Assembly: GCA_964610885.1 (NCBI GenBank)
Contig: CAZSWR010000003.1
Coordinates: forward strand, 29,770-93,769
Length of the DNA stretch: 64,000 nt
Direction: 5' to 3'
Source: an uncultured Hyphomicrobiales bacterium
GTDB lineage: Bacteria; Bacteroidota; Ignavibacteria; Kapaibacteriales; UBA2268
Under the pieces are notes generated by a model. That model ran no database searches, was not told where the DNA came from, and saw nothing but the letters and a program-made list of their open reading frames with translations. Position numbers and translations under genes: made by a program. Positions within the stretch are counted from its first letter, which is position 1, and each line of letters begins with the position of its first letter. Positions 1 to 64,000 of this stretch are shown one piece after another.

Positions 1-834
1 CTCAATTTTTCCTTTTACGCATTCATGTTTCGAGATAGGAATACTCAATCGCTCATATATATCTACGTATTCGTTGTAGCGCAGCCTGCTTTGCGGTTGG
101 ATGGAATTGTCGATGAAACGCCATTTCGAATCGGAAAACCTCAGAAAGTTAAAGCAAGTGATAGATTTGTCCAAATTCGCAAAGTGGTCAGTCATATCGA
201 TACCGTGGGACATAATTCCATTTTTCTTTTTCACAACTCGCTTGAATTCGGCAAGTATAGGCACTAAAATATCGGGATAGATATGTTCGAATGTATTATT
301 CGAATGCACTAAATCGATGGAATCATCAGGCAAAGAGAGTGATCGGGCATCCTCCACCTTGTAAACTATCCTGAGCCTTTCGAGTATTCCATCGAGCGAA
401 AGTGTATCGAATTCTTCATAGATGGCATGTAGCTCATCCATTCTTTCTTCTTTGATTCTAATAAGTTCTTTCAACTTACCAGTTTTTTCTGCAATAAAAA
501 ACTTTTCCAAAGCAATTCTAATCCTATCTTTCGAGGTCAGAAAAGAAATATCAACCGAATAAATCACATTCGCTCCCGAAAGGAAGTTAGCTATCGGCAC
601 AACCGGATACCAACCAGTACCGATTTCTAAACATACATCTGGAAAATCAAGATTGGTAAACTCACTATACGATTTCAGATGCATTGCCCCGCTATTCAAT
701 CGATCATAGAAATACTGATCGTCAAGATATACAGCCTTAGTAATAAACTTTTGAAATAAATAGTTGATTTTATGCTTAAAGGGCATAAACGAAGTAATTT
801 TTTGCACAATGGCTTTCAGTATCCACAATTTCAT
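1..834 (-). CDS. class I SAM-dependent methyltransferase; the C-terminus lies beyond the window edge
   Basis: Absent from the ORF track because there is no stop in the window. My reverse-strand translation from ATG 834-832 stays open to base 1 (278 codons): MKLWILKAIVQK...VCLEIGTGWYPVVPI (SAM motif I-like)...SIDLVHSNNTFEHIYPD. Confidence 0.7.
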   Translation of the reverse strand, partial: MKLWILKAIVQKITSFMPFKHKINYLFQKFITKAVYLDDQYFYDRLNSGAMHLKSYSEFTNLDFPDVCLEIGTGWYPVVPIANFLSGANVIYSVDISFLTSKDRIRIALEKFFIAEKTGKLKELIRIKEERMDELHAIYEEFDTLSLDGILERLRIVYKVEDARSLSLPDDSIDLVHSNNTFEHIYPDILVPILAEFKRVVKKKNGIMSHGIDMTDHFANLDKSITCFNFLRFSDSKWRFIDNSIQPQSRLRYNEYVDIYERLSIPISKHECVKGKIE

Positions 835-1461
835 GTTTATTGTTTGAATTATGCAACATCCACAATACTGTTATTTCGATTGTTGCCATGCAAGAAGTTT
901 TCTGTTTCTCTGAGTCGATTTACTATAGCGACTCCTCCGAAAGGCTCAGGAAATGATGCAAAACAACCGTATGCAAATATAAGATATTATGGATTATTTT
1001 CGCAAGGAATAATATCAATCGCTATTTACAGTAGCTGTTTTTTGAACAAAAAAAGTGGTTCTATATCGGACACTGTGGGAGTTCGAATTAATTACTCCAA
1101 TCACGAGATTAATCATCGTAATGAAATTCTCAATATTTCAACAACTCCCTAGTATTACCTCTCCATAGTTTTCCATTGTAGGGTATTGTTGCCATCTTCA
1201 ATTAGTACCGCGTAAAACTCACATCGAATCCTCTTCTGCGGGGCAAGGTCTTTTTCGCCAATTGCCCTCTGGGAGACACTTCTGAAAACTCAGTGACCGC
1301 TAAGGGCGAGGGTTCCCAAGGAAATTCGATAATTTTTATGAGTTTGGGGCTAATATCAATACTAAAAATACTACTAACCCCTACTAACAAGAGAGGTTAG
1401 GTGGTGTGTCAAATATAAATTGATTCATGGTTGACTTGAACTGTATCCATGAAAAAGGTTA

Positions 1462-2040
1462 TTATTTCTTGCCAGCCAAGAACTGCTCGTATTGTTTGCG
1501 GTATTCGGCAGCGTATTTGATGTAATTGGGAGGCGTATTCACGATTCGTTCGATTTCCTTGTCCGTCAGTTCGCGAATCACCTTCCCGGGCACCCCGGCG
1601 ACGAGCGAACGCTCCGGCACCTCGAAGCCCTCGCGGACGACAGCGCCGGCCGCAATCAAGCAGTATGGATTGACGATCGCCCCGTCCAGTACGCTGGCGC
1701 CGATGCCGATCAGCGAGAATTGCTTGATCGTGGCGCCGTGCAGCGAGACCGAATGCGCAATCGAGACGTCGTTCTCGATCACGAGCGGGTACTTGCCGTT
1801 GGTTACGTGGAGCATCGAAAGGTCTTGGATATTCGACCTGTCGCCGATTTTGATATAATGCACGTCCCCGCGGATAACCGTGTTGTACCAAACGGAAACT
1901 TGTTCGCCGATTTCCACATCGCCGATGATTCGCACTCCCTCGCAAAGGAATGCCGATGGATGTATCTTGGGCATGATGCCTTTATATGCCAGTATCGATG
2001 CGCCGTTTCCGGTTTCGCACCTAATTTCTTGAGTATTCAT
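1462..2040 (-). CDS. gamma-carbonic-anhydrase-like hexapeptide-repeat protein (YrdA/PaaY family)
   Basis: 192 aa with left-handed beta-helix hexapeptide repeats (IGDVEIGEQVSVWYNTVIRGD, VSIAHSVSLHGATI, IGIGASVLDGAIV). ATG start at 2040. Confidence 0.85.
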   Translation of the reverse strand: MNTQEIRCETGNGASILAYKGIMPKIHPSAFLCEGVRIIGDVEIGEQVSVWYNTVIRGDVHYIKIGDRSNIQDLSMLHVTNGKYPLVIENDVSIAHSVSLHGATIKQFSLIGIGASVLDGAIVNPYCLIAAGAVVREGFEVPERSLVAGVPGKVIRELTDKEIERIVNTPPNYIKYAAEYRKQYEQFLAGKK

Positions 2041-2097
2041 ACTTCTTTTCCAAAGCCAATCGTTAAAAAAACACTAACTTTTCGAAATAATTGCAAA

Positions 2098-2877
2098 TTA
2101 TTTCTTCACATATTTTCCGGCCGAAAACGAGTAATGTTCGGTCTTGTTCATATCGATCAATTTTTGTGATTCGCTGTCGTATTGGTTTCCGGTGGTTTTA
2201 ATCACAAGGTCGTACCAACCGTCCTGCGTGCGTTCGAATTTGTAATCGGATTTGAACTCCCATTCCTGGTCGTCTGTGCCGCCGTCGTCGTTTGCCGTGA
2301 TGAAGTGAATCGCTTCGGTGAAGGCATTTTTGTAGTACGTGTACACCAAGGCGTACTCGGCATTTGTTTCGTCCACGCCGGTGAAAATGATACCGAATTC
2401 GCCATTTGTCCCAAGTTCGATCGTCTTGACCGGATCGCATGTGCCCTCCGAGCCGATTTCGCTAAGGTAGTAGTCCTTGGATTCCAATCGCCATTTCCCG
2501 TCGGTTTTAGCAAAGACGAAGCACGAGACGAAAGGCGCGCAATCGCTTTCCTTCGTGTTCGATGCCGTAACGAGAACGAGCTTCTCTGTGCCGGCCGATT
2601 TTATTGTCTCGAACAATTCAATCGAAGTGTAGAGTTTGCTTTTCCCGGCGAATTTGGCAACTTCCTTTTCGTCCTTGAGGAAATCGGCTTGCCATTCGGT
2701 CGATTCTTTCTTGCCGAAAGTGCCGAAAAACAGCTTCATGGCAACTTCCTCTGTGGGCTTCTCGGCCGAAACGAAATCTTCCGGTTTGGCGAATTGAGAC
2801 AGGTCCACGTCCTGCTTCTTCGAACACGAAACAATGGCGAGCGCCAGCATTAAATATAAGAAAAGGTATCTTTTCAT
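2098..2877 (-). CDS. hypothetical lipoprotein
   Basis: 259 aa with a lipobox-type signal peptide (MKRYLFLYLMLALAIVSC|SKK). No recognisable catalytic motif. Confidence 0.7.
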   Translation of the reverse strand: MKRYLFLYLMLALAIVSCSKKQDVDLSQFAKPEDFVSAEKPTEEVAMKLFFGTFGKKESTEWQADFLKDEKEVAKFAGKSKLYTSIELFETIKSAGTEKLVLVTASNTKESDCAPFVSCFVFAKTDGKWRLESKDYYLSEIGSEGTCDPVKTIELGTNGEFGIIFTGVDETNAEYALVYTYYKNAFTEAIHFITANDDGGTDDQEWEFKSDYKFERTQDGWYDLVIKTTGNQYDSESQKLIDMNKTEHYSFSAGKYVKK

Positions 2878-2936
2878 TTCAAACGTCCTTAATCAATATC
2901 ATCAATTTATCAAATGTTCCTTGTCGTAGCCGCCAC

Positions 2937-4169
2937 CTACCATGGCAGAAGTTTGTTCAGGAATGTGTCGTCCACCTTGGCCATGAATAGCTTCTCGGAG
3001 CCGCCGAAGACGAACGATCCGTCCACGTCCACTTGCGGACTGAGCAGCAAAGCATCGCCGGAGGTCAGCGTTACTGTGTTCCCAAGCGTCCCGTCCCGCT
3101 TGACGGTATAAAGGCCGGCGACGCCACCTTTGGAGGCAACGAGCGCGAGCTTCTTTTTGCTGATGTAGAGCGGCGAGTGCGCCGTCATTTCCAGATACAA
3201 TTTCCAGTTTTCTTTCCCATCCTTATCGAAGGAAAACACTCCCGAAAGTGGATTGGCAGTGGTGGTGCTGACGCCGACGCAATAAACGTTTTGCTTGGAG
3301 TCCGCCGAGACGAATTTGGGCATCACGTCGATCGAGGAGCGCCACAGCTGGCGGCCGTCCGTGGAATACGAGGCCACGAAGCTGCGTTTCTCGCGTTGGG
3401 CGTCCAATTGCGAACCGCACACAAAGAGCCTGTCCTCCGATAGTATCGCGCCGCTGAGCAACCGAAGGCCGTCGGTGGCCCATTTCTGGAGAATTTGGCC
3501 GGCGGGGGACACCTTCGCGATCGTATCGGATTGAGAAAAGTCGTTGCATGTATAGCCCACGTAGAGATTCCCCTTCTCGTCGGCCGGGAAGCTTTCGGAA
3601 ATCTCTTTGCCGAGCGAGAGCGTCCAGACGTTCGATCCGGCGAAAGACACCTTCTGGAGCAATCCGTCGGTGTTTCCCACGACGATGCCGTCCTCGGTCT
3701 TCAGCAAGTTCCCAAAGAGAGTCATCGGCGACGGGTCGCAGAGCTTGTATTTCCAATTGAGTTTGCCGATTGGGCTGACCGAATAAAGGTATCCGTTCGA
3801 TAGTACGACATAGATATTATTGTTGTCGTCCGAACACATTTTCCCAATCGGGAAGGCAGCAGTATCGAGCCGTATTTCCCAATTGGTTTCGTATAGCTTG
3901 CCAATTGCCACAATCGAAGCGCGCTCGGTCGCGAAGGCGATCATCGTGTCGCAGACGACCAAGGGCGGAATCTGCGCACCGCTTACGTCGGTGGTTGCGA
4001 ATTGGTACGGAAAGAGTTTGTAGCAATAGAAGGTGCCACAGGATTCGTAATTGTTCTCGCGTGTGGCTCCGCCGTCTGTGTTACCATGGAAATCCATGCG
4101 CGAATTCCCGCAAGACGAAACGAGGGCCATGCAAAGGAAGGCAGCAATAATGTAAGTATATTTTTTCAT
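2937..4169 (-). CDS. PQQ-like/BamB-like beta-propeller lipoprotein
   Basis: 410 aa with signal peptide plus Cys (AAFLCMALVSSC|GN). Repeated ~40-aa blades (NIYVVLSNGYLYSV, GNLYVG, DRLFVCGS, QNVYCVG, GSFVFGG). Confidence 0.65.
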   Translation of the reverse strand: MKKYTYIIAAFLCMALVSSCGNSRMDFHGNTDGGATRENNYESCGTFYCYKLFPYQFATTDVSGAQIPPLVVCDTMIAFATERASIVAIGKLYETNWEIRLDTAAFPIGKMCSDDNNNIYVVLSNGYLYSVSPIGKLNWKYKLCDPSPMTLFGNLLKTEDGIVVGNTDGLLQKVSFAGSNVWTLSLGKEISESFPADEKGNLYVGYTCNDFSQSDTIAKVSPAGQILQKWATDGLRLLSGAILSEDRLFVCGSQLDAQREKRSFVASYSTDGRQLWRSSIDVMPKFVSADSKQNVYCVGVSTTTANPLSGVFSFDKDGKENWKLYLEMTAHSPLYISKKKLALVASKGGVAGLYTVKRDGTLGNTVTLTSGDALLLSPQVDVDGSFVFGGSEKLFMAKVDDTFLNKLLPW

Positions 4170-4276
4170 AGTAACATTGCTTGGTTCAATTGTTTAACAA
4201 ATTCCAATTGCGAATAAAACTTTTCTTGTCAATTTTCAATTAATTGGGGCCATTTTGTCCGCCAGCTGTAGCCTGA

Positions 4277-5362
4277 TTATTTGTTGCGGAACAGCCGAAG
4301 GCCGCAAAATGCGCTCGAAGTGTCCTCGGCCAGCCTGGCGGGCAGCCGGCAAGCGAGCATCCCTTCGGAATACGAGCCTCCGCGGCTAACCCTGCGGCCG
4401 CCAGTGGCCGGGCCTTGCGGGTCCGTGGCGGGCGAGGCCGCATAGTAAGTCTCCGAATACCAATCCCAGCAATACTCGCGCACATTCCCGTGCACGTCGT
4501 ACAAACCGAATGCGTTTGCCGCTTTCTGGCCGCCGCGCTTCAGCAATCCGCCCGAATTGCCCGAATACCAGCCCATATCGGCAAGCAAGCCCGAGCCGGC
4601 GAAATCCTCGGCGGAACCAGCTCTGGCGACGTATTCCCATTCGGCCTCTGTGGGCAGCCGGAATCCGTTGGCCGTGTCGATGAATTCAACTTTCGACCCA
4701 TTTATTTCGTAGCAAGTGTCGTAACCGTATATCTTCGAGATGGCATTGCAGAACCTGATCGCGTCCGCCCAAGCAATGGAAGCAACGGGGAGCGATTCGT
4801 CGTATTGCGCCACGGGTTTGGTGCGCATCACGCGCCACCACAGTCCTTGGGGCACTTCGAGCGCGCTCGCGAAAAATGGCTTGCTGATCGATACGCTATG
4901 GACGGGCATTTCGCCGGCCAGCCCTGCTTTGCTGCCCATCTGGAAGCTGCCAGCGGGGATTTCGACCATCGCGAACGGAGGCAAAGGGATTATTTCGAGG
5001 AAGCGTTTCTTCGTGGTGTCGCGCCCGATAACGATGCAGACGCTGTCTGATGCGATTGTGTCCGCAAGAGCGACGCGGACGATTGCGTCCGTCCAAGTGC
5101 GGCACTGCGCCGAAGGAATCGGAACCGAACCAACCAAAACGAAGCTCGAATCGGAACGAAGCCCGAAACCAGTTCCATATATGACTAATTCATCGCCACG
5201 GACCAATGTGTCTGCGCCCAATCCATAAATTTCCAATCCGCCGGGAGTTTGCAGCGTTTCGTCGTTGCATCCCGAGGACAGCCACGCGAGAAGGGCGAAA
5301 GCCAATGTGGCGACAATATTTCTTAAAATACTCATTTTGCTTTTTGTAAATGGACTTTTCAA
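4277..5362 (-). CDS. formylglycine-generating-enzyme (SUMF1/FGE-sulfatase) domain lipoprotein with an N-terminal IPT/TIG-like domain
   Basis: 361 aa with lipobox LSSGC|ND. FGE-family motifs: VEIPAGSFQMGS, RLPTEAEWEYVARAG, VHGNVREYCWDWY, RVSRGGSY. Confidence 0.8.
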   Translation of the reverse strand: MKSPFTKSKMSILRNIVATLAFALLAWLSSGCNDETLQTPGGLEIYGLGADTLVRGDELVIYGTGFGLRSDSSFVLVGSVPIPSAQCRTWTDAIVRVALADTIASDSVCIVIGRDTTKKRFLEIIPLPPFAMVEIPAGSFQMGSKAGLAGEMPVHSVSISKPFFASALEVPQGLWWRVMRTKPVAQYDESLPVASIAWADAIRFCNAISKIYGYDTCYEINGSKVEFIDTANGFRLPTEAEWEYVARAGSAEDFAGSGLLADMGWYSGNSGGLLKRGGQKAANAFGLYDVHGNVREYCWDWYSETYYAASPATDPQGPATGGRRVSRGGSYSEGMLACRLPARLAEDTSSAFCGLRLFRNK

Positions 5363-5691
5363 TTAAATGGAAACATTATAACGTTTTCAAACGAAGCCCT
5401 GCCGCTTCTTTTGAAATACAGCTCCGGTGCGGATTTTCAAACCAATATTTTGATGGGCCGAACCCGCCGCCCACAAGCTTTTTGCGAATTAATTCCAGCT
5501 TGGAAACTGTACCAAAGTTGAAATTAAACCAACTTCAAATATAAAAAAAAAAGCAATAGGGCGCTCTCGGCCGGCGCCACTTAATCTTATGAGCTTCAAT
5601 ATCGTTATGAAACAAGGCAAAAGGCAGACATGGAAACACGAGCAAAACGCAATGTTTTTGATAATGTGATGATTAGCAGATGTGGCGATTA

Positions 5692-5760
5692 GACTCATCC
5701 GATGACTCTTGGAATATCCATTCGACATTGACTCGATAATTTGGTAGTCATCGGATGAGT
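5692..5760. repeat. family 1: ~68-bp element with ACTCATCCGATGACT / AGTCATCGGATGAGT terminal inverted repeats
   Basis: gactcatccgatgact...agtcatcggatgagt. The conserved core is cttttggaat.tcat...taattgag.ttgttacg. Confidence 0.85.
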
Positions 5761-5773
5761 TGCTTACGAATTG

Positions 5774-5950
5774 ATACCGCGTTAGCGGTTGTTGTGTTGT
5801 AGAAATTAGTTTCCCCGTGCAAGTCATACAGCGTAGCGGTTGTTTTATAAAACTCCGATTGAATCAACCAAACAAATAGAACATTCGCTACGCGAAATCA
5901 CTACTAAAAAATCAAGATTTAGCTACAATATAACAACCGCTACGCGGTAT
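5774..5950 (+). repeat. family 5: ~177-bp element with ~28-bp TIRs (ATACCGCGTTAGCGGTTGTTGTGTTGTAG / CTACAATATAACAACCGCTACGCGGTAT)
   Basis: Also carries internal sub-repeats cagcgtagcggttgttttat and acattcgctacgcgaaatcac. Confidence 0.8.
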
Positions 5951-5985
5951 AATGCAATATCGATTTACATGTCTTTCGCTTTTTC

Positions 5986-6663
5986 TCAGAGTTCGGCGCA
6001 TTTCATCAGGAAGTGGTAGAGCTTTGCGTTGAATTGCATCGAGTCGGCGATTCGGTTGGCGAGGTCGGGCGAGAAGAAGCTGGCATCGATACGGCCGGAA
6101 GTGCCAGTGTAAAGATTCTTTTTCTGGAGCCAGGGCGCGAGCTTATCGCCGTGGCGGTTGGGCATTTTCTTCTTGTATTCCTCGCCAAAGACTTTGTATT
6201 CGCTGTGGTTTTCGAATGGGGCGACGATCGAGGCGAACTCTTCGGGGTGCGTATCGATGCTGTAGCGGTAGCGTTCCATGAAATCAGGCGTTGCGGCGTA
6301 GAAGCCCATTCCGAATTGGTATTCCTCGGGCGTGAAGTAGAAATAGAACTCCGGCACCATGGCCCATTGCTTTTTCGGGCGGCGGAACGAAACCCAGGCA
6401 TTGGTGCGGTAGGGCGTCTTGTCGCGCGAGAATCGTATGTCGCGATAGATTCGAGAGATTGTTTTGTTGACTGCCGGAGCGGTCTCGACAAGTTCGTCGA
6501 TTGCCTTGGCTTGTGGCCCGAGCGCCGTGGCCAGCCCGCGCAGAGGCCCGAGCACGTGCGTTTCGTATTCGCCCTTGTGCGTCTCGAACCAGTCTTTGTT
6601 GTTGTTGGCGGAGAGATTCTCGAAGAATTTAATTGAATTGGGAGTAAAGCCAGAAAACAGCAT
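5986..6663 (-). CDS. DUF2461 (TIGR02453) family protein
   Basis: The N-terminus FTPNSIKFFENLSANNNKDWFETHKGEYE and IYRDIRFSRDKTPY are typical of DUF2461. The track starts at a GTG (6675); the ATG at 6663 is more likely. Confidence 0.75.
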   Translation of the reverse strand: MLFSGFTPNSIKFFENLSANNNKDWFETHKGEYETHVLGPLRGLATALGPQAKAIDELVETAPAVNKTISRIYRDIRFSRDKTPYRTNAWVSFRRPKKQWAMVPEFYFYFTPEEYQFGMGFYAATPDFMERYRYSIDTHPEEFASIVAPFENHSEYKVFGEEYKKKMPNRHGDKLAPWLQKKNLYTGTSGRIDASFFSPDLANRIADSMQFNAKLYHFLMKCAEL

Positions 6664-6796
6664 AATCAACCACACAATAATTTGAAATAACTACGCAAAG
6701 ATACTCAAAAATTTGGTGAATATGGGCAAAGAGATTGGAAGAAAAAATTGGTTCTGTAACGCTTTGTGTGTGAAAATTGTTCAGGCCCTTCTATTA

Positions 6797-6864
6797 CTCA
6801 TCCGATGGCTCCCGGGGTTATTCATTCGTATTTGACTCCTTACTTCTGTGGTCATCGGATGAGT
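6797..6864. repeat. family 1 copy
   Basis: actcatccgatgg...gtcatcggatgagt. Confidence 0.8.
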
Positions 6865-7190
6865 TTACAAGCACTATGAAGACTGCGCCCACACAGAGCA
6901 GCTGAGTTTTGCAACATATTACCATCCAATACCAATTAAATGCCTTGAAAGTCAGTACTGCCAAGGCCTACGGGCGTGGCCACCAGACAAAGTTCAAATA
7001 TGATATTAATCAAGAGGTAAATTATCGGAAAAAATTTTCTAAAACTTAATAATATCTTTTGCATATATACTTATTTATAACGTAATTTGGATGTTTGAAT
7101 AAATGAAAAATTTGAATTAATTCTGTATAGGATTTCATAAATTTTGGAAACGCATTATTTCATTTGTTAAACTATACAACAGGAGTGCAA

Positions 7191-10100
7191 ATGCACTTTA
7201 AGAAACTATTTTTCATGCTCAGTATTATAGTGCTCGCAGCCGTTTCGGCCTTTGGCCAGACGCACCCTACAGCATATAACCTGAGCGGCGGCAGCTATAA
7301 TTTCAATAGCTGGCTGGGCACGAACCTTTCCGGAACCTACCCACCCAATATGATGTTCCACAGAACAGGCGGAACTACCGACCCGGTAGTTACAACGGCA
7401 ATGGTCGCCGACTACACTCGCGGATATGCCGAAGCGTCCTATGGCCGTATCTATGGCGATGGCGACAATGGCTTTTCGTTTATTAACTCCGGTACCAATG
7501 CCACAGGCCCATACCTTGGCGCCGCAGTCCTTGCGCTGAATACGACAGGCTGCACGAACATCCAAATCGGCTGGACCGGCAGGACAGTAGCCATCGGAAC
7601 GGGCCGCCCCTACGTGGTGCGTTTGGAATACCGCGTCGATACAACCGCCGATTGGTTGGACATGCCCACGACCTCTATGTATGCCGCAACAGGCATACTT
7701 GGTGACTTTACAGTTATGCCCACGGTTACCCTTCCCGCATCTGCCGAGAACCAAGCTTATGTCGAAGTTCGTTGGCACTATTATCAGAATGCCGCAACTG
7801 GATCAGGCAGCCGTCCGCGCATTGGTGTCGATGACATCACCGTTTCGGCCACTGTCGCTTCGGCTCCTGTCGTTACGACTTCAACCGCCACGGGTACAGC
7901 GACTCAAATCACTACCGGCGGAAACGTTACAAATGGCGGCTCTGCCCCCGTTACCGCTCGCGGCGTCTGCTGGGGAACTGCTGTTAACCCCGAAATCACC
8001 GGAGACCACACAACTGACGGCGCAGGCACTGGCGAATTCACGAGTACGATCTCTGGCCTTACGCCCAATACAGTTTATCACGTCCGCGCGTACGCAACCA
8101 ATTCAGTTGGCACTTCGTACGGTAGCGACGTTACCACAAGCACCGGCGGAGCAATTCCGCCGAGCGTCATAACGGCACAGCCTACAGCAACAGCGACAAC
8201 AATTGAAACCGGCGGCAACGTTACCGCAATCGGCTCGTCGGCTGTAACGGCCCGCGGCGTCTGCTGGGGCACTGCCACCGCCCCGACAATTTCCGGGAAT
8301 CACACAACTGACGGCGCAGGTTTAGGCAACTATTTCTCGACAATCACCGGCCTAACTCCCTCGACAACATACTATGTACGCGCCTATGCTACATCTGCCG
8401 ACGGAACCGCTTACGGTTTTGAATACACAATTGCCACACTTGCCCCGCAACCCCCGACGGTTACTACCACTGCCGGAGTCCCCACGGCAACAACGATCGT
8501 TACAGGCGGCAACGTTACCAACGAGGGTACTACTCCCGTTTCGGCTCGTGGCGTCTGCTGGGGCACGGCCACCGGCCCGACGATCGCAGGCAACCACACG
8601 ACAGACGGCACCGGAGCCGGCGTGTTCACAAGCACAATCAGCGGATTGAGTCCGGTAACTACGTATTACATTCGCGCTTATGCAACGAGCGCCTCCGGCA
8701 CATCCTACGGTAGCGAAATCACCGTGAAAACGGCTGTTGGCGCGTACGACCTCTTCGCATCGGAATACAACATGGTTTATTGGGACAGCCTTGCCCTGGC
8801 CGGATCGTATCCGCCATCGATGATCTTCCGCTGCACCACAGCTGTGGATCCGGGACTTGCCAACGAAATGAACAAGGACTGGACTCTCGGATATAATCTG
8901 AAAACCGGTACAAGAATCAACGGCTTGCTCGATAGCGGTTTTTGCTTTGTCAATACAGGCAGCTCGAACGCGGGCGGCGGCTGGCTCGGCACAGCAGAAC
9001 TTTCGCTGAACACTACCAATTGCGCCAATATCGTGGTTAATTGGGTGGGCGGCTTCATGGACCTTAGCAGCTCATCGACACGCGACTGGCGAATCCGTCT
9101 GCAATACAAAGTCGGAACAACCGGCACGTACAACGACGTGATGGACGCAAACGGCCAACCCGTCGAATATAGCTACGACACATATATTAACAACAACAAC
9201 TGGGCTTCGCTACCGCGCGACTCGAAACAGCTCGCCGGCACTTTGCCCTTCGACGCAGAGAACCAGCCCTACGTCGTTGTTCGCTGGAAATTCTACCAAA
9301 AATCGTCAATAGCAGGCGGCGCACGCCCACGAATGAGAATCGATGATATCAACATCACTCGCCAATCCACAGTTGGGACGCCCACCAAGCTCACAATCAC
9401 AGCCGTTACGCCCGAGAAACCAATGACGGGCCTTCCTTTCTCGATTACTGTGAGAAGTACGGACGCCACCGGCGCACCGAAAAATGTTTCGCAGGCCACC
9501 ACGGTAACCCTCTCGAAAACTATCGGCACAGGCAACCTGATGGGCACGCTCACAGGAACAATCCCCGCCGGGCTTAACTACGTGGTGTTTAACAATCTGA
9601 CCTACGAAACCGCCCAGGCAATTACAGTGCGCGCAGACGCATCGCTTGGCGACGTGCTCGGATTCGCCACCAAACAAATCACCGTACTTGCCAAACCGAC
9701 TGTTGCTCTCAACATCTATCCGAAGGGCCACGTCGGAATCGCATTGCCCACCTTCACGGTCGAAGCTCGCAAGGCAAATGCAGAAATCGAAACAAATTAC
9801 TCGAACTACGACGTTACTATCACGAAAGTCTCCGGCCCAGGCAATATCACGGGCGTGATGACCAAGAAAGCCCAGAACGGCGTTGCTTCGTTCGATGGCT
9901 TGGTGTTCAGCGCAGCCGGCTCGTACGTTATTCGCGCAAGCGCACAATTCATTGGCGACGCACCGGATCAGGAAATCGTTATCAACGCAGCTCCTACGCT
10001 GGGCGAGATTATCATTCCGCGCTTCGCTAAGGGCGTCGGGAACGTCGATGAAGTCGATGAAAACAACAGCACACGAGTCCCCACTTATGCACTTGTTACT

Positions 10101-12569
10101 ATTAACAACTTGCACCCGAATACGGTTTACAAATACGTAACCGGCGGCCAAAAATCTGGCTACACAGGCTCGAAAGCCACTGACGGCGGAGCTGGCAACA
10201 ACTTCCACCACAACCACATAATGGACACATACGTCTATTCGACATTCAGAAATACGACCATGACGGACACAACGCCTTATTCGACATTTATGACAGGCGC
10301 TGCCGAAACCAGCAAGACGATTTGGATCAACTTGGTGCCGACTGCCAACGCTATCTTCGCCGAGGACAACCAATTCTATTGGATCGTAACGCTTGGCAAC
10401 GAAAAAGGCCTTATCAACCGCATGCAAACCACCAACCTCACGACATCGCTCGATTTCGGCGTGGGCAGAAAGAATGCAACCGGCATCGCAGACCGCAAGA
10501 GCGACCTCGACGTGAAGAACTTCGTCTGCCTCTACAACGAAACTGCCACCGGCACCCAGCCGATGACCACAGCTATCGTTATGCAAAACGGAGCAGAACT
10601 CCGCTACAACGGCAAGAGCCAAGCCGCTCCATTCTACAGGCTTTTGGAACTCGTTCCGAATTCGTGGGCGACCGTGATCCCGAACGGAATCAAAACCGGC
10701 CAAGACGAACTCGGCCAGCCGATCTACCAAGACGTTTCGCTCAAGAGACTCGAAGAATACTCGCCCAATGGCGTGCTTCTCCACACATGGATCAAAGACG
10801 ACGGCATTTGGAAAGGCGTCAGCACGCTTAACCTGTCCGGCGGCATGACGGCACCTCTCTATTTCGAGACACCGGAAATCACTTTGGTCAATCCTTTGCA
10901 ACACGACGCACAGACTATCTGCAATAGCGAACCTTTTGCCATCACATGGCAATCGCGAGGCATCTCTAACGTCAAAATCGAAGCCTCCGGCGACGACGGC
11001 GCTACCTGGACAACCGTGGCGGCATCCGCTCCGGCAGTTGCATACTCCGTTGGCGATTATTCCTATGGAAGCTACCTGTGGGATATGCCCCGGAACACAT
11101 ACACAAACCGTGCAGTACGCATCCGCGTAACACCGGTCGAACACAGCTACATTTCCTACACAAGCGGCCAACTTACCGTCTTCGACGGAGCCAAAGTGGA
11201 AGGCCTCACAGCGAATCAAATCATTTGCCAAGGCGAAGAACTTTCGTTGCAAGCCAATGCAAGCGGTTCGGGCGTGGGATACCAATGGTGCAAAGACAAC
11301 AAAGAAATCATCGGCGCCACTCTGCCGACGTACACGATCCCAAGCGCAGAATACATAAATTCCGGTATCTATACCTGCAAACTTACTTCGGCAGGCCCCT
11401 GCGGTGTGGTTACGTCGGATCCGATTCTGGTCTATGTGGCCGGCCCGACTCTCGTTACTCGCCAACCCGAGAATCAATCCGTTACCGAAGGTTCTTATGC
11501 TCGCTTCTTCATCGAAGCCCACATCAATGGCGCTCCGCCGGAGTACGTAACATCGTACCAATGGTACCGCAATGGCATGAGAATCACTGACAATGACAAA
11601 TACATCGGCTCGCAAACAGACGTCCTCGTCGTGGCAAACATCACAGCAGACGACAACGGAACTCAATACCATTGCGTTGCAAGAGGCCTCTGCGGTGCAT
11701 CTGCATCCGAGCGCGCCAAAATCACTGTCATCGACGGCGGAATCGTCGTTTCAGAGCAACCTCGCGACCAACGGACATGCCTTGGCTCGTCGGTTTCGCT
11801 TTCCACAGGAATCGAAATCAAAGCAACGGCACGCCCCACGTTCCAATGGTTCAAAGACGGATCGGCAATTCAAGACAACGATCTGTATTCGGGTACCAAT
11901 TCCAAAGTGCTTACAATTGCTAACGCAAACGAAGCCGCAAACGGATACTATCGCCTGTCGATCGTTAACCAAGAAAACGGGACGGAAATCCTTACATCGT
12001 CCGCCAGAGTATCGGTCCAGCCGGAAATTGCATTCGCAATGCCTGCCGAACTTTCGCTCAACATCGGCGAAACGATGATCGTCCGCGCCGAATCGAACGT
12101 TGACGCTACAGCATTCCAATGGTACTTCAATGGCAAGGCAATCGAAGGGGCAAACAATGCCACATTCGAGAAACCCGGATTCAACTTCACCGATTGCGGA
12201 GCATACCACTGCACAGCCACCACGGCCTGCGGCGATTTCACTTCGCCCACGGTGAACGTTACGGCTCTCTACAATCCGACATCGGCCGGAGACGTTTCGG
12301 TTAATGGCTACACACTCGAAGCCATCTCGCCGAATCCTGTTACGACCATCGCAGCAGTTCGCTACTCGCTGCCCGCTGCCGATCAGGTTCGCATCGAGCT
12401 TAGCGACATGTTTGGCAACAAGGTTGCAACGCTTAAATCCGCTTCCGAACAGGGCGCAGGCATTGCGTACATCAATGCAGAAAGCCTGAACCTGGCGAGC
12501 GGCATCTATTACGTAACGCTTAGGGCAGGCAAAGCCACTCTGACGCAGAAAATTTCAGTCGTCAGGTAA
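7191..12569 (+). CDS. giant secreted surface protein with repeats, Ig-like domains and a T9SS C-terminal sorting domain
   Basis: The track ORF starts at TTG 7164. The ATG at 7191 is preceded by AGGAG (7181-7185) and gives the signal peptide MHFKKLFFMLSIIVLAAVSAFGQ. There are three tandem ~99-aa repeats (about 7863-8745), a duplicated ~200-aa N-domain and four Ig I-set-like modules (QWCKDNKEI, YQWYRNGMRI, FQWFKDGSAI, FQWYFNGKAI). The C-terminus is a T9SS CTD (ISPNPVTT...SGIYYVTLRAGKATLTQKISVVR). Confidence 0.9.
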   Translation: MHFKKLFFMLSIIVLAAVSAFGQTHPTAYNLSGGSYNFNSWLGTNLSGTYPPNMMFHRTGGTTDPVVTTAMVADYTRGYAEASYGRIYGDGDNGFSFINSGTNATGPYLGAAVLALNTTGCTNIQIGWTGRTVAIGTGRPYVVRLEYRVDTTADWLDMPTTSMYAATGILGDFTVMPTVTLPASAENQAYVEVRWHYYQNAATGSGSRPRIGVDDITVSATVASAPVVTTSTATGTATQITTGGNVTNGGSAPVTARGVCWGTAVNPEITGDHTTDGAGTGEFTSTISGLTPNTVYHVRAYATNSVGTSYGSDVTTSTGGAIPPSVITAQPTATATTIETGGNVTAIGSSAVTARGVCWGTATAPTISGNHTTDGAGLGNYFSTITGLTPSTTYYVRAYATSADGTAYGFEYTIATLAPQPPTVTTTAGVPTATTIVTGGNVTNEGTTPVSARGVCWGTATGPTIAGNHTTDGTGAGVFTSTISGLSPVTTYYIRAYATSASGTSYGSEITVKTAVGAYDLFASEYNMVYWDSLALAGSYPPSMIFRCTTAVDPGLANEMNKDWTLGYNLKTGTRINGLLDSGFCFVNTGSSNAGGGWLGTAELSLNTTNCANIVVNWVGGFMDLSSSSTRDWRIRLQYKVGTTGTYNDVMDANGQPVEYSYDTYINNNNWASLPRDSKQLAGTLPFDAENQPYVVVRWKFYQKSSIAGGARPRMRIDDINITRQSTVGTPTKLTITAVTPEKPMTGLPFSITVRSTDATGAPKNVSQATTVTLSKTIGTGNLMGTLTGTIPAGLNYVVFNNLTYETAQAITVRADASLGDVLGFATKQITVLAKPTVALNIYPKGHVGIALPTFTVEARKANAEIETNYSNYDVTITKVSGPGNITGVMTKKAQNGVASFDGLVFSAAGSYVIRASAQFIGDAPDQEIVINAAPTLGEIIIPRFAKGVGNVDEVDENNSTRVPTYALVTINNLHPNTVYKYVTGGQKSGYTGSKATDGGAGNNFHHNHIMDTYVYSTFRNTTMTDTTPYSTFMTGAAETSKTIWINLVPTANAIFAEDNQFYWIVTLGNEKGLINRMQTTNLTTSLDFGVGRKNATGIADRKSDLDVKNFVCLYNETATGTQPMTTAIVMQNGAELRYNGKSQAAPFYRLLELVPNSWATVIPNGIKTGQDELGQPIYQDVSLKRLEEYSPNGVLLHTWIKDDGIWKGVSTLNLSGGMTAPLYFETPEITLVNPLQHDAQTICNSEPFAITWQSRGISNVKIEASGDDGATWTTVAASAPAVAYSVGDYSYGSYLWDMPRNTYTNRAVRIRVTPVEHSYISYTSGQLTVFDGAKVEGLTANQIICQGEELSLQANASGSGVGYQWCKDNKEIIGATLPTYTIPSAEYINSGIYTCKLTSAGPCGVVTSDPILVYVAGPTLVTRQPENQSVTEGSYARFFIEAHINGAPPEYVTSYQWYRNGMRITDNDKYIGSQTDVLVVANITADDNGTQYHCVARGLCGASASERAKITVIDGGIVVSEQPRDQRTCLGSSVSLSTGIEIKATARPTFQWFKDGSAIQDNDLYSGTNSKVLTIANANEAANGYYRLSIVNQENGTEILTSSARVSVQPEIAFAMPAELSLNIGETMIVRAESNVDATAFQWYFNGKAIEGANNATFEKPGFNFTDCGAYHCTATTACGDFTSPTVNVTALYNPTSAGDVSVNGYTLEAISPNPVTTIAAVRYSLPAADQVRIELSDMFGNKVATLKSASEQGAGIAYINAESLNLASGIYYVTLRAGKATLTQKISVVR

Positions 12570-12603
12570 ACCGACTGCAACCAATAGAGTTATTACCAAA
12601 ACG

Positions 12604-12640
12604 AACTCCCTTTCCGGCTGCCGGGAAGGGAGTTTTGTTT
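12604..12640 (+). terminator. rho-independent terminator of the giant surface-protein gene
   Basis: 14-bp stem AACTCCCTTTCCGG / CCGGGAAGGGAGTT with a 3-nt loop, followed by TTTTGTTT. Confidence 0.85.
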
Positions 12641-12679
12641 GGAGCACCGGAGTTGGGAACTGTACCATTCCGAATGGCT

Positions 12680-12750
12680 GAGACTTCCATAAAAAAACGT
12701 TTTCTTAAGTCCCTTCTACCGTCGGGAGAAGGGCTGGGGACGAGGGTATA
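12680..12750 (+). repeat. family 3: ~70-bp module ending in hairpin CCCTTCTCCCG-CCG-GGAGAAGGG + CCGGGGATGAGGGTATA
   Basis: gagacttccat...acgttttcttaagtcccttctaccgtcgggagaagggctggggacgagggtata. Confidence 0.8.
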
Positions 12751-12798
12751 GAATATATTTCATATTTTTAATGAATAATCCAGGTTTATATCGCTTAG

Positions 12799-13016
12799 GA
12801 GGCTGTTGAAAAAGTAAAAGATTTGCAACAATGGGTTTCAACCTATTGCATGTATTGCTGTAACTCATTGAAATATCGACAAATCCCCCAACCCCCTTTT
12901 TCTAAGGGGGCTAAAGAATGGTATGGGCTAATACATTGATAATATAGTAGTTATGGTTTGTATCGAACCCACGGGTTAACCCGTGGGATGGCACAGAGCT
13001 ACTTTTTCAACAGACT
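12799..13016. repeat. family 6: composite bounded by AGGCTGTTGAAAAAGTA / TACTTTTTCAACAGACT, enclosing a family 4 module
   Basis: Left end at 12799-12815 and right end at 13000-13016. The right sub-module is ccacgggttaacccgtgggatggcacagagctactttttcaacag. Confidence 0.65.
12878..12921 (+). repeat. family 4: AAATCCCCCAACCCC...AAGGGGGC module
   Basis: gacaaatcccccaaccccctttttctaagggggctaaagaatgg. Confidence 0.8.
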
Positions 13017-13501
13017 GTTAGTATGGGTAGATACAATACGCCAAAAAACCGAGGCATGCATATCTTGAAATCCTCTTCTCGAGAATAATTTCTAACCACC
13101 CCAGAAACCCATTGCTGCGCAACGGATTTCTCATCCCATCCTTGGCAAGGAGGGGACCAAAGGGGAGGTTTAATGATTTAAATAGCTCGCCCACCTAACA
13201 CGATATAGAACCAATAATAACACGAGTATAATACTTTCACTTGAAATGCGCCGTAACGAACTTGCGGCGCTTTTTTTGTTTGTGCCGCTGTTTTTCTTCG
13301 ATTTTCCTTCGGCGAAACGAGTTAATTTCCTTATTTTTGTACGGAGTTTGAGCGTGCAATCGGCACAAACCAATTCATGTGGCGACTGCCACTATATTAT
13401 CAAGGGCAGCGCAATGATGAAATGAATGGTGAACAAGATTCATTATTCCTTATGTTAGAATGAAATTTAACTTTTTATATTAATAATCAAAGTACTAAGC
13501 A

Positions 13502-14794
13502 ATGATACCACGCTACACTCGGCCCGAAATGGGAAAAATCTGGAGCGACGAAAACAAGTATAAAATCTGGCTCGATATCGAAGTCCTCGCCACCGAAGCC
13601 CAAGCGATTCAGGGCATAGTCCCGCAATCTGCCATCGATACCATTCGCGAAAAGGCTCGGTTCGACGTCGGCCGAATCAACGAAATCGAAGAGACCACCA
13701 AACACGACGTTATCGCATTCCTGACAAACGTGGAGGAATACGTCGGCGAGCCGTCCCGATACATTCACCTGGGCATGACCTCCAGCGACGTTTTGGACAC
13801 TTGCTTCGGGATGCAGTGCAAGCAAAGTGGCGAACTGCTCGTGGAGGGTCTCGAGCGGCTGAAGGAAGTCCTGGCCCGCCGCGCCCGCGAGTTCAAATAC
13901 ACAATTTGCGTGGGCCGCACGCACGGAATCCATGCCGAACCGGTTACTTTCGGATTGAAATTCGCCCTCTGGTACGAAGAGTGCAAACGCAACATCGAGC
14001 GTATGCGCCGCGCCGTGGCCGAAGTGGCCGTAGGCAAGATCAGCGGTGCAGTCGGCACGTTCGAGCACCTCAGCCCGCAGGTGGAGGAATACGTCTGCGA
14101 GAAACTCGGACTGAAGCCCGCGCCGGTCGGAACGCAAGTGGTCCAACGCGACATCCACGCCGAATACATGGGCGCAATGGCTCTGGCGGCCAGCATGCTC
14201 GAGAAAATTGCCACGGAAATCCGCCACCTGCAGAAAACCGAAGTGCTCGAGGCAGAGGAATATTTCTCGAAAGGCCAGAAAGGCAGCTCGGCAATGCCCC
14301 ACAAACGCAACCCGATCGCCAGCGAAAACATCTGCGGCCAGGCAAGGATGATCCGCGCAAATTTGCAAGCAGCTATCGAGAACAATGCACTCTGGCACGA
14401 ACGCGACATCTCGCATTCCAGCGTCGAACGTATCATTTTCCCCGATTCGACCGTTACGCTCGATTACATACTCCACAGAGCTATCAACCTCTTGGACAAA
14501 TTGCTGGTCTATCCGGACAATATGATGCGGAACCTGAATATCACGAACGGGCTGATTCACTCGCAATCCGTATTGCTCGCGCTGGCGAAAAAAGGCCTCA
14601 AACGCCAAGAGGCTTACGTCCTCGTGCAGAGGTCGGCAATGCGTACGTGGTCCGAACGGATCCCGTTCATGCAGACTCTGCTCGAAAACGAAGAACTGAT
14701 GCAGCACACCACGAAGGAAGAAATTGAATCGCTCTTCAATTACGACGTAATCCTGCGGAGCGTGGACTATATCTTCAATCGCTGCGGACTCTAA
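13502..14794 (+). CDS. purB: adenylosuccinate lyase
   Basis: 430 aa with N-terminus MIPRYTRPEMGKIWSDENKYKIWLDIEV and the fumarate-lyase signature GSSAMPHKRNP. Confidence 0.95.
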   Translation: MIPRYTRPEMGKIWSDENKYKIWLDIEVLATEAQAIQGIVPQSAIDTIREKARFDVGRINEIEETTKHDVIAFLTNVEEYVGEPSRYIHLGMTSSDVLDTCFGMQCKQSGELLVEGLERLKEVLARRAREFKYTICVGRTHGIHAEPVTFGLKFALWYEECKRNIERMRRAVAEVAVGKISGAVGTFEHLSPQVEEYVCEKLGLKPAPVGTQVVQRDIHAEYMGAMALAASMLEKIATEIRHLQKTEVLEAEEYFSKGQKGSSAMPHKRNPIASENICGQARMIRANLQAAIENNALWHERDISHSSVERIIFPDSTVTLDYILHRAINLLDKLLVYPDNMMRNLNITNGLIHSQSVLLALAKKGLKRQEAYVLVQRSAMRTWSERIPFMQTLLENEELMQHTTKEEIESLFNYDVILRSVDYIFNRCGL

Positions 14795-14934
14795 ACTGCA
14801 CCAACAGAATAAAACTTGCTCGCCCTGACTGCGCTGCGGCCGATGCGCGAAGGGCGAGCGGGTGGCGACTGCCACTTTAATTTTCCTTGCTTTAGAAAAG
14901 AAGAGATTTCCAAGAATTGATTCCAAGCCAAACA

Positions 14935-15873
14935 ATGAATTCTCCGATGAACGAAAATAAGTGCGACGTAACCGTAATACTAATCAACTACAATTCAGTT
15001 GGATTCACGCGCAATTGTATTGAATCGTTAGAAAAATTTGCGCCCAGAGACTTCCGCTTTTCCATCGTAGTGGTGGACAACAACTCTCGGGCCGAAGACC
15101 GCGCCGCACTCGAAGAGTTTTGCGCTGGGCGGTCTGGCGTGCGCCTTGTCGAGAGCGTTATCAATCTGGGCTTTTCCGGCGGGAATATGCTTGGCGCGCA
15201 ATACGCCGACGGCGAGTTCCTCTGGTTCCTGAACAACGATACAGTGCTGCTGAACGACAACATTACGGAGTTCGTCAAATTCTTCAAATCGGAGAAAAAG
15301 GCAGCGCTGGCCACCGGCAGGATTTACGATGCGGAAATGAGGCCGTTCAATAGTTTCTCGCATCTGCCGACGGTAACGCAAACCATACTGGGGAAACGAA
15401 TACTCGAGAAGCTGAAACCGGAGAAATATCCCAAGATAACGCCGGATTACGACTCTCCGCTGCGCGTTGGGATGGTCTCGGGCGCGTCGATGTTCGTCCG
15501 GGCGGAACACTTTGCGCAAATCGGCGGATTCGACACTGTCCACTTTCTTTACTGCGAAGAGGAAGACCTGGCGATGAGGTTCACTCGCGCCGGCTATTCT
15601 GTTTTCTATGTCCCCACGCCGGAATTGGTTCATTACGGCGGCCAGAGCACGGCCAGCAATTTCGATATCGACAGGGAGTATTTCATCTCTTTGTTCTATT
15701 ACTTTTCCAAGCACTTCAATCCATTCCAAAGAGCGTTGATGCGCGCCTACTACGTCGTCCGAAACCTCAAGAGGACCACGCGCGGCCTTAAGTACCTCCG
15801 GCTTGCATGGTTCGTCGTGAGCTTTGCCGGATTCGAGAAATCGCTACGCCACAAGCAGAAAATGCGTAGGTGA
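14935..15873 (+). CDS. family 2 glycosyltransferase
   Basis: GT-A motifs: TVILINYNS, VVVDNNS, FLNNDTV, DLAMRF. The track ORF begins at TTG 14917; an in-frame ATG at 14935 is preferred. Confidence 0.8.
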   Translation: MNSPMNENKCDVTVILINYNSVGFTRNCIESLEKFAPRDFRFSIVVVDNNSRAEDRAALEEFCAGRSGVRLVESVINLGFSGGNMLGAQYADGEFLWFLNNDTVLLNDNITEFVKFFKSEKKAALATGRIYDAEMRPFNSFSHLPTVTQTILGKRILEKLKPEKYPKITPDYDSPLRVGMVSGASMFVRAEHFAQIGGFDTVHFLYCEEEDLAMRFTRAGYSVFYVPTPELVHYGGQSTASNFDIDREYFISLFYYFSKHFNPFQRALMRAYYVVRNLKRTTRGLKYLRLAWFVVSFAGFEKSLRHKQKMRR

Positions 15874-15947
15874 TATCTTCGCCCATAAACCCAAATTGTT
15901 CGTTTGAAAACCCTCAATCCCTAAATCCCTTTCTCCCAAAGGGCGAT

Positions 15948-16019
15948 GAGGGACTTCCAACAAATCACGTTTTCTTACTCCCTTCTCCCGCCGGGAGAAG
16001 GGCCGGGGATGAGGGTATA
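15948..16019 (+). repeat. family 3 copy
   Basis: gagggacttccaa...cacgttttcttactcccttctcccgccgggagaagggccggggatgagggtata. Confidence 0.85.
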
Positions 16020-16119
16020 ACAAAAATGTCAAATCCTTAATGAACAATTTGGTATAAAAAAAACTCTATTGCGCGCATTTCGTTTGCAATAGAGTTTCTT
16101 CGTTTCTCGAGGTGTAAAA

Positions 16120-16632
16120 CTATTTCTTTACTTTGGGCTTGATTTTGTTTCTCTTCGGGCCGCTGATAAGGTCTTTGAGCGATTTCACTTTGTTCAAATC
16201 GATATCGCCGGAGATCCAGATCATCGTTGTCCCGGTCTTATTGAAGGCTTTCATAAGCAATTCTTCGACTTTTGCGCCATTCTTTTTGATCATAATCCTG
16301 ACGTCTGAACCCTTTTCGCTAACGGACATCCACTCCTTGAAGCCGGACGGGGTCGAAAGCGATTTGAGGTCTGCGGTGAGCGATTGGCCCTCCGTATTCG
16401 ATTCCAAGTGGTGGCAATTCAGTATCTTGATCAGCTTCACGTCCTTCAGGGCCTGTTCCAATTCGGGCGAATCGATAAGCGAGAAGACTGACGTCGGGTC
16501 TGTGAAGGAAACGCTGGTGATACCGTCCTTGCCGGAGTATTTGCTGATGATGTTTTGCACTTCGGCGGGTTGGGCCAGGGCGACTAATGGAACAATGAAC
16601 AGAGAAAGCAATATAGTAGCAAGTTTTTTCAT
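16120..16632 (-). CDS. DUF4252-like secreted protein
   Basis: 170 aa with a signal peptide (MKKLATILLSLFIVPLVALA). Its position downstream of an ECF sigma/anti-sigma pair is the typical DUF4252 context. Confidence 0.6.
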   Translation of the reverse strand: MKKLATILLSLFIVPLVALAQPAEVQNIISKYSGKDGITSVSFTDPTSVFSLIDSPELEQALKDVKLIKILNCHHLESNTEGQSLTADLKSLSTPSGFKEWMSVSEKGSDVRIMIKKNGAKVEELLMKAFNKTGTTMIWISGDIDLNKVKSLKDLISGPKRNKIKPKVKK

Positions 16633-16650
16633 ATCAGAGATTTCCTTTCA

Positions 16651-17178
16651 TTAATAGGTGTCGGTCGAAGCGATCAGGTTAATGTCTTCGGCGGCTTCGA
16701 TTCCAGTTTCAATAAAATCAAGGGTTTGCAGTTGTTCGTCGGCTGTGTAGAGGCTCGACGAAAGTATCTCGAGAGCGTCGAGCGTGGCCGCAACGCTTTC
16801 GTCTTCGTATTGGGCCGCATTGGAATTGTCGATAACCAAGCCCTTCGGAGCGCCGAATGGGTTCATGTCCGACAAGAGAATAAACAGGGCCGAACAGGCG
16901 ACAAGCACGGCAGCGGCAGAGCTATAGAGCATTTTCCGGCGGAACGTGCGGATGCGCGACACCTTGAGGCGCGAGCGGAATTGATTATCGAAATCGGCTC
17001 CGAGCGGTTCGTCCAGCACGTCGGCCGAGCAGCATTCGAAGAAAAGACGGGTTTCGTAGTGTTCGCTGCCGATCTCCGCTGCCGAAGTCAGCTTGCGCAG
17101 CTCGGCTTCTTCGGCTTCGGTGGCCTCGCCGGAGTAGAATTTCTCCGCAAGAAGCCTTATATCGTCATTTGTTGTCAT
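16651..17178 (-). CDS. putative single-pass anti-sigma factor
   Basis: 175 aa with one TM segment (LYSSAAAVLVACSALFILL). Its start overlaps the stop of the upstream ECF sigma gene by 14 nt. Confidence 0.55.
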   Translation of the reverse strand: MTTNDDIRLLAEKFYSGEATEAEEAELRKLTSAAEIGSEHYETRLFFECCSADVLDEPLGADFDNQFRSRLKVSRIRTFRRKMLYSSAAAVLVACSALFILLSDMNPFGAPKGLVIDNSNAAQYEDESVAATLDALEILSSSLYTADEQLQTLDFIETGIEAAEDINLIASTDTY

Positions 17179-17695
17179 TGTATTTATAATTGTATTTCTT
17201 CAACATAATTTCTTTAATCCTTGTCCGAGCCCTCGATAGCGTCGCTTTGATCACGGTTTCTTCGTAGCCGGTAACGTCTTTGATTTCCTTGTAGCTCATT
17301 CCCTCCACGTCCCTGAGTTGAACCATAGTTTTCCATTTCTCGGGGAAAGCGTCGATTATGGCGCGCACGGCGTCGTAGGCGTCTTTGTGTTCGGTCCATT
17401 TGTCAATGTCGTAGTCATTACTTTTGATTTCGTATTCCAAATCGTCGTAATTGACCTTTTTGTACTTCTTGTGTTTGGAGCGAAGCATGTCGAGGCACAA
17501 GTTCCGCGTAACGACCATTGCGAAGCTGATCGGTGGCGGGTCTGCCTCGAACGAGGCTCTTTTGTTCCAAAGCTTTATCAGTGCTTCCTGCACAATTTCT
17601 TCGGCGTCTTCGTGGCTTGATAAAAGTCGTTTGGCGAGTCGAAACATCTTGTTTTTCATCGGGAGAACTACTTTTTCAAAGTCTCTATCTTCCAT
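17165..17695 (-). CDS. RNA polymerase ECF-type sigma-70 factor
   Basis: Region 2 (AEEIVQEALIKLWNK) and region 4 HTH (MSYKEIKDVTGYEETVIKATLSRARTRIKE). The internal ATG at 17695 (MEDRDFEKV...) is preferred over the track start at 17857. Confidence 0.85.
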   Translation of the reverse strand: MEDRDFEKVVLPMKNKMFRLAKRLLSSHEDAEEIVQEALIKLWNKRASFEADPPPISFAMVVTRNLCLDMLRSKHKKYKKVNYDDLEYEIKSNDYDIDKWTEHKDAYDAVRAIIDAFPEKWKTMVQLRDVEGMSYKEIKDVTGYEETVIKATLSRARTRIKEIMLKKYNYKYNDNK

Positions 17696-17872
17696 AATAT
17701 ACAACGATAAAAATTTAAAAAGGTAACGCGAAAAATGAAAATTAAATGAACGCAATTGCAAATATATCAAATTTTTCTCTAACCGGCGGGCAGGAATGTT
17801 TGGGGGCTGCCGGAAAATGTATTCTCCGGCGTCAGTGGCGGCGCCAGCCCCGCGCAAGTGGTTCTATTCGTA

Positions 17873-17939
17873 ACTCGTCCGATGACTACAGATTCTGCAA
17901 TGTCAATTACGAATGAATGCCTATATTCATCGGATGCGT
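17873..17939. repeat. family 1 copy (diverged)
   Basis: actcgtccgatgact...ttcatcggatgcgt. Confidence 0.7.
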
Positions 17940-18036
17940 ATTTTTGAAAAAAGGAAGAACGATGTTGACCATTCTCCCTTTTTATTCAATCTCTTCGTCT
18001 TTGCAATGCAATTATGAACAAACTGGCAGGCGCCAC

Positions 18037-20592
18037 CTATCCGACGATGAAATTAATCAGTTTGTTCTTAACGAAAATCACTTTCCGCACCGAGAGGCCT
18101 TCGATGGCTTTGGCCACTTTCTCTTCGCGGCGGGCGAGCGCGTCCACGTCTGATTGCTCCAAATCCGGGGCGAGCGCGATTTTCGATTTGATTTTCGAGT
18201 TCACCTGCACGACGATTTCAATCGTGTTCTTTTTGGTTTTCGCTTCGTCGAATTGGGGCCAGTCTTCGTGGAAAATCGACTGGGAATCGGCGCCCACAAG
18301 CAGGTGCCAAAGCTCTTCGGCGATGTGCGGCGCGAACGGCGCGAGCAGCTTCACGAAGTCCATCATTGCCGATTTGGGGCGCACTTCGAGCGGCGTGAAC
18401 TCATTGACGAATATCATCATCTGCGAAATTGCCGTATTGAAGCCGAGCGAGTCGATGTCTTCACCGATTTTCTTGATTGTCGAGTGCAACACGTATTCCT
18501 GTTCGGGCGCGATTGGGGCGTCCTGCACCTTGGGCGAAAGCGTACCCTCTTCGGTGGCGATCATGCGCCAGGCGCGGTTCAGGAAGCGCGATACGCCTTC
18601 GATTCCCGTTGCCACCCAGGGTTTGTGGTCCTCGAGCGGGCCCATGAACATCTCGAAAATGCGAAGCGAATCGGCTCCGTATTCCTCCACCACGTCGTCC
18701 GGATTGACCACGTTTCCGAGCGATTTGCTCATTTTGCGGCCGTCCTCGCCCAGAATCAATCCCTGATGGAACAGTTTGGCGAAGGGTTCGAGCGTGGAAA
18801 CAAGGCCGTAATCGTAGAGCACTTTGTGCCAGAAACGGGCGTAGAGCAAGTGCAGCACGGCGTGTTCGGCGCCGCCCACGTAGAGATCGACTCCTTTTTC
18901 GCCCATCCAGTATTTTTCTTTGTCCGATCCGACAAACATTTCGTTATTTTGCGGATCGATATAGCGCAAATAGTACCAGCACGAACCGGCCCATTGGGGC
19001 ATCGTATTGGTTTCGTAGCGTGCCTTTTTGCCCGTTTTCGGGTCGATGAAATTAATCCAGCTTTCGATGCGTGCCAGTGGCGATTCGCCTGTGCCGGCCG
19101 GGCGGAACTCCACCACGTCGGGCAGGCGTAGCGGCAATTCGTCTTCGTCCAGGGCGCGGCGCGTGCCGTCCTCGAAGAACATGATCGGCATGGGTTCGCC
19201 CCAGTAGCGCTGGCGAGAGAACAGCCAATCGCGAAGTTTGAACTGCACTTTGCCTTTGCCTATGCCTTTCTTTTCGATCCATTCAATAGCGGTTGCGATG
19301 GCAGCGTCAGTGTCCATGCCGTTCCACGAGACCTCATCATTTGCCGAATTGATGGCTATGCCGTCCGCAGTGAAGGCTTGGGCCTGGATGTCGAACTCGG
19401 AGCCGTCCGGCGTGGCCACCACTTGGACGATCGGCAGCGAGAAAGCGCGGGCAAATTCGTGGTCGCGAGTGTCGTGGGCGGGGACGGCCATAATGGCGCC
19501 AGTTCCGTAGTGCGCCAGCACGTAATCGGCGATCATTATCGGAATGGGTTGGCCTGTGGCGGGATTAATCGCGAAGGCGCCGGTATGGACGCCGGTTTTT
19601 TCTTTCGAGAGTTCGGTGCGTTCCAAATCGCTTTTCAGCGAGGCCGTTTTAATATATTCGTCCACTGCGGCGCGGGCGTCGGGCGTGGTGATAACGGCTA
19701 CTGCGGGGTGTTCGGGAGCCAAGACCATGTACGTTGCGCCGAAGAGCGTATCGGCACGGGTCGTGAATACTGTAATTTTTTCGTTGGAAGCGGCCACATC
19801 GAAGCGAATCTCTGCGCCAATACTTTTCCCGATCCAATTTTTCTGCATTTCCTTGGTGGAGTGGGGCCATTCGACCAATTCCAGATCCTCCAATAGCCTT
19901 TCGGCATATTTAGTGATGCGAATCATCCATTGACGCATTGGGCGGCGCTCCACGGTGTAACCCTTTTCGCGCCACTCGTCCACCTCTTCGTTGGCCAGCA
20001 CGGTGCCAAGCTCTTCGCACCAGTTGACGGGAATCATGGCGATATACGAGAGGCGTTGGCTGTCGCGATATTCTTCGATTTCCTTGGCGTCGGTAATCTC
20101 GGCCGGAATCGGCAATTCGTCGATTGGGCGGGCGCGGCGAAGCGTTTCGTCGTACCACGAGTTATAGATCTTGAGGAACATCCACTGAGTCCACTTGTAG
20201 TATTCCGGCTCGGTTGTGTTGATTTCCCGCTCCCAATCGTAGCCAAGGCCGAGCATTTTCAGTTGGTAGCGAAACACTCCGATATTGATATTGGTGGCGT
20301 CCACGGGGTGGATACCTTTCGTCATGCAATATCTTTCGGTTGGCAATCCAAAGGCATCGAAGCCCATGGGATGCAGCACGTTGAAACCTTTCATGCGTTT
20401 GTAGCGCCCGATGATATCTGTGGCCGTATAGCCCTCGGGGTGGCCTATGTGCAGCCCTGCGCCGCTCGGATAGGGGAACATATCAAGTATGAAGTATTTC
20501 GGTTTGGTTGGGTCTTCGCCCGTGCGGTTGGTGGCGTTTTCGTCCCAGTATTTGTGCCACTTTTTCTCAATTTGTTTGAATGGATAAGCCAT
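18037..20592 (-). CDS. leuS: leucine--tRNA ligase
   Basis: 851 aa with the class I HIGH (LHIGHPEGY) and KMSKS (RKMSKSLGN) motifs and a LeuRS-type CP1 insertion. Confidence 0.97.
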
Positions 20593-21185
20593 TGTGTCTC
20601 GCGTGGATATTTATAATTAAGTCAAAATAATAAACGTAAATAATGCTTCCGATAAAGCAATTACAAAAATACAAAAAAATCGACAAACCCGGCCTTATGT
20701 AATATGGATGCGAGACGACCAGCAGCGCGCGATTACGCGAATTTCGCAATTCAGGATGGAGCATCGAAGCCATGAATCGTAATACTAAGGCGAATATGTG
20801 CTTATCAAATATGATCGGAAATGAATTCATGCTCATCTTCCATTTCGCCATTGCGCTGCTCATGAAAAACAAGTGGCAGATGCCACCTGAATTGTGCCAT
20901 CCTTTCCCACTGCCCAATTCCTTGCCAACTCTCTAATATTCACGAGCATAAAATAGATTTACGGCACATACATCATTAGTATTATTTAGCTGTGAATTAT
21001 TGGGGGGGATAATTGAGCTGAGCAAAATTGATACTTGGGCAGGGCAGGAGGAGCAAGAAAAAAATCATTTTTTGCCTCCTGACGTGCAGGAGTGAATGCA
21101 AAATAGATTGTGCGCAGCAAGTAGCGTTGCAAGCTGTGCCGCTATCTTTTATTTGTGATTTTCCATCATTATTTTTGGAGTATCT

Positions 21186-22223
21186 ATGAAAAAAACAGTG
21201 CTGTTTCTGATTCTGTCTTTGATTATTGCGAATGTGGCCGAGCGATTGGAGGCTTGCACCAAAGTTACCTACACCGGCCCGAACAAGACCGTACTCACCG
21301 CCCGTTCGATGGATTGGAAGTCCGACTTAAGGACAAATATATGGGCATTCCCGAAAGGAATCGAAAGGAATGGCGCCACAGGGCCGAACACAATTAAATG
21401 GAAATCGAAATACAGCAACGTAATCGCCACAGCATACGACGTCTGCACCACCGACGGCATCAACGAAATGGGTTTGGTCGCGAATTTGCTTTGGTTGGCC
21501 GAATCCAAATTCCCGGAATGGGACAGCAAAAAACCGAGCTTGAGCATAGCAGCTTGGGCGCAATACGTGTTGGACAATTTTGCGACTGTCGATGAGGCTG
21601 CCCGAGATCTTGCCCAAGAGCGCTTCGTGGTCGTTACGGCAAACCTGCCCCAGGAAACAAGGTTGGCTACGCTTCATTTGTCGATTTCCGACGCCACGGG
21701 AGACAATGCAATTTTCGAGTATATCGACGGCAAACTGACGATACACCACTCCGAGCAGTTCAAGGTGATGACCAACTCGCCAATCTTCGACAAACAAATT
21801 GCTATTAACGAGTATTGGTCGCAGGTCGGTTCCAAAATGCTGCCCGGCACCAATCGCGCCGCCGACAGGTTCGCCAGGGCTTCGTTCTACAACGACAGTA
21901 TCAAAAAAACAGACGACATCGATTCGGCCCTGGCCATCGTTTTCAGCATAATTCGCAATTGTTCGGTGCCTTTCAGCATGCTCACCGAGGGGCAGCCCAA
22001 TATTTCTACTACAATCTGGAGGACGGTGGCCGACCATAAGAACAAGACTTACTACTTCGAGTCGTCGTTCGGGCTGAATCTCCTGTGGGTCGATCTGAAG
22101 AAGCTCGAGTTTGCTCCCGGCAAGGCATTGAAGCTCGTCTTAACGGGCAAGGAGCGGATTTCCGGCAGCGCCGAGAGCCGCATGGTTCCTGCCGTACCTT
22201 TCCGATTTGCAGGAATTGAGTGA
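21186..22223 (+). CDS. choloylglycine hydrolase / linear amide C-N hydrolase (Ntn) family protein
   Basis: 345 aa. The signal peptide ends ...AERLEA|CTKVTYTG, placing the Ntn nucleophile Cys at the mature N-terminus; TARSMDW follows. Confidence 0.8.
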   Translation: MKKTVLFLILSLIIANVAERLEACTKVTYTGPNKTVLTARSMDWKSDLRTNIWAFPKGIERNGATGPNTIKWKSKYSNVIATAYDVCTTDGINEMGLVANLLWLAESKFPEWDSKKPSLSIAAWAQYVLDNFATVDEAARDLAQERFVVVTANLPQETRLATLHLSISDATGDNAIFEYIDGKLTIHHSEQFKVMTNSPIFDKQIAINEYWSQVGSKMLPGTNRAADRFARASFYNDSIKKTDDIDSALAIVFSIIRNCSVPFSMLTEGQPNISTTIWRTVADHKNKTYYFESSFGLNLLWVDLKKLEFAPGKALKLVLTGKERISGSAESRMVPAVPFRFAGIE

Positions 22224-22287
22224 GAGAGCGAGTGAATAATTGGTTTCTATCCATTGCCTGTATCGCAGTAAGTTATTGATATACCAG

Positions 22288-22400
22288 CAAATCCCCCAAC
22301 CCTGCTTTGTCAAAGGGGGCTTAAAAAACAATTATTATGACACTAAATTTATATTTAGGTGGATTCTTATCCCCCTCTAAAAAGCAGGGGTTAGGGGGTG
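22288..22400. repeat. family 4: two inverted copies 48 bp apart (MITE-like)
   Basis: Left copy is caaatcccccaaccctgctttgtcaaagggggc (22288-22320). Right copy is atccccctctaaaaagcaggggttagggggtg (22369-22400). Confidence 0.75.
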
Positions 22401-22569
22401 TGTAGCACAATGAGACATACACGCGGAGTTTAAAAAGAATAGTTGCAACATCTTTGTTGTTGGACGGTACTTACGGAAAGCGTTATAGAGATAAAAATAT
22501 TTCCATTCTGAGTGCGTCAAATTTGTTTGGTAAAAATTTTATGTTGGACAATCAAATACAAGGCAAGAC

Positions 22570-24417
22570 ATGAGCGAAAAAACAAGTTTCGAATTCAGAG
22601 CAGAAATGAAACAATTGCTTAACCTGATCATCCATTCGCTTTATACGCACCCCGAGGTGTTCCTTCGCGAATTGGTTTCCAACTCTTCCGATGCGCTAAA
22701 CAAAGTCCGATTCCGCCGGCTGACCGACCCGAACATCGCCGACCCCGAGCTTGAGCTTAACATTAAAATTACTGCCGACAAAGAGCAGGGCATCTTCGCA
22801 ATCGAAGACTCCGGCTGCGGCATGACTCGCGAGGACTTGGTGAACCAAATCGGGACTATCGCGCAGAGCGGTACGCTACAATTCCTCTCGAAGCTGAAAG
22901 AAGAACAAAAATCACTGGACGGCAACCTTATCGGCCAGTTCGGCGTCGGGTTCTACTCCGTCTTCATGGTTACCGACGAGGTTACAATCGAAACCAGGGC
23001 GGCAGACCCGGACTCGAAGTCCTGGCGGTGGAATTCGCGCGGCGAGGACAGCTTCACCATCGAGGAAATCGATGCGCGCCCCCGCGGCACTCGCATTTCG
23101 TTCAAGCTCAAGGACGAATACCAAGAGTTCTACGAAGACTATCGCATCAAAAGCACGATCAAGAAATACTCCAATTTCGTCGATTTCCCGGTTTTCGTGG
23201 GCGGAGAGGAAGTCAATAAAGTTACGGCACTATGGCACCGCAAGAAAGAGGACATCACGGACGAAGAGCTGAACGAGTTCTATAAATTCCTTACGAACGA
23301 TTTTTCCGAACCGATGGGCCACGTGCAGCTGAACATCGAGGGGAACCTCAATTTCAAAGGCCTGCTTTTTATCCCGAAATCCGCACCGCCGATGATGTTC
23401 CGCGAATCGCACGAAAAGACATTGCACCTGTACTCGAACAAGGTTTTCATCCAAGACGACGCCAAAGAACTGCTGCCGGACTACTTGAAATTCGTCAAAG
23501 GCGTGGTCGATACCGAAGATCTTCCGCTGAACGTCTCGCGCGAGGTAACGCAGAATTCGCCCCTCATGGGCAAAATCAGGAACGTGGTTACCGGGAAAAT
23601 CCTTTCGCTGCTCGAGGAATGGGCCGCGAATGACGCCGAAAAGTATAATACATTTTTCACAAATTTCGGCACTATGTTCAAAATCGGTATAAATTCGGAT
23701 TTCACGCACAAACAACGCATTCTCGAGTTGCTCCGGTTCGAAAGCTCGCGCACCGAACCCGGCAAATACACATCGCTGAAGGACTACGTCTCGCTCATGC
23801 AACCCGAGCAGAAGGAAATATACTACATCCTGGGCGACAGCCGCGAGAAGTTGGAACGCAATCCCAACCTGGAATACTTCAAAAAGCAGAATATCGAAGT
23901 AATCTTCCTGACCGACCCTGTGGACGTCTTCACGATTCCTTACGTCCACGAATACGAAGGCAAACAACTGAAGTCCATCGACAAATCGGATATCGACATC
24001 CCGAAGGACAGCGCACCCACGGACAGCTTGGCGCCGGAGATGTCTCGGTCGATCATCGATGCATTCAAGTCCGCACTGGGCGACCGAGTGGAGGACGTGG
24101 TCGAATCGCAACGTTTGGTCAGTTCGCCGGTTACGCTCGTCGGCTCGAAGAACGCACCGGACGCGCAGATGGAAAAAATGATGCAAATACTCGACAAGGA
24201 CTTCACGGCATCGAAGAAAGTCCTCGAGGTCAACATGGGCCACGAAATTATCAAGAGCTTAGCAAAAATATCACTTTCGGATCCGTCGGATCCAAGGATT
24301 GGCCGCTCGGCGCTCCAGCTTTTCGAAAGCGCATTGCTTCTGGACGGGCAGCTGCGCTCGCCATCGGATTTCGTCAGCCGAATGAATGAAATTCTGGCCG
24401 ACGAGCTGAAGAAATAG
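22570..24417 (+). CDS. htpG: molecular chaperone HtpG (Hsp90)
   Basis: 615 aa with GHKL N-domain motifs FLRELVSNSSDALNK, EDSGCGMT and IGQFGVGFYS. Confidence 0.97.
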   Translation: MSEKTSFEFRAEMKQLLNLIIHSLYTHPEVFLRELVSNSSDALNKVRFRRLTDPNIADPELELNIKITADKEQGIFAIEDSGCGMTREDLVNQIGTIAQSGTLQFLSKLKEEQKSLDGNLIGQFGVGFYSVFMVTDEVTIETRAADPDSKSWRWNSRGEDSFTIEEIDARPRGTRISFKLKDEYQEFYEDYRIKSTIKKYSNFVDFPVFVGGEEVNKVTALWHRKKEDITDEELNEFYKFLTNDFSEPMGHVQLNIEGNLNFKGLLFIPKSAPPMMFRESHEKTLHLYSNKVFIQDDAKELLPDYLKFVKGVVDTEDLPLNVSREVTQNSPLMGKIRNVVTGKILSLLEEWAANDAEKYNTFFTNFGTMFKIGINSDFTHKQRILELLRFESSRTEPGKYTSLKDYVSLMQPEQKEIYYILGDSREKLERNPNLEYFKKQNIEVIFLTDPVDVFTIPYVHEYEGKQLKSIDKSDIDIPKDSAPTDSLAPEMSRSIIDAFKSALGDRVEDVVESQRLVSSPVTLVGSKNAPDAQMEKMMQILDKDFTASKKVLEVNMGHEIIKSLAKISLSDPSDPRIGRSALQLFESALLLDGQLRSPSDFVSRMNEILADELKK

Positions 24418-24423
24418 TATAAT

Positions 24424-24775
24424 GGCGTGTTTGGAACCCGCCCTTTGATGTGATGATGTGCTGATGTGATGATGTGCTGATGTGATGATGTGCTGATGTG
24501 ATGATGTGATGATGTGATGATGTGATGATTGACTCTCGTATAGGAAAATGTTGTAGGGGCACGGTATGACATGCCTCTACTCAATGCAGAGTATTTGAAA
24601 TAACCGAATTATATTGAATTCACATGAATATCTAATATTGTTCTATATGAATCATATTCTCGGGCGGGTTTGGAACCCGCCCCTACATTCTTTTCACATT
24701 ATTCAATCAAACCAATCACAGAAATCACACGAATCACAGTTCAGACAAACAACTCATCAGCCAATCATCACGTGA
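24424..24775 (+). repeat. family 7: composite element (8-mer tandem arm, hairpin A, AT spacer, hairpin B, inverted 8-mer arm)
   Basis: Module A is tgtaggggcacggtatgacatgcctctac (24552-24580). Module B is tatatgaatcatattctcgggcgggtttggaacccgcccctaca (24644-24687). The right arm has aatcaca units (24713-24775). Confidence 0.8.
24447..24526 (+). repeat. perfect-period 8-bp tandem repeat, 10 units (GATGTGAT/GATGTGCT)
   Basis: gatgtgat gatgtgct x3, then gatgtgat x4, followed by gattgact. Confidence 0.95.
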
Positions 24776-24776
24776 A

Positions 24777-26036
24777 TTATCTCTTGGGTTGTATGTTGAG
24801 CATTTTGGGGCGCATGATCGCCTTTTCTACTGATTTGCCGTATGCCTTCGGGGCCAGGTATTTGCCTTTTTCTGATTGTGGCTTCTCGGATTCGACGACG
24901 ATTCTGTTCTGCTCGGCCCAAGCGTCGCGCCTCGTGCCCGTTACCTGCCAGGATACCTTCTGGCCTGGTTTGCCGCCGGAAATTGTGAAGCGGTTGTTTG
25001 CGATTTCCTCGGCCACATAGACAGGCGCCCACGCGCCAATAGAAGTGAGTTGGTAGCGATAGTCCTTGTTCAAAGCGGCGAACCAATCGGGCAGTACAAC
25101 AGTTGCCGAACCGTCGTCGCCGAGCACTGCGATGCCGTCGTAGAGGTTTTTCATGTCGGGCGATTCGACAAATGAGTGCGCAAGGTATTTGTTTTCGGGG
25201 TCCAGAGGATGGTCGATCTTGAAGCTGCCGCCCAATTTCTCCAAGGTACCAGTTACCACCACGCGGCCCTCGAAATAGGCTGCTTTGTCCGCTCCGCCGA
25301 TGAATCCCCAGTTGCCATTGATGTGTTCTCCGCCCACGGCATAGTTGTCGTTGCCGAGGTAGCCGAAAGTGGGTGCTGTCGGGATACTGTCTCCGTAGAT
25401 ACCGACCACGCCGGCTGTCGTTGTGCCCAAGTATCCTTTGAAGCCCGGATATTCGCCATTGGTGCCTGTTGCGCCGGCATCGTAGGCCCCCAGGGTTCCG
25501 GAATTGCCCGCAAAGGACGAACCAAAAACACCGACGTCGAATCCGCCGAGCACTCCTGTATTGCCCATCGATTTGCCTGTGATGGCGTCGCCTTCGATTA
25601 GGTTTTTAATTTGGAACACTGTCGATGGAGTGGCCGCCGAATCCGCATACGGTAGCGAAATTGATTGCGACATTATCGCCGAGGGGACGGACGAAAGAGC
25701 TATGCGCGGATAGATAATGAAATCAGTTGAGTTCTCCACCTCGAGGTACAACTGTTGGGAGAAATTGACGAATGAAAGCGGAGTAATGCGGCCCAATATG
25801 CTGCTAATCAGTCCATCTTCGATATATGCACTTTGGTTTTCGACCCAAAGCGGAGTGCCGCCGGTTTCGGTGGAAAACAGCCTGTAGATAATACTTTTGT
25901 TCCCCACGAGTGGCGCGCCGGACTGGAGCGTGAACTTCCCTTGGAAATTAATAGTTTGGGGCGCACCGGCTCTCGCTGCAACGAAGCAAAGCACAAACAA
26001 CAAAAGTACAAGTATCTTTTTCATCATTGTCTCCAA
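24777..26036 (-). CDS. hypothetical secreted fibre-like protein with a Gly-rich middle region
   Basis: 419 aa with signal peptide MMKKILVLLLFVLCFVAARA, a Gly/Thr-rich repeat tract (GNTGVLGGFDVGVFGSSFAGNSGTLGAYDAGATGTNG) and a conserved-looking C-domain (FKIDHPLDPENKYLAHSFVESPDMKNLYDG). Function unknown. Confidence 0.6.
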   Translation of the reverse strand: METMMKKILVLLLFVLCFVAARAGAPQTINFQGKFTLQSGAPLVGNKSIIYRLFSTETGGTPLWVENQSAYIEDGLISSILGRITPLSFVNFSQQLYLEVENSTDFIIYPRIALSSVPSAIMSQSISLPYADSAATPSTVFQIKNLIEGDAITGKSMGNTGVLGGFDVGVFGSSFAGNSGTLGAYDAGATGTNGEYPGFKGYLGTTTAGVVGIYGDSIPTAPTFGYLGNDNYAVGGEHINGNWGFIGGADKAAYFEGRVVVTGTLEKLGGSFKIDHPLDPENKYLAHSFVESPDMKNLYDGIAVLGDDGSATVVLPDWFAALNKDYRYQLTSIGAWAPVYVAEEIANNRFTISGGKPGQKVSWQVTGTRRDAWAEQNRIVVESEKPQSEKGKYLAPKAYGKSVEKAIMRPKMLNIQPKR

Positions 26037-26113
26037 AAAGTTATCAATACAACAAGAACGACGAACCCGCCTGGGAGGTTTCGTTTTTTTGATTCAAATA
26101 TATATAAATAGGT

Positions 26114-27631
26114 TTATTCCGGTTTACTAATTATTACTTCGACGCGCCGATTTTTTTCATCGTCGCCCTCGGTTTGGATGCGTTTGCCGTACCAAAGAAC
26201 TTCAATTTTTGCCAAGGGCAGGATTTTTTGAATGTACCGAGACACTTTCCTTGCTCTCTCCTCGGAGAGCTTTTCGTTGAATTCGTCTGTACCGGACGAA
26301 TCAGCATACCCGCGCACTGTGATTTTGCATTCGATGCAATCGGCTTTCTTCATGCCTTCGGTAAGGGCCGCCGCGGTTGCTGCCGAAATCTCGGACGAGG
26401 CGAAATCGAAATACACAGTCGCGGCAATCGCCGATTTAGAAATTGTTCGCGACAGTTTCAGTTTGTAGTCAATGTATTGAGTGCGGGCGATTCCTTCGGT
26501 ATTGATCGAAAATTCTTTCGGATCGAATCCCGGGACGAGCGCGCGGATGTGGGCCGTCTCTCCGGCGGGCAGCACGAAGTAGAATTCCTTATTGCCCGAC
26601 GAGGAGAGGAAGCGGTCGAAACCACGTTTCTGTTTGTAGCTGGCGGTGAATTCCACTTTGCTGCGCAGTTCGGTGGGAGCGCCGGCGGAATCCGCCTCGA
26701 TCGAGCCGCGAAGCACGACGTAGGGCAGCGGTTGAAGCTCGGCCGGAAGAGCCACGCGGTAGAATCCGGAACGTTTCTCCGTTGTATCGTAGGAGTTGAT
26801 TATTGCCGTGTCGCCAAGCGGAAACAGGCAAATCCCATTGTCATTCTCTATTGAATTGATTGGGCCGAACGAAACCGGCTCGGTCCAATTGAGCCACGTG
26901 TCGTCCGTGCGGCGGGACATGTACAAATCGAATTTCCCCGAGCCGCCGGGCCTTTCGGACGAAAAATAGAGAGTGCGGCCGTCCGGGGCGATGTACGGAG
27001 AGCCTTCGGCTTGCGGGCTGTTTATACGGCTGCCGAGGTTCTTCGGGGCCGACCAAATGCCCTTCGATTCGTCCAATTGCGAGAAATACAGGTCGTGGCC
27101 GCCCAAGGTAGAATCGCCTTTGAAGCAGAGAATCAGCGTCCGCATGTCCGGCGACAGGGTGGCATAGAACGAATTCGAATAGTTCCTGTAGCTTTCGATC
27201 AAGAGCGGGACAGCGTTCTGAAATTTGAAATTCTGGATTTCGGCGATCGAATACCCATCGATTTTGCGGTTGGTAACGGAATCGTATATGCCGTAGATAA
27301 GCGCATGGCTCATGTCCGGCGAAAGCGAAAAAACGACGTCGGAGAACCGGGTGTTGTCGCCCGGCGCCATGCGGTATGGATACGACCAGATCGAATCGAA
27401 GCTGCGGATCGAGTACCAAATATCGTCTTCGTCTTTGGTGCCGCCCACGTTTTCGATGCTCCATTTCCTGTCGAAATATAGCACTTTGCCATCGATCGAA
27501 AGCACGGGCACGATGGCCGGCTGGTAACTATTGACTGATTGCGGAAGGCGCTGCTTTTCGGCAAGTGTCGGGCAGGCGCACGCCGCCATGATGGCAATAG
27601 TTATGCAGAGCGTTAGAATGTTCTTTTTCAT
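26114..27631 (-). CDS. OmpA-family protein with TolB-like (PD40) beta-propeller repeats
   Basis: C-terminal OmpA domain (VRGYADSSGTDEFNEKLSEERARKV...NRRVEV). PD40-like repeats (DGKVLYFDR, PDGRTLYFSSERPGG). The ATG at 27631 (MKKNILTL...) is preferred over the track start at 27658. Confidence 0.8.
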   Translation of the reverse strand: MKKNILTLCITIAIMAACACPTLAEKQRLPQSVNSYQPAIVPVLSIDGKVLYFDRKWSIENVGGTKDEDDIWYSIRSFDSIWSYPYRMAPGDNTRFSDVVFSLSPDMSHALIYGIYDSVTNRKIDGYSIAEIQNFKFQNAVPLLIESYRNYSNSFYATLSPDMRTLILCFKGDSTLGGHDLYFSQLDESKGIWSAPKNLGSRINSPQAEGSPYIAPDGRTLYFSSERPGGSGKFDLYMSRRTDDTWLNWTEPVSFGPINSIENDNGICLFPLGDTAIINSYDTTEKRSGFYRVALPAELQPLPYVVLRGSIEADSAGAPTELRSKVEFTASYKQKRGFDRFLSSSGNKEFYFVLPAGETAHIRALVPGFDPKEFSINTEGIARTQYIDYKLKLSRTISKSAIAATVYFDFASSEISAATAAALTEGMKKADCIECKITVRGYADSSGTDEFNEKLSEERARKVSRYIQKILPLAKIEVLWYGKRIQTEGDDEKNRRVEVIISKPE

Positions 27632-27753
27632 ACAAGGGCAAAATTCCAATTTCAACATGACTGCAATTTAACAGTTCAAGACGAAAAAAAAGAATTTTTG
27701 TTCTGTGCGGCGGTGCGATAATTGCGTTTTGTTTGATTGGCGAGGGAAAACGA

Positions 27754-27890
27754 AGGGACTGTCTCAAATGTGTCATTCTGAACGTAGTGAAGAATCCATG
27801 CCATTCATAAGTACTTGCTAATAATGGATGTTTCACTTCGCTCAACATGACAATAAAACAGTTTTTCGGGCTTTTGAGACAGCCCCCTAC
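27754..27890 (-). repeat. family 2: ~137-bp element with GGGGCTGTCTCAAAAG TIRs and an inner 26-bp inverted repeat
   Basis: About 90% identical by eye to the reverse complement of 57439-57575. Its terminal CTAC...GTAG contains the stop codon of the gene at 27887. Confidence 0.85.
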
Positions 27891-30043
27891 TCTACCATAA
27901 ATTTTCCGACGGCCACTGTCCGGCCGCCAACGCTTGCGCGGGCAAAGTACGCACCCTTCGCGAAGGCGCTGCAATCGATGCTGATTTCGGCTGTGGCTGT
28001 GGATTTCTGGAACGCGGCCACGTAACACCGCTCGCCGAGAGATGAGGATACTTCGACAGTACCGCTTCCAACTTCATCGCCACCGATAGTGAGGATTGTT
28101 TGCGCGTGGGCCGGATTCGGCACGGCCACGATCGAATTCATCGGCGGGACGGATCCGTCGCCCTCGGCCGGCGTGAAGTTCCAATCGGGCGCCCATTCGG
28201 CCAGGTCGGAGCGATAGGTCATTGCAAGCAAGTATTTGCCCGACGGAGAAATAATGACTTTGCATATCGGAGTGCCGAACAGGTCATTGTAAACGAACTG
28301 GGTGCGGCCCGACTCGGCGTCCAGGGTTGCTATTTCGCCCATCGAAGATGAATACACAATGTGTTTCCCGTCCGGCGTGTAGTTCAGAGTGAACGGAGCG
28401 ACCCATTTGAGTTTAAAAGTCTTAAGGACGGAACCGTCCGCGGTGGAAAAAATGCGCAGAGTGTCTGTGGAGTCCGCAATGGCAATGCTGCGGCTGTCCG
28501 GCGCGAAGGCGGCCGAGCCATAGCCAATATAGGCATTGTTGAATCCAAGGGCATCAAACACTTTCCCGCCTGTCCGTGTGTTGTATATGCTGTATCCCGC
28601 GTATGGTTCTTTCCAATCGATTAAATAGTTTTTGATGGCGAGGCAAGTATTGCCGTCGGGCGAGAGCTTCACAATCCCGGCGGGGCAATCGAAGGACGCG
28701 CCAACTTCTTTCGTGCGCAGGTCCACCACGAAGGCTTTGCCTGAAGTGTCCTGTACGACTACACTTGTAACGTCTTGATTGGAGCAAGCACGACTCGCAC
28801 CCAATTTAGGAATAGGAATTGAATCCAATAATGCCTCTTCGCCCAAAGTTCGTTTCTCAATCCTGCCTGCGCGGACGTACCACACGCTCTCGAGGGATGG
28901 GTCTAGAGTAAACCGAGGACCTATGAATGGGTATTCATTCAAATTATAAGAATACGAACCGGCATAATTTTCATTTTCAATTTTATTGCCAAAAGAAGAG
29001 GCCCAATAATGCAATGGGCCAACAGAAATTGAAACACCGGCAATTACTTCTTCGTTTTGCGAATATCGCAATGGAAAAGCATAGTAATTATTGAGGGAAT
29101 ATAGTGTGTCCCCATTGAAATTGAAACCAAATAAACTGAAGTCATCAAAGTACAAAAACTTGTCACCCGACCTAAACATCTGGCCATAGAATGGCTTGTT
29201 GTGGCGAGTGAATGGCTTATCAGGTTCCATATAGAATAGAGTATCGCCTGTTTGAAAAATCAGTGCGTTATTCGCCTTGTCGAATAGATATGCACCGCCA
29301 TGGAGAAACAAGCTGTCCTCCCAACGGCACAACTCGGCTCCGTTATCGGAACTGTGCTTAATAAAAAACACACTGTCCGCCGTGAAGAAGCATTTCCCAT
29401 CTTGGGAAAAGCCTCTGAAACTCGAATTGTCGTGGAATCGAGTAAAAAGCGAATCGCCCGTTTTCATGTCGTAGTAAACGTCGAAATACGTATAGGCAAC
29501 TCGCAGGCGTGACCGATCCTTGGATGCTGAAGCGCCCTGCACTTCGTCCCAAGCCTCTTGGGTGGGGAAGCTGAAGGTGGCCAATCGCTCTTTGTTCTCG
29601 AGGTCGTAGCATTTCAGCACGCGCTTATCAAGGCTGTAGAGCGCTTTGATGGGCTTAGAATCGTAGAGGTATTGGCAAAAGGATGAGCCTACCGGGAATG
29701 TGTCGGGGATGGCCAAAGTGCTCATAACATTGCCGTGCTTGTCCTTTTTCTCCACGCTTCGCACTCCATCCATGAAGTATTCGGTGATGAAAGTCGAATC
29801 CGATTCGTCGAACAAAAGGGATAATTGCACAGTGTCGCTTATCAATACGGGAAACCCATTTGCCTTGTTTAGGACAATTGCATGGGATGCATTATTATGA
29901 AAAACGAAGCAATTGTATTGAATTGAGTTCTGAAAACTATCATCATTATTGAAGAAGTTAATGAACTTCAGGTATGGGTTTGTCTTGGCAAAGCAAGTAG
30001 CCGAAATAGCGAGCAGAATCAAAGGGAGGAATGTTTTTTTCAT
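27887..30043 (-). CDS. secreted WD40/beta-propeller protein with a T9SS C-terminal domain
   Basis: Signal peptide MKKTFLPLILLAISATCFA from ATG 30043 (the track starts at TTG 30055). Propeller-like repeats (SPDGNTCLA, APDSRSIAIA, TPDGKHIVYSS, SPSGKYLLA). CTD-like end (VPNPAHAQTILTI...GAYFARASVGGRTVAVGKFMVE). Confidence 0.8.
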   Translation of the reverse strand: MKKTFLPLILLAISATCFAKTNPYLKFINFFNNDDSFQNSIQYNCFVFHNNASHAIVLNKANGFPVLISDTVQLSLLFDESDSTFITEYFMDGVRSVEKKDKHGNVMSTLAIPDTFPVGSSFCQYLYDSKPIKALYSLDKRVLKCYDLENKERLATFSFPTQEAWDEVQGASASKDRSRLRVAYTYFDVYYDMKTGDSLFTRFHDNSSFRGFSQDGKCFFTADSVFFIKHSSDNGAELCRWEDSLFLHGGAYLFDKANNALIFQTGDTLFYMEPDKPFTRHNKPFYGQMFRSGDKFLYFDDFSLFGFNFNGDTLYSLNNYYAFPLRYSQNEEVIAGVSISVGPLHYWASSFGNKIENENYAGSYSYNLNEYPFIGPRFTLDPSLESVWYVRAGRIEKRTLGEEALLDSIPIPKLGASRACSNQDVTSVVVQDTSGKAFVVDLRTKEVGASFDCPAGIVKLSPDGNTCLAIKNYLIDWKEPYAGYSIYNTRTGGKVFDALGFNNAYIGYGSAAFAPDSRSIAIADSTDTLRIFSTADGSVLKTFKLKWVAPFTLNYTPDGKHIVYSSSMGEIATLDAESGRTQFVYNDLFGTPICKVIISPSGKYLLAMTYRSDLAEWAPDWNFTPAEGDGSVPPMNSIVAVPNPAHAQTILTIGGDEVGSGTVEVSSSLGERCYVAAFQKSTATAEISIDCSAFAKGAYFARASVGGRTVAVGKFMVE

Positions 30044-30062
30044 AATAACTTCCAATCTAAAC

Positions 30063-30091
30063 GGGGCTGTTGGAATTACTCCAACAACCCC
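30063..30091 (-). terminator. stem-loop between the decayed cargo gene and the next gene
   Basis: GGGGCTGTTGGA / TCCAACAACCCC (11 of 12 pairs, 5-nt loop) with a weak U-tract on the minus strand. Confidence 0.4.
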
Positions 30092-30099
30092 ATTGATAA

Positions 30100-31002
30100 T
30101 TATTTAACAACAGTGAAAGAACCTGTTAGGAATGAATAGTTCGGAGATACTCCCAATCTAATTCTATAAGTATAGACTCCATTGGGTAATTCAGAGATAT
30201 TCGCGTTTTAAGTACTGTTTAATGAAGAAATGCTGAAAGAATTTGAAATTAAAAGCACATTATATGTATTGTAAATTTCTAGAACACACGTACCTTCGTA
30301 CGATGAAAAGATGTTGAAATTAATTGTTTCTGATGCTGGATTTGGTGAGATACGAACAGTATTTGCATTAAGAGTTGTTGAATCCTGAGGGATAGGATTC
30401 GGATTATTTCCACCACTAGCGGCCTCCATTGCCGAAAGTGTTGTGACTTCTCTTGTTAAAGTTCCGGCGTTATAAATAATTCCACCTGTTGTTGGTGAGA
30501 TAATATCATGATAATGGGGTGGTTCATTAAAGTCTATGGTCATAGGATTATCTGTTGTGCCATTGCCAACGTACATTGGTGCTTCAGAATCGGCCACTGG
30601 GCCACAGGCCATATCAAGGCATTGTTCCTGACAGGGCCTGTTATCACTTGAAATAGCAATATCATCTTGTAAAGTAAATGCACTTCTACTTTTGTTTAAT
30701 TGTTTTCTAACTTTAATTCTGTGTTTACAACATTTTAGCCAACAACTCTGTATATTTGATGTTATCATTCCATCGCTGACATCGTTGTATCTTTCGGTAA
30801 TCGTATTGTTATCATTATCCAACCTTTGATAAAAATAATATGTCAGTCTCAAATCATTTGAAGAATTGTATCCGACACAGCTAGGTGTAGCAATTTCATA
30901 ACTATAAGTAGCACCAATATTCCAAGGATAACGAATAAAAGAATATGCTGACAAAGTAAGCAAATCAACAGCCCTTCTAATATTAAATCTAATCGAAGAC
31001 AT
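30100..31002 (-). pseudogene. decayed T9SS cargo gene whose CTD is split by an in-frame TAA and which has no signal peptide
   Basis: The ORF ends ...ISPNPASETINFNIF...VLEIYNTYNVLLISNSFSISSLNST then TAA (30208-30210). The same frame continues NANISELPNGVYTYRIRLGVSPNYSFLTGSFTVVK to TAA at 30100-30102, which is the missing second half of a T9SS CTD. AT-rich. Confidence 0.7.
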
Positions 31003-31088
31003 ATCTTGAAGAAATCTCTGTGCACAAATATCGCAATTAGATTTTGTGCCATGTGATCCGTTCTGATTTAGATAATATAGATCAAATT

Positions 31089-31493
31089 CTAAAAATTAAC
31101 TTCAATAACAACTTCATTCGCATGTTTCCTTTCTCTAATCCACAATTTTGCAAGGACAACACAATTGTTATCTATTTCATTACCTGAATAAGAACCATCT
31201 GATGTAGTTGGATTTACAGCATGATATTGAAAACCAATAGGATGCCACGGGCCGTAACGACAGTTAGTATCCTCGACAAAACAATTTGGACCTACTACAA
31301 TATAGTCTTCGATATAAGGTCTCATTCTTTCATTATCTAGAACTTCCTCAACATAATCAAATGTCCCTGGGAATAACCCTGTAGGCGGGAATGTTACTAC
31401 TTGAGCTTCTGCAACTACGTTTGCAGCGAAGAGAACGAAAAGCACTGCGAGTGCGGATTTGATAGTCATTTTCATGTAATTTTCTTTTTTCAT
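31089..31493 (-). CDS. small secreted hypothetical protein
   Basis: Signal peptide ...MKMTIKSALAVLFVLFAANVVAEA|Q. Possible starts are at 31493, 31475 or 31469. AT-rich. Confidence 0.5.
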   Translation of the reverse strand: MKKENYMKMTIKSALAVLFVLFAANVVAEAQVVTFPPTGLFPGTFDYVEEVLDNERMRPYIEDYIVVGPNCFVEDTNCRYGPWHPIGFQYHAVNPTTSDGSYSGNEIDNNCVVLAKLWIRERKHANEVVIEVNF

Positions 31494-32220
31494 TTGTGTT
31501 ACAAAAATAAATAATTTTTTCACACAAGCATTGACTATATTTGCAATGCCTGCAAGGGCGAACAAGTGCGGCAGAAATGCCGTGCGAAGGGGTATCCGAA
31601 ACAAAAGTCTTCGAAAACTATTCGGATACTCTTTTTTATATTCATGTCATAGCAATTTCCTTTCTATTCCTTTCGTAAAATCATTTTATACAAATCTACA
31701 AAACAATCCCGAATAAAACAAATAGAAAAATTATATCAACTATTATATTTATCATATACTTATGAATACAGCAAACGGCGGCGGTGGCCAGTTTTGGTTC
31801 GTGGCTTCGGGGGTCAGGCTCTCGCTTCTGGATAAGCCCATCGGCAAAACACTTTTTCGTGAATTGCATTCATTGATATTAGTACAACAATCGAGATTGC
31901 ATTTTGATTCATCTTTTTGAAAATATTTTTTTCGTCGTTTATTATCAACGACTTACGCCTGCGGGAAATTACCCAATAAGCTACTAATTTGAGGTAGTAT
32001 TAATATTTATATGGTTCAATTGCGGATTGAATAGGTTGGGTCAGATTCCAAACCCGACCAAAGGGGATATAATAGAGTTATCTATTGAAAAAGTTGATTC
32101 TGATCGGTTGCACTTCGAGTTTCATAAGACATGTAATATATTGACACAAGAGGAGATTCCTCATTCGCGTGAACGACAGAAACACCCGAATTCAAATAGT
32201 AAATGATACTATTGAAACAT

Positions 32221-33249
32221 TTATCTTTCGTATTCCCCGTTGTAGAATCGGAGGAATTCTGTGATGTTTCTTTCGCTGCCCACGAAAAATGGGGTCTTCT
32301 GGTGAATTGAATCGGGCTTGATTTCGAGAATTCTCTGCTTGCCGGTCGTGGCCCTGCCTCCGGCCTGCTCGATGATGAACGAAAGGGGATTCGCTTCGTA
32401 AATAAGCCGAATTTTTCCGTCAGGTTGCGCTTCGTCCGCCGGATAGAGATATATTCCACCGTAATGGAGAATACGGTGCACGTCGCCAACGGCTGTTGCG
32501 ATATATCGCATATAATACGGCCTGGTTTTGTCCTCCGAAGGTGTTTTGATCCAATTAAGGTAGTTGCGGACTCGTTCGCTCCAGTTGAGTACGTTGCCTT
32601 CGTTGCACGAATAATGATTTCCCCAGATGGGCATGATAAGGTTCTTTTTGGTAAGAAGAAATTCGCCGATTGTGGGGTCGAAAGTGAAAACGTTGACGCC
32701 GTTCCCCGTGGTGTAAGCAAAAAGGGTGCTGCTGCCATAGAGGGCGTATCCGGCGGCCAACTGTTTGTATCCGGGCTGTAGCACGTCTTCGCGGGTGCCG
32801 TCGTTGTTAGCCGACGGATCCAGCCGTTCGTAGATCGAGAAAATGCTGCCGATGGTGATGTTCACGTCGATATTCGTGGAGCCGTCCACCGGGTCGAATA
32901 GCAGGACATATTTCCCGAGTGTGTATTTTTTGGGTATGCGAATTATATCGGTGCTCTCCTCGGAGGCCATAGCGCAGAAGTGCCCGCCATAGCTCATGGT
33001 TCGGATAATGGCTTCGTTGGCGTATTCGTCCAGCCGGCGCAGTCTGTCCCCCGAATAGTTAAAGCTGTCGGTCATGCCGAGTATGTCGTTCAGTCCGGCT
33101 CGGCGCACTTCCTTTGCTATCAAACGGATTGCGAAGGCCAGGTCTGCCAGGATGAGTGTGAATTCGCCTGTTGCCTCGGGGTGCACGGCTTGCTCTTCGG
33201 CCAGGTGGCGGCCGATCGTTACCAATTGCGATATATTATTCAATGCCAT
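32221..33249 (-). CDS. fbp: class 1 fructose-1,6-bisphosphatase
   Basis: 342 aa with LFDPVDGSTNID metal site, GSSTLFAY and GGIYLYPAD. Confidence 0.93.
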   Translation of the reverse strand: MALNNISQLVTIGRHLAEEQAVHPEATGEFTLILADLAFAIRLIAKEVRRAGLNDILGMTDSFNYSGDRLRRLDEYANEAIIRTMSYGGHFCAMASEESTDIIRIPKKYTLGKYVLLFDPVDGSTNIDVNITIGSIFSIYERLDPSANNDGTREDVLQPGYKQLAAGYALYGSSTLFAYTTGNGVNVFTFDPTIGEFLLTKKNLIMPIWGNHYSCNEGNVLNWSERVRNYLNWIKTPSEDKTRPYYMRYIATAVGDVHRILHYGGIYLYPADEAQPDGKIRLIYEANPLSFIIEQAGGRATTGKQRILEIKPDSIHQKTPFFVGSERNITEFLRFYNGEYER

Positions 33250-33268
33250 AAGTCACCATTTTAATATA

Positions 33269-33302
33269 AATGCCGCCGAAAAGGTGCAAAATCGGCGGCA
33301 TT
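33269..33302 (-). terminator. strong hairpin between the Mor-like gene and fbp; either a terminator or a leader structure
   Basis: AATGCCGCCGA / TCGGCGGCATT stem with a 12-nt loop and T-rich runs on both strands. It sits only about 20 nt upstream of the fbp ATG. Confidence 0.5.
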
Positions 33303-33328
33303 ATTTTCTTCCATCGAATTATTGTATG

Positions 33329-33598
33329 TCAATAAATCTTTCTTTCTCGCTTTATGCGTCTCAAATACTGTGCCGAAACATTCAGATTGGCCGCAATTTG
33401 ACTGACGGATGTGTCCCGATTTTCGCGCAGGTAGCGTTCCACAAATTTGTCGAATCGGGAAATCCGCGGGAAATAAATGCTTACGCCCGCAAATTCGCGT
33501 AGCAGCCCGCGGACCACCTCCATGCCGAGCGCGTCGGCCACCATACGCAGGTCCTCCGTCAGCTCGTCCGGCCTCAAGGCCTCGAATACATTTTTCAT
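33329..33598 (-). CDS. Mor-like (phage Mu middle-operon-regulator family) small transcriptional activator
   Basis: 89 aa. The layout matches short Mor-family proteins: L..DLRMVADALGMEVVRGLLREFAGVSIYFPRIS followed by a C-terminal HTH (SVSQIAANLNVSAQYLRRIKRE). ATGA overlap with the upstream ORF. Confidence 0.6.
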   Translation of the reverse strand: MKNVFEALRPDELTEDLRMVADALGMEVVRGLLREFAGVSIYFPRISRFDKFVERYLRENRDTSVSQIAANLNVSAQYLRRIKRERKIY

Positions 33599-33906
33599 CG
33601 CCCAGCGCCCTCCTCTGCGAAGTCAGGCATACAATACGGCTCGAGGGCCGACCAATTCCTTTCGGAAAACTCTCCGACTATGAACGCCAAGTCCGCGTGG
33701 TCATCCTCGGAAATAATGCTCTGAGCGGCGCCGAGCGCCAGCACACAATCGACAGCCCTCACGAGCGAATCGACATCCGCGATCGCCTCGACAGCCGATT
33801 GCAATGCCTCCTGGCACCTGCCAATGGCCAACGCCCGCCTCCGGGCCAATTGCGACTGCTCCGCAAGGCCTCCGGCCCCAATCCGATTCCTAATATTAAC
33901 TGACAT
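33595..33906 (-). CDS. hypothetical acidic 103-aa protein, first gene of the leftward operon
   Basis: Its ATG at 33906 is the first start codon downstream of the leftward promoter, and its stop overlaps the next ATG (ATGA). No recognisable domain. A 164-aa ORF on the opposite strand overlaps it. Confidence 0.5.
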   Translation of the reverse strand: MSVNIRNRIGAGGLAEQSQLARRRALAIGRCQEALQSAVEAIADVDSLVRAVDCVLALGAAQSIISEDDHADLAFIVGEFSERNWSALEPYCMPDFAEEGAGR

Positions 33907-33942
33907 TTTGCAAATTCCCTTATTTGTTCGAAAAAAAGTTAC

Positions 33943-33971
33943 TTGACAAAAAGCTGAACATTTGTTATATT
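33943..33971 (+). promoter_or_regulatory. sigma70-type promoter P(right): TTGACA-N17-TATATT
   Basis: TTGACA at 33943-33948, a 17-nt spacer, then TATATT at 33966-33971. It points toward the HTH/S24 genes. Confidence 0.6.
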
Positions 33972-33978
33972 GGAAATG

Positions 33979-34054
33979 GTAAATATTACAATATTGAAAA
34001 GTAATATTTACTCTAATATAAGTAAATAATACGACAATGTCAAGTAATATTTAC
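33979..34054. promoter_or_regulatory. array of four 11-bp GTAA-N3-TTAC palindromic operator-like sites
   Basis: GTAAATATTAC at 33979-33989, GTAATATTTAC at 34001-34011, GTAAATAATAC at 34022-34032 and GTAATATTTAC at 34044-34054. Centre-to-centre spacing is 22, 21 and 22 bp. Confidence 0.65.
34015..34043 (-). promoter_or_regulatory. sigma70-type promoter P(left): TTGACA-N17-TATATT on the minus strand
   Basis: The minus strand reads GTAAATATTAC-TTGACA-ttgtcgtattatttact-TATATT-aga-GTAAATATTAC. The -35 is at 34043-34038 and the -10 at 34020-34015. Confidence 0.6.
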
Positions 34055-34127
34055 GAATATCGAAAATATATTTTTTGATGTATGGCTGGCTTTTGGGAAG
34101 GCACCAAACTCAAACTATACCGGCACA

Positions 34128-34550
34128 ATGTTACTAACACGAAGGGAATTCCAAATGGAAGAAATCAACAAGGCCATCGGCAAGCGATTGCAGGATGTGC
34201 GCAGGATCTACAACAACGGCTACCGTTGCTCTGCCGAACAGTTGGCCGCCGAGATTGGCGAATCCGTGGCAAATATTCGGAACTACGAATGCGGAAAGGC
34301 CGGCATTCCCAATCGTGTATTGTTGGCTCTGTACCACAAAGGAATTAATCCGATATACTTGCTTTCTGGCGAGGGTGAAGTCCACGCGCCAAACGCTGCC
34401 GGCGCTGCGCTCGGGTCGAGGACAATTGAGAACAAATTGAACAATGCGCAGTCTGTCTATCGGATCGAATCGCCCGCTCGGCCCGAAGGTATCGGGACGG
34501 CGGCTGCCGGTTCCATCGAGGATGAAATCAAGAGCAAGGGCAGAAAATGA
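34128..34550 (+). CDS. XRE-family helix-turn-helix regulator (stand-alone HTH with a long tail)
   Basis: HTH region: IGKRLQDVRRIYNNGYRCSAEQLAAEIGESVANIRNYECGKAGIP. The tail contains Ala-Gly dipeptides (NAAGAAL, TAAAGS). An alternative ATG lies at 34155. The stop overlaps the next ATG (ATGA). Confidence 0.8.
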   Translation: MLLTRREFQMEEINKAIGKRLQDVRRIYNNGYRCSAEQLAAEIGESVANIRNYECGKAGIPNRVLLALYHKGINPIYLLSGEGEVHAPNAAGAALGSRTIENKLNNAQSVYRIESPARPEGIGTAAAGSIEDEIKSKGRK

Positions 34551-35140
34551 ACTATTACGAAATGACGGACACAGAGCTGCGGAGGAAAATCAAGCGTTAC
34601 TACATGGACGAGCACTACGGGCTGCGGGACCGCGCCTCGGCGCTCGCCGAATTATTGTCCGAGAGTTCGCGGCGGCTCGAAAGGTCGTATTCGGGAACCA
34701 TTTCGATTTTCGATAGCGCAATTAACGACGCCGTGAAGGAAATCGGCGGACTGGACGCCGCTGCGTTTTCTCGCCGAGCATCCGCGAGGCCGGGCAATAC
34801 GGGCGCTCCTGGCATTGCGGCCGTCGAGCACCATGGCCCGGTACCGAAGGATTACGTGGTCTATCGCATAAGTGGCGATTCGATGATCGGCGCGGGAATT
34901 TCGGACGGGGACAGCGTCGTAGTCGAGCTTGCCAGCCCCGAGCTTTCTATCAATAGCTTTGACGGGAAAATTGTGGTCGCCGAGGTGTGCGGAGTGTCGT
35001 TCGTCAAAAGGCTCTGCTCCTGCGGCAATTCTTCGTTGCTACTGAAGTCCGAGAACCCGAAATATCCACCGTACGAGTTGAAAACATCCGATTCGCTGAA
35101 ACTGATCGGCGAAGTGAAGCAGATTATTCATAATATTTAA
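34547..35140 (+). CDS. S24 (LexA/UmuD/cI-type) peptidase-domain protein lacking an HTH, with an unknown ~95-aa N-domain
   Basis: 197 aa with the catalytic-type Ser in YRISGDS112MIGAGI and Lys in SFVK154RL, plus an S24 beta-core (GDSVVVEL, GKIVVAEV, LLLKSENPKY). Confidence 0.75.
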   Translation: MNYYEMTDTELRRKIKRYYMDEHYGLRDRASALAELLSESSRRLERSYSGTISIFDSAINDAVKEIGGLDAAAFSRRASARPGNTGAPGIAAVEHHGPVPKDYVVYRISGDSMIGAGISDGDSVVVELASPELSINSFDGKIVVAEVCGVSFVKRLCSCGNSSLLLKSENPKYPPYELKTSDSLKLIGEVKQIIHNI

Positions 35141-35370
35141 ATTCATACTTCTTGTCCGATTTGCATCCTTAAAATAAAATAATCTAAGAGTAATCCGTTA
35201 TTAGTGTGGATTCTGGGCGCACTTGGAGCGAAATGAATCAGGGCGCGAAGTGTAAATTTATCATTAAATTTATTTAATACTTTGCACTTACGGCAGCCCG
35301 CATTTTTTTGGCGCACGGATATTTCTTAATTTTGTAACGATTGATTAGTAACATACAGGAAAAATGATTT

Positions 35371-36306
35371 ATGAGCAAAGAGAAATTTATGGATTCCCGC
35401 TTCGGGCAATACTTCTTTATCGCCATCGGTTCCGCGATCATGGCGTTGGGAATCGGCGTATTCATGGTCGATGCAAAAGTGGTCCCTGGAGGGGTTAGCG
35501 GCCTCTCGATTGCCGTGCACTACCTGACTGGCGGAAATCTGCCCGTCGGTATGCTGATGTGGGTAATGAACATACCTCTATATATATGGGGATTGAAAGA
35601 ACTCGGTAAGACTTTTGGAGTTCGGACATTCTATGCGTTCACACTCAACTCGGTCTTTATCGATTTGTTCCGTGGCGACATCCCCGGGTTTAGATTCATC
35701 AGGCTTCAGGACATGACCGCAGTTCAGGAATTGCTACAGCACGATTTCTTGTTCTTCGTCCTGATCGGTGCCGTGCTGCTGGGCGTTGGCCTTGGAATCA
35801 TATTTAAATTCCGCGGTACGACCGCCGGATCGGATATTGTGGCCTCGATCATGCAGAAACGCGCCGGCTTCAAGCCCGGCCAGGCAATCATGATCATCGA
35901 CTTCTTCGTTATCACGTTCGCCGGCATCGTCATCGGCATGAACGATATTTCGCCGGAACGTTCGGCAATGACGCTGACTTTCTACGCTTTCCTTTCGTTG
36001 TACCTGTCGAGCAAAATTATCGATGTCATCATCGACGGCTTCGACTATGCCCGCGTGGCGTATATCATTAGCGAAAAAAGCGACGACATTGGCAATCTGA
36101 TCCTCCACGACATGGGCCGCGGCGCCACAGCGTACAAGACTCGTGGACTCTACACAAACCAAGACCGCGAAGTGCTCATGGTCGTCTGCTCCGTCAAGGA
36201 AGTAAGCACGCTCACGGAAGAAATCCGCGCGATCGACCCGAATGCGTTCATCATCATAAGCAACGTACACGAGGTCATGGGCAAGGGCTTCCGCCGCAGG
36301 ATATAA
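35371..36306 (+). CDS. YitT-family membrane protein (DUF2179 C-domain)
   Basis: 311 aa, multi-TM N-region (FFIAIGSAIMALGIGVFMV...) and C-terminal DUF2179-like region (NAFIIISNVHEVMGKGF). Confidence 0.75.
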   Translation: MSKEKFMDSRFGQYFFIAIGSAIMALGIGVFMVDAKVVPGGVSGLSIAVHYLTGGNLPVGMLMWVMNIPLYIWGLKELGKTFGVRTFYAFTLNSVFIDLFRGDIPGFRFIRLQDMTAVQELLQHDFLFFVLIGAVLLGVGLGIIFKFRGTTAGSDIVASIMQKRAGFKPGQAIMIIDFFVITFAGIVIGMNDISPERSAMTLTFYAFLSLYLSSKIIDVIIDGFDYARVAYIISEKSDDIGNLILHDMGRGATAYKTRGLYTNQDREVLMVVCSVKEVSTLTEEIRAIDPNAFIIISNVHEVMGKGFRRRI

Positions 36307-36330
36307 CTTTACTTATTATCTTATATAAAG

Positions 36331-36367
36331 ATGGCTACCTCTCGAGTTGGGGTGGCCATTTTTGTTT
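36331..36367 (+). terminator. rho-independent terminator after the yitT-like gene
   Basis: ATGGCTACCTC / GGGGTGGCCAT stem (with G-U pairs) and a 7-nt loop, followed by TTTTGTTT. Confidence 0.7.
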
Positions 36368-36408
36368 GGTGATTTTATGTCATAAACTATTTCAACTCGG
36401 GTGTTTTT

Positions 36409-36432
36409 GTCAATCCCGCGAATGCGGGAAGC
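36409..36432 (+). repeat. family 8 hairpin GTCAATCCCGCGAATGCGGGAAGC
   Basis: TCCCGC-GAAT-GCGGGA stem-loop. Confidence 0.7.
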
Positions 36433-36505
36433 TACTCTTTTTACTGTTAGTTACTTATTTCTCAAAGCGAATAATTATTCCTTTTTCATCAAAGAAATTA
36501 TATTA

Positions 36506-36547
36506 CACCGTTCTCCTGTCGGGAGAAGGGCCGGGGATGAGGTAATA
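36506..36547 (+). repeat. family 3 copy (5'-truncated)
   Basis: caccgttctcctgtcgggagaagggccggggatgaggtaata. Confidence 0.75.
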
Positions 36548-36569
36548 TAGCTAAAGGTCAAATTATATA

Positions 36570-36746
36570 TTACCGCACGAGCGGTTGTTCTTTTGTAGCA
36601 AATTGTTGAATTTTTGTATGTGATTTCGCGTTAGCGAATGTTTTATATAATTGGTTGAATTATACAGGGTATAATAAAACAACCGCTTGCGGTATTACTT
36701 GCAAATCAAAAATTACACCTACAATACAATAACCACTACGCGGTAT
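36570..36746 (-). repeat. family 5 copy in the opposite orientation
   Basis: The same TIRs and the same internal modules, in reverse-complement order. Confidence 0.8.
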
Positions 36747-36843
36747 CAGTTCGCAATTATTACTTTTTTGGAGGGCCACTTTAGCAGCAAACAGATTAGT
36801 TTTGGGGTAACATATATTCGAGAAGTTAATTGCATGAAGATGA

Positions 36844-36867
36844 GATTCCCGCCTTCGCGGGAATGAC
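36844..36867 (-). repeat. family 8 hairpin, inverted copy
   Basis: gattcccgccttcgcgggaatgac is the reverse complement of gtcattcccgcgaaggcgggaatc. Confidence 0.7.
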
Positions 36868-36923
36868 AAAAGCAGATATTTCAAGTTAAAACGAAAAAAC
36901 GCTTAAACAACAGAATCCCCACC

Positions 36924-37679
36924 CTACTTCTTCGAGTCGTTGCAGGGGCAGATTTCGCGGCGGGTTGCGTCGTCGATCTCGAATTCGGGGAAGGGGCGGA
37001 AGTCGCGCACTTGCTTCTTGACTCGGTCGTAGCCTTTGTTCACGCCGTCGGTATTCTTCAGCCAGTATTGGTAGGCTTCGTCGTCCGAGAACTTGCAGAA
37101 CTGCTTCAGAATCGCCGAGGAAACGTATCCCGACTGGTGCCAGCCGTTCCAGCAGTGCAGGTAGATCGGGCCTTTGTTTGGGTCTTTTATTGCATTATAG
37201 ACCAAGCGGAGGATTTTTTTCATATCTTTCGTGCTATTGCCCGAGTTCTGTATGTAATCAATTGTATCCGCCCTGTAAACCTTGCCGCCGTGTTCCTCAA
37301 GCGAAACGAGCGATTGGCTGCCTTCGAAATTAGTCGAATAGAGGTAAATGGCCGTCGAGAAGCCTTCGCTCAGCAAATTACTCACGCCGTCCTCGGGCAG
37401 CGGGTTGTGGTTGTCCCTTTTATTCGTCTTGTGGAAAGCGTTGTTGGCTCCGCCGCGGTATGCGATGCCGTAGAGGATTGTGCGCATGTTCCGAGTGCCG
37501 TAGAGCGCATCGAAGCCGTTGCCGTGGTTATCCGTGATTTTCTCGGAGAGGCACTTTGCGCCGTATTGCTTTTTGTAATGTTCGACTTTGGAGTGCAGGT
37601 CGGGGAATTGGCGAGCAAATGATGGTTGGGCGCCAAAAATAATTAGGAATGCAAGCAGTGCAATTATTGATTTCTTCAT
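36924..37679 (-). CDS. secreted Cys-based phosphatase-like (PTP/DSP-fold) protein with a variant P-loop
   Basis: 251 aa with signal peptide MKKSIIALLAFLIIFGAQPSFA. H175-C-W-N-G-W-H-Q182-S-G aligns to the HCxxGxxR(S/T)G P-loop, but with Gln in place of the Arg. Confidence 0.4.
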   Translation of the reverse strand: MKKSIIALLAFLIIFGAQPSFARQFPDLHSKVEHYKKQYGAKCLSEKITDNHGNGFDALYGTRNMRTILYGIAYRGGANNAFHKTNKRDNHNPLPEDGVSNLLSEGFSTAIYLYSTNFEGSQSLVSLEEHGGKVYRADTIDYIQNSGNSTKDMKKILRLVYNAIKDPNKGPIYLHCWNGWHQSGYVSSAILKQFCKFSDDEAYQYWLKNTDGVNKGYDRVKKQVRDFRPFPEFEIDDATRREICPCNDSKK

Positions 37680-37712
37680 AGGATTATCGGATTGAATTGG
37701 AGAAATGAAGTT

Positions 37713-38870
37713 TTACTGGGTCGGTTCGTCTGGCGTGGCCGGGTGTTGTTCGGCCATCCTAACCGTGAACGTGGAGCCGACGTCGGGTGTGCTTTCCACT
37801 GTGGCATCGCCGCCGTTCATCTGAGCGATTTTCTTCACGGTCGACAGGCCGATGCCCGAGCCGAGTATGCCGGTGGTCTTTTTGTTTTTAATTCGTACAA
37901 ATTCGCCAAACAAGCGGGCAGTTTCCTCTTTGCTCAGCCCTATGCCCGTGTCCTGCACCTGGAAAACAATTTCCGTTGCATCACGGCGGATGCGCACGTC
38001 CACTCTGCCGCCCTCGCGGTTGTATTTGACGGCGTTCGTGATCAGGTTGTTCAGCAGCATCTGCACTTCGTCGCGGTCGAAGCAGGCGACGAGATCGGGG
38101 TCGCACTCGAGGCGCATCGCGATGTTCCGTTTTTCGGCATCCGGCAGCGCGCTGTCCATGCTCATCCGGGCTTCGTCGGCCAGGCGTAGCGGCACGAATT
38201 CGCGCTTGCGGCGTCCCGATTCGATTTTCGTAAGCTCGAGAATGTCCATGATTAGTTTGTTCATCTGCTCCGAACGCACTAAGCAGCGGTCGATCATTGT
38301 GTCGTAGGCCGCAAGGTCGTCGCCCAGGGTGCGTGCCTTGATCATATTGATATAGCCCTCGACGGCGCTCAGAGGCGATTTCAGTTCGTGCCCGAGCACG
38401 GAGATGAACTGAAATCGCACCTGTTTCCTCTCCTCGTTCAGTTTCCTGACTTGCTTGGAGAGGATGAGGCTATGGGCCGCTTTGTCCACTTTGTTCTTGA
38501 GTTCTTTGGGTGTGAATGGTTTCGACAGAAAATCGAACGCACCGCTCTTTATGGCGCTGACGGCCGTATCGAGCGATGCGTAAGCTGTTATCATTATCGT
38601 TAGCATGTCGTCTTTGTTCTCGATCGTCTCGATTCTCTCGAGCAATTCCAAACCGGTCATTCCGGGCATTTTGTAATCGAGAAGCAGCAAATCCGGTACT
38701 TTGGTGTTAATCTTTTCGAGGGCTTCCTCGGCGCTTTCCGCCGTATCCACCTCGAAAATCACTTCGTCGTCGACGTCCGGGACAGATAATTTGTATCCCG
38801 AGAGAATCCTTTCGATGCCTGATCGCATTCCAGCTTCGTCATCGACGGCGAGCACCTTCATTTCGAGCAT
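37713..38870 (-). CDS. hybrid response-regulator receiver / histidine kinase
   Basis: N-terminal REC domain (KVLAVDDEAGMR...DLLLLDYKMPGMTG), HisKA H-box (VLGHELKSPLSAVEGY) and HATPase_c (NAVKYN, DTGIGL, GSGIGLS). Confidence 0.9.
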   Translation of the reverse strand: MLEMKVLAVDDEAGMRSGIERILSGYKLSVPDVDDEVIFEVDTAESAEEALEKINTKVPDLLLLDYKMPGMTGLELLERIETIENKDDMLTIMITAYASLDTAVSAIKSGAFDFLSKPFTPKELKNKVDKAAHSLILSKQVRKLNEERKQVRFQFISVLGHELKSPLSAVEGYINMIKARTLGDDLAAYDTMIDRCLVRSEQMNKLIMDILELTKIESGRRKREFVPLRLADEARMSMDSALPDAEKRNIAMRLECDPDLVACFDRDEVQMLLNNLITNAVKYNREGGRVDVRIRRDATEIVFQVQDTGIGLSKEETARLFGEFVRIKNKKTTGILGSGIGLSTVKKIAQMNGGDATVESTPDVGSTFTVRMAEQHPATPDEPTQ

Positions 38871-38871
38871 A

Positions 38872-39270
38872 TTACTTCAAATGTTTGTTTATTTCTTTCA
38901 TTAACTGTTCAAAACGAATCGGTTTGTTCAGTATTGCATCCGCTTTGATCCAGTTGCGTTCCTCTTCCTTGTCGGTAAAGAAACGGAAACCGAGTTCGTG
39001 CGTAACGCCGGTGATGATAATAACCGGCAAAAGCGGGTCAATTTTCTTGACATAATACGAAAGAGAGAAACCACCGTCTAACGATTCCATCATAAGGTCT
39101 GTGATCACCAGATCGGGTTTGTGGTCTTTAAGGATATTTTCGGCTTCTTCCTGCGACTCTGCTCTGAGCACATCGAAACCTTCTGCTTTAAGGTTAATCT
39201 CGTATTGAGTTAGCAGATCAACATCATCGTCAACAATTAAAATTGTTTTCTTTGATTCAACTGCATCCAT
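38872..39270 (-). CDS. single-domain (CheY-like) response regulator
   Basis: KKTILIVDDDVDLL...PDLVITDLMMESLDGG...K. The ATG at 39270 is preceded by GGAGG, whereas the track start is at 39309. Its stop lies 1 nt from the next gene's start. Confidence 0.85.
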   Translation of the reverse strand: MDAVESKKTILIVDDDVDLLTQYEINLKAEGFDVLRAESQEEAENILKDHKPDLVITDLMMESLDGGFSLSYYVKKIDPLLPVIIITGVTHELGFRFFTDKEEERNWIKADAILNKPIRFEQLMKEINKHLK

Positions 39271-39459
39271 TATTCCTCCGGATATATATAAATCAAAATC
39301 AGTTTTCAAAACCTACAAAGTTACTAAATATTTCACACAATAGCAATGCAGCACAAGTTTATTTATTGTAATATTTTTCACAGTCGCATTGCTCGGCAGT
39401 GCCCTTTGCGCTATTCATCGGCGTTTTGCGACTCCGGGGCAAGTGCGGGACCGGCTCCG

Positions 39460-41094
39460 TTACGCCACAACATCCTCGCGGACAATCGGGAGCTTGATGA
39501 CGAACGTGGTGCCTTTGTTCAATTGGCTTTCGGCCGTAATCACGCCGTCATGGGCCTCGATGATCCATTTCACGATGGAAAGCCCAAGGCCTGTGCCCTG
39601 AATCTCTTTCGAGCGAGCGCGGTCCACGCGATAGAAACGGTCGAATATGTACGGCAATTGCTCCTCGGGGATGCCTATGCCTGTATCGGAAACGCGCACG
39701 AACGCAAAGTTTTCGTCGCGCTTCAGCGAAACCGTGATGCTCCTGCCGTGCGGCGAGTACTTGATTGCGTTGTCGATGACGTTAAGGAAGGCCTGGTGCA
39801 GCCTCGACGGGTCGCAATCGACAATGACGTCGCGGTCGATGTCTGTATTCACCTCGATGTCTTTGGCGGAGGCAAGGATTTCGGCATCTTCGGAAATATC
39901 GGCGAGCAATTTCGAGATATTGCTCTTGGTACTGGTCATTTTGACCTGGCCGGCGTCCGCGCGCGACAGCTCGAGCAGCGTTTCCACTACGTTCGAGAGG
40001 CGCACCACTTCCTCGAGGGCGCTGGCGATCACTAATTCGTATTCAGAAATTGTTTTCTTCGAGTTCAGGGCGATTTCCAGCTCGCCACGCAGAATCGTCA
40101 GCGGCGTCCGCAGTTCGTGCGAGGCGTCCGACGTGAATTGCTTGATCTGCGAAAACGAAGCGTCGAGCCTTTCGATCATGTTGTTGATCGTTTTCGTCAG
40201 ATGCCCGATTTCGTCGTTTGTGTTCGGTTCTTTCAGCCGCCGGCTCAGGTTCCGGGCGGTGATCTCCTGCGCGAGCCGCGAAATCTCTTCAACTGGCCGC
40301 AGCGAGAACTTGGAGAGGAACAGCCCGCCGAGCGTTGAAATTGCGAGTAGCAGGGGCAATCCGACCACGAAGATCGAGAAGAGTTGGTTGAGAGTGCTCT
40401 GTATGTCCACGAGCGAATACCCGACAGAAATAATTGCATTTTCCGTCCGCTTCACCAGAAGCCGCACCTGCTGGCCCTGCACTTGGATGTTGAGGTAAAC
40501 CGAATCGGGCGCCTTGCCGGTGGGTTGTTTCTTGGACGAAAAGAATCTATCGAAAACGGACCTGCTCGCCTCGGGCAGCGAATCCTTTGCGGCAAGGATG
40601 AAAATGTTGTCCGGGATGCCGAGCGAATCGAATTGCAAATTCTTCGAACGCCAGATGATTTTCTGGTCAGTATCGGCAATTTGAATGAAATAATTCCTCG
40701 GGTTCAGCAGTATGTGTTCGTAAACGGCGGACCAAACGATGTCTTTTTCTTCCTTGCGGGCCATCGAATCGGGCGCAGGGCGCAGCGGCCCGACAAATTC
40801 GCGGAGGTTGCTTTTCCTGAAGAGCGAGAATTTGTCGCCGATTTTTTCTTTTTTCAATTGTTTGCGCTCTGTCGAAATCTTGTCCGCCTCGGACTGGCTA
40901 TCTTTAATGATGTCGTCCAAGGAATTGGCTACCTTCACCAGCGATGCGTCCAAATTGGAATGAAGTTCGTTTTCGGCCAAATAGTACGTGAATATACCGA
41001 AAGCCAGAAGCGAAAATGCTACTATTGCAGTGTACCAAAATGCTAACCTGACTCTGATAGGTGCCTTCATCAATTCATTTCCATTTTTAGGCAA
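39460..41094 (-). CDS. membrane sensor histidine kinase (two TM segments, HAMP, HisKA, HATPase_c)
   Basis: 544 aa with H-box SDASHELRTPLTILRGE, N-box NVIDNAIKYS, and G-boxes SDTGIGIP and GTGLGLSIV. Confidence 0.9.
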   Translation of the reverse strand: MPKNGNELMKAPIRVRLAFWYTAIVAFSLLAFGIFTYYLAENELHSNLDASLVKVANSLDDIIKDSQSEADKISTERKQLKKEKIGDKFSLFRKSNLREFVGPLRPAPDSMARKEEKDIVWSAVYEHILLNPRNYFIQIADTDQKIIWRSKNLQFDSLGIPDNIFILAAKDSLPEASRSVFDRFFSSKKQPTGKAPDSVYLNIQVQGQQVRLLVKRTENAIISVGYSLVDIQSTLNQLFSIFVVGLPLLLAISTLGGLFLSKFSLRPVEEISRLAQEITARNLSRRLKEPNTNDEIGHLTKTINNMIERLDASFSQIKQFTSDASHELRTPLTILRGELEIALNSKKTISEYELVIASALEEVVRLSNVVETLLELSRADAGQVKMTSTKSNISKLLADISEDAEILASAKDIEVNTDIDRDVIVDCDPSRLHQAFLNVIDNAIKYSPHGRSITVSLKRDENFAFVRVSDTGIGIPEEQLPYIFDRFYRVDRARSKEIQGTGLGLSIVKWIIEAHDGVITAESQLNKGTTFVIKLPIVREDVVA

Positions 41095-41284
41095 TACATC
41101 TCAGGCCAAATTTAAATAATGAACTGCTCGGAAACAAATCTTTTTCTGCCAATATGCATATATGAATGTTTTCCAACTACTTAGCATTCCATGTTATTTA
41201 AAATATTCATCAAATAATAATTGAATTTTAAGAAATAATTAATTATCTTGTAATGTTGGTTTGGTTTAACTTGAAAATATTAAA

Positions 41285-42034
41285 ATGAAAAAGTTCATTA
41301 TATTTACTATTATTATACTGTCGGGCCTTGCGAATTTGCTCGCTCAGGACTCGTCGAAGGGGTTGGTCGAGATTCGCCAGATCGCCGAAAATGTGTACGT
41401 ACACGTCTCCGAGCAAGACGTCGATGGGAATCTTTATTCGTCCAACGGCCTTTTGGTGCGCACTTCCGAAGGTTTCGTGCTGCTCGATACGCCGTGGAAC
41501 GACGAGCAGACCGAGTTCTTGCTTGGGAAAATCGAATCTGAATTCGGTTCTCGGATTGTATATGCAATAATCACTCACTCGCACGACGACCGCATCGGCG
41601 GCATTCGCACACTGCTCAAGCACGACATTACGGCGGTGTCCTCCGCCATGACAGCGCAATTCGCCACAAAGGCCGGATTCCCGTCGCCCAAAATCCTCGA
41701 CAAAACCGACACGACGATTCGCATTGGCGACAACAGTTTCGAGGTTTTCTATCCCGGGCCGGGGCATTCGCGGGATAATATCACCGTATTCGTAAAGAAC
41801 TCGAATATACTTTTTGCCGGCTGTTTCCTCAAATCGCTCGCTTCGAATACAATCGGCAACGTGGAGGACGCAGACGTCAGCGCGTGGCCTGCCTCGGTGG
41901 CCAAGCTCGCGGCAAAGTATCCGAAACCCGCGATAATCGTACCCGGACACGGACCTGAGGGCAACTCATCGATATACAGCCACACCACGAAAATTATCGA
42001 AAACTACACAAAGTCCCAGAACAAGAAAAAATAG
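41285..42034 (+). CDS. subclass B1-like metallo-beta-lactamase
   Basis: 249 aa with a signal peptide. HSHDDRIGG (H116/H118/D120 equivalents), GPGHSRDN (H196), LFAGCFLKS (C221) and VPGHGPEG (H263) are all present in B1 order. Confidence 0.8.
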   Translation: MKKFIIFTIIILSGLANLLAQDSSKGLVEIRQIAENVYVHVSEQDVDGNLYSSNGLLVRTSEGFVLLDTPWNDEQTEFLLGKIESEFGSRIVYAIITHSHDDRIGGIRTLLKHDITAVSSAMTAQFATKAGFPSPKILDKTDTTIRIGDNSFEVFYPGPGHSRDNITVFVKNSNILFAGCFLKSLASNTIGNVEDADVSAWPASVAKLAAKYPKPAIIVPGHGPEGNSSIYSHTTKIIENYTKSQNKKK

Positions 42035-42169
42035 CACAGATTTTGCGGCAACAAAAAAATGACAATTTCGTCATAATTATGATATTCTTTCTTGCAGAAT
42101 AGAAAGAATTAGTTATTTTTGTATGCGTTTTTTTGAAACAATTTACGAACAATATAGAAGATTCAATAG

Positions 42170-42871
42170 ATGGATGGAATGTTCAAACTCTCAATAATAA
42201 TAATCCTGAGCTACGTCATCGGGTCGATTCCGACAGCTGTCATCATCAGCAAGAAGTTTTTCGGATTCGACATCCGCAAGCAAGGCTCCGGCAATATGGG
42301 CAGCACTAATGCCTTCCGCGTTCTCGGTTGGAAATGGGGCCTCGCCGTGCAAGTAATCGACATCCTTAAGGGCATCGCCGCTGTTTTGGGAATTGGTGCG
42401 CTTATGGGCGACGGTATCACTTTCGGCAGCCAAACAATGTTCGAACACATTACAATCGTGAAATTCATCGCGGGCTTGGCAGCGGTTTGTGGCCATATAT
42501 GGTCTGTATTCGTCGGCTTCCGCGGCGGCAAGGGCATCAACACCACAGCCGGAATGCTTATCGGGCTTTTCCCTGTGGACATAGGCATTGCCTTCGGCAT
42601 CTTCATTCTGGCGGTAATTTTCTCGGGCTATATTTCGCTCGGGTCGATCGCCGGCGCGATTGCATTCCCGTTCTCGATGTTTTTCAGGTACAATATCCTG
42701 AACGACAACATTCCCGAATACGGCACATTGATATACTTCGCGCTCGGGCTTACTGTGCTTCTCGTCTTCACGCACCGCACAAATATCCAAAGGCTAATCA
42801 AGGGCACCGAGAACCGATTTTCGAATCTGCAACTGATAAAATGCCGACTGCGAAAAAGCCCAAGCAATTAG
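42170..42871 (+). CDS. plsY: glycerol-3-phosphate acyltransferase PlsY
   Basis: YVIGSIPTAVIISK, GSGNMGSTNAFRVLG and HIWSVFVGFRGGKG. Confidence 0.9.
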   Translation: MDGMFKLSIIIILSYVIGSIPTAVIISKKFFGFDIRKQGSGNMGSTNAFRVLGWKWGLAVQVIDILKGIAAVLGIGALMGDGITFGSQTMFEHITIVKFIAGLAAVCGHIWSVFVGFRGGKGINTTAGMLIGLFPVDIGIAFGIFILAVIFSGYISLGSIAGAIAFPFSMFFRYNILNDNIPEYGTLIYFALGLTVLLVFTHRTNIQRLIKGTENRFSNLQLIKCRLRKSPSN

Positions 42872-42891
42872 CAACAAGCAAAGAGAAAACG

Positions 42892-42919
42892 AAACCCGCC
42901 CTCAGAAGCGGGTTTTTTT
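42892..42919 (+). terminator. rho-independent terminator of plsY
   Basis: AAACCCGC / GCGGGTTT stem with an 8-nt loop, followed by TTTTT. Confidence 0.8.
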
Positions 42920-42920
42920 A

Positions 42921-43167
42921 TATGATGTGCAGATGTGAAGATTCGCTCTCGCACAAGCAAATGTTGTAGGGGCATGGCTAAATATATATTTGCTCTCCAT
43001 TGTTCTCTCCCGTCTCCCGTTGCTCCGCCTCGCGAGACGGGGTTATTCATATTCAACCCCATCGGGGTTGGTTTTATATCGCAGCATAGTTTCCCCACAA
43101 ACGAATCACACTAATCAAACGAATCATATTAATCACACTTCAGACAATCACCACATCATCACATCAA
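42921..43167 (+). repeat. family 7 copy with different internal hairpins
   Basis: Left arm is tatgatgtgcagatgtgaagattcgctctcg...aaatgttgtaggggcatgg. Internal hairpins are cccgtctc..gagacggg and caaccccatcggggttg. Right arm is aatcacactaatcaaacgaatcat...catcatcacatc. Confidence 0.7.
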
Positions 43168-43386
43168 CTCCGAAGTAGTTGAACATGAGTAGTGGAAAAA
43201 AAATTTTCCACCAATGTAATTTTTGTTGATAATTCATTTCAAGAAAAGTTTAAATTTGTATTCAAGGATGGGGGACAAAAAGAAGAATACTGACTATCTA
43301 TAGAATATAATAATTGAATTCGCAAATTTTATTCAAAAGCATTCATAAGTGCTTATGATGTATTAATATACTTATTTTTAAATGCT

Positions 43387-43974
43387 ATGAAAAAAGTAAG
43401 TCTAAGACCGGGAACATTCCTGTATCCGATGCCGCTCGTGGTGGTCGGATCGGTGGTCGATGGTATGTGCAACTACATGCCCGTCAGCTACTGCGGAATC
43501 GTTCAACACAAGCCACCGATGATATCAATAACATTGGGCAGGAACCGCTACACGAACCGCGGGATCAAAAAGAACCAAGCTTTCAGCGTCAATATTCCGT
43601 CTGTCGAAATGATTAATGCTGTTGACTTCTGCGGTATGTACTCCGGCGCGCACGTGGACAAAAGCGAAGTGTTCGACAGCTACTTCGGCCGCTTGGGCAA
43701 TGCCCCGATGATCGCATCCAGCCCGCTCTCGATGGAGTGCGAATTGGTGCAAGTAGTGGATTTTGGCGGGACGAACGAAATATTCATCGGCGAAATCGTC
43801 GAGGTCTATTCCGAAAAGAAATACCTCACAAACGGCCTGCCAGACATCGAAAAGATTCAGCCGGTGGCATTTTCAATGCACGACAACCGCTATTGGTCGC
43901 TTGGCGAACACATCGGAGACGCCTGGAATTGCGGGCACAATTATGCGCTACAGGTGGCCGAGTATGAAGCATAG
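43387..43974 (+). CDS. flavin reductase-like (FMN-binding split-barrel) protein
   Basis: 195 aa: FLYPMPLVVVGS...KPPMISITLGRNRYTNRGIKKNQAFSVNIP. Confidence 0.75.
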   Translation: MKKVSLRPGTFLYPMPLVVVGSVVDGMCNYMPVSYCGIVQHKPPMISITLGRNRYTNRGIKKNQAFSVNIPSVEMINAVDFCGMYSGAHVDKSEVFDSYFGRLGNAPMIASSPLSMECELVQVVDFGGTNEIFIGEIVEVYSEKKYLTNGLPDIEKIQPVAFSMHDNRYWSLGEHIGDAWNCGHNYALQVAEYEA

Positions 43975-44782
43975 CTACTCTGCTCCAGAATTTTTCGATG
44001 AATTGCCTCTTTGGTCTGCGCCCTTCGGGATCGCGCTGCTGGAGGCTGTCGATTATCGCTCGAACACGGTTGCGCTGGACCTCTGCTCCGGGACCGGCTT
44101 CCCCGCACTGGAATTGGCCACCCGTTTGGGCCGGAATTCGCGCGTATTTGCTCTCGATAATTGGCCCGAAGCCTGCCAAAGGCTAAGAAATAAAATTGAA
44201 TATTTCGGCTTGGAAAATATCGAAGTGGCCGAAGCCACTGCCGAAGAGCTGCCATTCGCCAACGACACATTCGATTTGATTACGTCGAACAATGGCATCA
44301 ACAACGTGGCGGACCCCGAACGCGCGCTGCGAGAGTGTTTCCGCTGCTCGCGGCTGATGGCCCAGCTACTGATCACGGTCAACCTGCCGGACACATTTTC
44401 GCTTTTCTACGACGTTCTCCGCTCGGTGCTCAGGAATTCGGGTATGATGAAGGAGGCCGCCGCAATCGATGCGCACATCCGGGACAAGCGAAAACCGCTG
44501 GAATTCACGACAGCGCTCGCCGAGCGATGCGGTTTCAAAATAATTGAGGCAAAACGCTTCGAATGGCGAATGTACTTCTCGACGAGCGAAGCTTTTTTTC
44601 GCCATCCACTCATAGCCACTTCGTTCGCACCGGCCTGGGAGGAATGCATTCCAGAGGACAAACGGGATGATCTGTTTCGCAACGTATCGGCAAAAATGGA
44701 CGACTACGCAATAGCTCGCGGACGGCTCAGCATGGACGTGCCATACGCGCTAATCGAAGCCAGAAAGAATAATTCGAGATAA
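43964..44782 (+). CDS. class I SAM-dependent methyltransferase
   Basis: The ATG at 43964 overlaps the flavin reductase stop by 11 nt. Motif I is VALDLCSGTGFPALELA; also DLITSNNGINNV. The track ORF start at 43763 is an upstream extension. Confidence 0.8.
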   Translation: MKHSYSAPEFFDELPLWSAPFGIALLEAVDYRSNTVALDLCSGTGFPALELATRLGRNSRVFALDNWPEACQRLRNKIEYFGLENIEVAEATAEELPFANDTFDLITSNNGINNVADPERALRECFRCSRLMAQLLITVNLPDTFSLFYDVLRSVLRNSGMMKEAAAIDAHIRDKRKPLEFTTALAERCGFKIIEAKRFEWRMYFSTSEAFFRHPLIATSFAPAWEECIPEDKRDDLFRNVSAKMDDYAIARGRLSMDVPYALIEARKNNSR

Positions 44783-44890
44783 GATTTTTATTCGAAAAAA
44801 CAGCTTTAACAAATATACGTACAATGTCTTTATCTGAGTGTGTCGAAATTGTATTCCTTGGGCAGTGGGGCTTGCCCCACTGTGGTAGAT

Positions 44891-44938
44891 CAACAAATCC
44901 CCCAACCCCCTGTTCCAAAGCAGGGCTAAAGAAAATGG
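44891..44938 (+). repeat. family 4 copy
   Basis: caacaaatcccccaaccccctgttccaaagcagggctaaagaaaatgg. Confidence 0.8.
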
Positions 44939-45170
44939 CTCTATGATGTTTTGTATGGTTAACAAAGCACTTGATACAGAACGTTTCCAAAGGTTAATGC
45001 CACTGAATCTTGATCTATTCTCATAACGTATTTTTTGAAACCTTCGGAAGGGTTAGAAAAATGCAATCTTTAGCAGATTTCTCTACTGTTGTGCATTTGC
45101 ACGGCGTGCCCTACCCTTACAATATTCATTTATATGCTCCACAATAGGACCAAAGGATGAGCGCGGCTGG

Positions 45171-45283
45171 GTAGGGGTTCAAAATTTTGAACCCGTACAA
45201 AAACAAATTGAACCCTACAAAAGAGAAATGCATCATCATCATATGCTGTGGTTAAAATGGGGTTCAAAATTTTGAACCCCTAC
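45171..45283 (+). repeat. two direct copies of a 20-bp perfect palindrome GGGTTCAAAATTTTGAACCC flanked by GTAG/CTAC
   Basis: Copies at 45171-45198 and 45258-45283. These are a variant of the family 7 module B hairpin. Confidence 0.8.
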
Positions 45284-45360
45284 TATCCCACACTAAACGT
45301 TATAGACCCAAATAATCACGTATAACACTGATATTATTAGAGATGGTGTCATGCACAAAT

Positions 45361-45404
45361 CCACTGGTTAACCCGTTGGATGGCACAGAGATACTTTTTA
45401 ACCA
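45361..45404 (+). repeat. family 6 right sub-module copy
   Basis: ccactggttaacccgttggatggcacagagatactttttaaccag. Confidence 0.75.
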
Positions 45405-45490
45405 GCTCCAAAAAGTAACAATTTTGGTTTTAATTCGTATTATAGATATGAATTTTAAATGGAATATTTTCTAACTATCAGGACATTCAA

Positions 45491-47560
45491 ATGAACAGGT
45501 TGTACTCAGCTTTTTTGCTTTGTTTAGTGCTTGGATTCTTCTTTTCCAACGCGAAGGCAGACGTATGGGAGAAGTATTGCTCGTCGCCAGAGGGCGCGGT
45601 AATAGTGGGAATCCAGGGTGACGCCGCAAATGGACTCGGTGTGGTAACGTACTCCAAAACTTTTATCCAAAGCGCGACGGACGCCGTCTGGTCTTTTGCG
45701 GGCAACGCTGACCTCGACGAAGGGAAACCGTACTTTTACGTCGGAGATGGGTTTATGTATTCGCTCTTCGAACAAAAATTGAACCAGGTCAGTTTATTTA
45801 CAAAAGCGACTGTTAGCGTTGACTTGCCCCAGGGCGTTTCGACCTCCGACGTGAAACGCATCGCAGCGAAGGGCGCGAAATGCGCCATTTGGTGCGCGGG
45901 CGATGCTTCGTCGATTCGCTACATTTATGATTATTCCACAAAGACATGGTCCGAACCGAAAACCTATGACTATAATTACTACGATGTATATGTGAGCCAG
46001 GGCGGTATCGTTTGGAGGAACTCATATGGCGAATTTGGGTTCGACCATCGGAAATCGACCGATCTGGGCGAGTCATGGTCGGATTTATTCACGAATGTAT
46101 CCAACGATATTTTCGTTGACCACCTTGGAAATCAATACACTTACTTCGAAGGGGTTGCTACCAAGATTGACAATTCCGGCAACAAAATCGAAGATTTCCC
46201 ATTCTTGCAGAACGAGACTCCGGAATCCATTGAAACCTTCCGGGATTCCAAATTACTTGTTCAATACTCAAACAGCATCGTTGTCATCGATATCGCCTCG
46301 AAGACGCCTATCGATACAATAGAATTCGATCCACTAACCGACGGCAGATTAGTTGGTTTGGCTATTGTTGGCAAAGATTTGTACGTTGGGACAAGCAACA
46401 GCGTTTTTATATACTATGATTTAGCTACGCTACCTGTGATCGACAAATCTGGGCTGAATGCGGCGATGGGTTTGTACCTTACTCCGTACAAAGGGAAATT
46501 GCTTATGAGGTCGGTGGTTGGCTTGTATAGCATCGACCAATTGGGCGCAGTGAAACTTTCGGGTGCTATGTCCAATATGGAGAATCCTTCGGGCAGGGAT
46601 ATGGTCGTTACCTCGGACAGTAAGATTTATCTTATCGACAGAATGTTACGCAAACTCATGTGCTCCACGAATGACGGACAAAACTGGCAAGAGATTGTCC
46701 TTCCTTCCGGCGACGTTGCTGATTATATTACAGAAATCCAACCCGTTGGTCTCGTCGTCGGAACTGCAACCGGCAACAAAATCTATTCAATAGCGTCCGG
46801 TTCGACCACACCAAAGCTAATCGCAACAATTAACTATCCGGAGAATTTGGAATTCCAATTTATAAAATTGTTCGGGTCCACCGTTGTTGTAGTTACTGAC
46901 CAATTAATCTTCAGATCGATTGATATGGGCTCAAATTGGACCGGTACGCCGTCCACCGTATTCTCCACCGTGTCCGACATGTTCTCGATGGGCGAAGGAA
47001 TCATATGGTTGGCATCCCAAGGTAAATTCTACGAATCGACAGACGATGGCGAAAGCTGGACAGAAATTTCCGAGGAGTATAATTTCCTCTATCCGCTCCA
47101 ATTGCCCGACAAGAGTATTATGTTTGCCCATGCAACCACATACGATACATATATCATCCATCCGGACAAATCAATAACCAAGTTCGCATATCCGGCGCCG
47201 GATAAATTTATTTCCTCGCTTTGCCTCTTCGAGGGATACGTTTACGCAACAACAATCGGCGGCGAAATCTATAGATTTCCGTATTCGGTCCTTCCCGCCG
47301 AGGAGCAACCCGCATGGGAGCAAGTCTCGGCCTTCCCCGTTCCGGCATCGGAATTGGTTACAATCTCGCTTGGCGGCGCTTCGGCCGGCGATGCAATAAT
47401 CGAAGTCTTCAATTCCTTGGGCGAAAAGCAAAACGTCAGATTCGCAATCGAGGGCAACGAAGCCAAACTGAACGTTGCCAGCCTGCCCCAAGGCGTTTAC
47501 ACAGCAAGAATAATGAACCAGCCCAATGCAACAACGACAAAATTCGTGATTGCAAGGTAA
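45491..47560 (+). CDS. secreted BNR/Asp-box (sortilin/Ycf48-like) beta-propeller protein with a T9SS C-terminal domain
   Basis: Signal peptide present. Asp-boxes: STDLGESW, STNDGQNW, SIDMGSNW, STDDGESW. CTD: FPVPASELVTISL...LPQGVYTARIMNQPNATTTKFVIAR. Confidence 0.85.
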   Translation: MNRLYSAFLLCLVLGFFFSNAKADVWEKYCSSPEGAVIVGIQGDAANGLGVVTYSKTFIQSATDAVWSFAGNADLDEGKPYFYVGDGFMYSLFEQKLNQVSLFTKATVSVDLPQGVSTSDVKRIAAKGAKCAIWCAGDASSIRYIYDYSTKTWSEPKTYDYNYYDVYVSQGGIVWRNSYGEFGFDHRKSTDLGESWSDLFTNVSNDIFVDHLGNQYTYFEGVATKIDNSGNKIEDFPFLQNETPESIETFRDSKLLVQYSNSIVVIDIASKTPIDTIEFDPLTDGRLVGLAIVGKDLYVGTSNSVFIYYDLATLPVIDKSGLNAAMGLYLTPYKGKLLMRSVVGLYSIDQLGAVKLSGAMSNMENPSGRDMVVTSDSKIYLIDRMLRKLMCSTNDGQNWQEIVLPSGDVADYITEIQPVGLVVGTATGNKIYSIASGSTTPKLIATINYPENLEFQFIKLFGSTVVVVTDQLIFRSIDMGSNWTGTPSTVFSTVSDMFSMGEGIIWLASQGKFYESTDDGESWTEISEEYNFLYPLQLPDKSIMFAHATTYDTYIIHPDKSITKFAYPAPDKFISSLCLFEGYVYATTIGGEIYRFPYSVLPAEEQPAWEQVSAFPVPASELVTISLGGASAGDAIIEVFNSLGEKQNVRFAIEGNEAKLNVASLPQGVYTARIMNQPNATTTKFVIAR

Positions 47561-47584
47561 CACCGGCGTTCATCGCATAACTCG

Positions 47585-47629
47585 AAAAAAAGGGATACGG
47601 CTTGGTGGCTGTATCCCTTTTGTATTTTT
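47585..47629. terminator. bidirectional rho-independent terminator between convergent genes
   Basis: AAAAAAAGGGATAC - 12-nt loop - GTATCCCTTTTGTATTTTT, with an A-run and T-run flanking an 8-bp GC-containing stem. Confidence 0.8.
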
Positions 47630-47645
47630 GATAGCGTGGAGAGAA

Positions 47646-48743
47646 TCAATCGGTTGGTTGTTGCGCCGTCCCACCACCAGCCAATTGCCCGCAGGCGGCG
47701 TTGATATCGTCTCCGGCGGAGGCGCGAACGAAGGCATTGACGCCGAGCGCGCGAAGGTCATCGGCGAATTTACGTACCGAATCGTTCGTCGAGGGCCGCA
47801 ATTCCGATGCGACGCCTTCGGGATTGGTGAAGGAGATGTCGTGGTAATGGATAAGGTTCACTTTCGAGGGCACACGCCGGCAAATACGCGCCAGCCGAGA
47901 CACATCCTCGTGGGTATCATTAAGGCCCTCGAAGAGTATGTATTCGTAGGTGATCGGCAGCCCGGAAGCATTGTAATACACTTCGGCAGACGAGATTAAT
48001 TCATTGATGGGCCATTTCTCCGAAGCAGGAATGATTTTCCTTCGTACAGCGTCCGTTGGGGCGTGGAGCGAAATTGCCAATTTGACATGAGGATATTCTT
48101 CGGCCAAACGAAGCACTCCCGAAACGACTCCCGAAGTGGAGATCGTGATTTTTCGCTTGGACATTATTGTGTTTTCGCAGATGATGCGAAGGGATTTGAT
48201 GACGTTGTCCAGATTCAGCATCGGTTCGCCCATGCCCATGAACACGATATTCGTAATCTTGCAGTCAAGCTCGCGTTCGGCAGTGATTAATTGGCTTATG
48301 ATCTCTTCGGTGCTGAGGTTCCTTTTGAATTGCAGCTTTCCGGTGGCGCAGAATGCACAATCGAATCCGCAACCGACCTGCGTCGAGACGCAAAGAGTGC
48401 GCCGGGCCTCGTCCGAACGATTCTCCGGTATCATCACGGTCTCGAAATGCAGCCCGTCGGCAGTTTCCAAGAGCAATTTGGTGGTGCCGTCCTTGCTCGT
48501 TTGGCGCGAGACAGGTTTGAGCGAATTGAGGAGGAACTTTTCCTCCAGGCTGGACCTTACGTTGAGCGGCAAAGTGGAAATTTCGGAAAGGCAACTAACT
48601 CTATTGTCGAAGATTGCTTTTTGGATCTGCCGCGAACGGTATTTTGGCAATCCGAGCTTTTCGACAGCGCCGGACAATTCATCAAATAGCAAGCCATAAA
48701 CGGGTAACCTGTTCAATAAGCACTCCAAATTAATCTTACACAC
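47646..48743 (-). CDS. rlmN: 23S rRNA/tRNA adenine-C2 methyltransferase RlmN (radical SAM)
   Basis: CxxxCxxC cluster (VGCGFDCAFCATG), plus GMGEPMLN and CGQL near the C-terminus. GTG start. Confidence 0.92.
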   Translation of the reverse strand: MCKINLECLLNRLPVYGLLFDELSGAVEKLGLPKYRSRQIQKAIFDNRVSCLSEISTLPLNVRSSLEEKFLLNSLKPVSRQTSKDGTTKLLLETADGLHFETVMIPENRSDEARRTLCVSTQVGCGFDCAFCATGKLQFKRNLSTEEIISQLITAERELDCKITNIVFMGMGEPMLNLDNVIKSLRIICENTIMSKRKITISTSGVVSGVLRLAEEYPHVKLAISLHAPTDAVRRKIIPASEKWPINELISSAEVYYNASGLPITYEYILFEGLNDTHEDVSRLARICRRVPSKVNLIHYHDISFTNPEGVASELRPSTNDSVRKFADDLRALGVNAFVRASAGDDINAACGQLAGGGTAQQPTD

Positions 48744-49168
48744 CCTTTTTGTGAATTACCAAAAAATTGAAACCTCTGCGGAACGATTTCCGAAGTGTGC
48801 TTTGGGGGCGCTTGCCAATGGCCTGTAGAACTCTTGGGCCTGATGCGAGCAAATCCACTATTTCAATTCTTGGCCGGAAACCCTTTCGATTCTTTGCTGC
48901 GAGGCGCGAGTGATTAGATTTCCAATTCATATACTTAAACAAAGATAGTAAAATGATTTGAAAAAAAAAATAAATAATAAATTATATTATTTATTTCTCA
49001 AAAAAAATGTTTCATAGGACACATCATTTGCCTCCGATTTGCAATTTTGGAATATGGCTGCCCAGGAAATTTCGAATAACGCCGAGCCAATTGGCTTTAA
49101 TAATCTGCTCTATCTTGTCGCACTATAACGCTTTATGGTGGTTTTATAGCCCAAGTCCTCTTCCAAAC

Positions 49169-49236
49169 ACTCATCCGATAGTTAAAGAATTATGAGAAAA
49201 TTTCGAATGACAATTTACCGGAGTCATTGGATGAGT
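49169..49236. repeat. family 1 copy (diverged)
   Basis: actcatccgatag...gagtcattggatgagt. Confidence 0.7.
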
Positions 49237-49351
49237 CCCCAAGCAAAATATTGCGAGCAAATTTTATCTAACTTAGCAGATATGCGGGATCAACCATAGA
49301 ATTCGATGAGAGTTAGAAAAGAGTAAATATCGTTCAGCATCTTCTGCGAAT

Positions 49352-49570
49352 CGTAGGGGCACGGCACGCCGTGCACTGGTAGCCGGTTAGAATAGAACGG
49401 GATTGTATTATACCCACATGTGTATTTCATTATGTCCTATATAAATCATATTCTCGAACGGGTTTGGAACCCGCCCCTACACCTCTTTCTACTTGCTACT
49501 TTTACCTTTTTACCTGCAACTATTTTCACTACATCATCACATCTTCACATCAGCTTATCAACTAATCTTC
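49352..49570 (+). repeat. family 7 copy (no left arm)
   Basis: Module A is cgtaggggcacggcacgccgtgcactg (49352-49378). Module B is tatataaatcatattctcgaacgggtttggaacccgcccctaca (49438-49481). The right arm contains ctacttgctacttttacc...catcatcacatcttcacatc. Confidence 0.8.
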
Positions 49571-49635
49571 TGGGCACCTTTTACTTTTTCTTTTGTATAT
49601 TGCTTGTTGATTGGTTTGTCAGATTTGGATAATAT

Positions 49636-50937
49636 ATGAAGGTACCGATAGCGTTAGTCGATTGCAATAATTTCTATGCCTCTTGCGAAAGGGTTTTCAA
49701 CCCAAAGCTCGCAGGCAAGCCAATTATTGTGCTTTCGAACAACGACGGAATGATCGTTGCCCGCTCGAACGAAGCCAAAGCTCTCGGTATTAAAATGGGC
49801 GAGCCACTCTTCAAAGTGAAGAGAATCGTCGATCAGTACGGCGTTTTCGTCTTTAGCTCGAACTACACACTCTACGGCGATATGTCCATGCGCGTGATGC
49901 GGACGCTCGAGCGGTTCGCGCCCGAAGTCGAGATCTATTCAATCGACGAAGCCTTCCTGAACTTCCACGGCGTGGAGCGCAAAGGGCTTACCGAATATTG
50001 CCGCAAAATTCGCGAGACAGTCTTTCAGTGGACGGGGATTCCCGTTTCTATCGGTGTCGCCGAAACGAAAACTCTGGCCAAACTGGCCAACCGATACGCA
50101 AAAAAGCATCCCGAAACCGGTGGCGTTTTGAACTTGATCGACTATGAGAATATCGATTCATATTTGGAGCAAACCGATACTGCGGACATTTGGGGCATCG
50201 GCCGCCAATACACAAAGGCTCTGTGGGCGCGGGGCATCACCAATGCGCTCGAATTCGCCCACGCGAACAGCAAATGGGTGCGAAAGCGCTGCACCGTCAT
50301 GGGACTGCGCACCCAGCAGGAGCTGCTCGGCCGGCCTTGCATATCGATAGACCACGCACCGAGGCCGAAAAAGTCGATCGTATGCTCGCGATCTTTCGGG
50401 GCGGTTACGTCGGACAAGCAACACATCAAAGAAGCTGTTGCATACTTCGCATCGCTTGCCGCACAGAAACTGCGCAAACAGAAATCAGGCGCCACGCTCC
50501 TGACCGTCTTCCTGCGTACAAACCCGTTCCGGGACGCACCGCAATACCACAACGGCGCGCTCGTGCAGCTCCCCGTGCCGACGGATTCGACATCGGAACT
50601 GATAAAATATGCCGAACAGGGCGTCGAACAGATATTCCGCGAGGGTTTCGAATACCACAAAGTGGGTGTACTGCTGGCCGGATTCGTGCCGATCGACCGA
50701 TCGCAGCTTCAGATATTCGAACCGGAGGACAGGGCACGCATGGCCGTCGTGAGCGAAACAATGGACAAAATCAACAAAGATTTCGGCGCAAATACGGTTT
50801 TCTTCGCTGCCGCCGGCACTCGCAGGAATTGGAGCATGAAGCGCGAAAAGAAATCCCCGCACTACACCACCGACTGGGACGACCTGCCGCAAGTCAAAGC
50901 CGGCGAACAATCGGGCGAATCCGCTACTGGCAAGTAG
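49636..50937 (+). CDS. umuC: Y-family DNA polymerase, UmuC-like subunit
   Basis: The N-terminus [50 protein letters not shown] closely parallels the E. coli UmuC N-terminus. YSIDEAF is the catalytic acidic motif. Confidence 0.85.
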
Positions 50938-51027
50938 TATAATCTATTGCTATCAAACAAAAAGTTTAGTTTTTTCAATAATACCTTTTAGATTTGTAAA
51001 GTTGGAAAACAGTTTTTCGAGGGAAAA

Positions 51028-53859
51028 ATGAAAAAGATTATTATACTCGTATTGTCGTTAGTTATTGCAAGCTCTGCCGTGCTTTCGGCCAAGGATTTTC
51101 GCATCATCGAAACCAAACAGGGCACCTCGATGGTAGCCGGCCACGCAATGGTGCGTCTGAAAGAAATGCCTTCTGGCGGTTCGGCCCAAAGCGCTTCGTG
51201 GGACTTTACCATCGTAGAGCCGCTGCTTTCGGCCACGGAAGCCACAGAGGCCAAGCGCACGCTGCGCCCGGCTGTCCTTGCTGCCAATCAATCCGAATTA
51301 TCGATGCTTGAGGATCGGCTGACTCGGACCTTCGTAGTGGAATTCGACCCCAAAGAAACGCCTGATGAGTTCTGCCACAGAATCGTGGCCGATTGCCCCG
51401 ACGTCGAATATGCCGAGCCGTGGTATGTGGCCGAAATTCAGTACAGGCCAAATGATAACTTGGTGGATTTCCAGGCTATGCTCGCCAACTGCAAATTCTT
51501 CGAGGCTTGGGACATCTACAAAGGCGATCCGTCTATCGTCATTGGCATCAGCGACAATGGCATTGACCAATCGCACGAAGACCTTGCGCCAAATATTGCA
51601 ATCAATACGGCAGACCCAGTGGACAGCATCGATAACGACGGCAACGGCTTCATTGATGACTACAACGGCTTCAATTTCGCCAACAGTGTGGACCATCAGG
51701 GCTACAACAATACATACGTGGAGAACGACCACGGCACAATGACCTCCGGAATCGCCGCCGCCAAGACTAATAACACAAAAGGCATCGCCGGGACAGGCTG
51801 TTTCTGCTCATTTTTCCCGATGAAAACAGCAGAATACGACTATCCGAAACGCATCGTTTACGGATACAAATCGCTTCTGTATTCAGCGATTCGCCATTTC
51901 AAAGTAGTTAGCTGCAGTTGGGGATTCCCGCTTAAGTATTCGCGTTTCAACCAAGAAATCGTGCGCTACGTGGCCGCAAACGATGTGGCTATTGTGGTCG
52001 CCGGCGGAAATGTCCGCTCAGTCATCCTTCAGACTAACTATCCGGCCGGATACACAGACTTGCTCTCCGTCGGCGAGGTGGACCAATCGGATATTATCTC
52101 CGGCAGCACCACACTCGGAGCGCATATCAACGTTATGGCTCCCGGCATTGGGGACTATTATACAACTTTCGAAAATGGATATTTGCAAGAAACGATTGGC
52201 GGCACTTCTGTGGCGACTCCGGTCGTGGCCGGATTGGTTGCGCTCGTCCGCGGCAAGAATCCGACTCTCAATGCCCTTCAATCCTTGGAAATTGTGCGCC
52301 AGGCAACCGACGACATCCGCTCGGTCAATGTGCCCTATGCGGACATTGTCCCGGGCAGGATCAACGCACAGCGCGCCCTCCAGACCGACCCGAACACGAT
52401 TCCTGGGCTTCGCCCACAGAGCATGCAATTCATCGGGCGCAGTGGCAATCCGGTCGTCCGCTACGACGTCGGGGACACCGTCAGGCTTCGCTTCCAGATG
52501 AAGAACCATTTGGCCGCGGCCAAGAATGTGCGTTTCGTGCTTTCTTTTGCTCAGGACGCGAAATCGTCGCTCCAAGCGGTCGAATCCACCGTCGTGGTGC
52601 CGAGTATTGCAGCTTCGAGTTTGTTCGATCTGGGCGATTTCAGCTTCGTCCTCAAGAACAGGAGCAGCGACAAGGCTTTCATCCGAGTGGATATTTACGG
52701 CGAAAACGGCTACAAAGATTTCTTCTTGATGTCGATTTATCCATACAACGAAATGCGGACGCTTGCGAACAGCACGGTAATGGCTTCGTTCGGCGACCGT
52801 GGCAATTTCGGCTACAGCCCTGATTTGTACGAATACGTGGGCGAAGGATTCTCGTATAAAAACATTGGAACCACGCTGGACAAAGGCGGACTATTCGTAA
52901 CGGCCGATTATACCCAAGCAGTTTCGTCACTCTTCAGCGAAAGAGACGACAACAACGATTTCGCGATCGAAAAGCCTTTCCTGGAGCCTTACGAGAACCA
53001 AGCCATATTCACAGACGCCAATGCCTACGAAGAATTCGCAATCGGCGTGCGCGTGCACCAAGACATTAGCATCGGCAGCGATGGCAAGGGCTACGTCAAG
53101 ATTATTAATCAAATCCAAAACACAGGCATAACCAGAAACCTGCTTGCTGCGTCGTACTATGTGGACTTCGACATGTCAAATGTGGATTCCAACCGCACAT
53201 CTCTTTTCCCCGAGGCCATTCCCGAATCGTATGCTGCAATGCCCGCCTCGGCCGAGCTTATTGAATCATCCGATCCGGATTGGCCATTCGTGGGCGTGGC
53301 TGCATTTGCAGGCAACGAACATCCGGCCCGCGCATTCACGGCCGGCATAGACCGGCGCACAAATTTCTCGATCGATCAATTGTGCGACATCGTGGCCACT
53401 GGCAGCAATACCCAATCGGAACTGTGGCGCGACGTAGCAGTAGCGGCCGGCGTTGAGTTCTCCGGCACAATCGAGAAAGACAGCCAGCGCACCTGCGCGG
53501 TTTGTTTCGCAGCGGCTGCGACCAAATCCGAACTGGCGGCTTTACTTCAGGATTGCATTTTGTCCGGGACTTATATTTCTGCGCGAGAGGACGCCCCGAG
53601 CGCACAAGTGGACTTTGCCGTGCTGCCCCAACCGGCGCAAGCGCATTCATCGCTCGTGATTACGGGCACTGAGGGCGGGCCGGCAAGGCTCGAAGTAATC
53701 GACATGCTCGGGAATTCGGCTATCGTGAAGAATGACTTGCAACTCGGCAAAGAATACTCAAACGTCCCATTGGACCTTTCCTCGCTCGCCCCTGGTGTTT
53801 ATATTTTGAAACTTACGATAAATGGTAATTCATTAGTTAAAAAAATAATATTACAATAA
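51028..53859 (+). CDS. S8 (subtilisin-family) serine peptidase with a T9SS C-terminal domain
   Basis: Catalytic triad motifs IGISDNGID, DHGTMTSG and GGTSVATPVVAG. CTD: VLPQPAQAHSSLVI...LAPGVYILKLTINGNSLVKKIILQ. Confidence 0.9.
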   Translation: MKKIIILVLSLVIASSAVLSAKDFRIIETKQGTSMVAGHAMVRLKEMPSGGSAQSASWDFTIVEPLLSATEATEAKRTLRPAVLAANQSELSMLEDRLTRTFVVEFDPKETPDEFCHRIVADCPDVEYAEPWYVAEIQYRPNDNLVDFQAMLANCKFFEAWDIYKGDPSIVIGISDNGIDQSHEDLAPNIAINTADPVDSIDNDGNGFIDDYNGFNFANSVDHQGYNNTYVENDHGTMTSGIAAAKTNNTKGIAGTGCFCSFFPMKTAEYDYPKRIVYGYKSLLYSAIRHFKVVSCSWGFPLKYSRFNQEIVRYVAANDVAIVVAGGNVRSVILQTNYPAGYTDLLSVGEVDQSDIISGSTTLGAHINVMAPGIGDYYTTFENGYLQETIGGTSVATPVVAGLVALVRGKNPTLNALQSLEIVRQATDDIRSVNVPYADIVPGRINAQRALQTDPNTIPGLRPQSMQFIGRSGNPVVRYDVGDTVRLRFQMKNHLAAAKNVRFVLSFAQDAKSSLQAVESTVVVPSIAASSLFDLGDFSFVLKNRSSDKAFIRVDIYGENGYKDFFLMSIYPYNEMRTLANSTVMASFGDRGNFGYSPDLYEYVGEGFSYKNIGTTLDKGGLFVTADYTQAVSSLFSERDDNNDFAIEKPFLEPYENQAIFTDANAYEEFAIGVRVHQDISIGSDGKGYVKIINQIQNTGITRNLLAASYYVDFDMSNVDSNRTSLFPEAIPESYAAMPASAELIESSDPDWPFVGVAAFAGNEHPARAFTAGIDRRTNFSIDQLCDIVATGSNTQSELWRDVAVAAGVEFSGTIEKDSQRTCAVCFAAAATKSELAALLQDCILSGTYISAREDAPSAQVDFAVLPQPAQAHSSLVITGTEGGPARLEVIDMLGNSAIVKNDLQLGKEYSNVPLDLSSLAPGVYILKLTINGNSLVKKIILQ

Positions 53860-53862
53860 AAG

Positions 53863-54549
53863 ATGAAAAAAAAGTTAACGATTGATAGCTTGATTAATGA
53901 AGCCAAAATATTCTCGAATTCGGAATCATTACTCGAAAACAGCGAGCTTTTTGGTATCACAGACGGAAAAGCTGTAGGGACATATATCGAACAAAAGTTT
54001 CAAAATCATTTACTATCCAAATATGAACTTGAGATAGGTTCATCAGCATCGGGAATTGACCTGCCTTCTGATGAAATTATGACGGATATAAAAGTAACAT
54101 CAATCAAACAGCCACAGTCATCGTGTCCATTCAAGGATGCAAGGCAGAAAATATTCGGTTTGGATTACAATTTATTAGTTTTTGTTTATAATAAATCTGA
54201 CAATACCATTACCAAAACTGCTAAACTAGATTTTTTAAGCTGCATATTCCTGTCCAAGAATAGAACTGCTGACTACACAACCACTTATCGGCTCAGGCAG
54301 ATGATTGCGGACAAAGCCAACTCGGATGATATTATTTCATATCTTAGAGACAGAAACATCCCGGCAGACGAGATAACTTTGCAGAACTTAGCCGAGGAGA
54401 TTCTGTTACGTCCCCCGTCCCAAGGTTATCTTACAATATCCAACGCTTTGCAATGGAGATTGCAATATGGCAGGTTGGTATCGCTAAGCGATGAAATCGA
54501 TGGTGTTATAAGAATTGTTGACAAAGTTGCAAAAAATGATACTAACTGA
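53863..54549 (+). CDS. putative type II restriction endonuclease (PD-(D/E)xK)
   Basis: 228 aa, AT-rich. Candidate core is E43...GID66LP...D75-I-K77. It overlaps the adjacent MTase gene by 14 nt. The assignment rests mainly on context. Confidence 0.55.
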   Translation: MKKKLTIDSLINEAKIFSNSESLLENSELFGITDGKAVGTYIEQKFQNHLLSKYELEIGSSASGIDLPSDEIMTDIKVTSIKQPQSSCPFKDARQKIFGLDYNLLVFVYNKSDNTITKTAKLDFLSCIFLSKNRTADYTTTYRLRQMIADKANSDDIISYLRDRNIPADEITLQNLAEEILLRPPSQGYLTISNALQWRLQYGRLVSLSDEIDGVIRIVDKVAKNDTN

Positions 54550-56302
54550 CACAAACATTAATAATATAGCAAAAGAATTCCTGCTTAATTTGGTAAATGC
54601 AGAAGCATCAATCGACATGTTGAATGCCGAAATTGAAACCGTTTGCGGAATTCGTGATTTTTTCGCGAACAGCGGCGAGCTTGACGCTTTCCGCCAAACA
54701 ATTAGCAACAGACAGGAAACGATTCATGATAGAAATAAGGTTGAATATGGCGATTTTCAGACGAATTTGAACCTTGCCCGCTCCGTATGCAGTCAAATTA
54801 ATCCCCAGAACAACGAGCCTCTTGTCTTGGTAGAGCCAACATGTGGCAAGGGTCATTTTATCATTGCTGCATTAGATACTTACCAATCAATTTGTTCGAT
54901 AATCGGAATCGAAATCTATCAGCCCTATGTGTGGGAAGCAAAACTTAACATACTTGAATACTTTTTGAAGAATGATCGAAACCGAAAACCATCGATTAGA
55001 ATCATTCATGCAAATGTTTTCGATTATAGCTTCATCGGTTTGAAAAAAGAATTCAAGTCCTCGAATTTCCTGATAATCGGGAATCCGCCATGGGTTACGA
55101 ATTCCGGGCTGGGCAAAATTGCGTCAACGAACCTTCCGAAAAAGGTTAATATTAATAAAACAAGTGGGATCGAAGCACTTACCGGAAAAGGGAATTTCGA
55201 TATTGCCGAAAGCATAGTGCTCCGGCTCATTGATGCGTTTGGCGATTCAAATGCTACGATTGGCCTTTTAGTCAAAAACTCCGTAATAAAGAATTTGATG
55301 TATTACCAACACAAAAAGAAATATCCCATTCGCAATATTAAAAAATTCAATATCGATGCGAAAAAGGAATTCGATGTGTCCGTTGGAGCATCTCTTCTAT
55401 ATGCCGAAATAGACAATCAATACAGTTTGCAATGCAGAGAATATGACCTTTATTCGAATCAATACTTGAAGTCCTTCGGTTGGGCCGAGGATAAGTTTAT
55501 TTCAGACATTGATGAATACTCGAGCAATATCGAAGGAGTATGCCAAATCGAATGGAGGCAAGGCATTAAGCACGACTGCTCAGAAATTATGGATTTCGAG
55601 ATATTTGGCGATAGATTTACGAACTCGAAGGGAGATGTTTTCGACTTAGAAACCGATTTGGTTTACGGACTGATTAAGAGTTCAGACCTAAAACATAGGG
55701 TTGTTGATTCTGTAAGAAAATACACAATTGTAACTCAATCATTCATCGGCCAGGATACGGAGTACTTAGAAAAGAAGTATCCCAAAGTATTCAAATACCT
55801 CGATGCGAACAGATCGAGATTCAATTCTCGCAAATCATCCATTTACTCCGGCAAGGCACCTTTTTCGATCTTCGGTATTGGCGATTACTCTTTCAAGCCA
55901 TATAAAGTTGCAATTTCTGGCTTGTATAAAAAACCGGATTTCTCTTTGATAATGCCCCTCCAATCGAAACCTACGATGCTTGATGACACCTGTTATTTCA
56001 TCGGTTTCGATATATTGGAATATGCTGTTTTTTCAATGATACTGCTAAATTCCAGTATCACAAAAAAGTTCTTGAACTCGATTGTTTTTCTGGATTCCAA
56101 AAGGCCATACACAAAAGATATTTTGATGCGCATTGACCTGTTTGCAATTGCCACACTTATCTCTTTTTCGGAAGTGGAAATTAGCTTTAATCAAATAAAG
56201 CATGAGAAATTGTCCGACATCGACATTACTCTTTGGGATAGTTACCTCAGTTCTGTTTTCAGAAATACTAAAAACCAATTAGCTCTATTTGAAACCACAT
56301 AA
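54536..56302 (+). CDS. N6-adenine DNA methyltransferase (TaqI/Eco57I-like gamma class)
   Basis: Motif I is [11 protein letters not shown], upstream of motif [11 protein letters not shown], with a long C-terminal target-recognition region. The ATG at 54536 is preferred over the TTG at 54515. Confidence 0.8.
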
Positions 56303-56313
56303 ATTACTCTCTT

Positions 56314-57342
56314 ATGAAAAAACCGAACGCTCCCGAACGCGCCGTCGGCGGGGAAAAGATAAAAGAAGACGAAATCGAAGCCGCGCTCCGGCCCAAGCAC
56401 TTCGACGATTTCACGGGCCAACCGAAAATTGTCGAGAACCTGAAGGTGTTCATCAGCGCGGCCAAATCGCGCAAAGAGCCTTTGGACCACGTCCTGCTGA
56501 CCGGACCGCCGGGACTGGGCAAGACCACGCTCAGCTATATTATCTCCCGCGAAATGGGATCGAATATCAAAATCACTTCAGGCCCCGTGCTGGACAAACC
56601 CGGAGACTTGGCCGGCCTGCTGACGAACCTCGACGAGGGCGACGTCCTATTCATCGACGAGATACACCGGCTTTCGCCCGTCGTGGAGGAATACCTATAC
56701 TCGGCAATGGAAGAGTTCCGTTTAGACATTATGATCGATTCCGGCCCGTCCGCTCGGACGATTCAGCTCAGCCTGCCGCGCTTCACTCTGGTGGGCGCCA
56801 CCACCCGCGCCGGATTGCTCACCGCGCCGCTTCGGACCCGCTTCGGCATCTTGAACCGCTTGGACTACTACAGCAAAGATGAGCTTTTCAAAGTGGTGCT
56901 GCGCTCCGCCGGGCTGCTCGGCGCTCCGATCGACGACGGCGGCGCTGCCGAGATTGCCGGCCGCTCCAGAGGCACCCCCAGAATTGCGAACCGATTGCTG
57001 CGCCGCACTCGGGACTTCGCCACCGTCAAAGGGAACGGTACAATTACCGAAGAGATTGCCAAGATGGCCCTGACCGCGCTCGACGTGGACGAATTCGGAC
57101 TTGACGAAATGGACAAACGCATACTGCTGGCCATAATGGAGAAATTCGACGGCGGGCCGGTCGGAGTCAATACAATCGCCGTGGCCGTGGGCGAGGAACC
57201 CGGCACAATCGAAGAGGTTTACGAACCCTTCCTGATCCAGCAGGGCTTCCTGAAACGCACACCCCGCGGGCGAATGGCCACCGAACAGTGCTACCGCCAT
57301 TTCGGATTGGACAGGGCGCGCCCCGAAGGGCTTTTCGATTGA
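56314..57342 (+). CDS. ruvB: Holliday junction branch migration helicase RuvB
   Basis: Walker [12 protein letters not shown], Walker [10 protein letters not shown], and sensor/arginine-finger region [15 protein letters not shown]. Confidence 0.97.
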
Positions 57343-57438
57343 TTTGCCCGGAATGGTTTGAAATACTTTCGAGAGATGGATAATTCAGAATAATATTAAA
57401 TTATAAAGAATTCTCTTTTTCGAAATGATACAAAATGT

Positions 57439-57575
57439 GAGGGGCTGTCTCAAAAGTCCGAAAAACTGTTTTTGGTCATGTTGAACGAAGTGAAACATCC
57501 ATTATTAGCAAGGACTTATGAGTGGCATGGATTCTTCACTTCGTTCAGAATGACCCTTTTGAGACAGCCCCCTAC
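57439..57575 (+). repeat. family 2 copy
   Basis: gaggggctgtctcaaaag...gtcatgttgaacgaagtgaaacatcc...ggattcttcacttcgttcagaatgac...cttttgagacagccccctac. Confidence 0.85.
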
Positions 57576-57728
57576 ATAGAGCAAAACCACGATTCTCTTG
57601 ATCGGATGAGTTTTTGATATCAAAATTCGTTGTTGAGTTTGGGTTAGTACCCACACAAAACTTTATTGAACCATATTTTCATGTAGTAGTTCGCAATTTG
57701 CAATAATAAATCGGGGAGGGATACTCGC

Positions 57729-57950
57729 ATGGCACGAGATATAAGATTTGCAGACCTAATGACGGACCTGCTGATCGAGCAGAAGAAAACCAACGAATTG
57801 CTTACCGTTCTGAACCAAACGATTATCACCGTGGCCGAAAGGCTCCAGCGCGTCGAAAAGGACGGCACGCGCCACACCACAGAACTGGGCGACTTGCGCA
57901 ATTCGATGATCGAACTGGCATCGAAAATCGTGAAGAAGGATATTAAGTAA
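57729..57950 (+). CDS. small hypothetical coiled-coil protein
   Basis: 73 aa. The ATG is preceded by GGGAGGG. The sequence has heptad-like Leu/Ile spacing. No known domain. Confidence 0.4.
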   Translation: MARDIRFADLMTDLLIEQKKTNELLTVLNQTIITVAERLQRVEKDGTRHTTELGDLRNSMIELASKIVKKDIK

Positions 57951-58253
57951 ACAGTTGATGTGGCGGTCACCCGATTATTCCGCCATAATTTCTCGATTCA
58001 AAAGCGCTTAGTGCAGGCCCGAAACTCAGGCTGCTTTGGCGATTGGTTTGCGGAATACTCCTTCGATCCGGCCTATCGATACAGCTGCCAAAGTCGATGC
58101 GTGCCAAATCAGCAGAAATATTTTTATATTTTTCCACATTTAGTTTTTATTTATTAACATTTTATTTTAATTTCGTATGATTTGAAAATTATACCATAAT
58201 TATTGTTTTACCGACAGCGGCACTACATTGTTAAATATATACGAGATTTCTAT

Positions 58254-59654
58254 ATGATAGTATTTGGTACAGATGGCTGGAGAGGCTTGATAGCCCGCGA
58301 TTTTAACTTCGATAACTTGCACTTGGTTGCCTTGGCGACCGCCCGTTTGGTCAAGAAACTCGAAAAAGACAATCCGACGATTGTCGTCGGCTACGATACA
58401 CGATTCCTCTCGAAGGAATTCGCTCACGAAACAGCGCAAATCCTCGCATGGCAGGGCGTTACGGTGCACCTCTGCGACAATATTTCATCGACGCCACAGG
58501 TATCGTACCATACGAAACAGAAAAATGCACAGCTCGGCGTCGTTATAACCGCCAGCCACAATCCGCCAGAGTACAACGGCTACAAACTCAAAGCCCATTT
58601 CGGCGGCCCGGCAGCGCCCGAGCAAATCGCACAACTCGAAATGGAACTCAAGAAAGTCTCGGCACGCCCGCCGCAGATGAATTTCAAGCCGATGGAGCAC
58701 TACCTGAACAACAAAAAGATACGCCTCTTCGACGCGAAAGAGCCTTATGTCCGTTATATCAAAAAGAAAATTGATATCGAAGCAATTAAAAAGGCCGATT
58801 TCAAAATCCTTTACGACCCGATGTATGGCGCCGGAATCGACACCATGCGCATGTTGCTCCCGGCCGATGAGATTCACGGGATCCATAATCCTTCGTTCGG
58901 CGAACTGGGCCACCCGGAACCAATCGGCGAATGCCTCACGGAGCTGATCAACAAAGTCCGCAACGGCGGCTACGACATTGGTATCGCAACCGATGGCGAC
59001 GCAGACCGCATCGGCTTGGTCGATAACGAAGGCACATTCGTGGATTCGCACCGCATCTTTATGATCCTGCTCAAACACCTCTACGAAAAGAAGAAAAAAC
59101 GCGGCGCCGTTGCCAAAACGGTTTCGCTCACCTCGATGGTGGACGCATACTGCGAGAAAAAAGGAATTCCTCTGCACGAGACTCCTGTCGGGTTCAAACA
59201 CATCGCCAAGCTGATGATCGAAGAGAAAATCATCGTCGGCGGCGAGGAATCGGGCGGCCTCAGCACTATACTCCACATCCCCGAACGCGACGGCCTTTTC
59301 AATGCTTTCCTGATACTCGAAATCATGGCCACCGAAAAGAAATCGCTCAAGGAACTCTGCAAAGAGCTTGACGAAGAATTCGGGCCGCACCGCTACGCCC
59401 GCCGCGACGTGCGCGTTACGCCCCAGCTGAAGAAACAAATCCTCTCGGCCTGCGAAAAGACTCCGAAGCAACTCGGCCGCCACACAGTCATCGGCACTAA
59501 CCACCGCGACGGCTTCAAATTCTTCGTCGACAAAGGCTGGCTGCTGATTCGCGCCTCCGGTACCGAACCGCTCGTCCGCTTCTATGCCGAGGCAGACACC
59601 ACAGGAAACGTGAACGAACTGCTTGACGAAGGCCTGAAACTCGGGAAGAAGTAA
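58254..59654 (+). CDS. phosphoglucomutase/phosphomannomutase family protein
   Basis: MIVFGTDGWRG, the phosphoserine loop ITASHNPPEYNGYK, the metal loop ATDGDADR, and GGEESGG. The internal ATG at 58254 is preferred over the TTG at 58203. Confidence 0.9.
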   Translation: MIVFGTDGWRGLIARDFNFDNLHLVALATARLVKKLEKDNPTIVVGYDTRFLSKEFAHETAQILAWQGVTVHLCDNISSTPQVSYHTKQKNAQLGVVITASHNPPEYNGYKLKAHFGGPAAPEQIAQLEMELKKVSARPPQMNFKPMEHYLNNKKIRLFDAKEPYVRYIKKKIDIEAIKKADFKILYDPMYGAGIDTMRMLLPADEIHGIHNPSFGELGHPEPIGECLTELINKVRNGGYDIGIATDGDADRIGLVDNEGTFVDSHRIFMILLKHLYEKKKKRGAVAKTVSLTSMVDAYCEKKGIPLHETPVGFKHIAKLMIEEKIIVGGEESGGLSTILHIPERDGLFNAFLILEIMATEKKSLKELCKELDEEFGPHRYARRDVRVTPQLKKQILSACEKTPKQLGRHTVIGTNHRDGFKFFVDKGWLLIRASGTEPLVRFYAEADTTGNVNELLDEGLKLGKK

Positions 59655-59684
59655 ATCAGTTTCTTACGTGAAATATTTGAACAA

Positions 59685-59720
59685 AAAGAGCATTTGCCGG
59701 AAGTCAAGTGCTCTTTTTTT
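59685..59720 (+). terminator. rho-independent terminator after the PGM/PMM gene
   Basis: AGAGCATTT / AAGTGCTCT stem followed by TTTTTTT. Confidence 0.75.
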
Positions 59721-59821
59721 AGGCGCAGCTAAAATTCTGCATTGTTTTGTTCGTCTTATATATTATTATTTGCAGTAAAGTAAGTGTGTTTGTACTGCAT
59801 TCGATTAGAAGGAGTTGCCAA

Positions 59822-60985
59822 ATGAGCTATCAAAATGTTGATTATTTCCAGATAGATGAGCTATACTCGCCGGAGGAAATATTAGTGCGCGACACGGTTC
59901 GCGAATTTGTTGACAACGAAGTGCTACCCATCATCGAGGACAGGTTCGAGCGGGCCGCACCGCCCACAGAACTTCTGCCGAAAATGGCCGAGCTTGGGCT
60001 GTTCGGCATCACCCTGCCGGAGGAATACGGCGGCGCCGGAGCAAACTACACATGCTATGGGCTGGCCATGCAAGAGCTGGAGCGCGGGGACTCGGCGATT
60101 CGTTCGGCCGCGTCAGTGCAGAATTCGCTCGTCATGTTCCCAATCTTTGAGTATGGATCCGAAGAAATCAAGAGGAAATGGCTCCCACGCTTGGCTGCGG
60201 GCACCGCAATCGGTTGCTTCGGGCTGACGGAGCCGGACTTCGGGTCGAACCCGTCGGGCATGGCTACGACCGCCCGCAAGACCGACAGCGGATACCTGCT
60301 GAACGGTGCGAAAATGTGGATCACGAACGGCACAATTGCCGACGTCGCTGTGGTATGGGCCAAACTCGATGGCCAAGTGCGCGGCTTTTTGGTCGAGAAG
60401 GGCACCAAGGGCTTCACTGCGCCGGAAATGCACGGCAAGCACTCGCTCCGCGCATCGGTAACGTCCGAACTGATACTTCAGGACGTCGAAGTGCCCGAGG
60501 AGAATATCCTGAACGTCAGCGGACTACGCGGCCCGCTGAGCTGCCTGACGAACGCAAGGTATGGCATCGCTTGGGGAGTGATCGGCTCGGCCATTGCGGT
60601 TTACGAATCCGCTCTCGACTACGCGAAAAGCCGCATCCAGTTCGGCCGGCCAATCGCCGGATTCCAACTGACGCAAGACAAATTGGTGCGAATGCTGAAC
60701 GAGATCACGAAAGCCCAACTCGTTGCCTACAGGCTCGGGCGTCTCAAAGACGACCACCGCGAGCGCTTCCAGCAGGTCTCGTTCGCCAAGAGGAACAACG
60801 TGGAAATGGCCCTGAATTGCGCGCATACAGCCCGCGAGATCTTGGGCGCGAACGGTATCTCGAACGAGTACCCGATCATGCGCCACGCAGCGAATTTGGA
60901 ATCCGTCAAGACATACGAAGGCACTCACGAGATACACACGCTAATCGTCGGGCAGGACATAACCGGAATCGCGGCATATAGTTAG
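59822..60985 (+). CDS. gcdH: acyl-CoA dehydrogenase, glutaryl-CoA dehydrogenase-like
   Basis: The ATG at 59822 is preceded by AGGAG. GCFGLTEPDFGSNP, KMWITNG, ARYGIAWG and ESVKTYEGTHEIHTLIVG resemble the GCDH subfamily. Confidence 0.75.
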   Translation: MSYQNVDYFQIDELYSPEEILVRDTVREFVDNEVLPIIEDRFERAAPPTELLPKMAELGLFGITLPEEYGGAGANYTCYGLAMQELERGDSAIRSAASVQNSLVMFPIFEYGSEEIKRKWLPRLAAGTAIGCFGLTEPDFGSNPSGMATTARKTDSGYLLNGAKMWITNGTIADVAVVWAKLDGQVRGFLVEKGTKGFTAPEMHGKHSLRASVTSELILQDVEVPEENILNVSGLRGPLSCLTNARYGIAWGVIGSAIAVYESALDYAKSRIQFGRPIAGFQLTQDKLVRMLNEITKAQLVAYRLGRLKDDHRERFQQVSFAKRNNVEMALNCAHTAREILGANGISNEYPIMRHAANLESVKTYEGTHEIHTLIVGQDITGIAAYS

Positions 60986-61022
60986 AGCTGGGCAGGTTAG
61001 GCTGCAAATCTTTGCGTGATAT

Positions 61023-61090
61023 CCTCTTCCGATGACTTTTGGAATTTCATCTATAATTGAGATTGTTACGTTTGTAGTCATCGGATGGGT
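61023..61090. repeat. family 1 copy
   Basis: cctcttccgatgact...agtcatcggatgggt. It directly abuts a GATGTGAT-type arm. Confidence 0.85.
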
Positions 61091-61224
61091 TGATTAGCAG
61101 ATGTGATGATATGATGTAGGGGCGGGTTCATAACCCGCCCGAGGATATGATTTATATAGTACAATATAAGATTTTCAGGCGAGTTTAAAACAATTCCGAG
61201 GGCACGGCGTGCCGTGCCCCTACG
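61091..61224 (-). repeat. family 7 copy, inverted
   Basis: Arm is tgattagcagatgtgatgatatga. Inverted module B lies at 61115-61158 and inverted module A (gagggcacggcgtgccgtgcccctacg) at 61198-61224. Confidence 0.8.
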
Positions 61225-61417
61225 ATCTCAATACCACTAAGAACTTTATCAAAATTCCCTAACCTTGATTGCCAACGGAAATCCAAACCTGAAAAACGAC
61301 CTTTTTATCTTATGTACTGTATGAGTGAATAAGGTTGGATTCGATGATAAGGTTGTTGTATTACAAAACAATTTATATAAAGTATTATATAAAATATACG
61401 CATAATTTTGCTTGGAA

Positions 61418-61486
61418 GACTCATCCGATGACTTTTGGATTTTCATTCGTAATTGAGTTTGTTACGTTGGTATTCATCGGATGAGT
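61418..61486. repeat. family 1 copy
   Basis: gactcatccgatgact...attcatcggatgagt. It directly abuts a GATGTGxT-type arm. Confidence 0.85.
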
Positions 61487-61684
61487 TGATGAGCTGATGT
61501 GGTAATGTGCTGATTACTCGTAAGTCGCGCTACGAGAAGGAAATACCACCCACGTATTAACCAGATGTGCCACACTTCCGAAGTGTGGCACATCTTCCTA
61601 CTTGCAACTTTTACCTTTCTACTTGCAACAATTTTCACCACATCATCTCATCATCACATCAACACATCATCACATCATCTAATC
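61487..61684 (+). repeat. family 7 copy with a substituted hairpin
   Basis: Left arm is tgatgagctgatgtggtaatgtgctgattactcgtaag. A perfect 14-bp-stem hairpin gatgtgccacactt-ccg-aagtgtggcacatc lies at 61564-61594. Right arm is ctacttgcaacttttacc...catcatctcatcatcacatcaacacatcatcacatcatc. Confidence 0.8.
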
Positions 61685-61702
61685 GTCGTATCATTATTAT
61701 AA

Positions 61703-61734
61703 TAAAAAACCCCTAACCGAGAGCGGAAAGGGGC
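61703..61734 (-). terminator. terminator downstream of the degP-like gene (minus strand)
   Basis: The minus strand reads CCCCTTTCCGCTCTCGGTTAGGGG followed by TTTTTTATT. Confidence 0.6.
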
Positions 61735-61761
61735 TTGAGAAGAATTGGATTTATATAGTGT

Positions 61762-63294
61762 TTATTCCGGTACCTCGATTGCCACGACGTTCGTGAATTC
61801 TTTGTATTTAATTGTCATCTTGAAGGCATCGCCGGGGCTTTTCGATTTGATGATTCTGTTCAGGTCCGCCACCGAACCGACATCTTCGCCGGCTGCTTTC
61901 GTGATAACTCCGCCGGGGTTCATACCACGGCGGGCAGCATTGCCGTAGCGATCTACTTTCGAGATATAGGCTCCGCGTTCGATTCCGAGTTTCTCGCCTA
62001 TGTCTTTTTTCAGTGGTTCGACTGTGAATCCGAGTTTCTCGAACGAAACGGGCTTGTCTGTGTCCACGTCTCCGCCGGATTTGGCTCCGCCATTGGACGA
62101 ACCGGCCAATTCGGCATCTTCGGGGCGCATTTCGAGTTTGACATCTTTTGTGATGACTTTCTTATCTCGCGAAATTGTAAGCGTAACTGTTTCGCCGGGG
62201 CGTTTGAGCGCGATTGCGGCTTGGAATTCGTTCGACGAGTTAATCGTCTTGCCGTTCAGCTCGTATATATAGTCTCCTGCTTCGATTCCGGCCTTTTCGG
62301 CGGGCGAATCCTTGACCACTTCGGCCACTTTCACGCCCTTGACTTCGCTGAGGCCTTCGGCTTTTGCATCGGTTTTGTCCACGTTTTGCATTTTAATGCC
62401 GACGTATGCACGCATCACTTTGCCGTTTTGGATCAGGTCCATTGCGACTTGTTTGACCATGTCCACAGGGATTGCGAACCCATAGCCTATGTACGAACCG
62501 GTACGAGTAGCGATTGCGGAGTTAATGCCTACGAGGCTTCCCTCCAGGTTGTATAGACCACCGCCGCTATTGCCCGGGTTGATTGCAGCATCGGTTTGGA
62601 TGAAGTTTTCGATGTTGAATCCGCTTTTCTTGGATGGTAGGTTCAATCCGCCGCGTCCGATTGCGCTGACGATGCCGGCGGTAACCGTGGAATTCAGCCC
62701 CAGAGGGTTGCCAACGGCGATAACGGATTCGCCGACTTTAACAGTTTCCATATCGGCGAAATGAGCCACTGTGAGGCCTTCGGCTTCGATTTTGATCACT
62801 GCCAGGTCGGTCGTGGGGTCGGTGCCGATTAGCTTTGCAGTATATTCTTTTTTGTCGTTGGTGGTAACGGTAATTTTGCTGGCGTCCTCGACGACGTGGT
62901 TATTTGTAACGATGTATCCGTCGGAGGAGATAATGACGCCCGATCCGGCTCCGGTTTGGGGTTGGGACCCCGAATCGTCATTGCCGCCGTATGGGCTGCC
63001 GAAGAAGCGGAAAAACTCCTGGAATTCGTCAGGGATTTGGCCTGAGTTTGATTTCTTTCGGTCGATTTCCACGCTGATGCTGACCACAGTCGGAATAACC
63101 GCTTCGCTGGCTGCGACCATTGCTTGGTTAAGTGCCTTGATGTTCTCGTTCAAAACCACCGGTGGCCGAGCCGCCCCAATATCGCCTGCTGTCAGGTTGT
63201 GCAGAAAGCCTGTCGCGGCAGCGTAAGTGATTAAAGCGCCGATCAATACTCCGAGTGAAGTAAGTCCGATTGTTTTTGAGATCCGTTTTTGCAT
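61762..63294 (-). CDS. Do/DegP/HtrA-family periplasmic serine endoprotease with two PDZ domains
   Basis: 510 aa with N-terminal TM/signal, the trypsin-like motifs TNNHVV, DLAVIK and GNSGGGL, and two PDZ-like regions. Confidence 0.92.
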   Translation of the reverse strand: MQKRISKTIGLTSLGVLIGALITYAAATGFLHNLTAGDIGAARPPVVLNENIKALNQAMVAASEAVIPTVVSISVEIDRKKSNSGQIPDEFQEFFRFFGSPYGGNDDSGSQPQTGAGSGVIISSDGYIVTNNHVVEDASKITVTTNDKKEYTAKLIGTDPTTDLAVIKIEAEGLTVAHFADMETVKVGESVIAVGNPLGLNSTVTAGIVSAIGRGGLNLPSKKSGFNIENFIQTDAAINPGNSGGGLYNLEGSLVGINSAIATRTGSYIGYGFAIPVDMVKQVAMDLIQNGKVMRAYVGIKMQNVDKTDAKAEGLSEVKGVKVAEVVKDSPAEKAGIEAGDYIYELNGKTINSSNEFQAAIALKRPGETVTLTISRDKKVITKDVKLEMRPEDAELAGSSNGGAKSGGDVDTDKPVSFEKLGFTVEPLKKDIGEKLGIERGAYISKVDRYGNAARRGMNPGGVITKAAGEDVGSVADLNRIIKSKSPGDAFKMTIKYKEFTNVVAIEVPE

Positions 63295-63745
63295 ATTTTC
63301 CTCACTTGTTATTATAATATAAAATTATAAAAAACCTGCAAACATATAACGATGTTAAAGTGTAAAAAGTTTGTCGAAAAGTTACAAAAAAATTTTAAAA
63401 ATATTTCGGTCCATAATTTTTGGCTGTTTCCATACCATTCATCCGATGAATTTCAACTCCTATAAAAATGTATGGGCGGGTTCCAAATACGTTTATGATG
63501 TTTGCTGATGCTGAATAAATCAAGTTTTTTTGTCCGATTGTCATTACTTTAACAATAAAAATATTATTAAAATTTTATTTACCAGATTGCGTCTTGAAAT
63601 ATACTATGATCGCGCAGTAGCGATTCCGGGATAAACACTTGAAATATTAAATAATTAAGCAGTTACCAAGGCATCTGTTAAATTTCTGACAATAACTTTG
63701 GAATGCGAATATTCTTTATAGAATAGAAAGTTTTTCATAATCGTG

Positions 63746-63761
63746 CCGATAAATTTATCGG
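63746..63761. promoter_or_regulatory. perfect 16-bp palindrome upstream of a response-regulator gene
   Basis: CCGATAAATTTATCGG, 61 bp upstream of the ATG at 63822. Confidence 0.3.
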
Positions 63762-63821
63762 TATCATTGATACATTGAATTTTTGAAGAATTGGTTAGAC
63801 TCCTGCCGAATAGGAGTTATT

Positions 63822-64000
63822 ATGGGAGAGGTAATGGACAACACGGATATAGCAAAGCTCGGAGACGATAAGCCGTTGATTTTGATAGTCGATGACATAC
63901 CGGAGAACCTCCAAGTGCTTAGCGAAACACTTCTAATCTATGGTTACGAAGTGATTCAGGCGTCCAATGGCGAAACCGCCATACAGTTGGCTGCTTCGCG
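63822..64000 (+). CDS. response regulator receiver domain; the 3' end lies beyond the window
   Basis: TAGGAG RBS at 63811-63816. MGEVMDNTDIAKLGDDKPLILIVDDIPENLQVLSETLLIYGYEVIQASNGETAIQLAAS. Confidence 0.8.
   Translation, partial: MGEVMDNTDIAKLGDDKPLILIVDDIPENLQVLSETLLIYGYEVIQASNGETAIQLAAS

Follow-up and report, generated by a model that had tools for sequence, protein, structure and literature searches.

A chromosomal gene pair encoding a putative HTH repressor and a UmuD-like S24 protein as a candidate two-protein LexA-type switch

The window, which is the whole 64-kb stretch of DNA analysed here, comes from an uncultured Kapabacteria-like bacterium and carries two adjoining open reading frames on its forward strand, 34128..34550 (140 aa) and 34547..35140 (197 aa). 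The first encodes a putative HTH protein and the second a protein with an S24 peptidase domain. They share an ATGA stop/start overlap, and the two reading frames with this overlap bear out the initial annotation of the locus, in which HTH and S24 were described as separate but coupled proteins. The pair makes up half of a conserved four-gene chromosomal cassette and is divergent from the genes of a 103-aa protein and of a Mor-like protein; the cassette is neighboured by fbp and yitT. Coordinates of the features are given in Table 1. The start of the HTH gene at 34128, used both in the NCBI annotation (140 aa) and in the initial one, is most likely not the true one: all relatives begin at the equivalent of Met10 (MEEIN...), and we therefore favour 34155. 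The residue numbers below refer to the resulting 131-aa protein unless stated otherwise.

Table 1. Features of the HTH–S24 cassette, in positions of the window.
Feature	Position	Strand	Basis or details
89-aa Mor-like putative transcription activator, second divergent gene	33329..33598	-	Pfam Mor, PHROG 836
Conserved 103-aa protein, first divergent gene	33595..33906	-	present in L001, L004, L008, L090
Promoter-like site of the HTH–S24 operon	33943..33971	+	TTGACA, 17 nt, TATATT, TG before the -10; 11/12 matches
Predicted operator array, four 11-bp palindromes GTAA-N3-TTAC	33979..34054	.	sites at 33979, 34001, 34022 (one mismatch), 34044
Promoter-like site of the leftward operon	34015..34043	-	TTGACA, 17 nt, TATATT; 11/12 matches
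XRE-type HTH protein, putative repressor, 131 aa	34155..34550	+	ORF; relatives start at MEEIN
Codons of A117-A118-G119-S120-I121, candidate scissile bond A118/G119	34503..34517	+	invariant island
ATGA stop/start overlap of the HTH and S24 genes	34547..34550	+	translational coupling
S24 N-terminal domain, residues 1–80	34547..34786	+	three predicted helices
Variable linker of the S24 protein, residues 81–104	34787..34858	+	without conserved Ala-Gly/Cys-Gly
S24 catalytic core, residues 105–197 and stop	34859..35140	+	PF00717, UmuD/UmuD' in PDB, AlphaFold2, Foldseek

The intergenic region is occupied by the predicted operators and by two promoter-like sites. The operators are spaced by 22/21/22 bp from start to start. 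Three exact sites occur in the 64 kb, with 0.15 expected, all of them in the array, and the motif is found nowhere else in the window. The same sites are present in the family loci L001, L004, L007, L008, and L090, and wherever four exact sites are present (three loci), the 22/21/22 spacing recurs. The two promoters are oriented face to face, so that the predicted transcripts overlap by about 30 nt. The predicted transcription start of the HTH–S24 operon, at about 33978, lies on operator 1, while the leftward promoter has operators 2–4 on its start site, on its spacer, and directly upstream of the -35 element. Both promoters are conserved in L001, L004, and L008, namely CTTGACAAAAAGC...TATATT of the forward one and the -10 (AATATA on the plus strand) and the TTGACA/TTGCAT -35 of the leftward one.

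The first product of the leftward operon, the 103-aa protein, has no match in Pfam, PHROG, PADLOC, or PDB, and its gene is the fastest evolving of the cassette (49% identity to L001). The second, the 89-aa protein, matches Pfam Mor (PF08765) at 2e-4 and 21.8 bits, just under the cutoff of 24.9, as well as PHROG 836 ‘late transcriptional activator’ at 5.6e-7 and Mor of phage Mu (1rr7) at an E-value of 0.078. It is 98% identical to its counterpart in L001 with dN/dS of 0.015. The Ala-Gly dipeptides of these two proteins are not conserved.

The HTH protein consists of a conserved, putatively DNA-binding domain (residues 1–83) and a variable tail (residues 84–131), with mean pairwise identities of 0.69 and 0.27, respectively. 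The HTH assignment by sequence is weak. The match to Pfam HTH_3 (PF01381) scores 15.3 bits, under the cutoff of 23, PHROG 8 ‘transcriptional regulator’ is matched at 5.5e-5, and a PDB profile search gives only weak matches to HTH-containing EDF1 chains (E 0.7); a low-confidence model of the protein has five short helices.

Within the tail only A117, A118, G119, and I121 are invariant (8/8 sequences), and the remaining tail columns have an average pairwise identity of 27–28%. Such a tight clustering of the four invariant columns among the 48 columns of the tail is expected by chance with p of about 9e-4. The family motif is [AV]-A-A-G-x-I, and three members have exactly V-A-A-G. E. coli LexA is cleaved at V-A-A/G, and positions P3–P1' of the tail motif presumably match this site. 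The initial annotation had pointed to two Ala-Gly sites in the tail, A91-G92 and A127-G128 in the 140-aa numbering. The latter, which is A118-G119 here (codons 34506-34511), is retained as part of the only conserved tail island, whereas the former is dropped, as the more distant members have E, P, or S in place of A91. A cut after A118 would release the last 13 residues, GSIEDEIKSKGRK, of about 1.4 kDa, and the predicted remaining product ends with ...AA in every member of the family (TAAA, VAAA, LAAA, IAAA, TVAA, or QVAA).

The S24 protein matches Pfam Peptidase_S24 (PF00717) with an E-value of 2.3e-16 and 60 bits against the cutoff of 23.3; the match covers only positions 32–115 of the 116 of the profile, which correspond to residues 100–190. 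Ser112 in GDSM (codon 34880-34882) and Lys154 in FVKRL (codon 35006-35008) align with the catalytic residues of UmuD (SGDSM and VKKL) and are invariant in the family (G-D/E-S-M and V-K-R), and the Pfam match, the alignment, and the invariance together confirm their earlier assignment as the S24 dyad. UmuD and UmuD' are found with the core in a PDB sequence search at E of about 1e-6. The core is modelled by AlphaFold2 with pLDDT of 94–98, and the top Foldseek matches of the model are the C-terminal domain of LexA and UmuD' (rmsd of about 2 Å, 93 columns, probability 1.00), hence the LexA/UmuD' fold is predicted with confidence. The NCBIfam model of UmuD, PRK10276, scores 53.3 bits (cutoff 110), and the LexA model TIGR00498 scores 40.8 bits (cutoff 110.95) with the core alone matched. 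S24 is the sole domain recognised in the protein; searches of Pfam, NCBIfam, and PADLOC gave no metalloprotease family, and there is no PADLOC defence-system match.

The N-terminal helices of the S24 protein are predicted at residues 8–23, 30–46, and 54–79 (AlphaFold2 pLDDT of 63–81). Residues 1–95 are without a match in Pfam, NCBIfam, PHROG, PADLOC, and PDB, so the description of this region of about 95 residues as unrecognised still holds. A profile search of 1.84 billion representatives returned three family clusters only and no other relatives of the N-terminal domain. The linker (mean pairwise identity 0.19) occupies the place of the stretch that follows the cleavage site in UmuD and LexA. 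The dipeptide [AC]G is absent from the 60 residues upstream of the catalytic Ser in 6/8 members and occurs at non-homologous positions in the other two; the S24 protein has no conserved Ala-Gly or Cys-Gly self-cleavage site, which in S24 peptidases is expected some 35 residues before the catalytic Ser of the chain. With the HTH tail spliced in silico onto the S24 core the Pfam match starts at 30 instead of 32 and scores 62.5 versus 61.9 bits, and it does not extend into the positions preceding the core.

We found eight loci of the family, two members of which were recovered by a scan for the operator DNA pattern, and protein-pattern searches of genome and metagenome contigs gave no further members. 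Identity goes down to about 29% for the S24 protein and about 40% for the HTH protein, and synonymous sites are saturated. The dN/dS is 0.04–0.07 for the HTH gene and 0.09–0.15 for the whole S24 gene. A fused reading frame in relatives, which would contradict the split, was looked for, and two separate overlapping genes are present in 8/8 loci; no fused HTH–S24 homologue was found either in these loci or in the homologue searches. The overlap is also 4 nt in five other loci and is 8 nt, in the other relative frame, in L008 and L090, with the start of the S24 gene in L091 mapped only approximately. Its sequence is A-AAA-TGA in the window and CGG-AAA-TGA in two loci. As judged by these sequence comparisons, the two-protein architecture is real, ancient, and kept by selection.

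As to the origin of the protease, the best 120 relatives of the S24 core outside the family are all stand-alone UmuD-type proteins of 98–177 aa without HTH, and the canonical arm [AC]G[FY]PSP is present in 79 of the 118 nearest non-family relatives of the S24 protein. From the sequences, fission of a cI-like gene seems no more likely than recruitment of a UmuD-like protease. The ‘split cI/LexA’ origin proposed initially is thus probably wrong, given that the 120 nearest core relatives are stand-alone and UmuD-type. Nothing in the sequences searched points to a phage origin of the cassette: viral contigs and GenBank phages contained neither the operator nor an HTH homologue, and their matches to the S24 protein were core-level ones to UmuD or repressors only. 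Two stand-alone S24 proteins without the UmuD arm (P0029 and P0041) have no adjoining HTH gene, and these contexts give no evidence of a wide occurrence of the split design.

AlphaFold2 was run with the chains joined, and docking of the tail was judged from pLDDT and secondary structure alone. In the first run the HTH and S24 proteins formed one chain and a shallow block alignment was used; the mean pLDDT was 56, and the tail was below 50. In the second run only the tail was fused to the S24 protein, and 45 UmuD-type cores were added to the alignment; the core was excellent, and the tail was at about 40–57. In both runs the Ala-Ala-Gly segment had low pLDDT and no beta strand, the residues just after the Gly formed a short helix of low confidence and not a strand in the cleft, and confident docking of the HTH tail on the S24 protein was not obtained.

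We suggest a two-protein LexA-type switch in which a separately encoded, UmuD-derived protease cuts the HTH repressor in trans. We consider this proposal to be evenly balanced between right and wrong; putative trans-cleavage is the best-supported reading of the locus. The scheme as a whole, that is, a chromosomal DNA-damage regulator with an armless UmuD-derived protease, a trans A-A/G cut, an ...AA degron, and a Mor-like cascade, is more tentative and falls just short of an even chance. The steps that we infer are the binding of the repressor to DNA, its cutting in trans, the triggering by RecA, the step with the degron or the tether, and the cascade from the activator onwards; they might proceed as follows.

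In the repressed state, the 131-aa HTH protein would bind the four GTAA-N3-TTAC operators, shutting the leftward promoter of the 103-aa and Mor-like genes and repressing its own operon as well. The co-translated 197-aa protein would be a Ser-Lys protease of UmuD descent in which the usual N-terminal arm has been lost together with the protein's own cleavage site.

The signal would most likely be RecA-ssDNA filaments, as it is for UmuD and LexA; by analogy with LexA and cI, a response to DNA damage is likely. On this signal the protease would cut the A118/G119 bond of the repressor in trans, a geometry known from UmuD, which cleaves intermolecularly (PMC9926225). Such a cut would take off only the last 13–18 residues and leave an ...AA C-terminus in every member. 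An additional step must therefore account for the inactivation of the repressor. A loss of this size, unlike that in LexA, would not split a DNA-binding domain from a dimerisation domain.

The further step may be degradation. The new ...AA end would act as a ClpX-type degron, similar to the ...VAA end of cleaved LexA, whose cleavage exposes latent signals for recognition by ClpX (PMC10584840). Instead of this, or besides it, the released tail may be the tether that holds the repressor on the protease dimer via the novel N-terminal helical domain. With the loss of the repressor the Mor-like activator would be made, and unlinked genes would be switched on.

A different role of the conserved island has to be considered. 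The Ala-Ala-Gly segment may be part of a docking helix for the N-terminal domain of the S24 protein, the latter being a co-repressor or sensor, as DdrR is with UmuDAb, that cuts either its own linker, at a non-canonical site that is not conserved, or a third protein. The residues after the Gly could indeed be a docking helix instead of the primed side of a site: AlphaFold2 places the short low-confidence helix there, the amphipathic pattern x-I-x-x-x-I/L is without the Pro usual in LexA and UmuD sites (compare E-P-L in LexA, the site of lambda cI, and F-P-S-P in UmuD), and the N-terminal domain of the S24 protein is conserved. However, the invariant Ser-Lys dyad requires a substrate, no conserved [AC]-G is present in the S24, 103-aa, or Mor-like proteins, and three members have V-A-A-G as in LexA. 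We regard the docking role as unlikely, though deserving serious consideration.

Less probable still is that the S24 protein is an ordinary UmuD-like translesion factor or a self-processing protein, which merely shares its operon with an unrelated small regulator. UmuD comes closest to the core in NCBIfam (the 53.3 bits mentioned above), in the PDB sequence search, and among the nearest homologues; yet the NCBIfam score is far under the cutoff of 110, the arm that bears the cleavage site in UmuD is absent, and the HTH and S24 genes are translationally coupled in every locus. Moreover, no Y-family polymerase gene adjoins the S24 gene in any family locus, where fbp and yitT are found instead. 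We consider such a factor improbable.

Finally, it is extremely improbable that the two reading frames represent a cI-like gene broken by a frameshift, or that they are joined by a programmed frameshift at the overlap, where A-AAA-TGA of the window would permit a -1 slip of the lysine tRNA: decay, already argued against in the initial annotation, is ruled out because the split persists in 8/8 loci at saturated synonymous divergence with strong purifying selection on both ORFs (dN/dS of 0.04–0.15), and a programmed fusion is unlikely because the slippery A-AAA is not conserved, the 8-nt overlap of L008 and L090 changes the frame of the S24 gene relative to the HTH gene, and no fused homologue was found.

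If it operates as suggested, the switch based on trans-cleavage might explain how DNA damage is sensed in a poorly known lineage, and it suggests a design for engineered protease-controlled repressors. It would also offer a simple two-component setting for the study of substrate recognition and of the co-protease action of RecA, without self-cleavage. The practical reach is limited, as the family, which comes from uncultured organisms, is very rare.

The S24 repressors, such as LexA, cI, SetR, PrtR, and the non-canonical LexA of Bacteroidetes, are textbook self-destroying regulators. In the characterised S24 cases, to our knowledge, both the site and the protease belong to a single chain or, as in UmuD, to two copies of one chain, and we know of the intermolecular LexA reaction only as produced in vitro with fragments. 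The locus studied here resembles LexA and lambda cI in the Ser-Lys S24 fold, in the [AV]-A-A-G candidate site carried by the HTH partner, and in the putative N-terminal HTH domain, which is predicted here to act on palindromic operators in its own promoter. However, unlike in LexA and cI, the protease is in 8/8 loci a polypeptide distinct from the one that bears the putative DNA-binding domain and the candidate site, it has an extra N-terminal helical domain without detectable relatives, and the predicted cut removes 13–18 residues with no separation of two domains.

UmuD is the closest in the sequence of the catalytic core, and its reaction naturally proceeds between two chains (PMC9926225). 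In contrast to UmuD, the C/A-G-F-P-S-P arm is absent here, there is no adjacent umuC, the score is under the NCBIfam cutoff, and the proposed substrate is a different protein and not a second copy. The UmuDAb/DdrR system of Acinetobacter also combines a UmuD-derived S24 protein with a small partner protein in a repressor system (PMC11332147). The difference is that UmuDAb has its own DNA-binding N-terminal domain and self-cleaves, and that its partner DdrR is not of the HTH type with a cleavage motif.

The proposed downstream cascade, too, has counterparts, among the two-tier cascades of the DNA-damage response. In the RdgA/RdgB system and in PrtR/PrtN of Pseudomonas an S24-type repressor controls the gene of a small activator, which in turn acts on unlinked genes, and RdgB is Mor-like. 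RdgA and PrtR, unlike the split pair here, are single-chain HTH–S24 proteins. RdgA/RdgB of Pectobacterium are described as pectin-lyase regulators (Liu et al. 1994).

In logic only, the pair is similar to ImmR/ImmA, DdrO/IrrE, and CapH/CapP (CBASS), where an XRE repressor is inactivated by a cognate protease from a separate gene. ImmR and ImmA are encoded in one operon, divergent from the genes under its control, and the gene layout here fits the ImmR/ImmA-like logic suggested by the initial annotation, with the repressor followed by the protease and both divergent from the putative regulated operon. The proteases of these three pairs are zinc metalloproteases of the ImmA/IrrE type (COG2856), whereas here an S24 Ser-Lys protease and a LexA-type site are present. 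DdrO of Deinococcus is an XRE repressor inactivated by the separately encoded cognate protease IrrE (PMC6868357), and ImmR/ImmA of ICEBs1 is given as a regulator/protease tandem (PMC8960796). The literature searched offered no case in which a separate S24 protein cuts a repressor. If the suggested mechanism is true, the pair would be the first S24 counterpart of ImmR/ImmA, DdrO/IrrE, and CapH/CapP and a natural case of the intermolecular LexA reaction, and it would mean that an S24 switch can evolve modularly, as the metalloprotease pairs ImmR/ImmA and DdrO/IrrE do.

The HTH and S24 genes are separate and overlapping in all eight loci compared, namely the window and the relatives' contigs L001, L004, L005, L007, L008, L090 and L091, which were found via contigs of protein relatives and an operator-sequence scan of metagenome contigs. 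The two genes share 4 nt in six loci (ATGA in the window) and 8 nt in L008 and L090, with the S24 start of L091 mapped inexactly. Among 5.8 billion proteins the HTH protein has five relatives and the S24 protein only five full-length ones. The most diverged HTH protein is 40% identical to that of the window, and the S24 protein of L090 is ~29% (tblastn) or 32% (alignment) identical, the partial L091 sequence 23%. Synonymous sites are saturated or nearly so, and dN/dS is low on both genes (0.04-0.07 for HTH, 0.09-0.15 for S24), hence a recently broken gene is excluded; decay, already disfavoured by the initial annotation, is refuted by these values. The fused ORF which that annotation had proposed to look for in relatives appears in none of the loci, nor did any protein or profile search return a fused HTH-S24 homologue. 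Comparative data thus strongly support the split into two proteins, the S24 one being devoid of a DNA-binding domain, as had been claimed.

The HTH protein is a weakly recognisable, putative XRE-type HTH protein (Pfam HTH_3, 15.3 bits, under the cutoff; PHROG 8, 5.5e-5). Its start, first placed at 34128, is most likely 34155, giving 131 aa, because every relative starts at the position of Met10 (MEEIN...). In this numbering, the Ala-Gly dipeptides proposed earlier as candidate sites, A91-G92 and A127-G128, become A82-G83 and A118-G119. Mean pairwise identity across the eight aligned sequences is 0.69 in the HTH domain (residues 1-83); in the tail (residues 84-131) it is 0.27 ahead of the motif described here and 0.28 past it. 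Within the tail, only A117, A118, G119 and I121 are invariant; four such columns among 48 fall within five positions with a chance p of ~9e-4. The motif reads [AV]-A-A-G-x-I, with V-A-A-G in three members, which equals the P3-P1' residues of the E. coli LexA site. A118-G119 is therefore the conserved one of the two dipeptides; at A82-G83 the Gly is invariant, but distant members have E, P or S in place of the Ala. Placement of a candidate cleavage motif in the tail is strongly supported by these comparisons.

The catalytic domain of the S24 protein belongs to family S24 by profile, dyad and fold. It matches Pfam Peptidase_S24 (E 2.3e-16) over profile positions 32-115 of 116 only, corresponding to residues 100-190. 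The NCBIfam UmuD model scores higher than LexA (53.3 against 40.8 bits, both far under their cutoffs), the nearest solved structures by sequence are UmuD and UmuD' (E ~1e-6), and SGDSM and VKRL align with UmuD's motifs for the catalytic Ser and Lys, in agreement with the residues assigned initially (GDSM, FVKRL). Residues 1-95, noted before as unrecognised, have no match in Pfam, NCBIfam, PHROGs, PADLOC or PDB, and a profile of this domain retrieves from 1.84 billion representative proteins only three clusters of the HTH/S24 family itself.

Unlike LexA and cI, the S24 protein has neither a fused DNA-binding domain nor its own cleavage site. No Ala-Gly or Cys-Gly is conserved among the eight S24 proteins; six lack any such dipeptide in the 60 residues ahead of the catalytic Ser, and the other two have it at non-homologous places. 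The best 120 non-family relatives of the core are all stand-alone UmuD-type S24 proteins (98-177 aa) that lack an HTH domain, and 79 of the 118 examined carry the canonical [AC]-G-[FY]-P-S-P arm. For this lineage the lack of an own site is unusual. By descent the S24 protein appears UmuD-like, not cI-like, and the cI-like origin of the split suggested earlier is probably wrong. The best non-family match to the core profile, P0018 (contig L103, 2-364, + strand), has an ORF open to the very contig start and a core similar to the L008 one (GESM...NANINEGD); possibly this is a ninth member of the family, truncated by the end of its contig.

Two AlphaFold2 runs were made. In the first, the HTH and S24 proteins were modelled as one joined chain from a shallow block alignment, and the model was poor (mean pLDDT 56). 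In the second, tail residues 84-131 were joined to the S24 protein and UmuD-type cores were added to the alignment; here the catalytic core reaches pLDDT 94-98, the N-terminal domain forms three helices (63-81), and the tail, including Ala-Ala-Gly, forms no strand (~40-57). Foldseek aligns the model with LexA C-terminal domains and UmuD' (rmsd ~2 A) over only ~93 columns, hence this search gives no structural match for the N-terminal domain, and LexA's own cleavage-site region has no equivalent in the model. The model confirms the predicted protease fold and speaks neither for nor against docking of the HTH tail.

Together with two genes on the opposite strand, the pair forms a conserved four-gene cassette; these two encode a 103-aa protein without known relatives and a protein similar to Mor/C, the phage Mu activators. 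The latter has weak matches to Pfam Mor (2e-4, just below cutoff), PHROG 836 'late transcriptional activator' (5.6e-7) and Mu Mor (1rr7, E 0.078). All four genes recur in L001, L004, L008 and L090. The Mor-like protein is the most conserved: its window and L001 versions are 98% identical (dN/dS 0.015), compared with 73% for HTH, 65% for S24 and 49% for the 103-aa protein. Two + strand ORFs across the cassette, 33409-33903 (164 aa) and 34082-34348 (88 aa), have low-complexity Arg/Pro-rich translations and no gene calls on the relatives' contigs, and are most likely spurious.

Coordinates of the cassette, its flanks and regulatory elements, and of further palindrome copies
Feature	Sequence	Position	Strand or direction	Remark
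fbp	window	32221-33249		flanks cassette
Mor-like gene	window	33329-33598	-	89 aa
Strong sigma-70-like promoter, predicted	window	33943-33971	rightward	start would fall on operator 1
Operator-like 11-bp palindromes, GTAA-N3-TTAC	window	33979, 34001, 34022 (one mismatch), 34044		spacing 22/21/22 bp
Strong sigma-70-like promoter, predicted	window	34043-34015	leftward	faces rightward promoter
HTH ORF	window	34128-34550	+	140 aa as first called
S24 ORF	window	34547-35140	+	197 aa
yitT-family gene	window	35371-36306		flanks cassette, other side
33-nt palindrome copy	L089	166-198
33-nt palindrome copy	L093	458-490
33-nt palindrome copy	L094	1256-1288
33-nt palindrome copy	L095	3209-3241
33-nt palindrome copy	L096	5689-5721
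33-nt palindrome copy	L097	13815-13847
33-nt palindrome copy	L098	746-778
33-nt palindrome copy	L099	2213-2245

The operons are separated by 250 bp, where all three exact GTAA-N3-TTAC copies of the 64-kb window lie (0.15 expected). Such sites also occur in L001, L004, L007, L008 and L090, and the spacing is retained in the three loci having four exact sites. Operators 2-4 cover the start site, the spacer and the position just upstream of -35 of the leftward promoter, and both predicted promoters are conserved in relatives. The predicted layout is that of a repressor which would shut the leftward operon tightly and limit its own synthesis too. The predicted start sites of the facing promoters are ~30 bp apart (33943-34043), so the two transcripts would overlap. 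Coliphages 186 and P2 have face-to-face switch promoters, which this arrangement resembles; transcriptional interference could be added to the switch.

Operators 1 and 2 together form an exact 33-nt palindrome, GTAAATATTAC-N11-GTAATATTTAC, also present in metagenome contigs without family genes. Most of these copies lie just downstream of a phospholipase-D-like gene (~360-380 aa), and in L094 and L099, those checked, the next gene follows after ~230 nt. These copies might be sites of a related regulator, hairpins or coincidence. On contig L092 the same palindrome (1522-1554) is right at the start of an 85-aa XRE-type HTH gene (ORF 1274-1528, - strand), unrelated to the HTH family by tblastn, which hints that more than one kind of small HTH regulator may use the GTAA-N3-TTAC site.

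The surroundings of the cassette are ordinary chromosome, not prophage. The window is free of tRNA genes over its 64 kb, and elsewhere in it lie genes for LeuRS, HtpG, OmpA-like proteins, sensor kinases and a protein bearing a type IX secretion sorting domain. The best LeuRS matches (~70% identity) are MAGs labelled Candidatus Kapaibacterium, Ignavibacteria and 'FCB group'. The fbp-yitT position is kept in L001 (fbp 95%, yitT 96% identical), its fbp side in L008 (81%) and its yitT side in L002, L004, L005 and L006, therefore the cassette has long been inherited vertically. The most distant full cassette, L090, lacks these flanks and hence has a different, possibly mobile context; a neighbouring 95-aa ORF (2680-2967, + strand) looks by eye like a RelE/YafQ-type toxin. 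Contigs L100 and L007, both from run SRR9674393, carry two cassette alleles with S24 proteins 78% identical, so that related strains or species with different cassette versions coexist. Searches of phage collections yielded no relative either of the HTH protein or of the operator, and the four cassette proteins have no meaningful match among known defence systems. Two stretches of the window, 30001-32000 and 54001-56000, have a clearly lower G+C (0.36-0.39, ~0.5 elsewhere) and may be acquired islands; the first holds ORFs 30208-31002 (no Pfam match) and 31089-31604.

We suggest that the HTH protein is the cassette repressor and the S24 protein its dedicated protease, most likely cleaving it in trans, which is the simplest reading that uses every conserved feature. 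The protease would go back to a UmuD-like protein whose own substrate arm was lost and which acquired a new N-terminal domain, and the protease's substrate would be the invariant A-A-G of the repressor tail. The earlier interpretation holds for the split architecture and the motif location, and fails for the A82-G83 site and probably for the cI-like ancestry. Kim and Little reportedly showed in 1993 that the LexA C-terminal fragment cleaves LexA in trans in vitro. In UmuD, an S24 enzyme does cut another chain, which is a direct precedent (PMC9926225).

The cut would take off only 13-18 residues, hence a follow-up step is needed for repressor inactivation. The predicted new C-termini of all eight members are ...TAAA, VAAA, LAAA, IAAA, TVAA or QVAA. 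The N-terminal LexA fragment ends in ...VAA, an end which resembles the ssrA tag (...LAA). According to PMC10584840, which cites Neher et al. 2003, LexA is degraded after cleavage because latent ClpX signals become exposed. From these ends and this parallel, we propose that the cut repressor would become a ClpXP substrate. In a compatible alternative, the short tail would hold the repressor on the protease dimer via the helical N-terminal domain, in a complex imitating the LexA dimer that cleavage would dissolve. Trans-cleavage would end in derepression and synthesis of the Mor-like activator, which would act on unlinked genes. By analogy with UmuD and LexA, the trigger would be RecA filaments.

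The strongest competitor, which we hold unlikely although deserving of weight, is that the HTH motif is a docking element, not a scissile bond, and that the protease acts on itself or another protein; the helix-like pattern past the Gly and the absence of confident docking of the tail in the models are compatible with it. An ordinary UmuD role of the S24 protein is improbable, since the features that define UmuD are lacking: the protein has neither the arm nor a umuC neighbour and scores under the family threshold. Gene decay or frameshift fusion is essentially excluded, a programmed frameshift being unlikely as A-AAA-TGA, seen in the window, is not kept across loci, and with the 8-nt overlaps the S24 gene falls in the other relative frame.

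Single-chain S24 regulators are many in the open-access literature, including non-canonical LexA proteins of Bacteroidetes and FddR of Francisella; in the open-access literature searched, no repressor cut by a separate S24 protein is described. In logic, the HTH/S24 pair is similar to ImmR/ImmA, DdrO/IrrE and CapH/CapP, but the protease of each of these is a COG2856 metalloprotease. The arrangement of the cassette, with a putative repressor placed above an activator, resembles the two-tier design of RdgA/RdgB and PrtR/PrtN.
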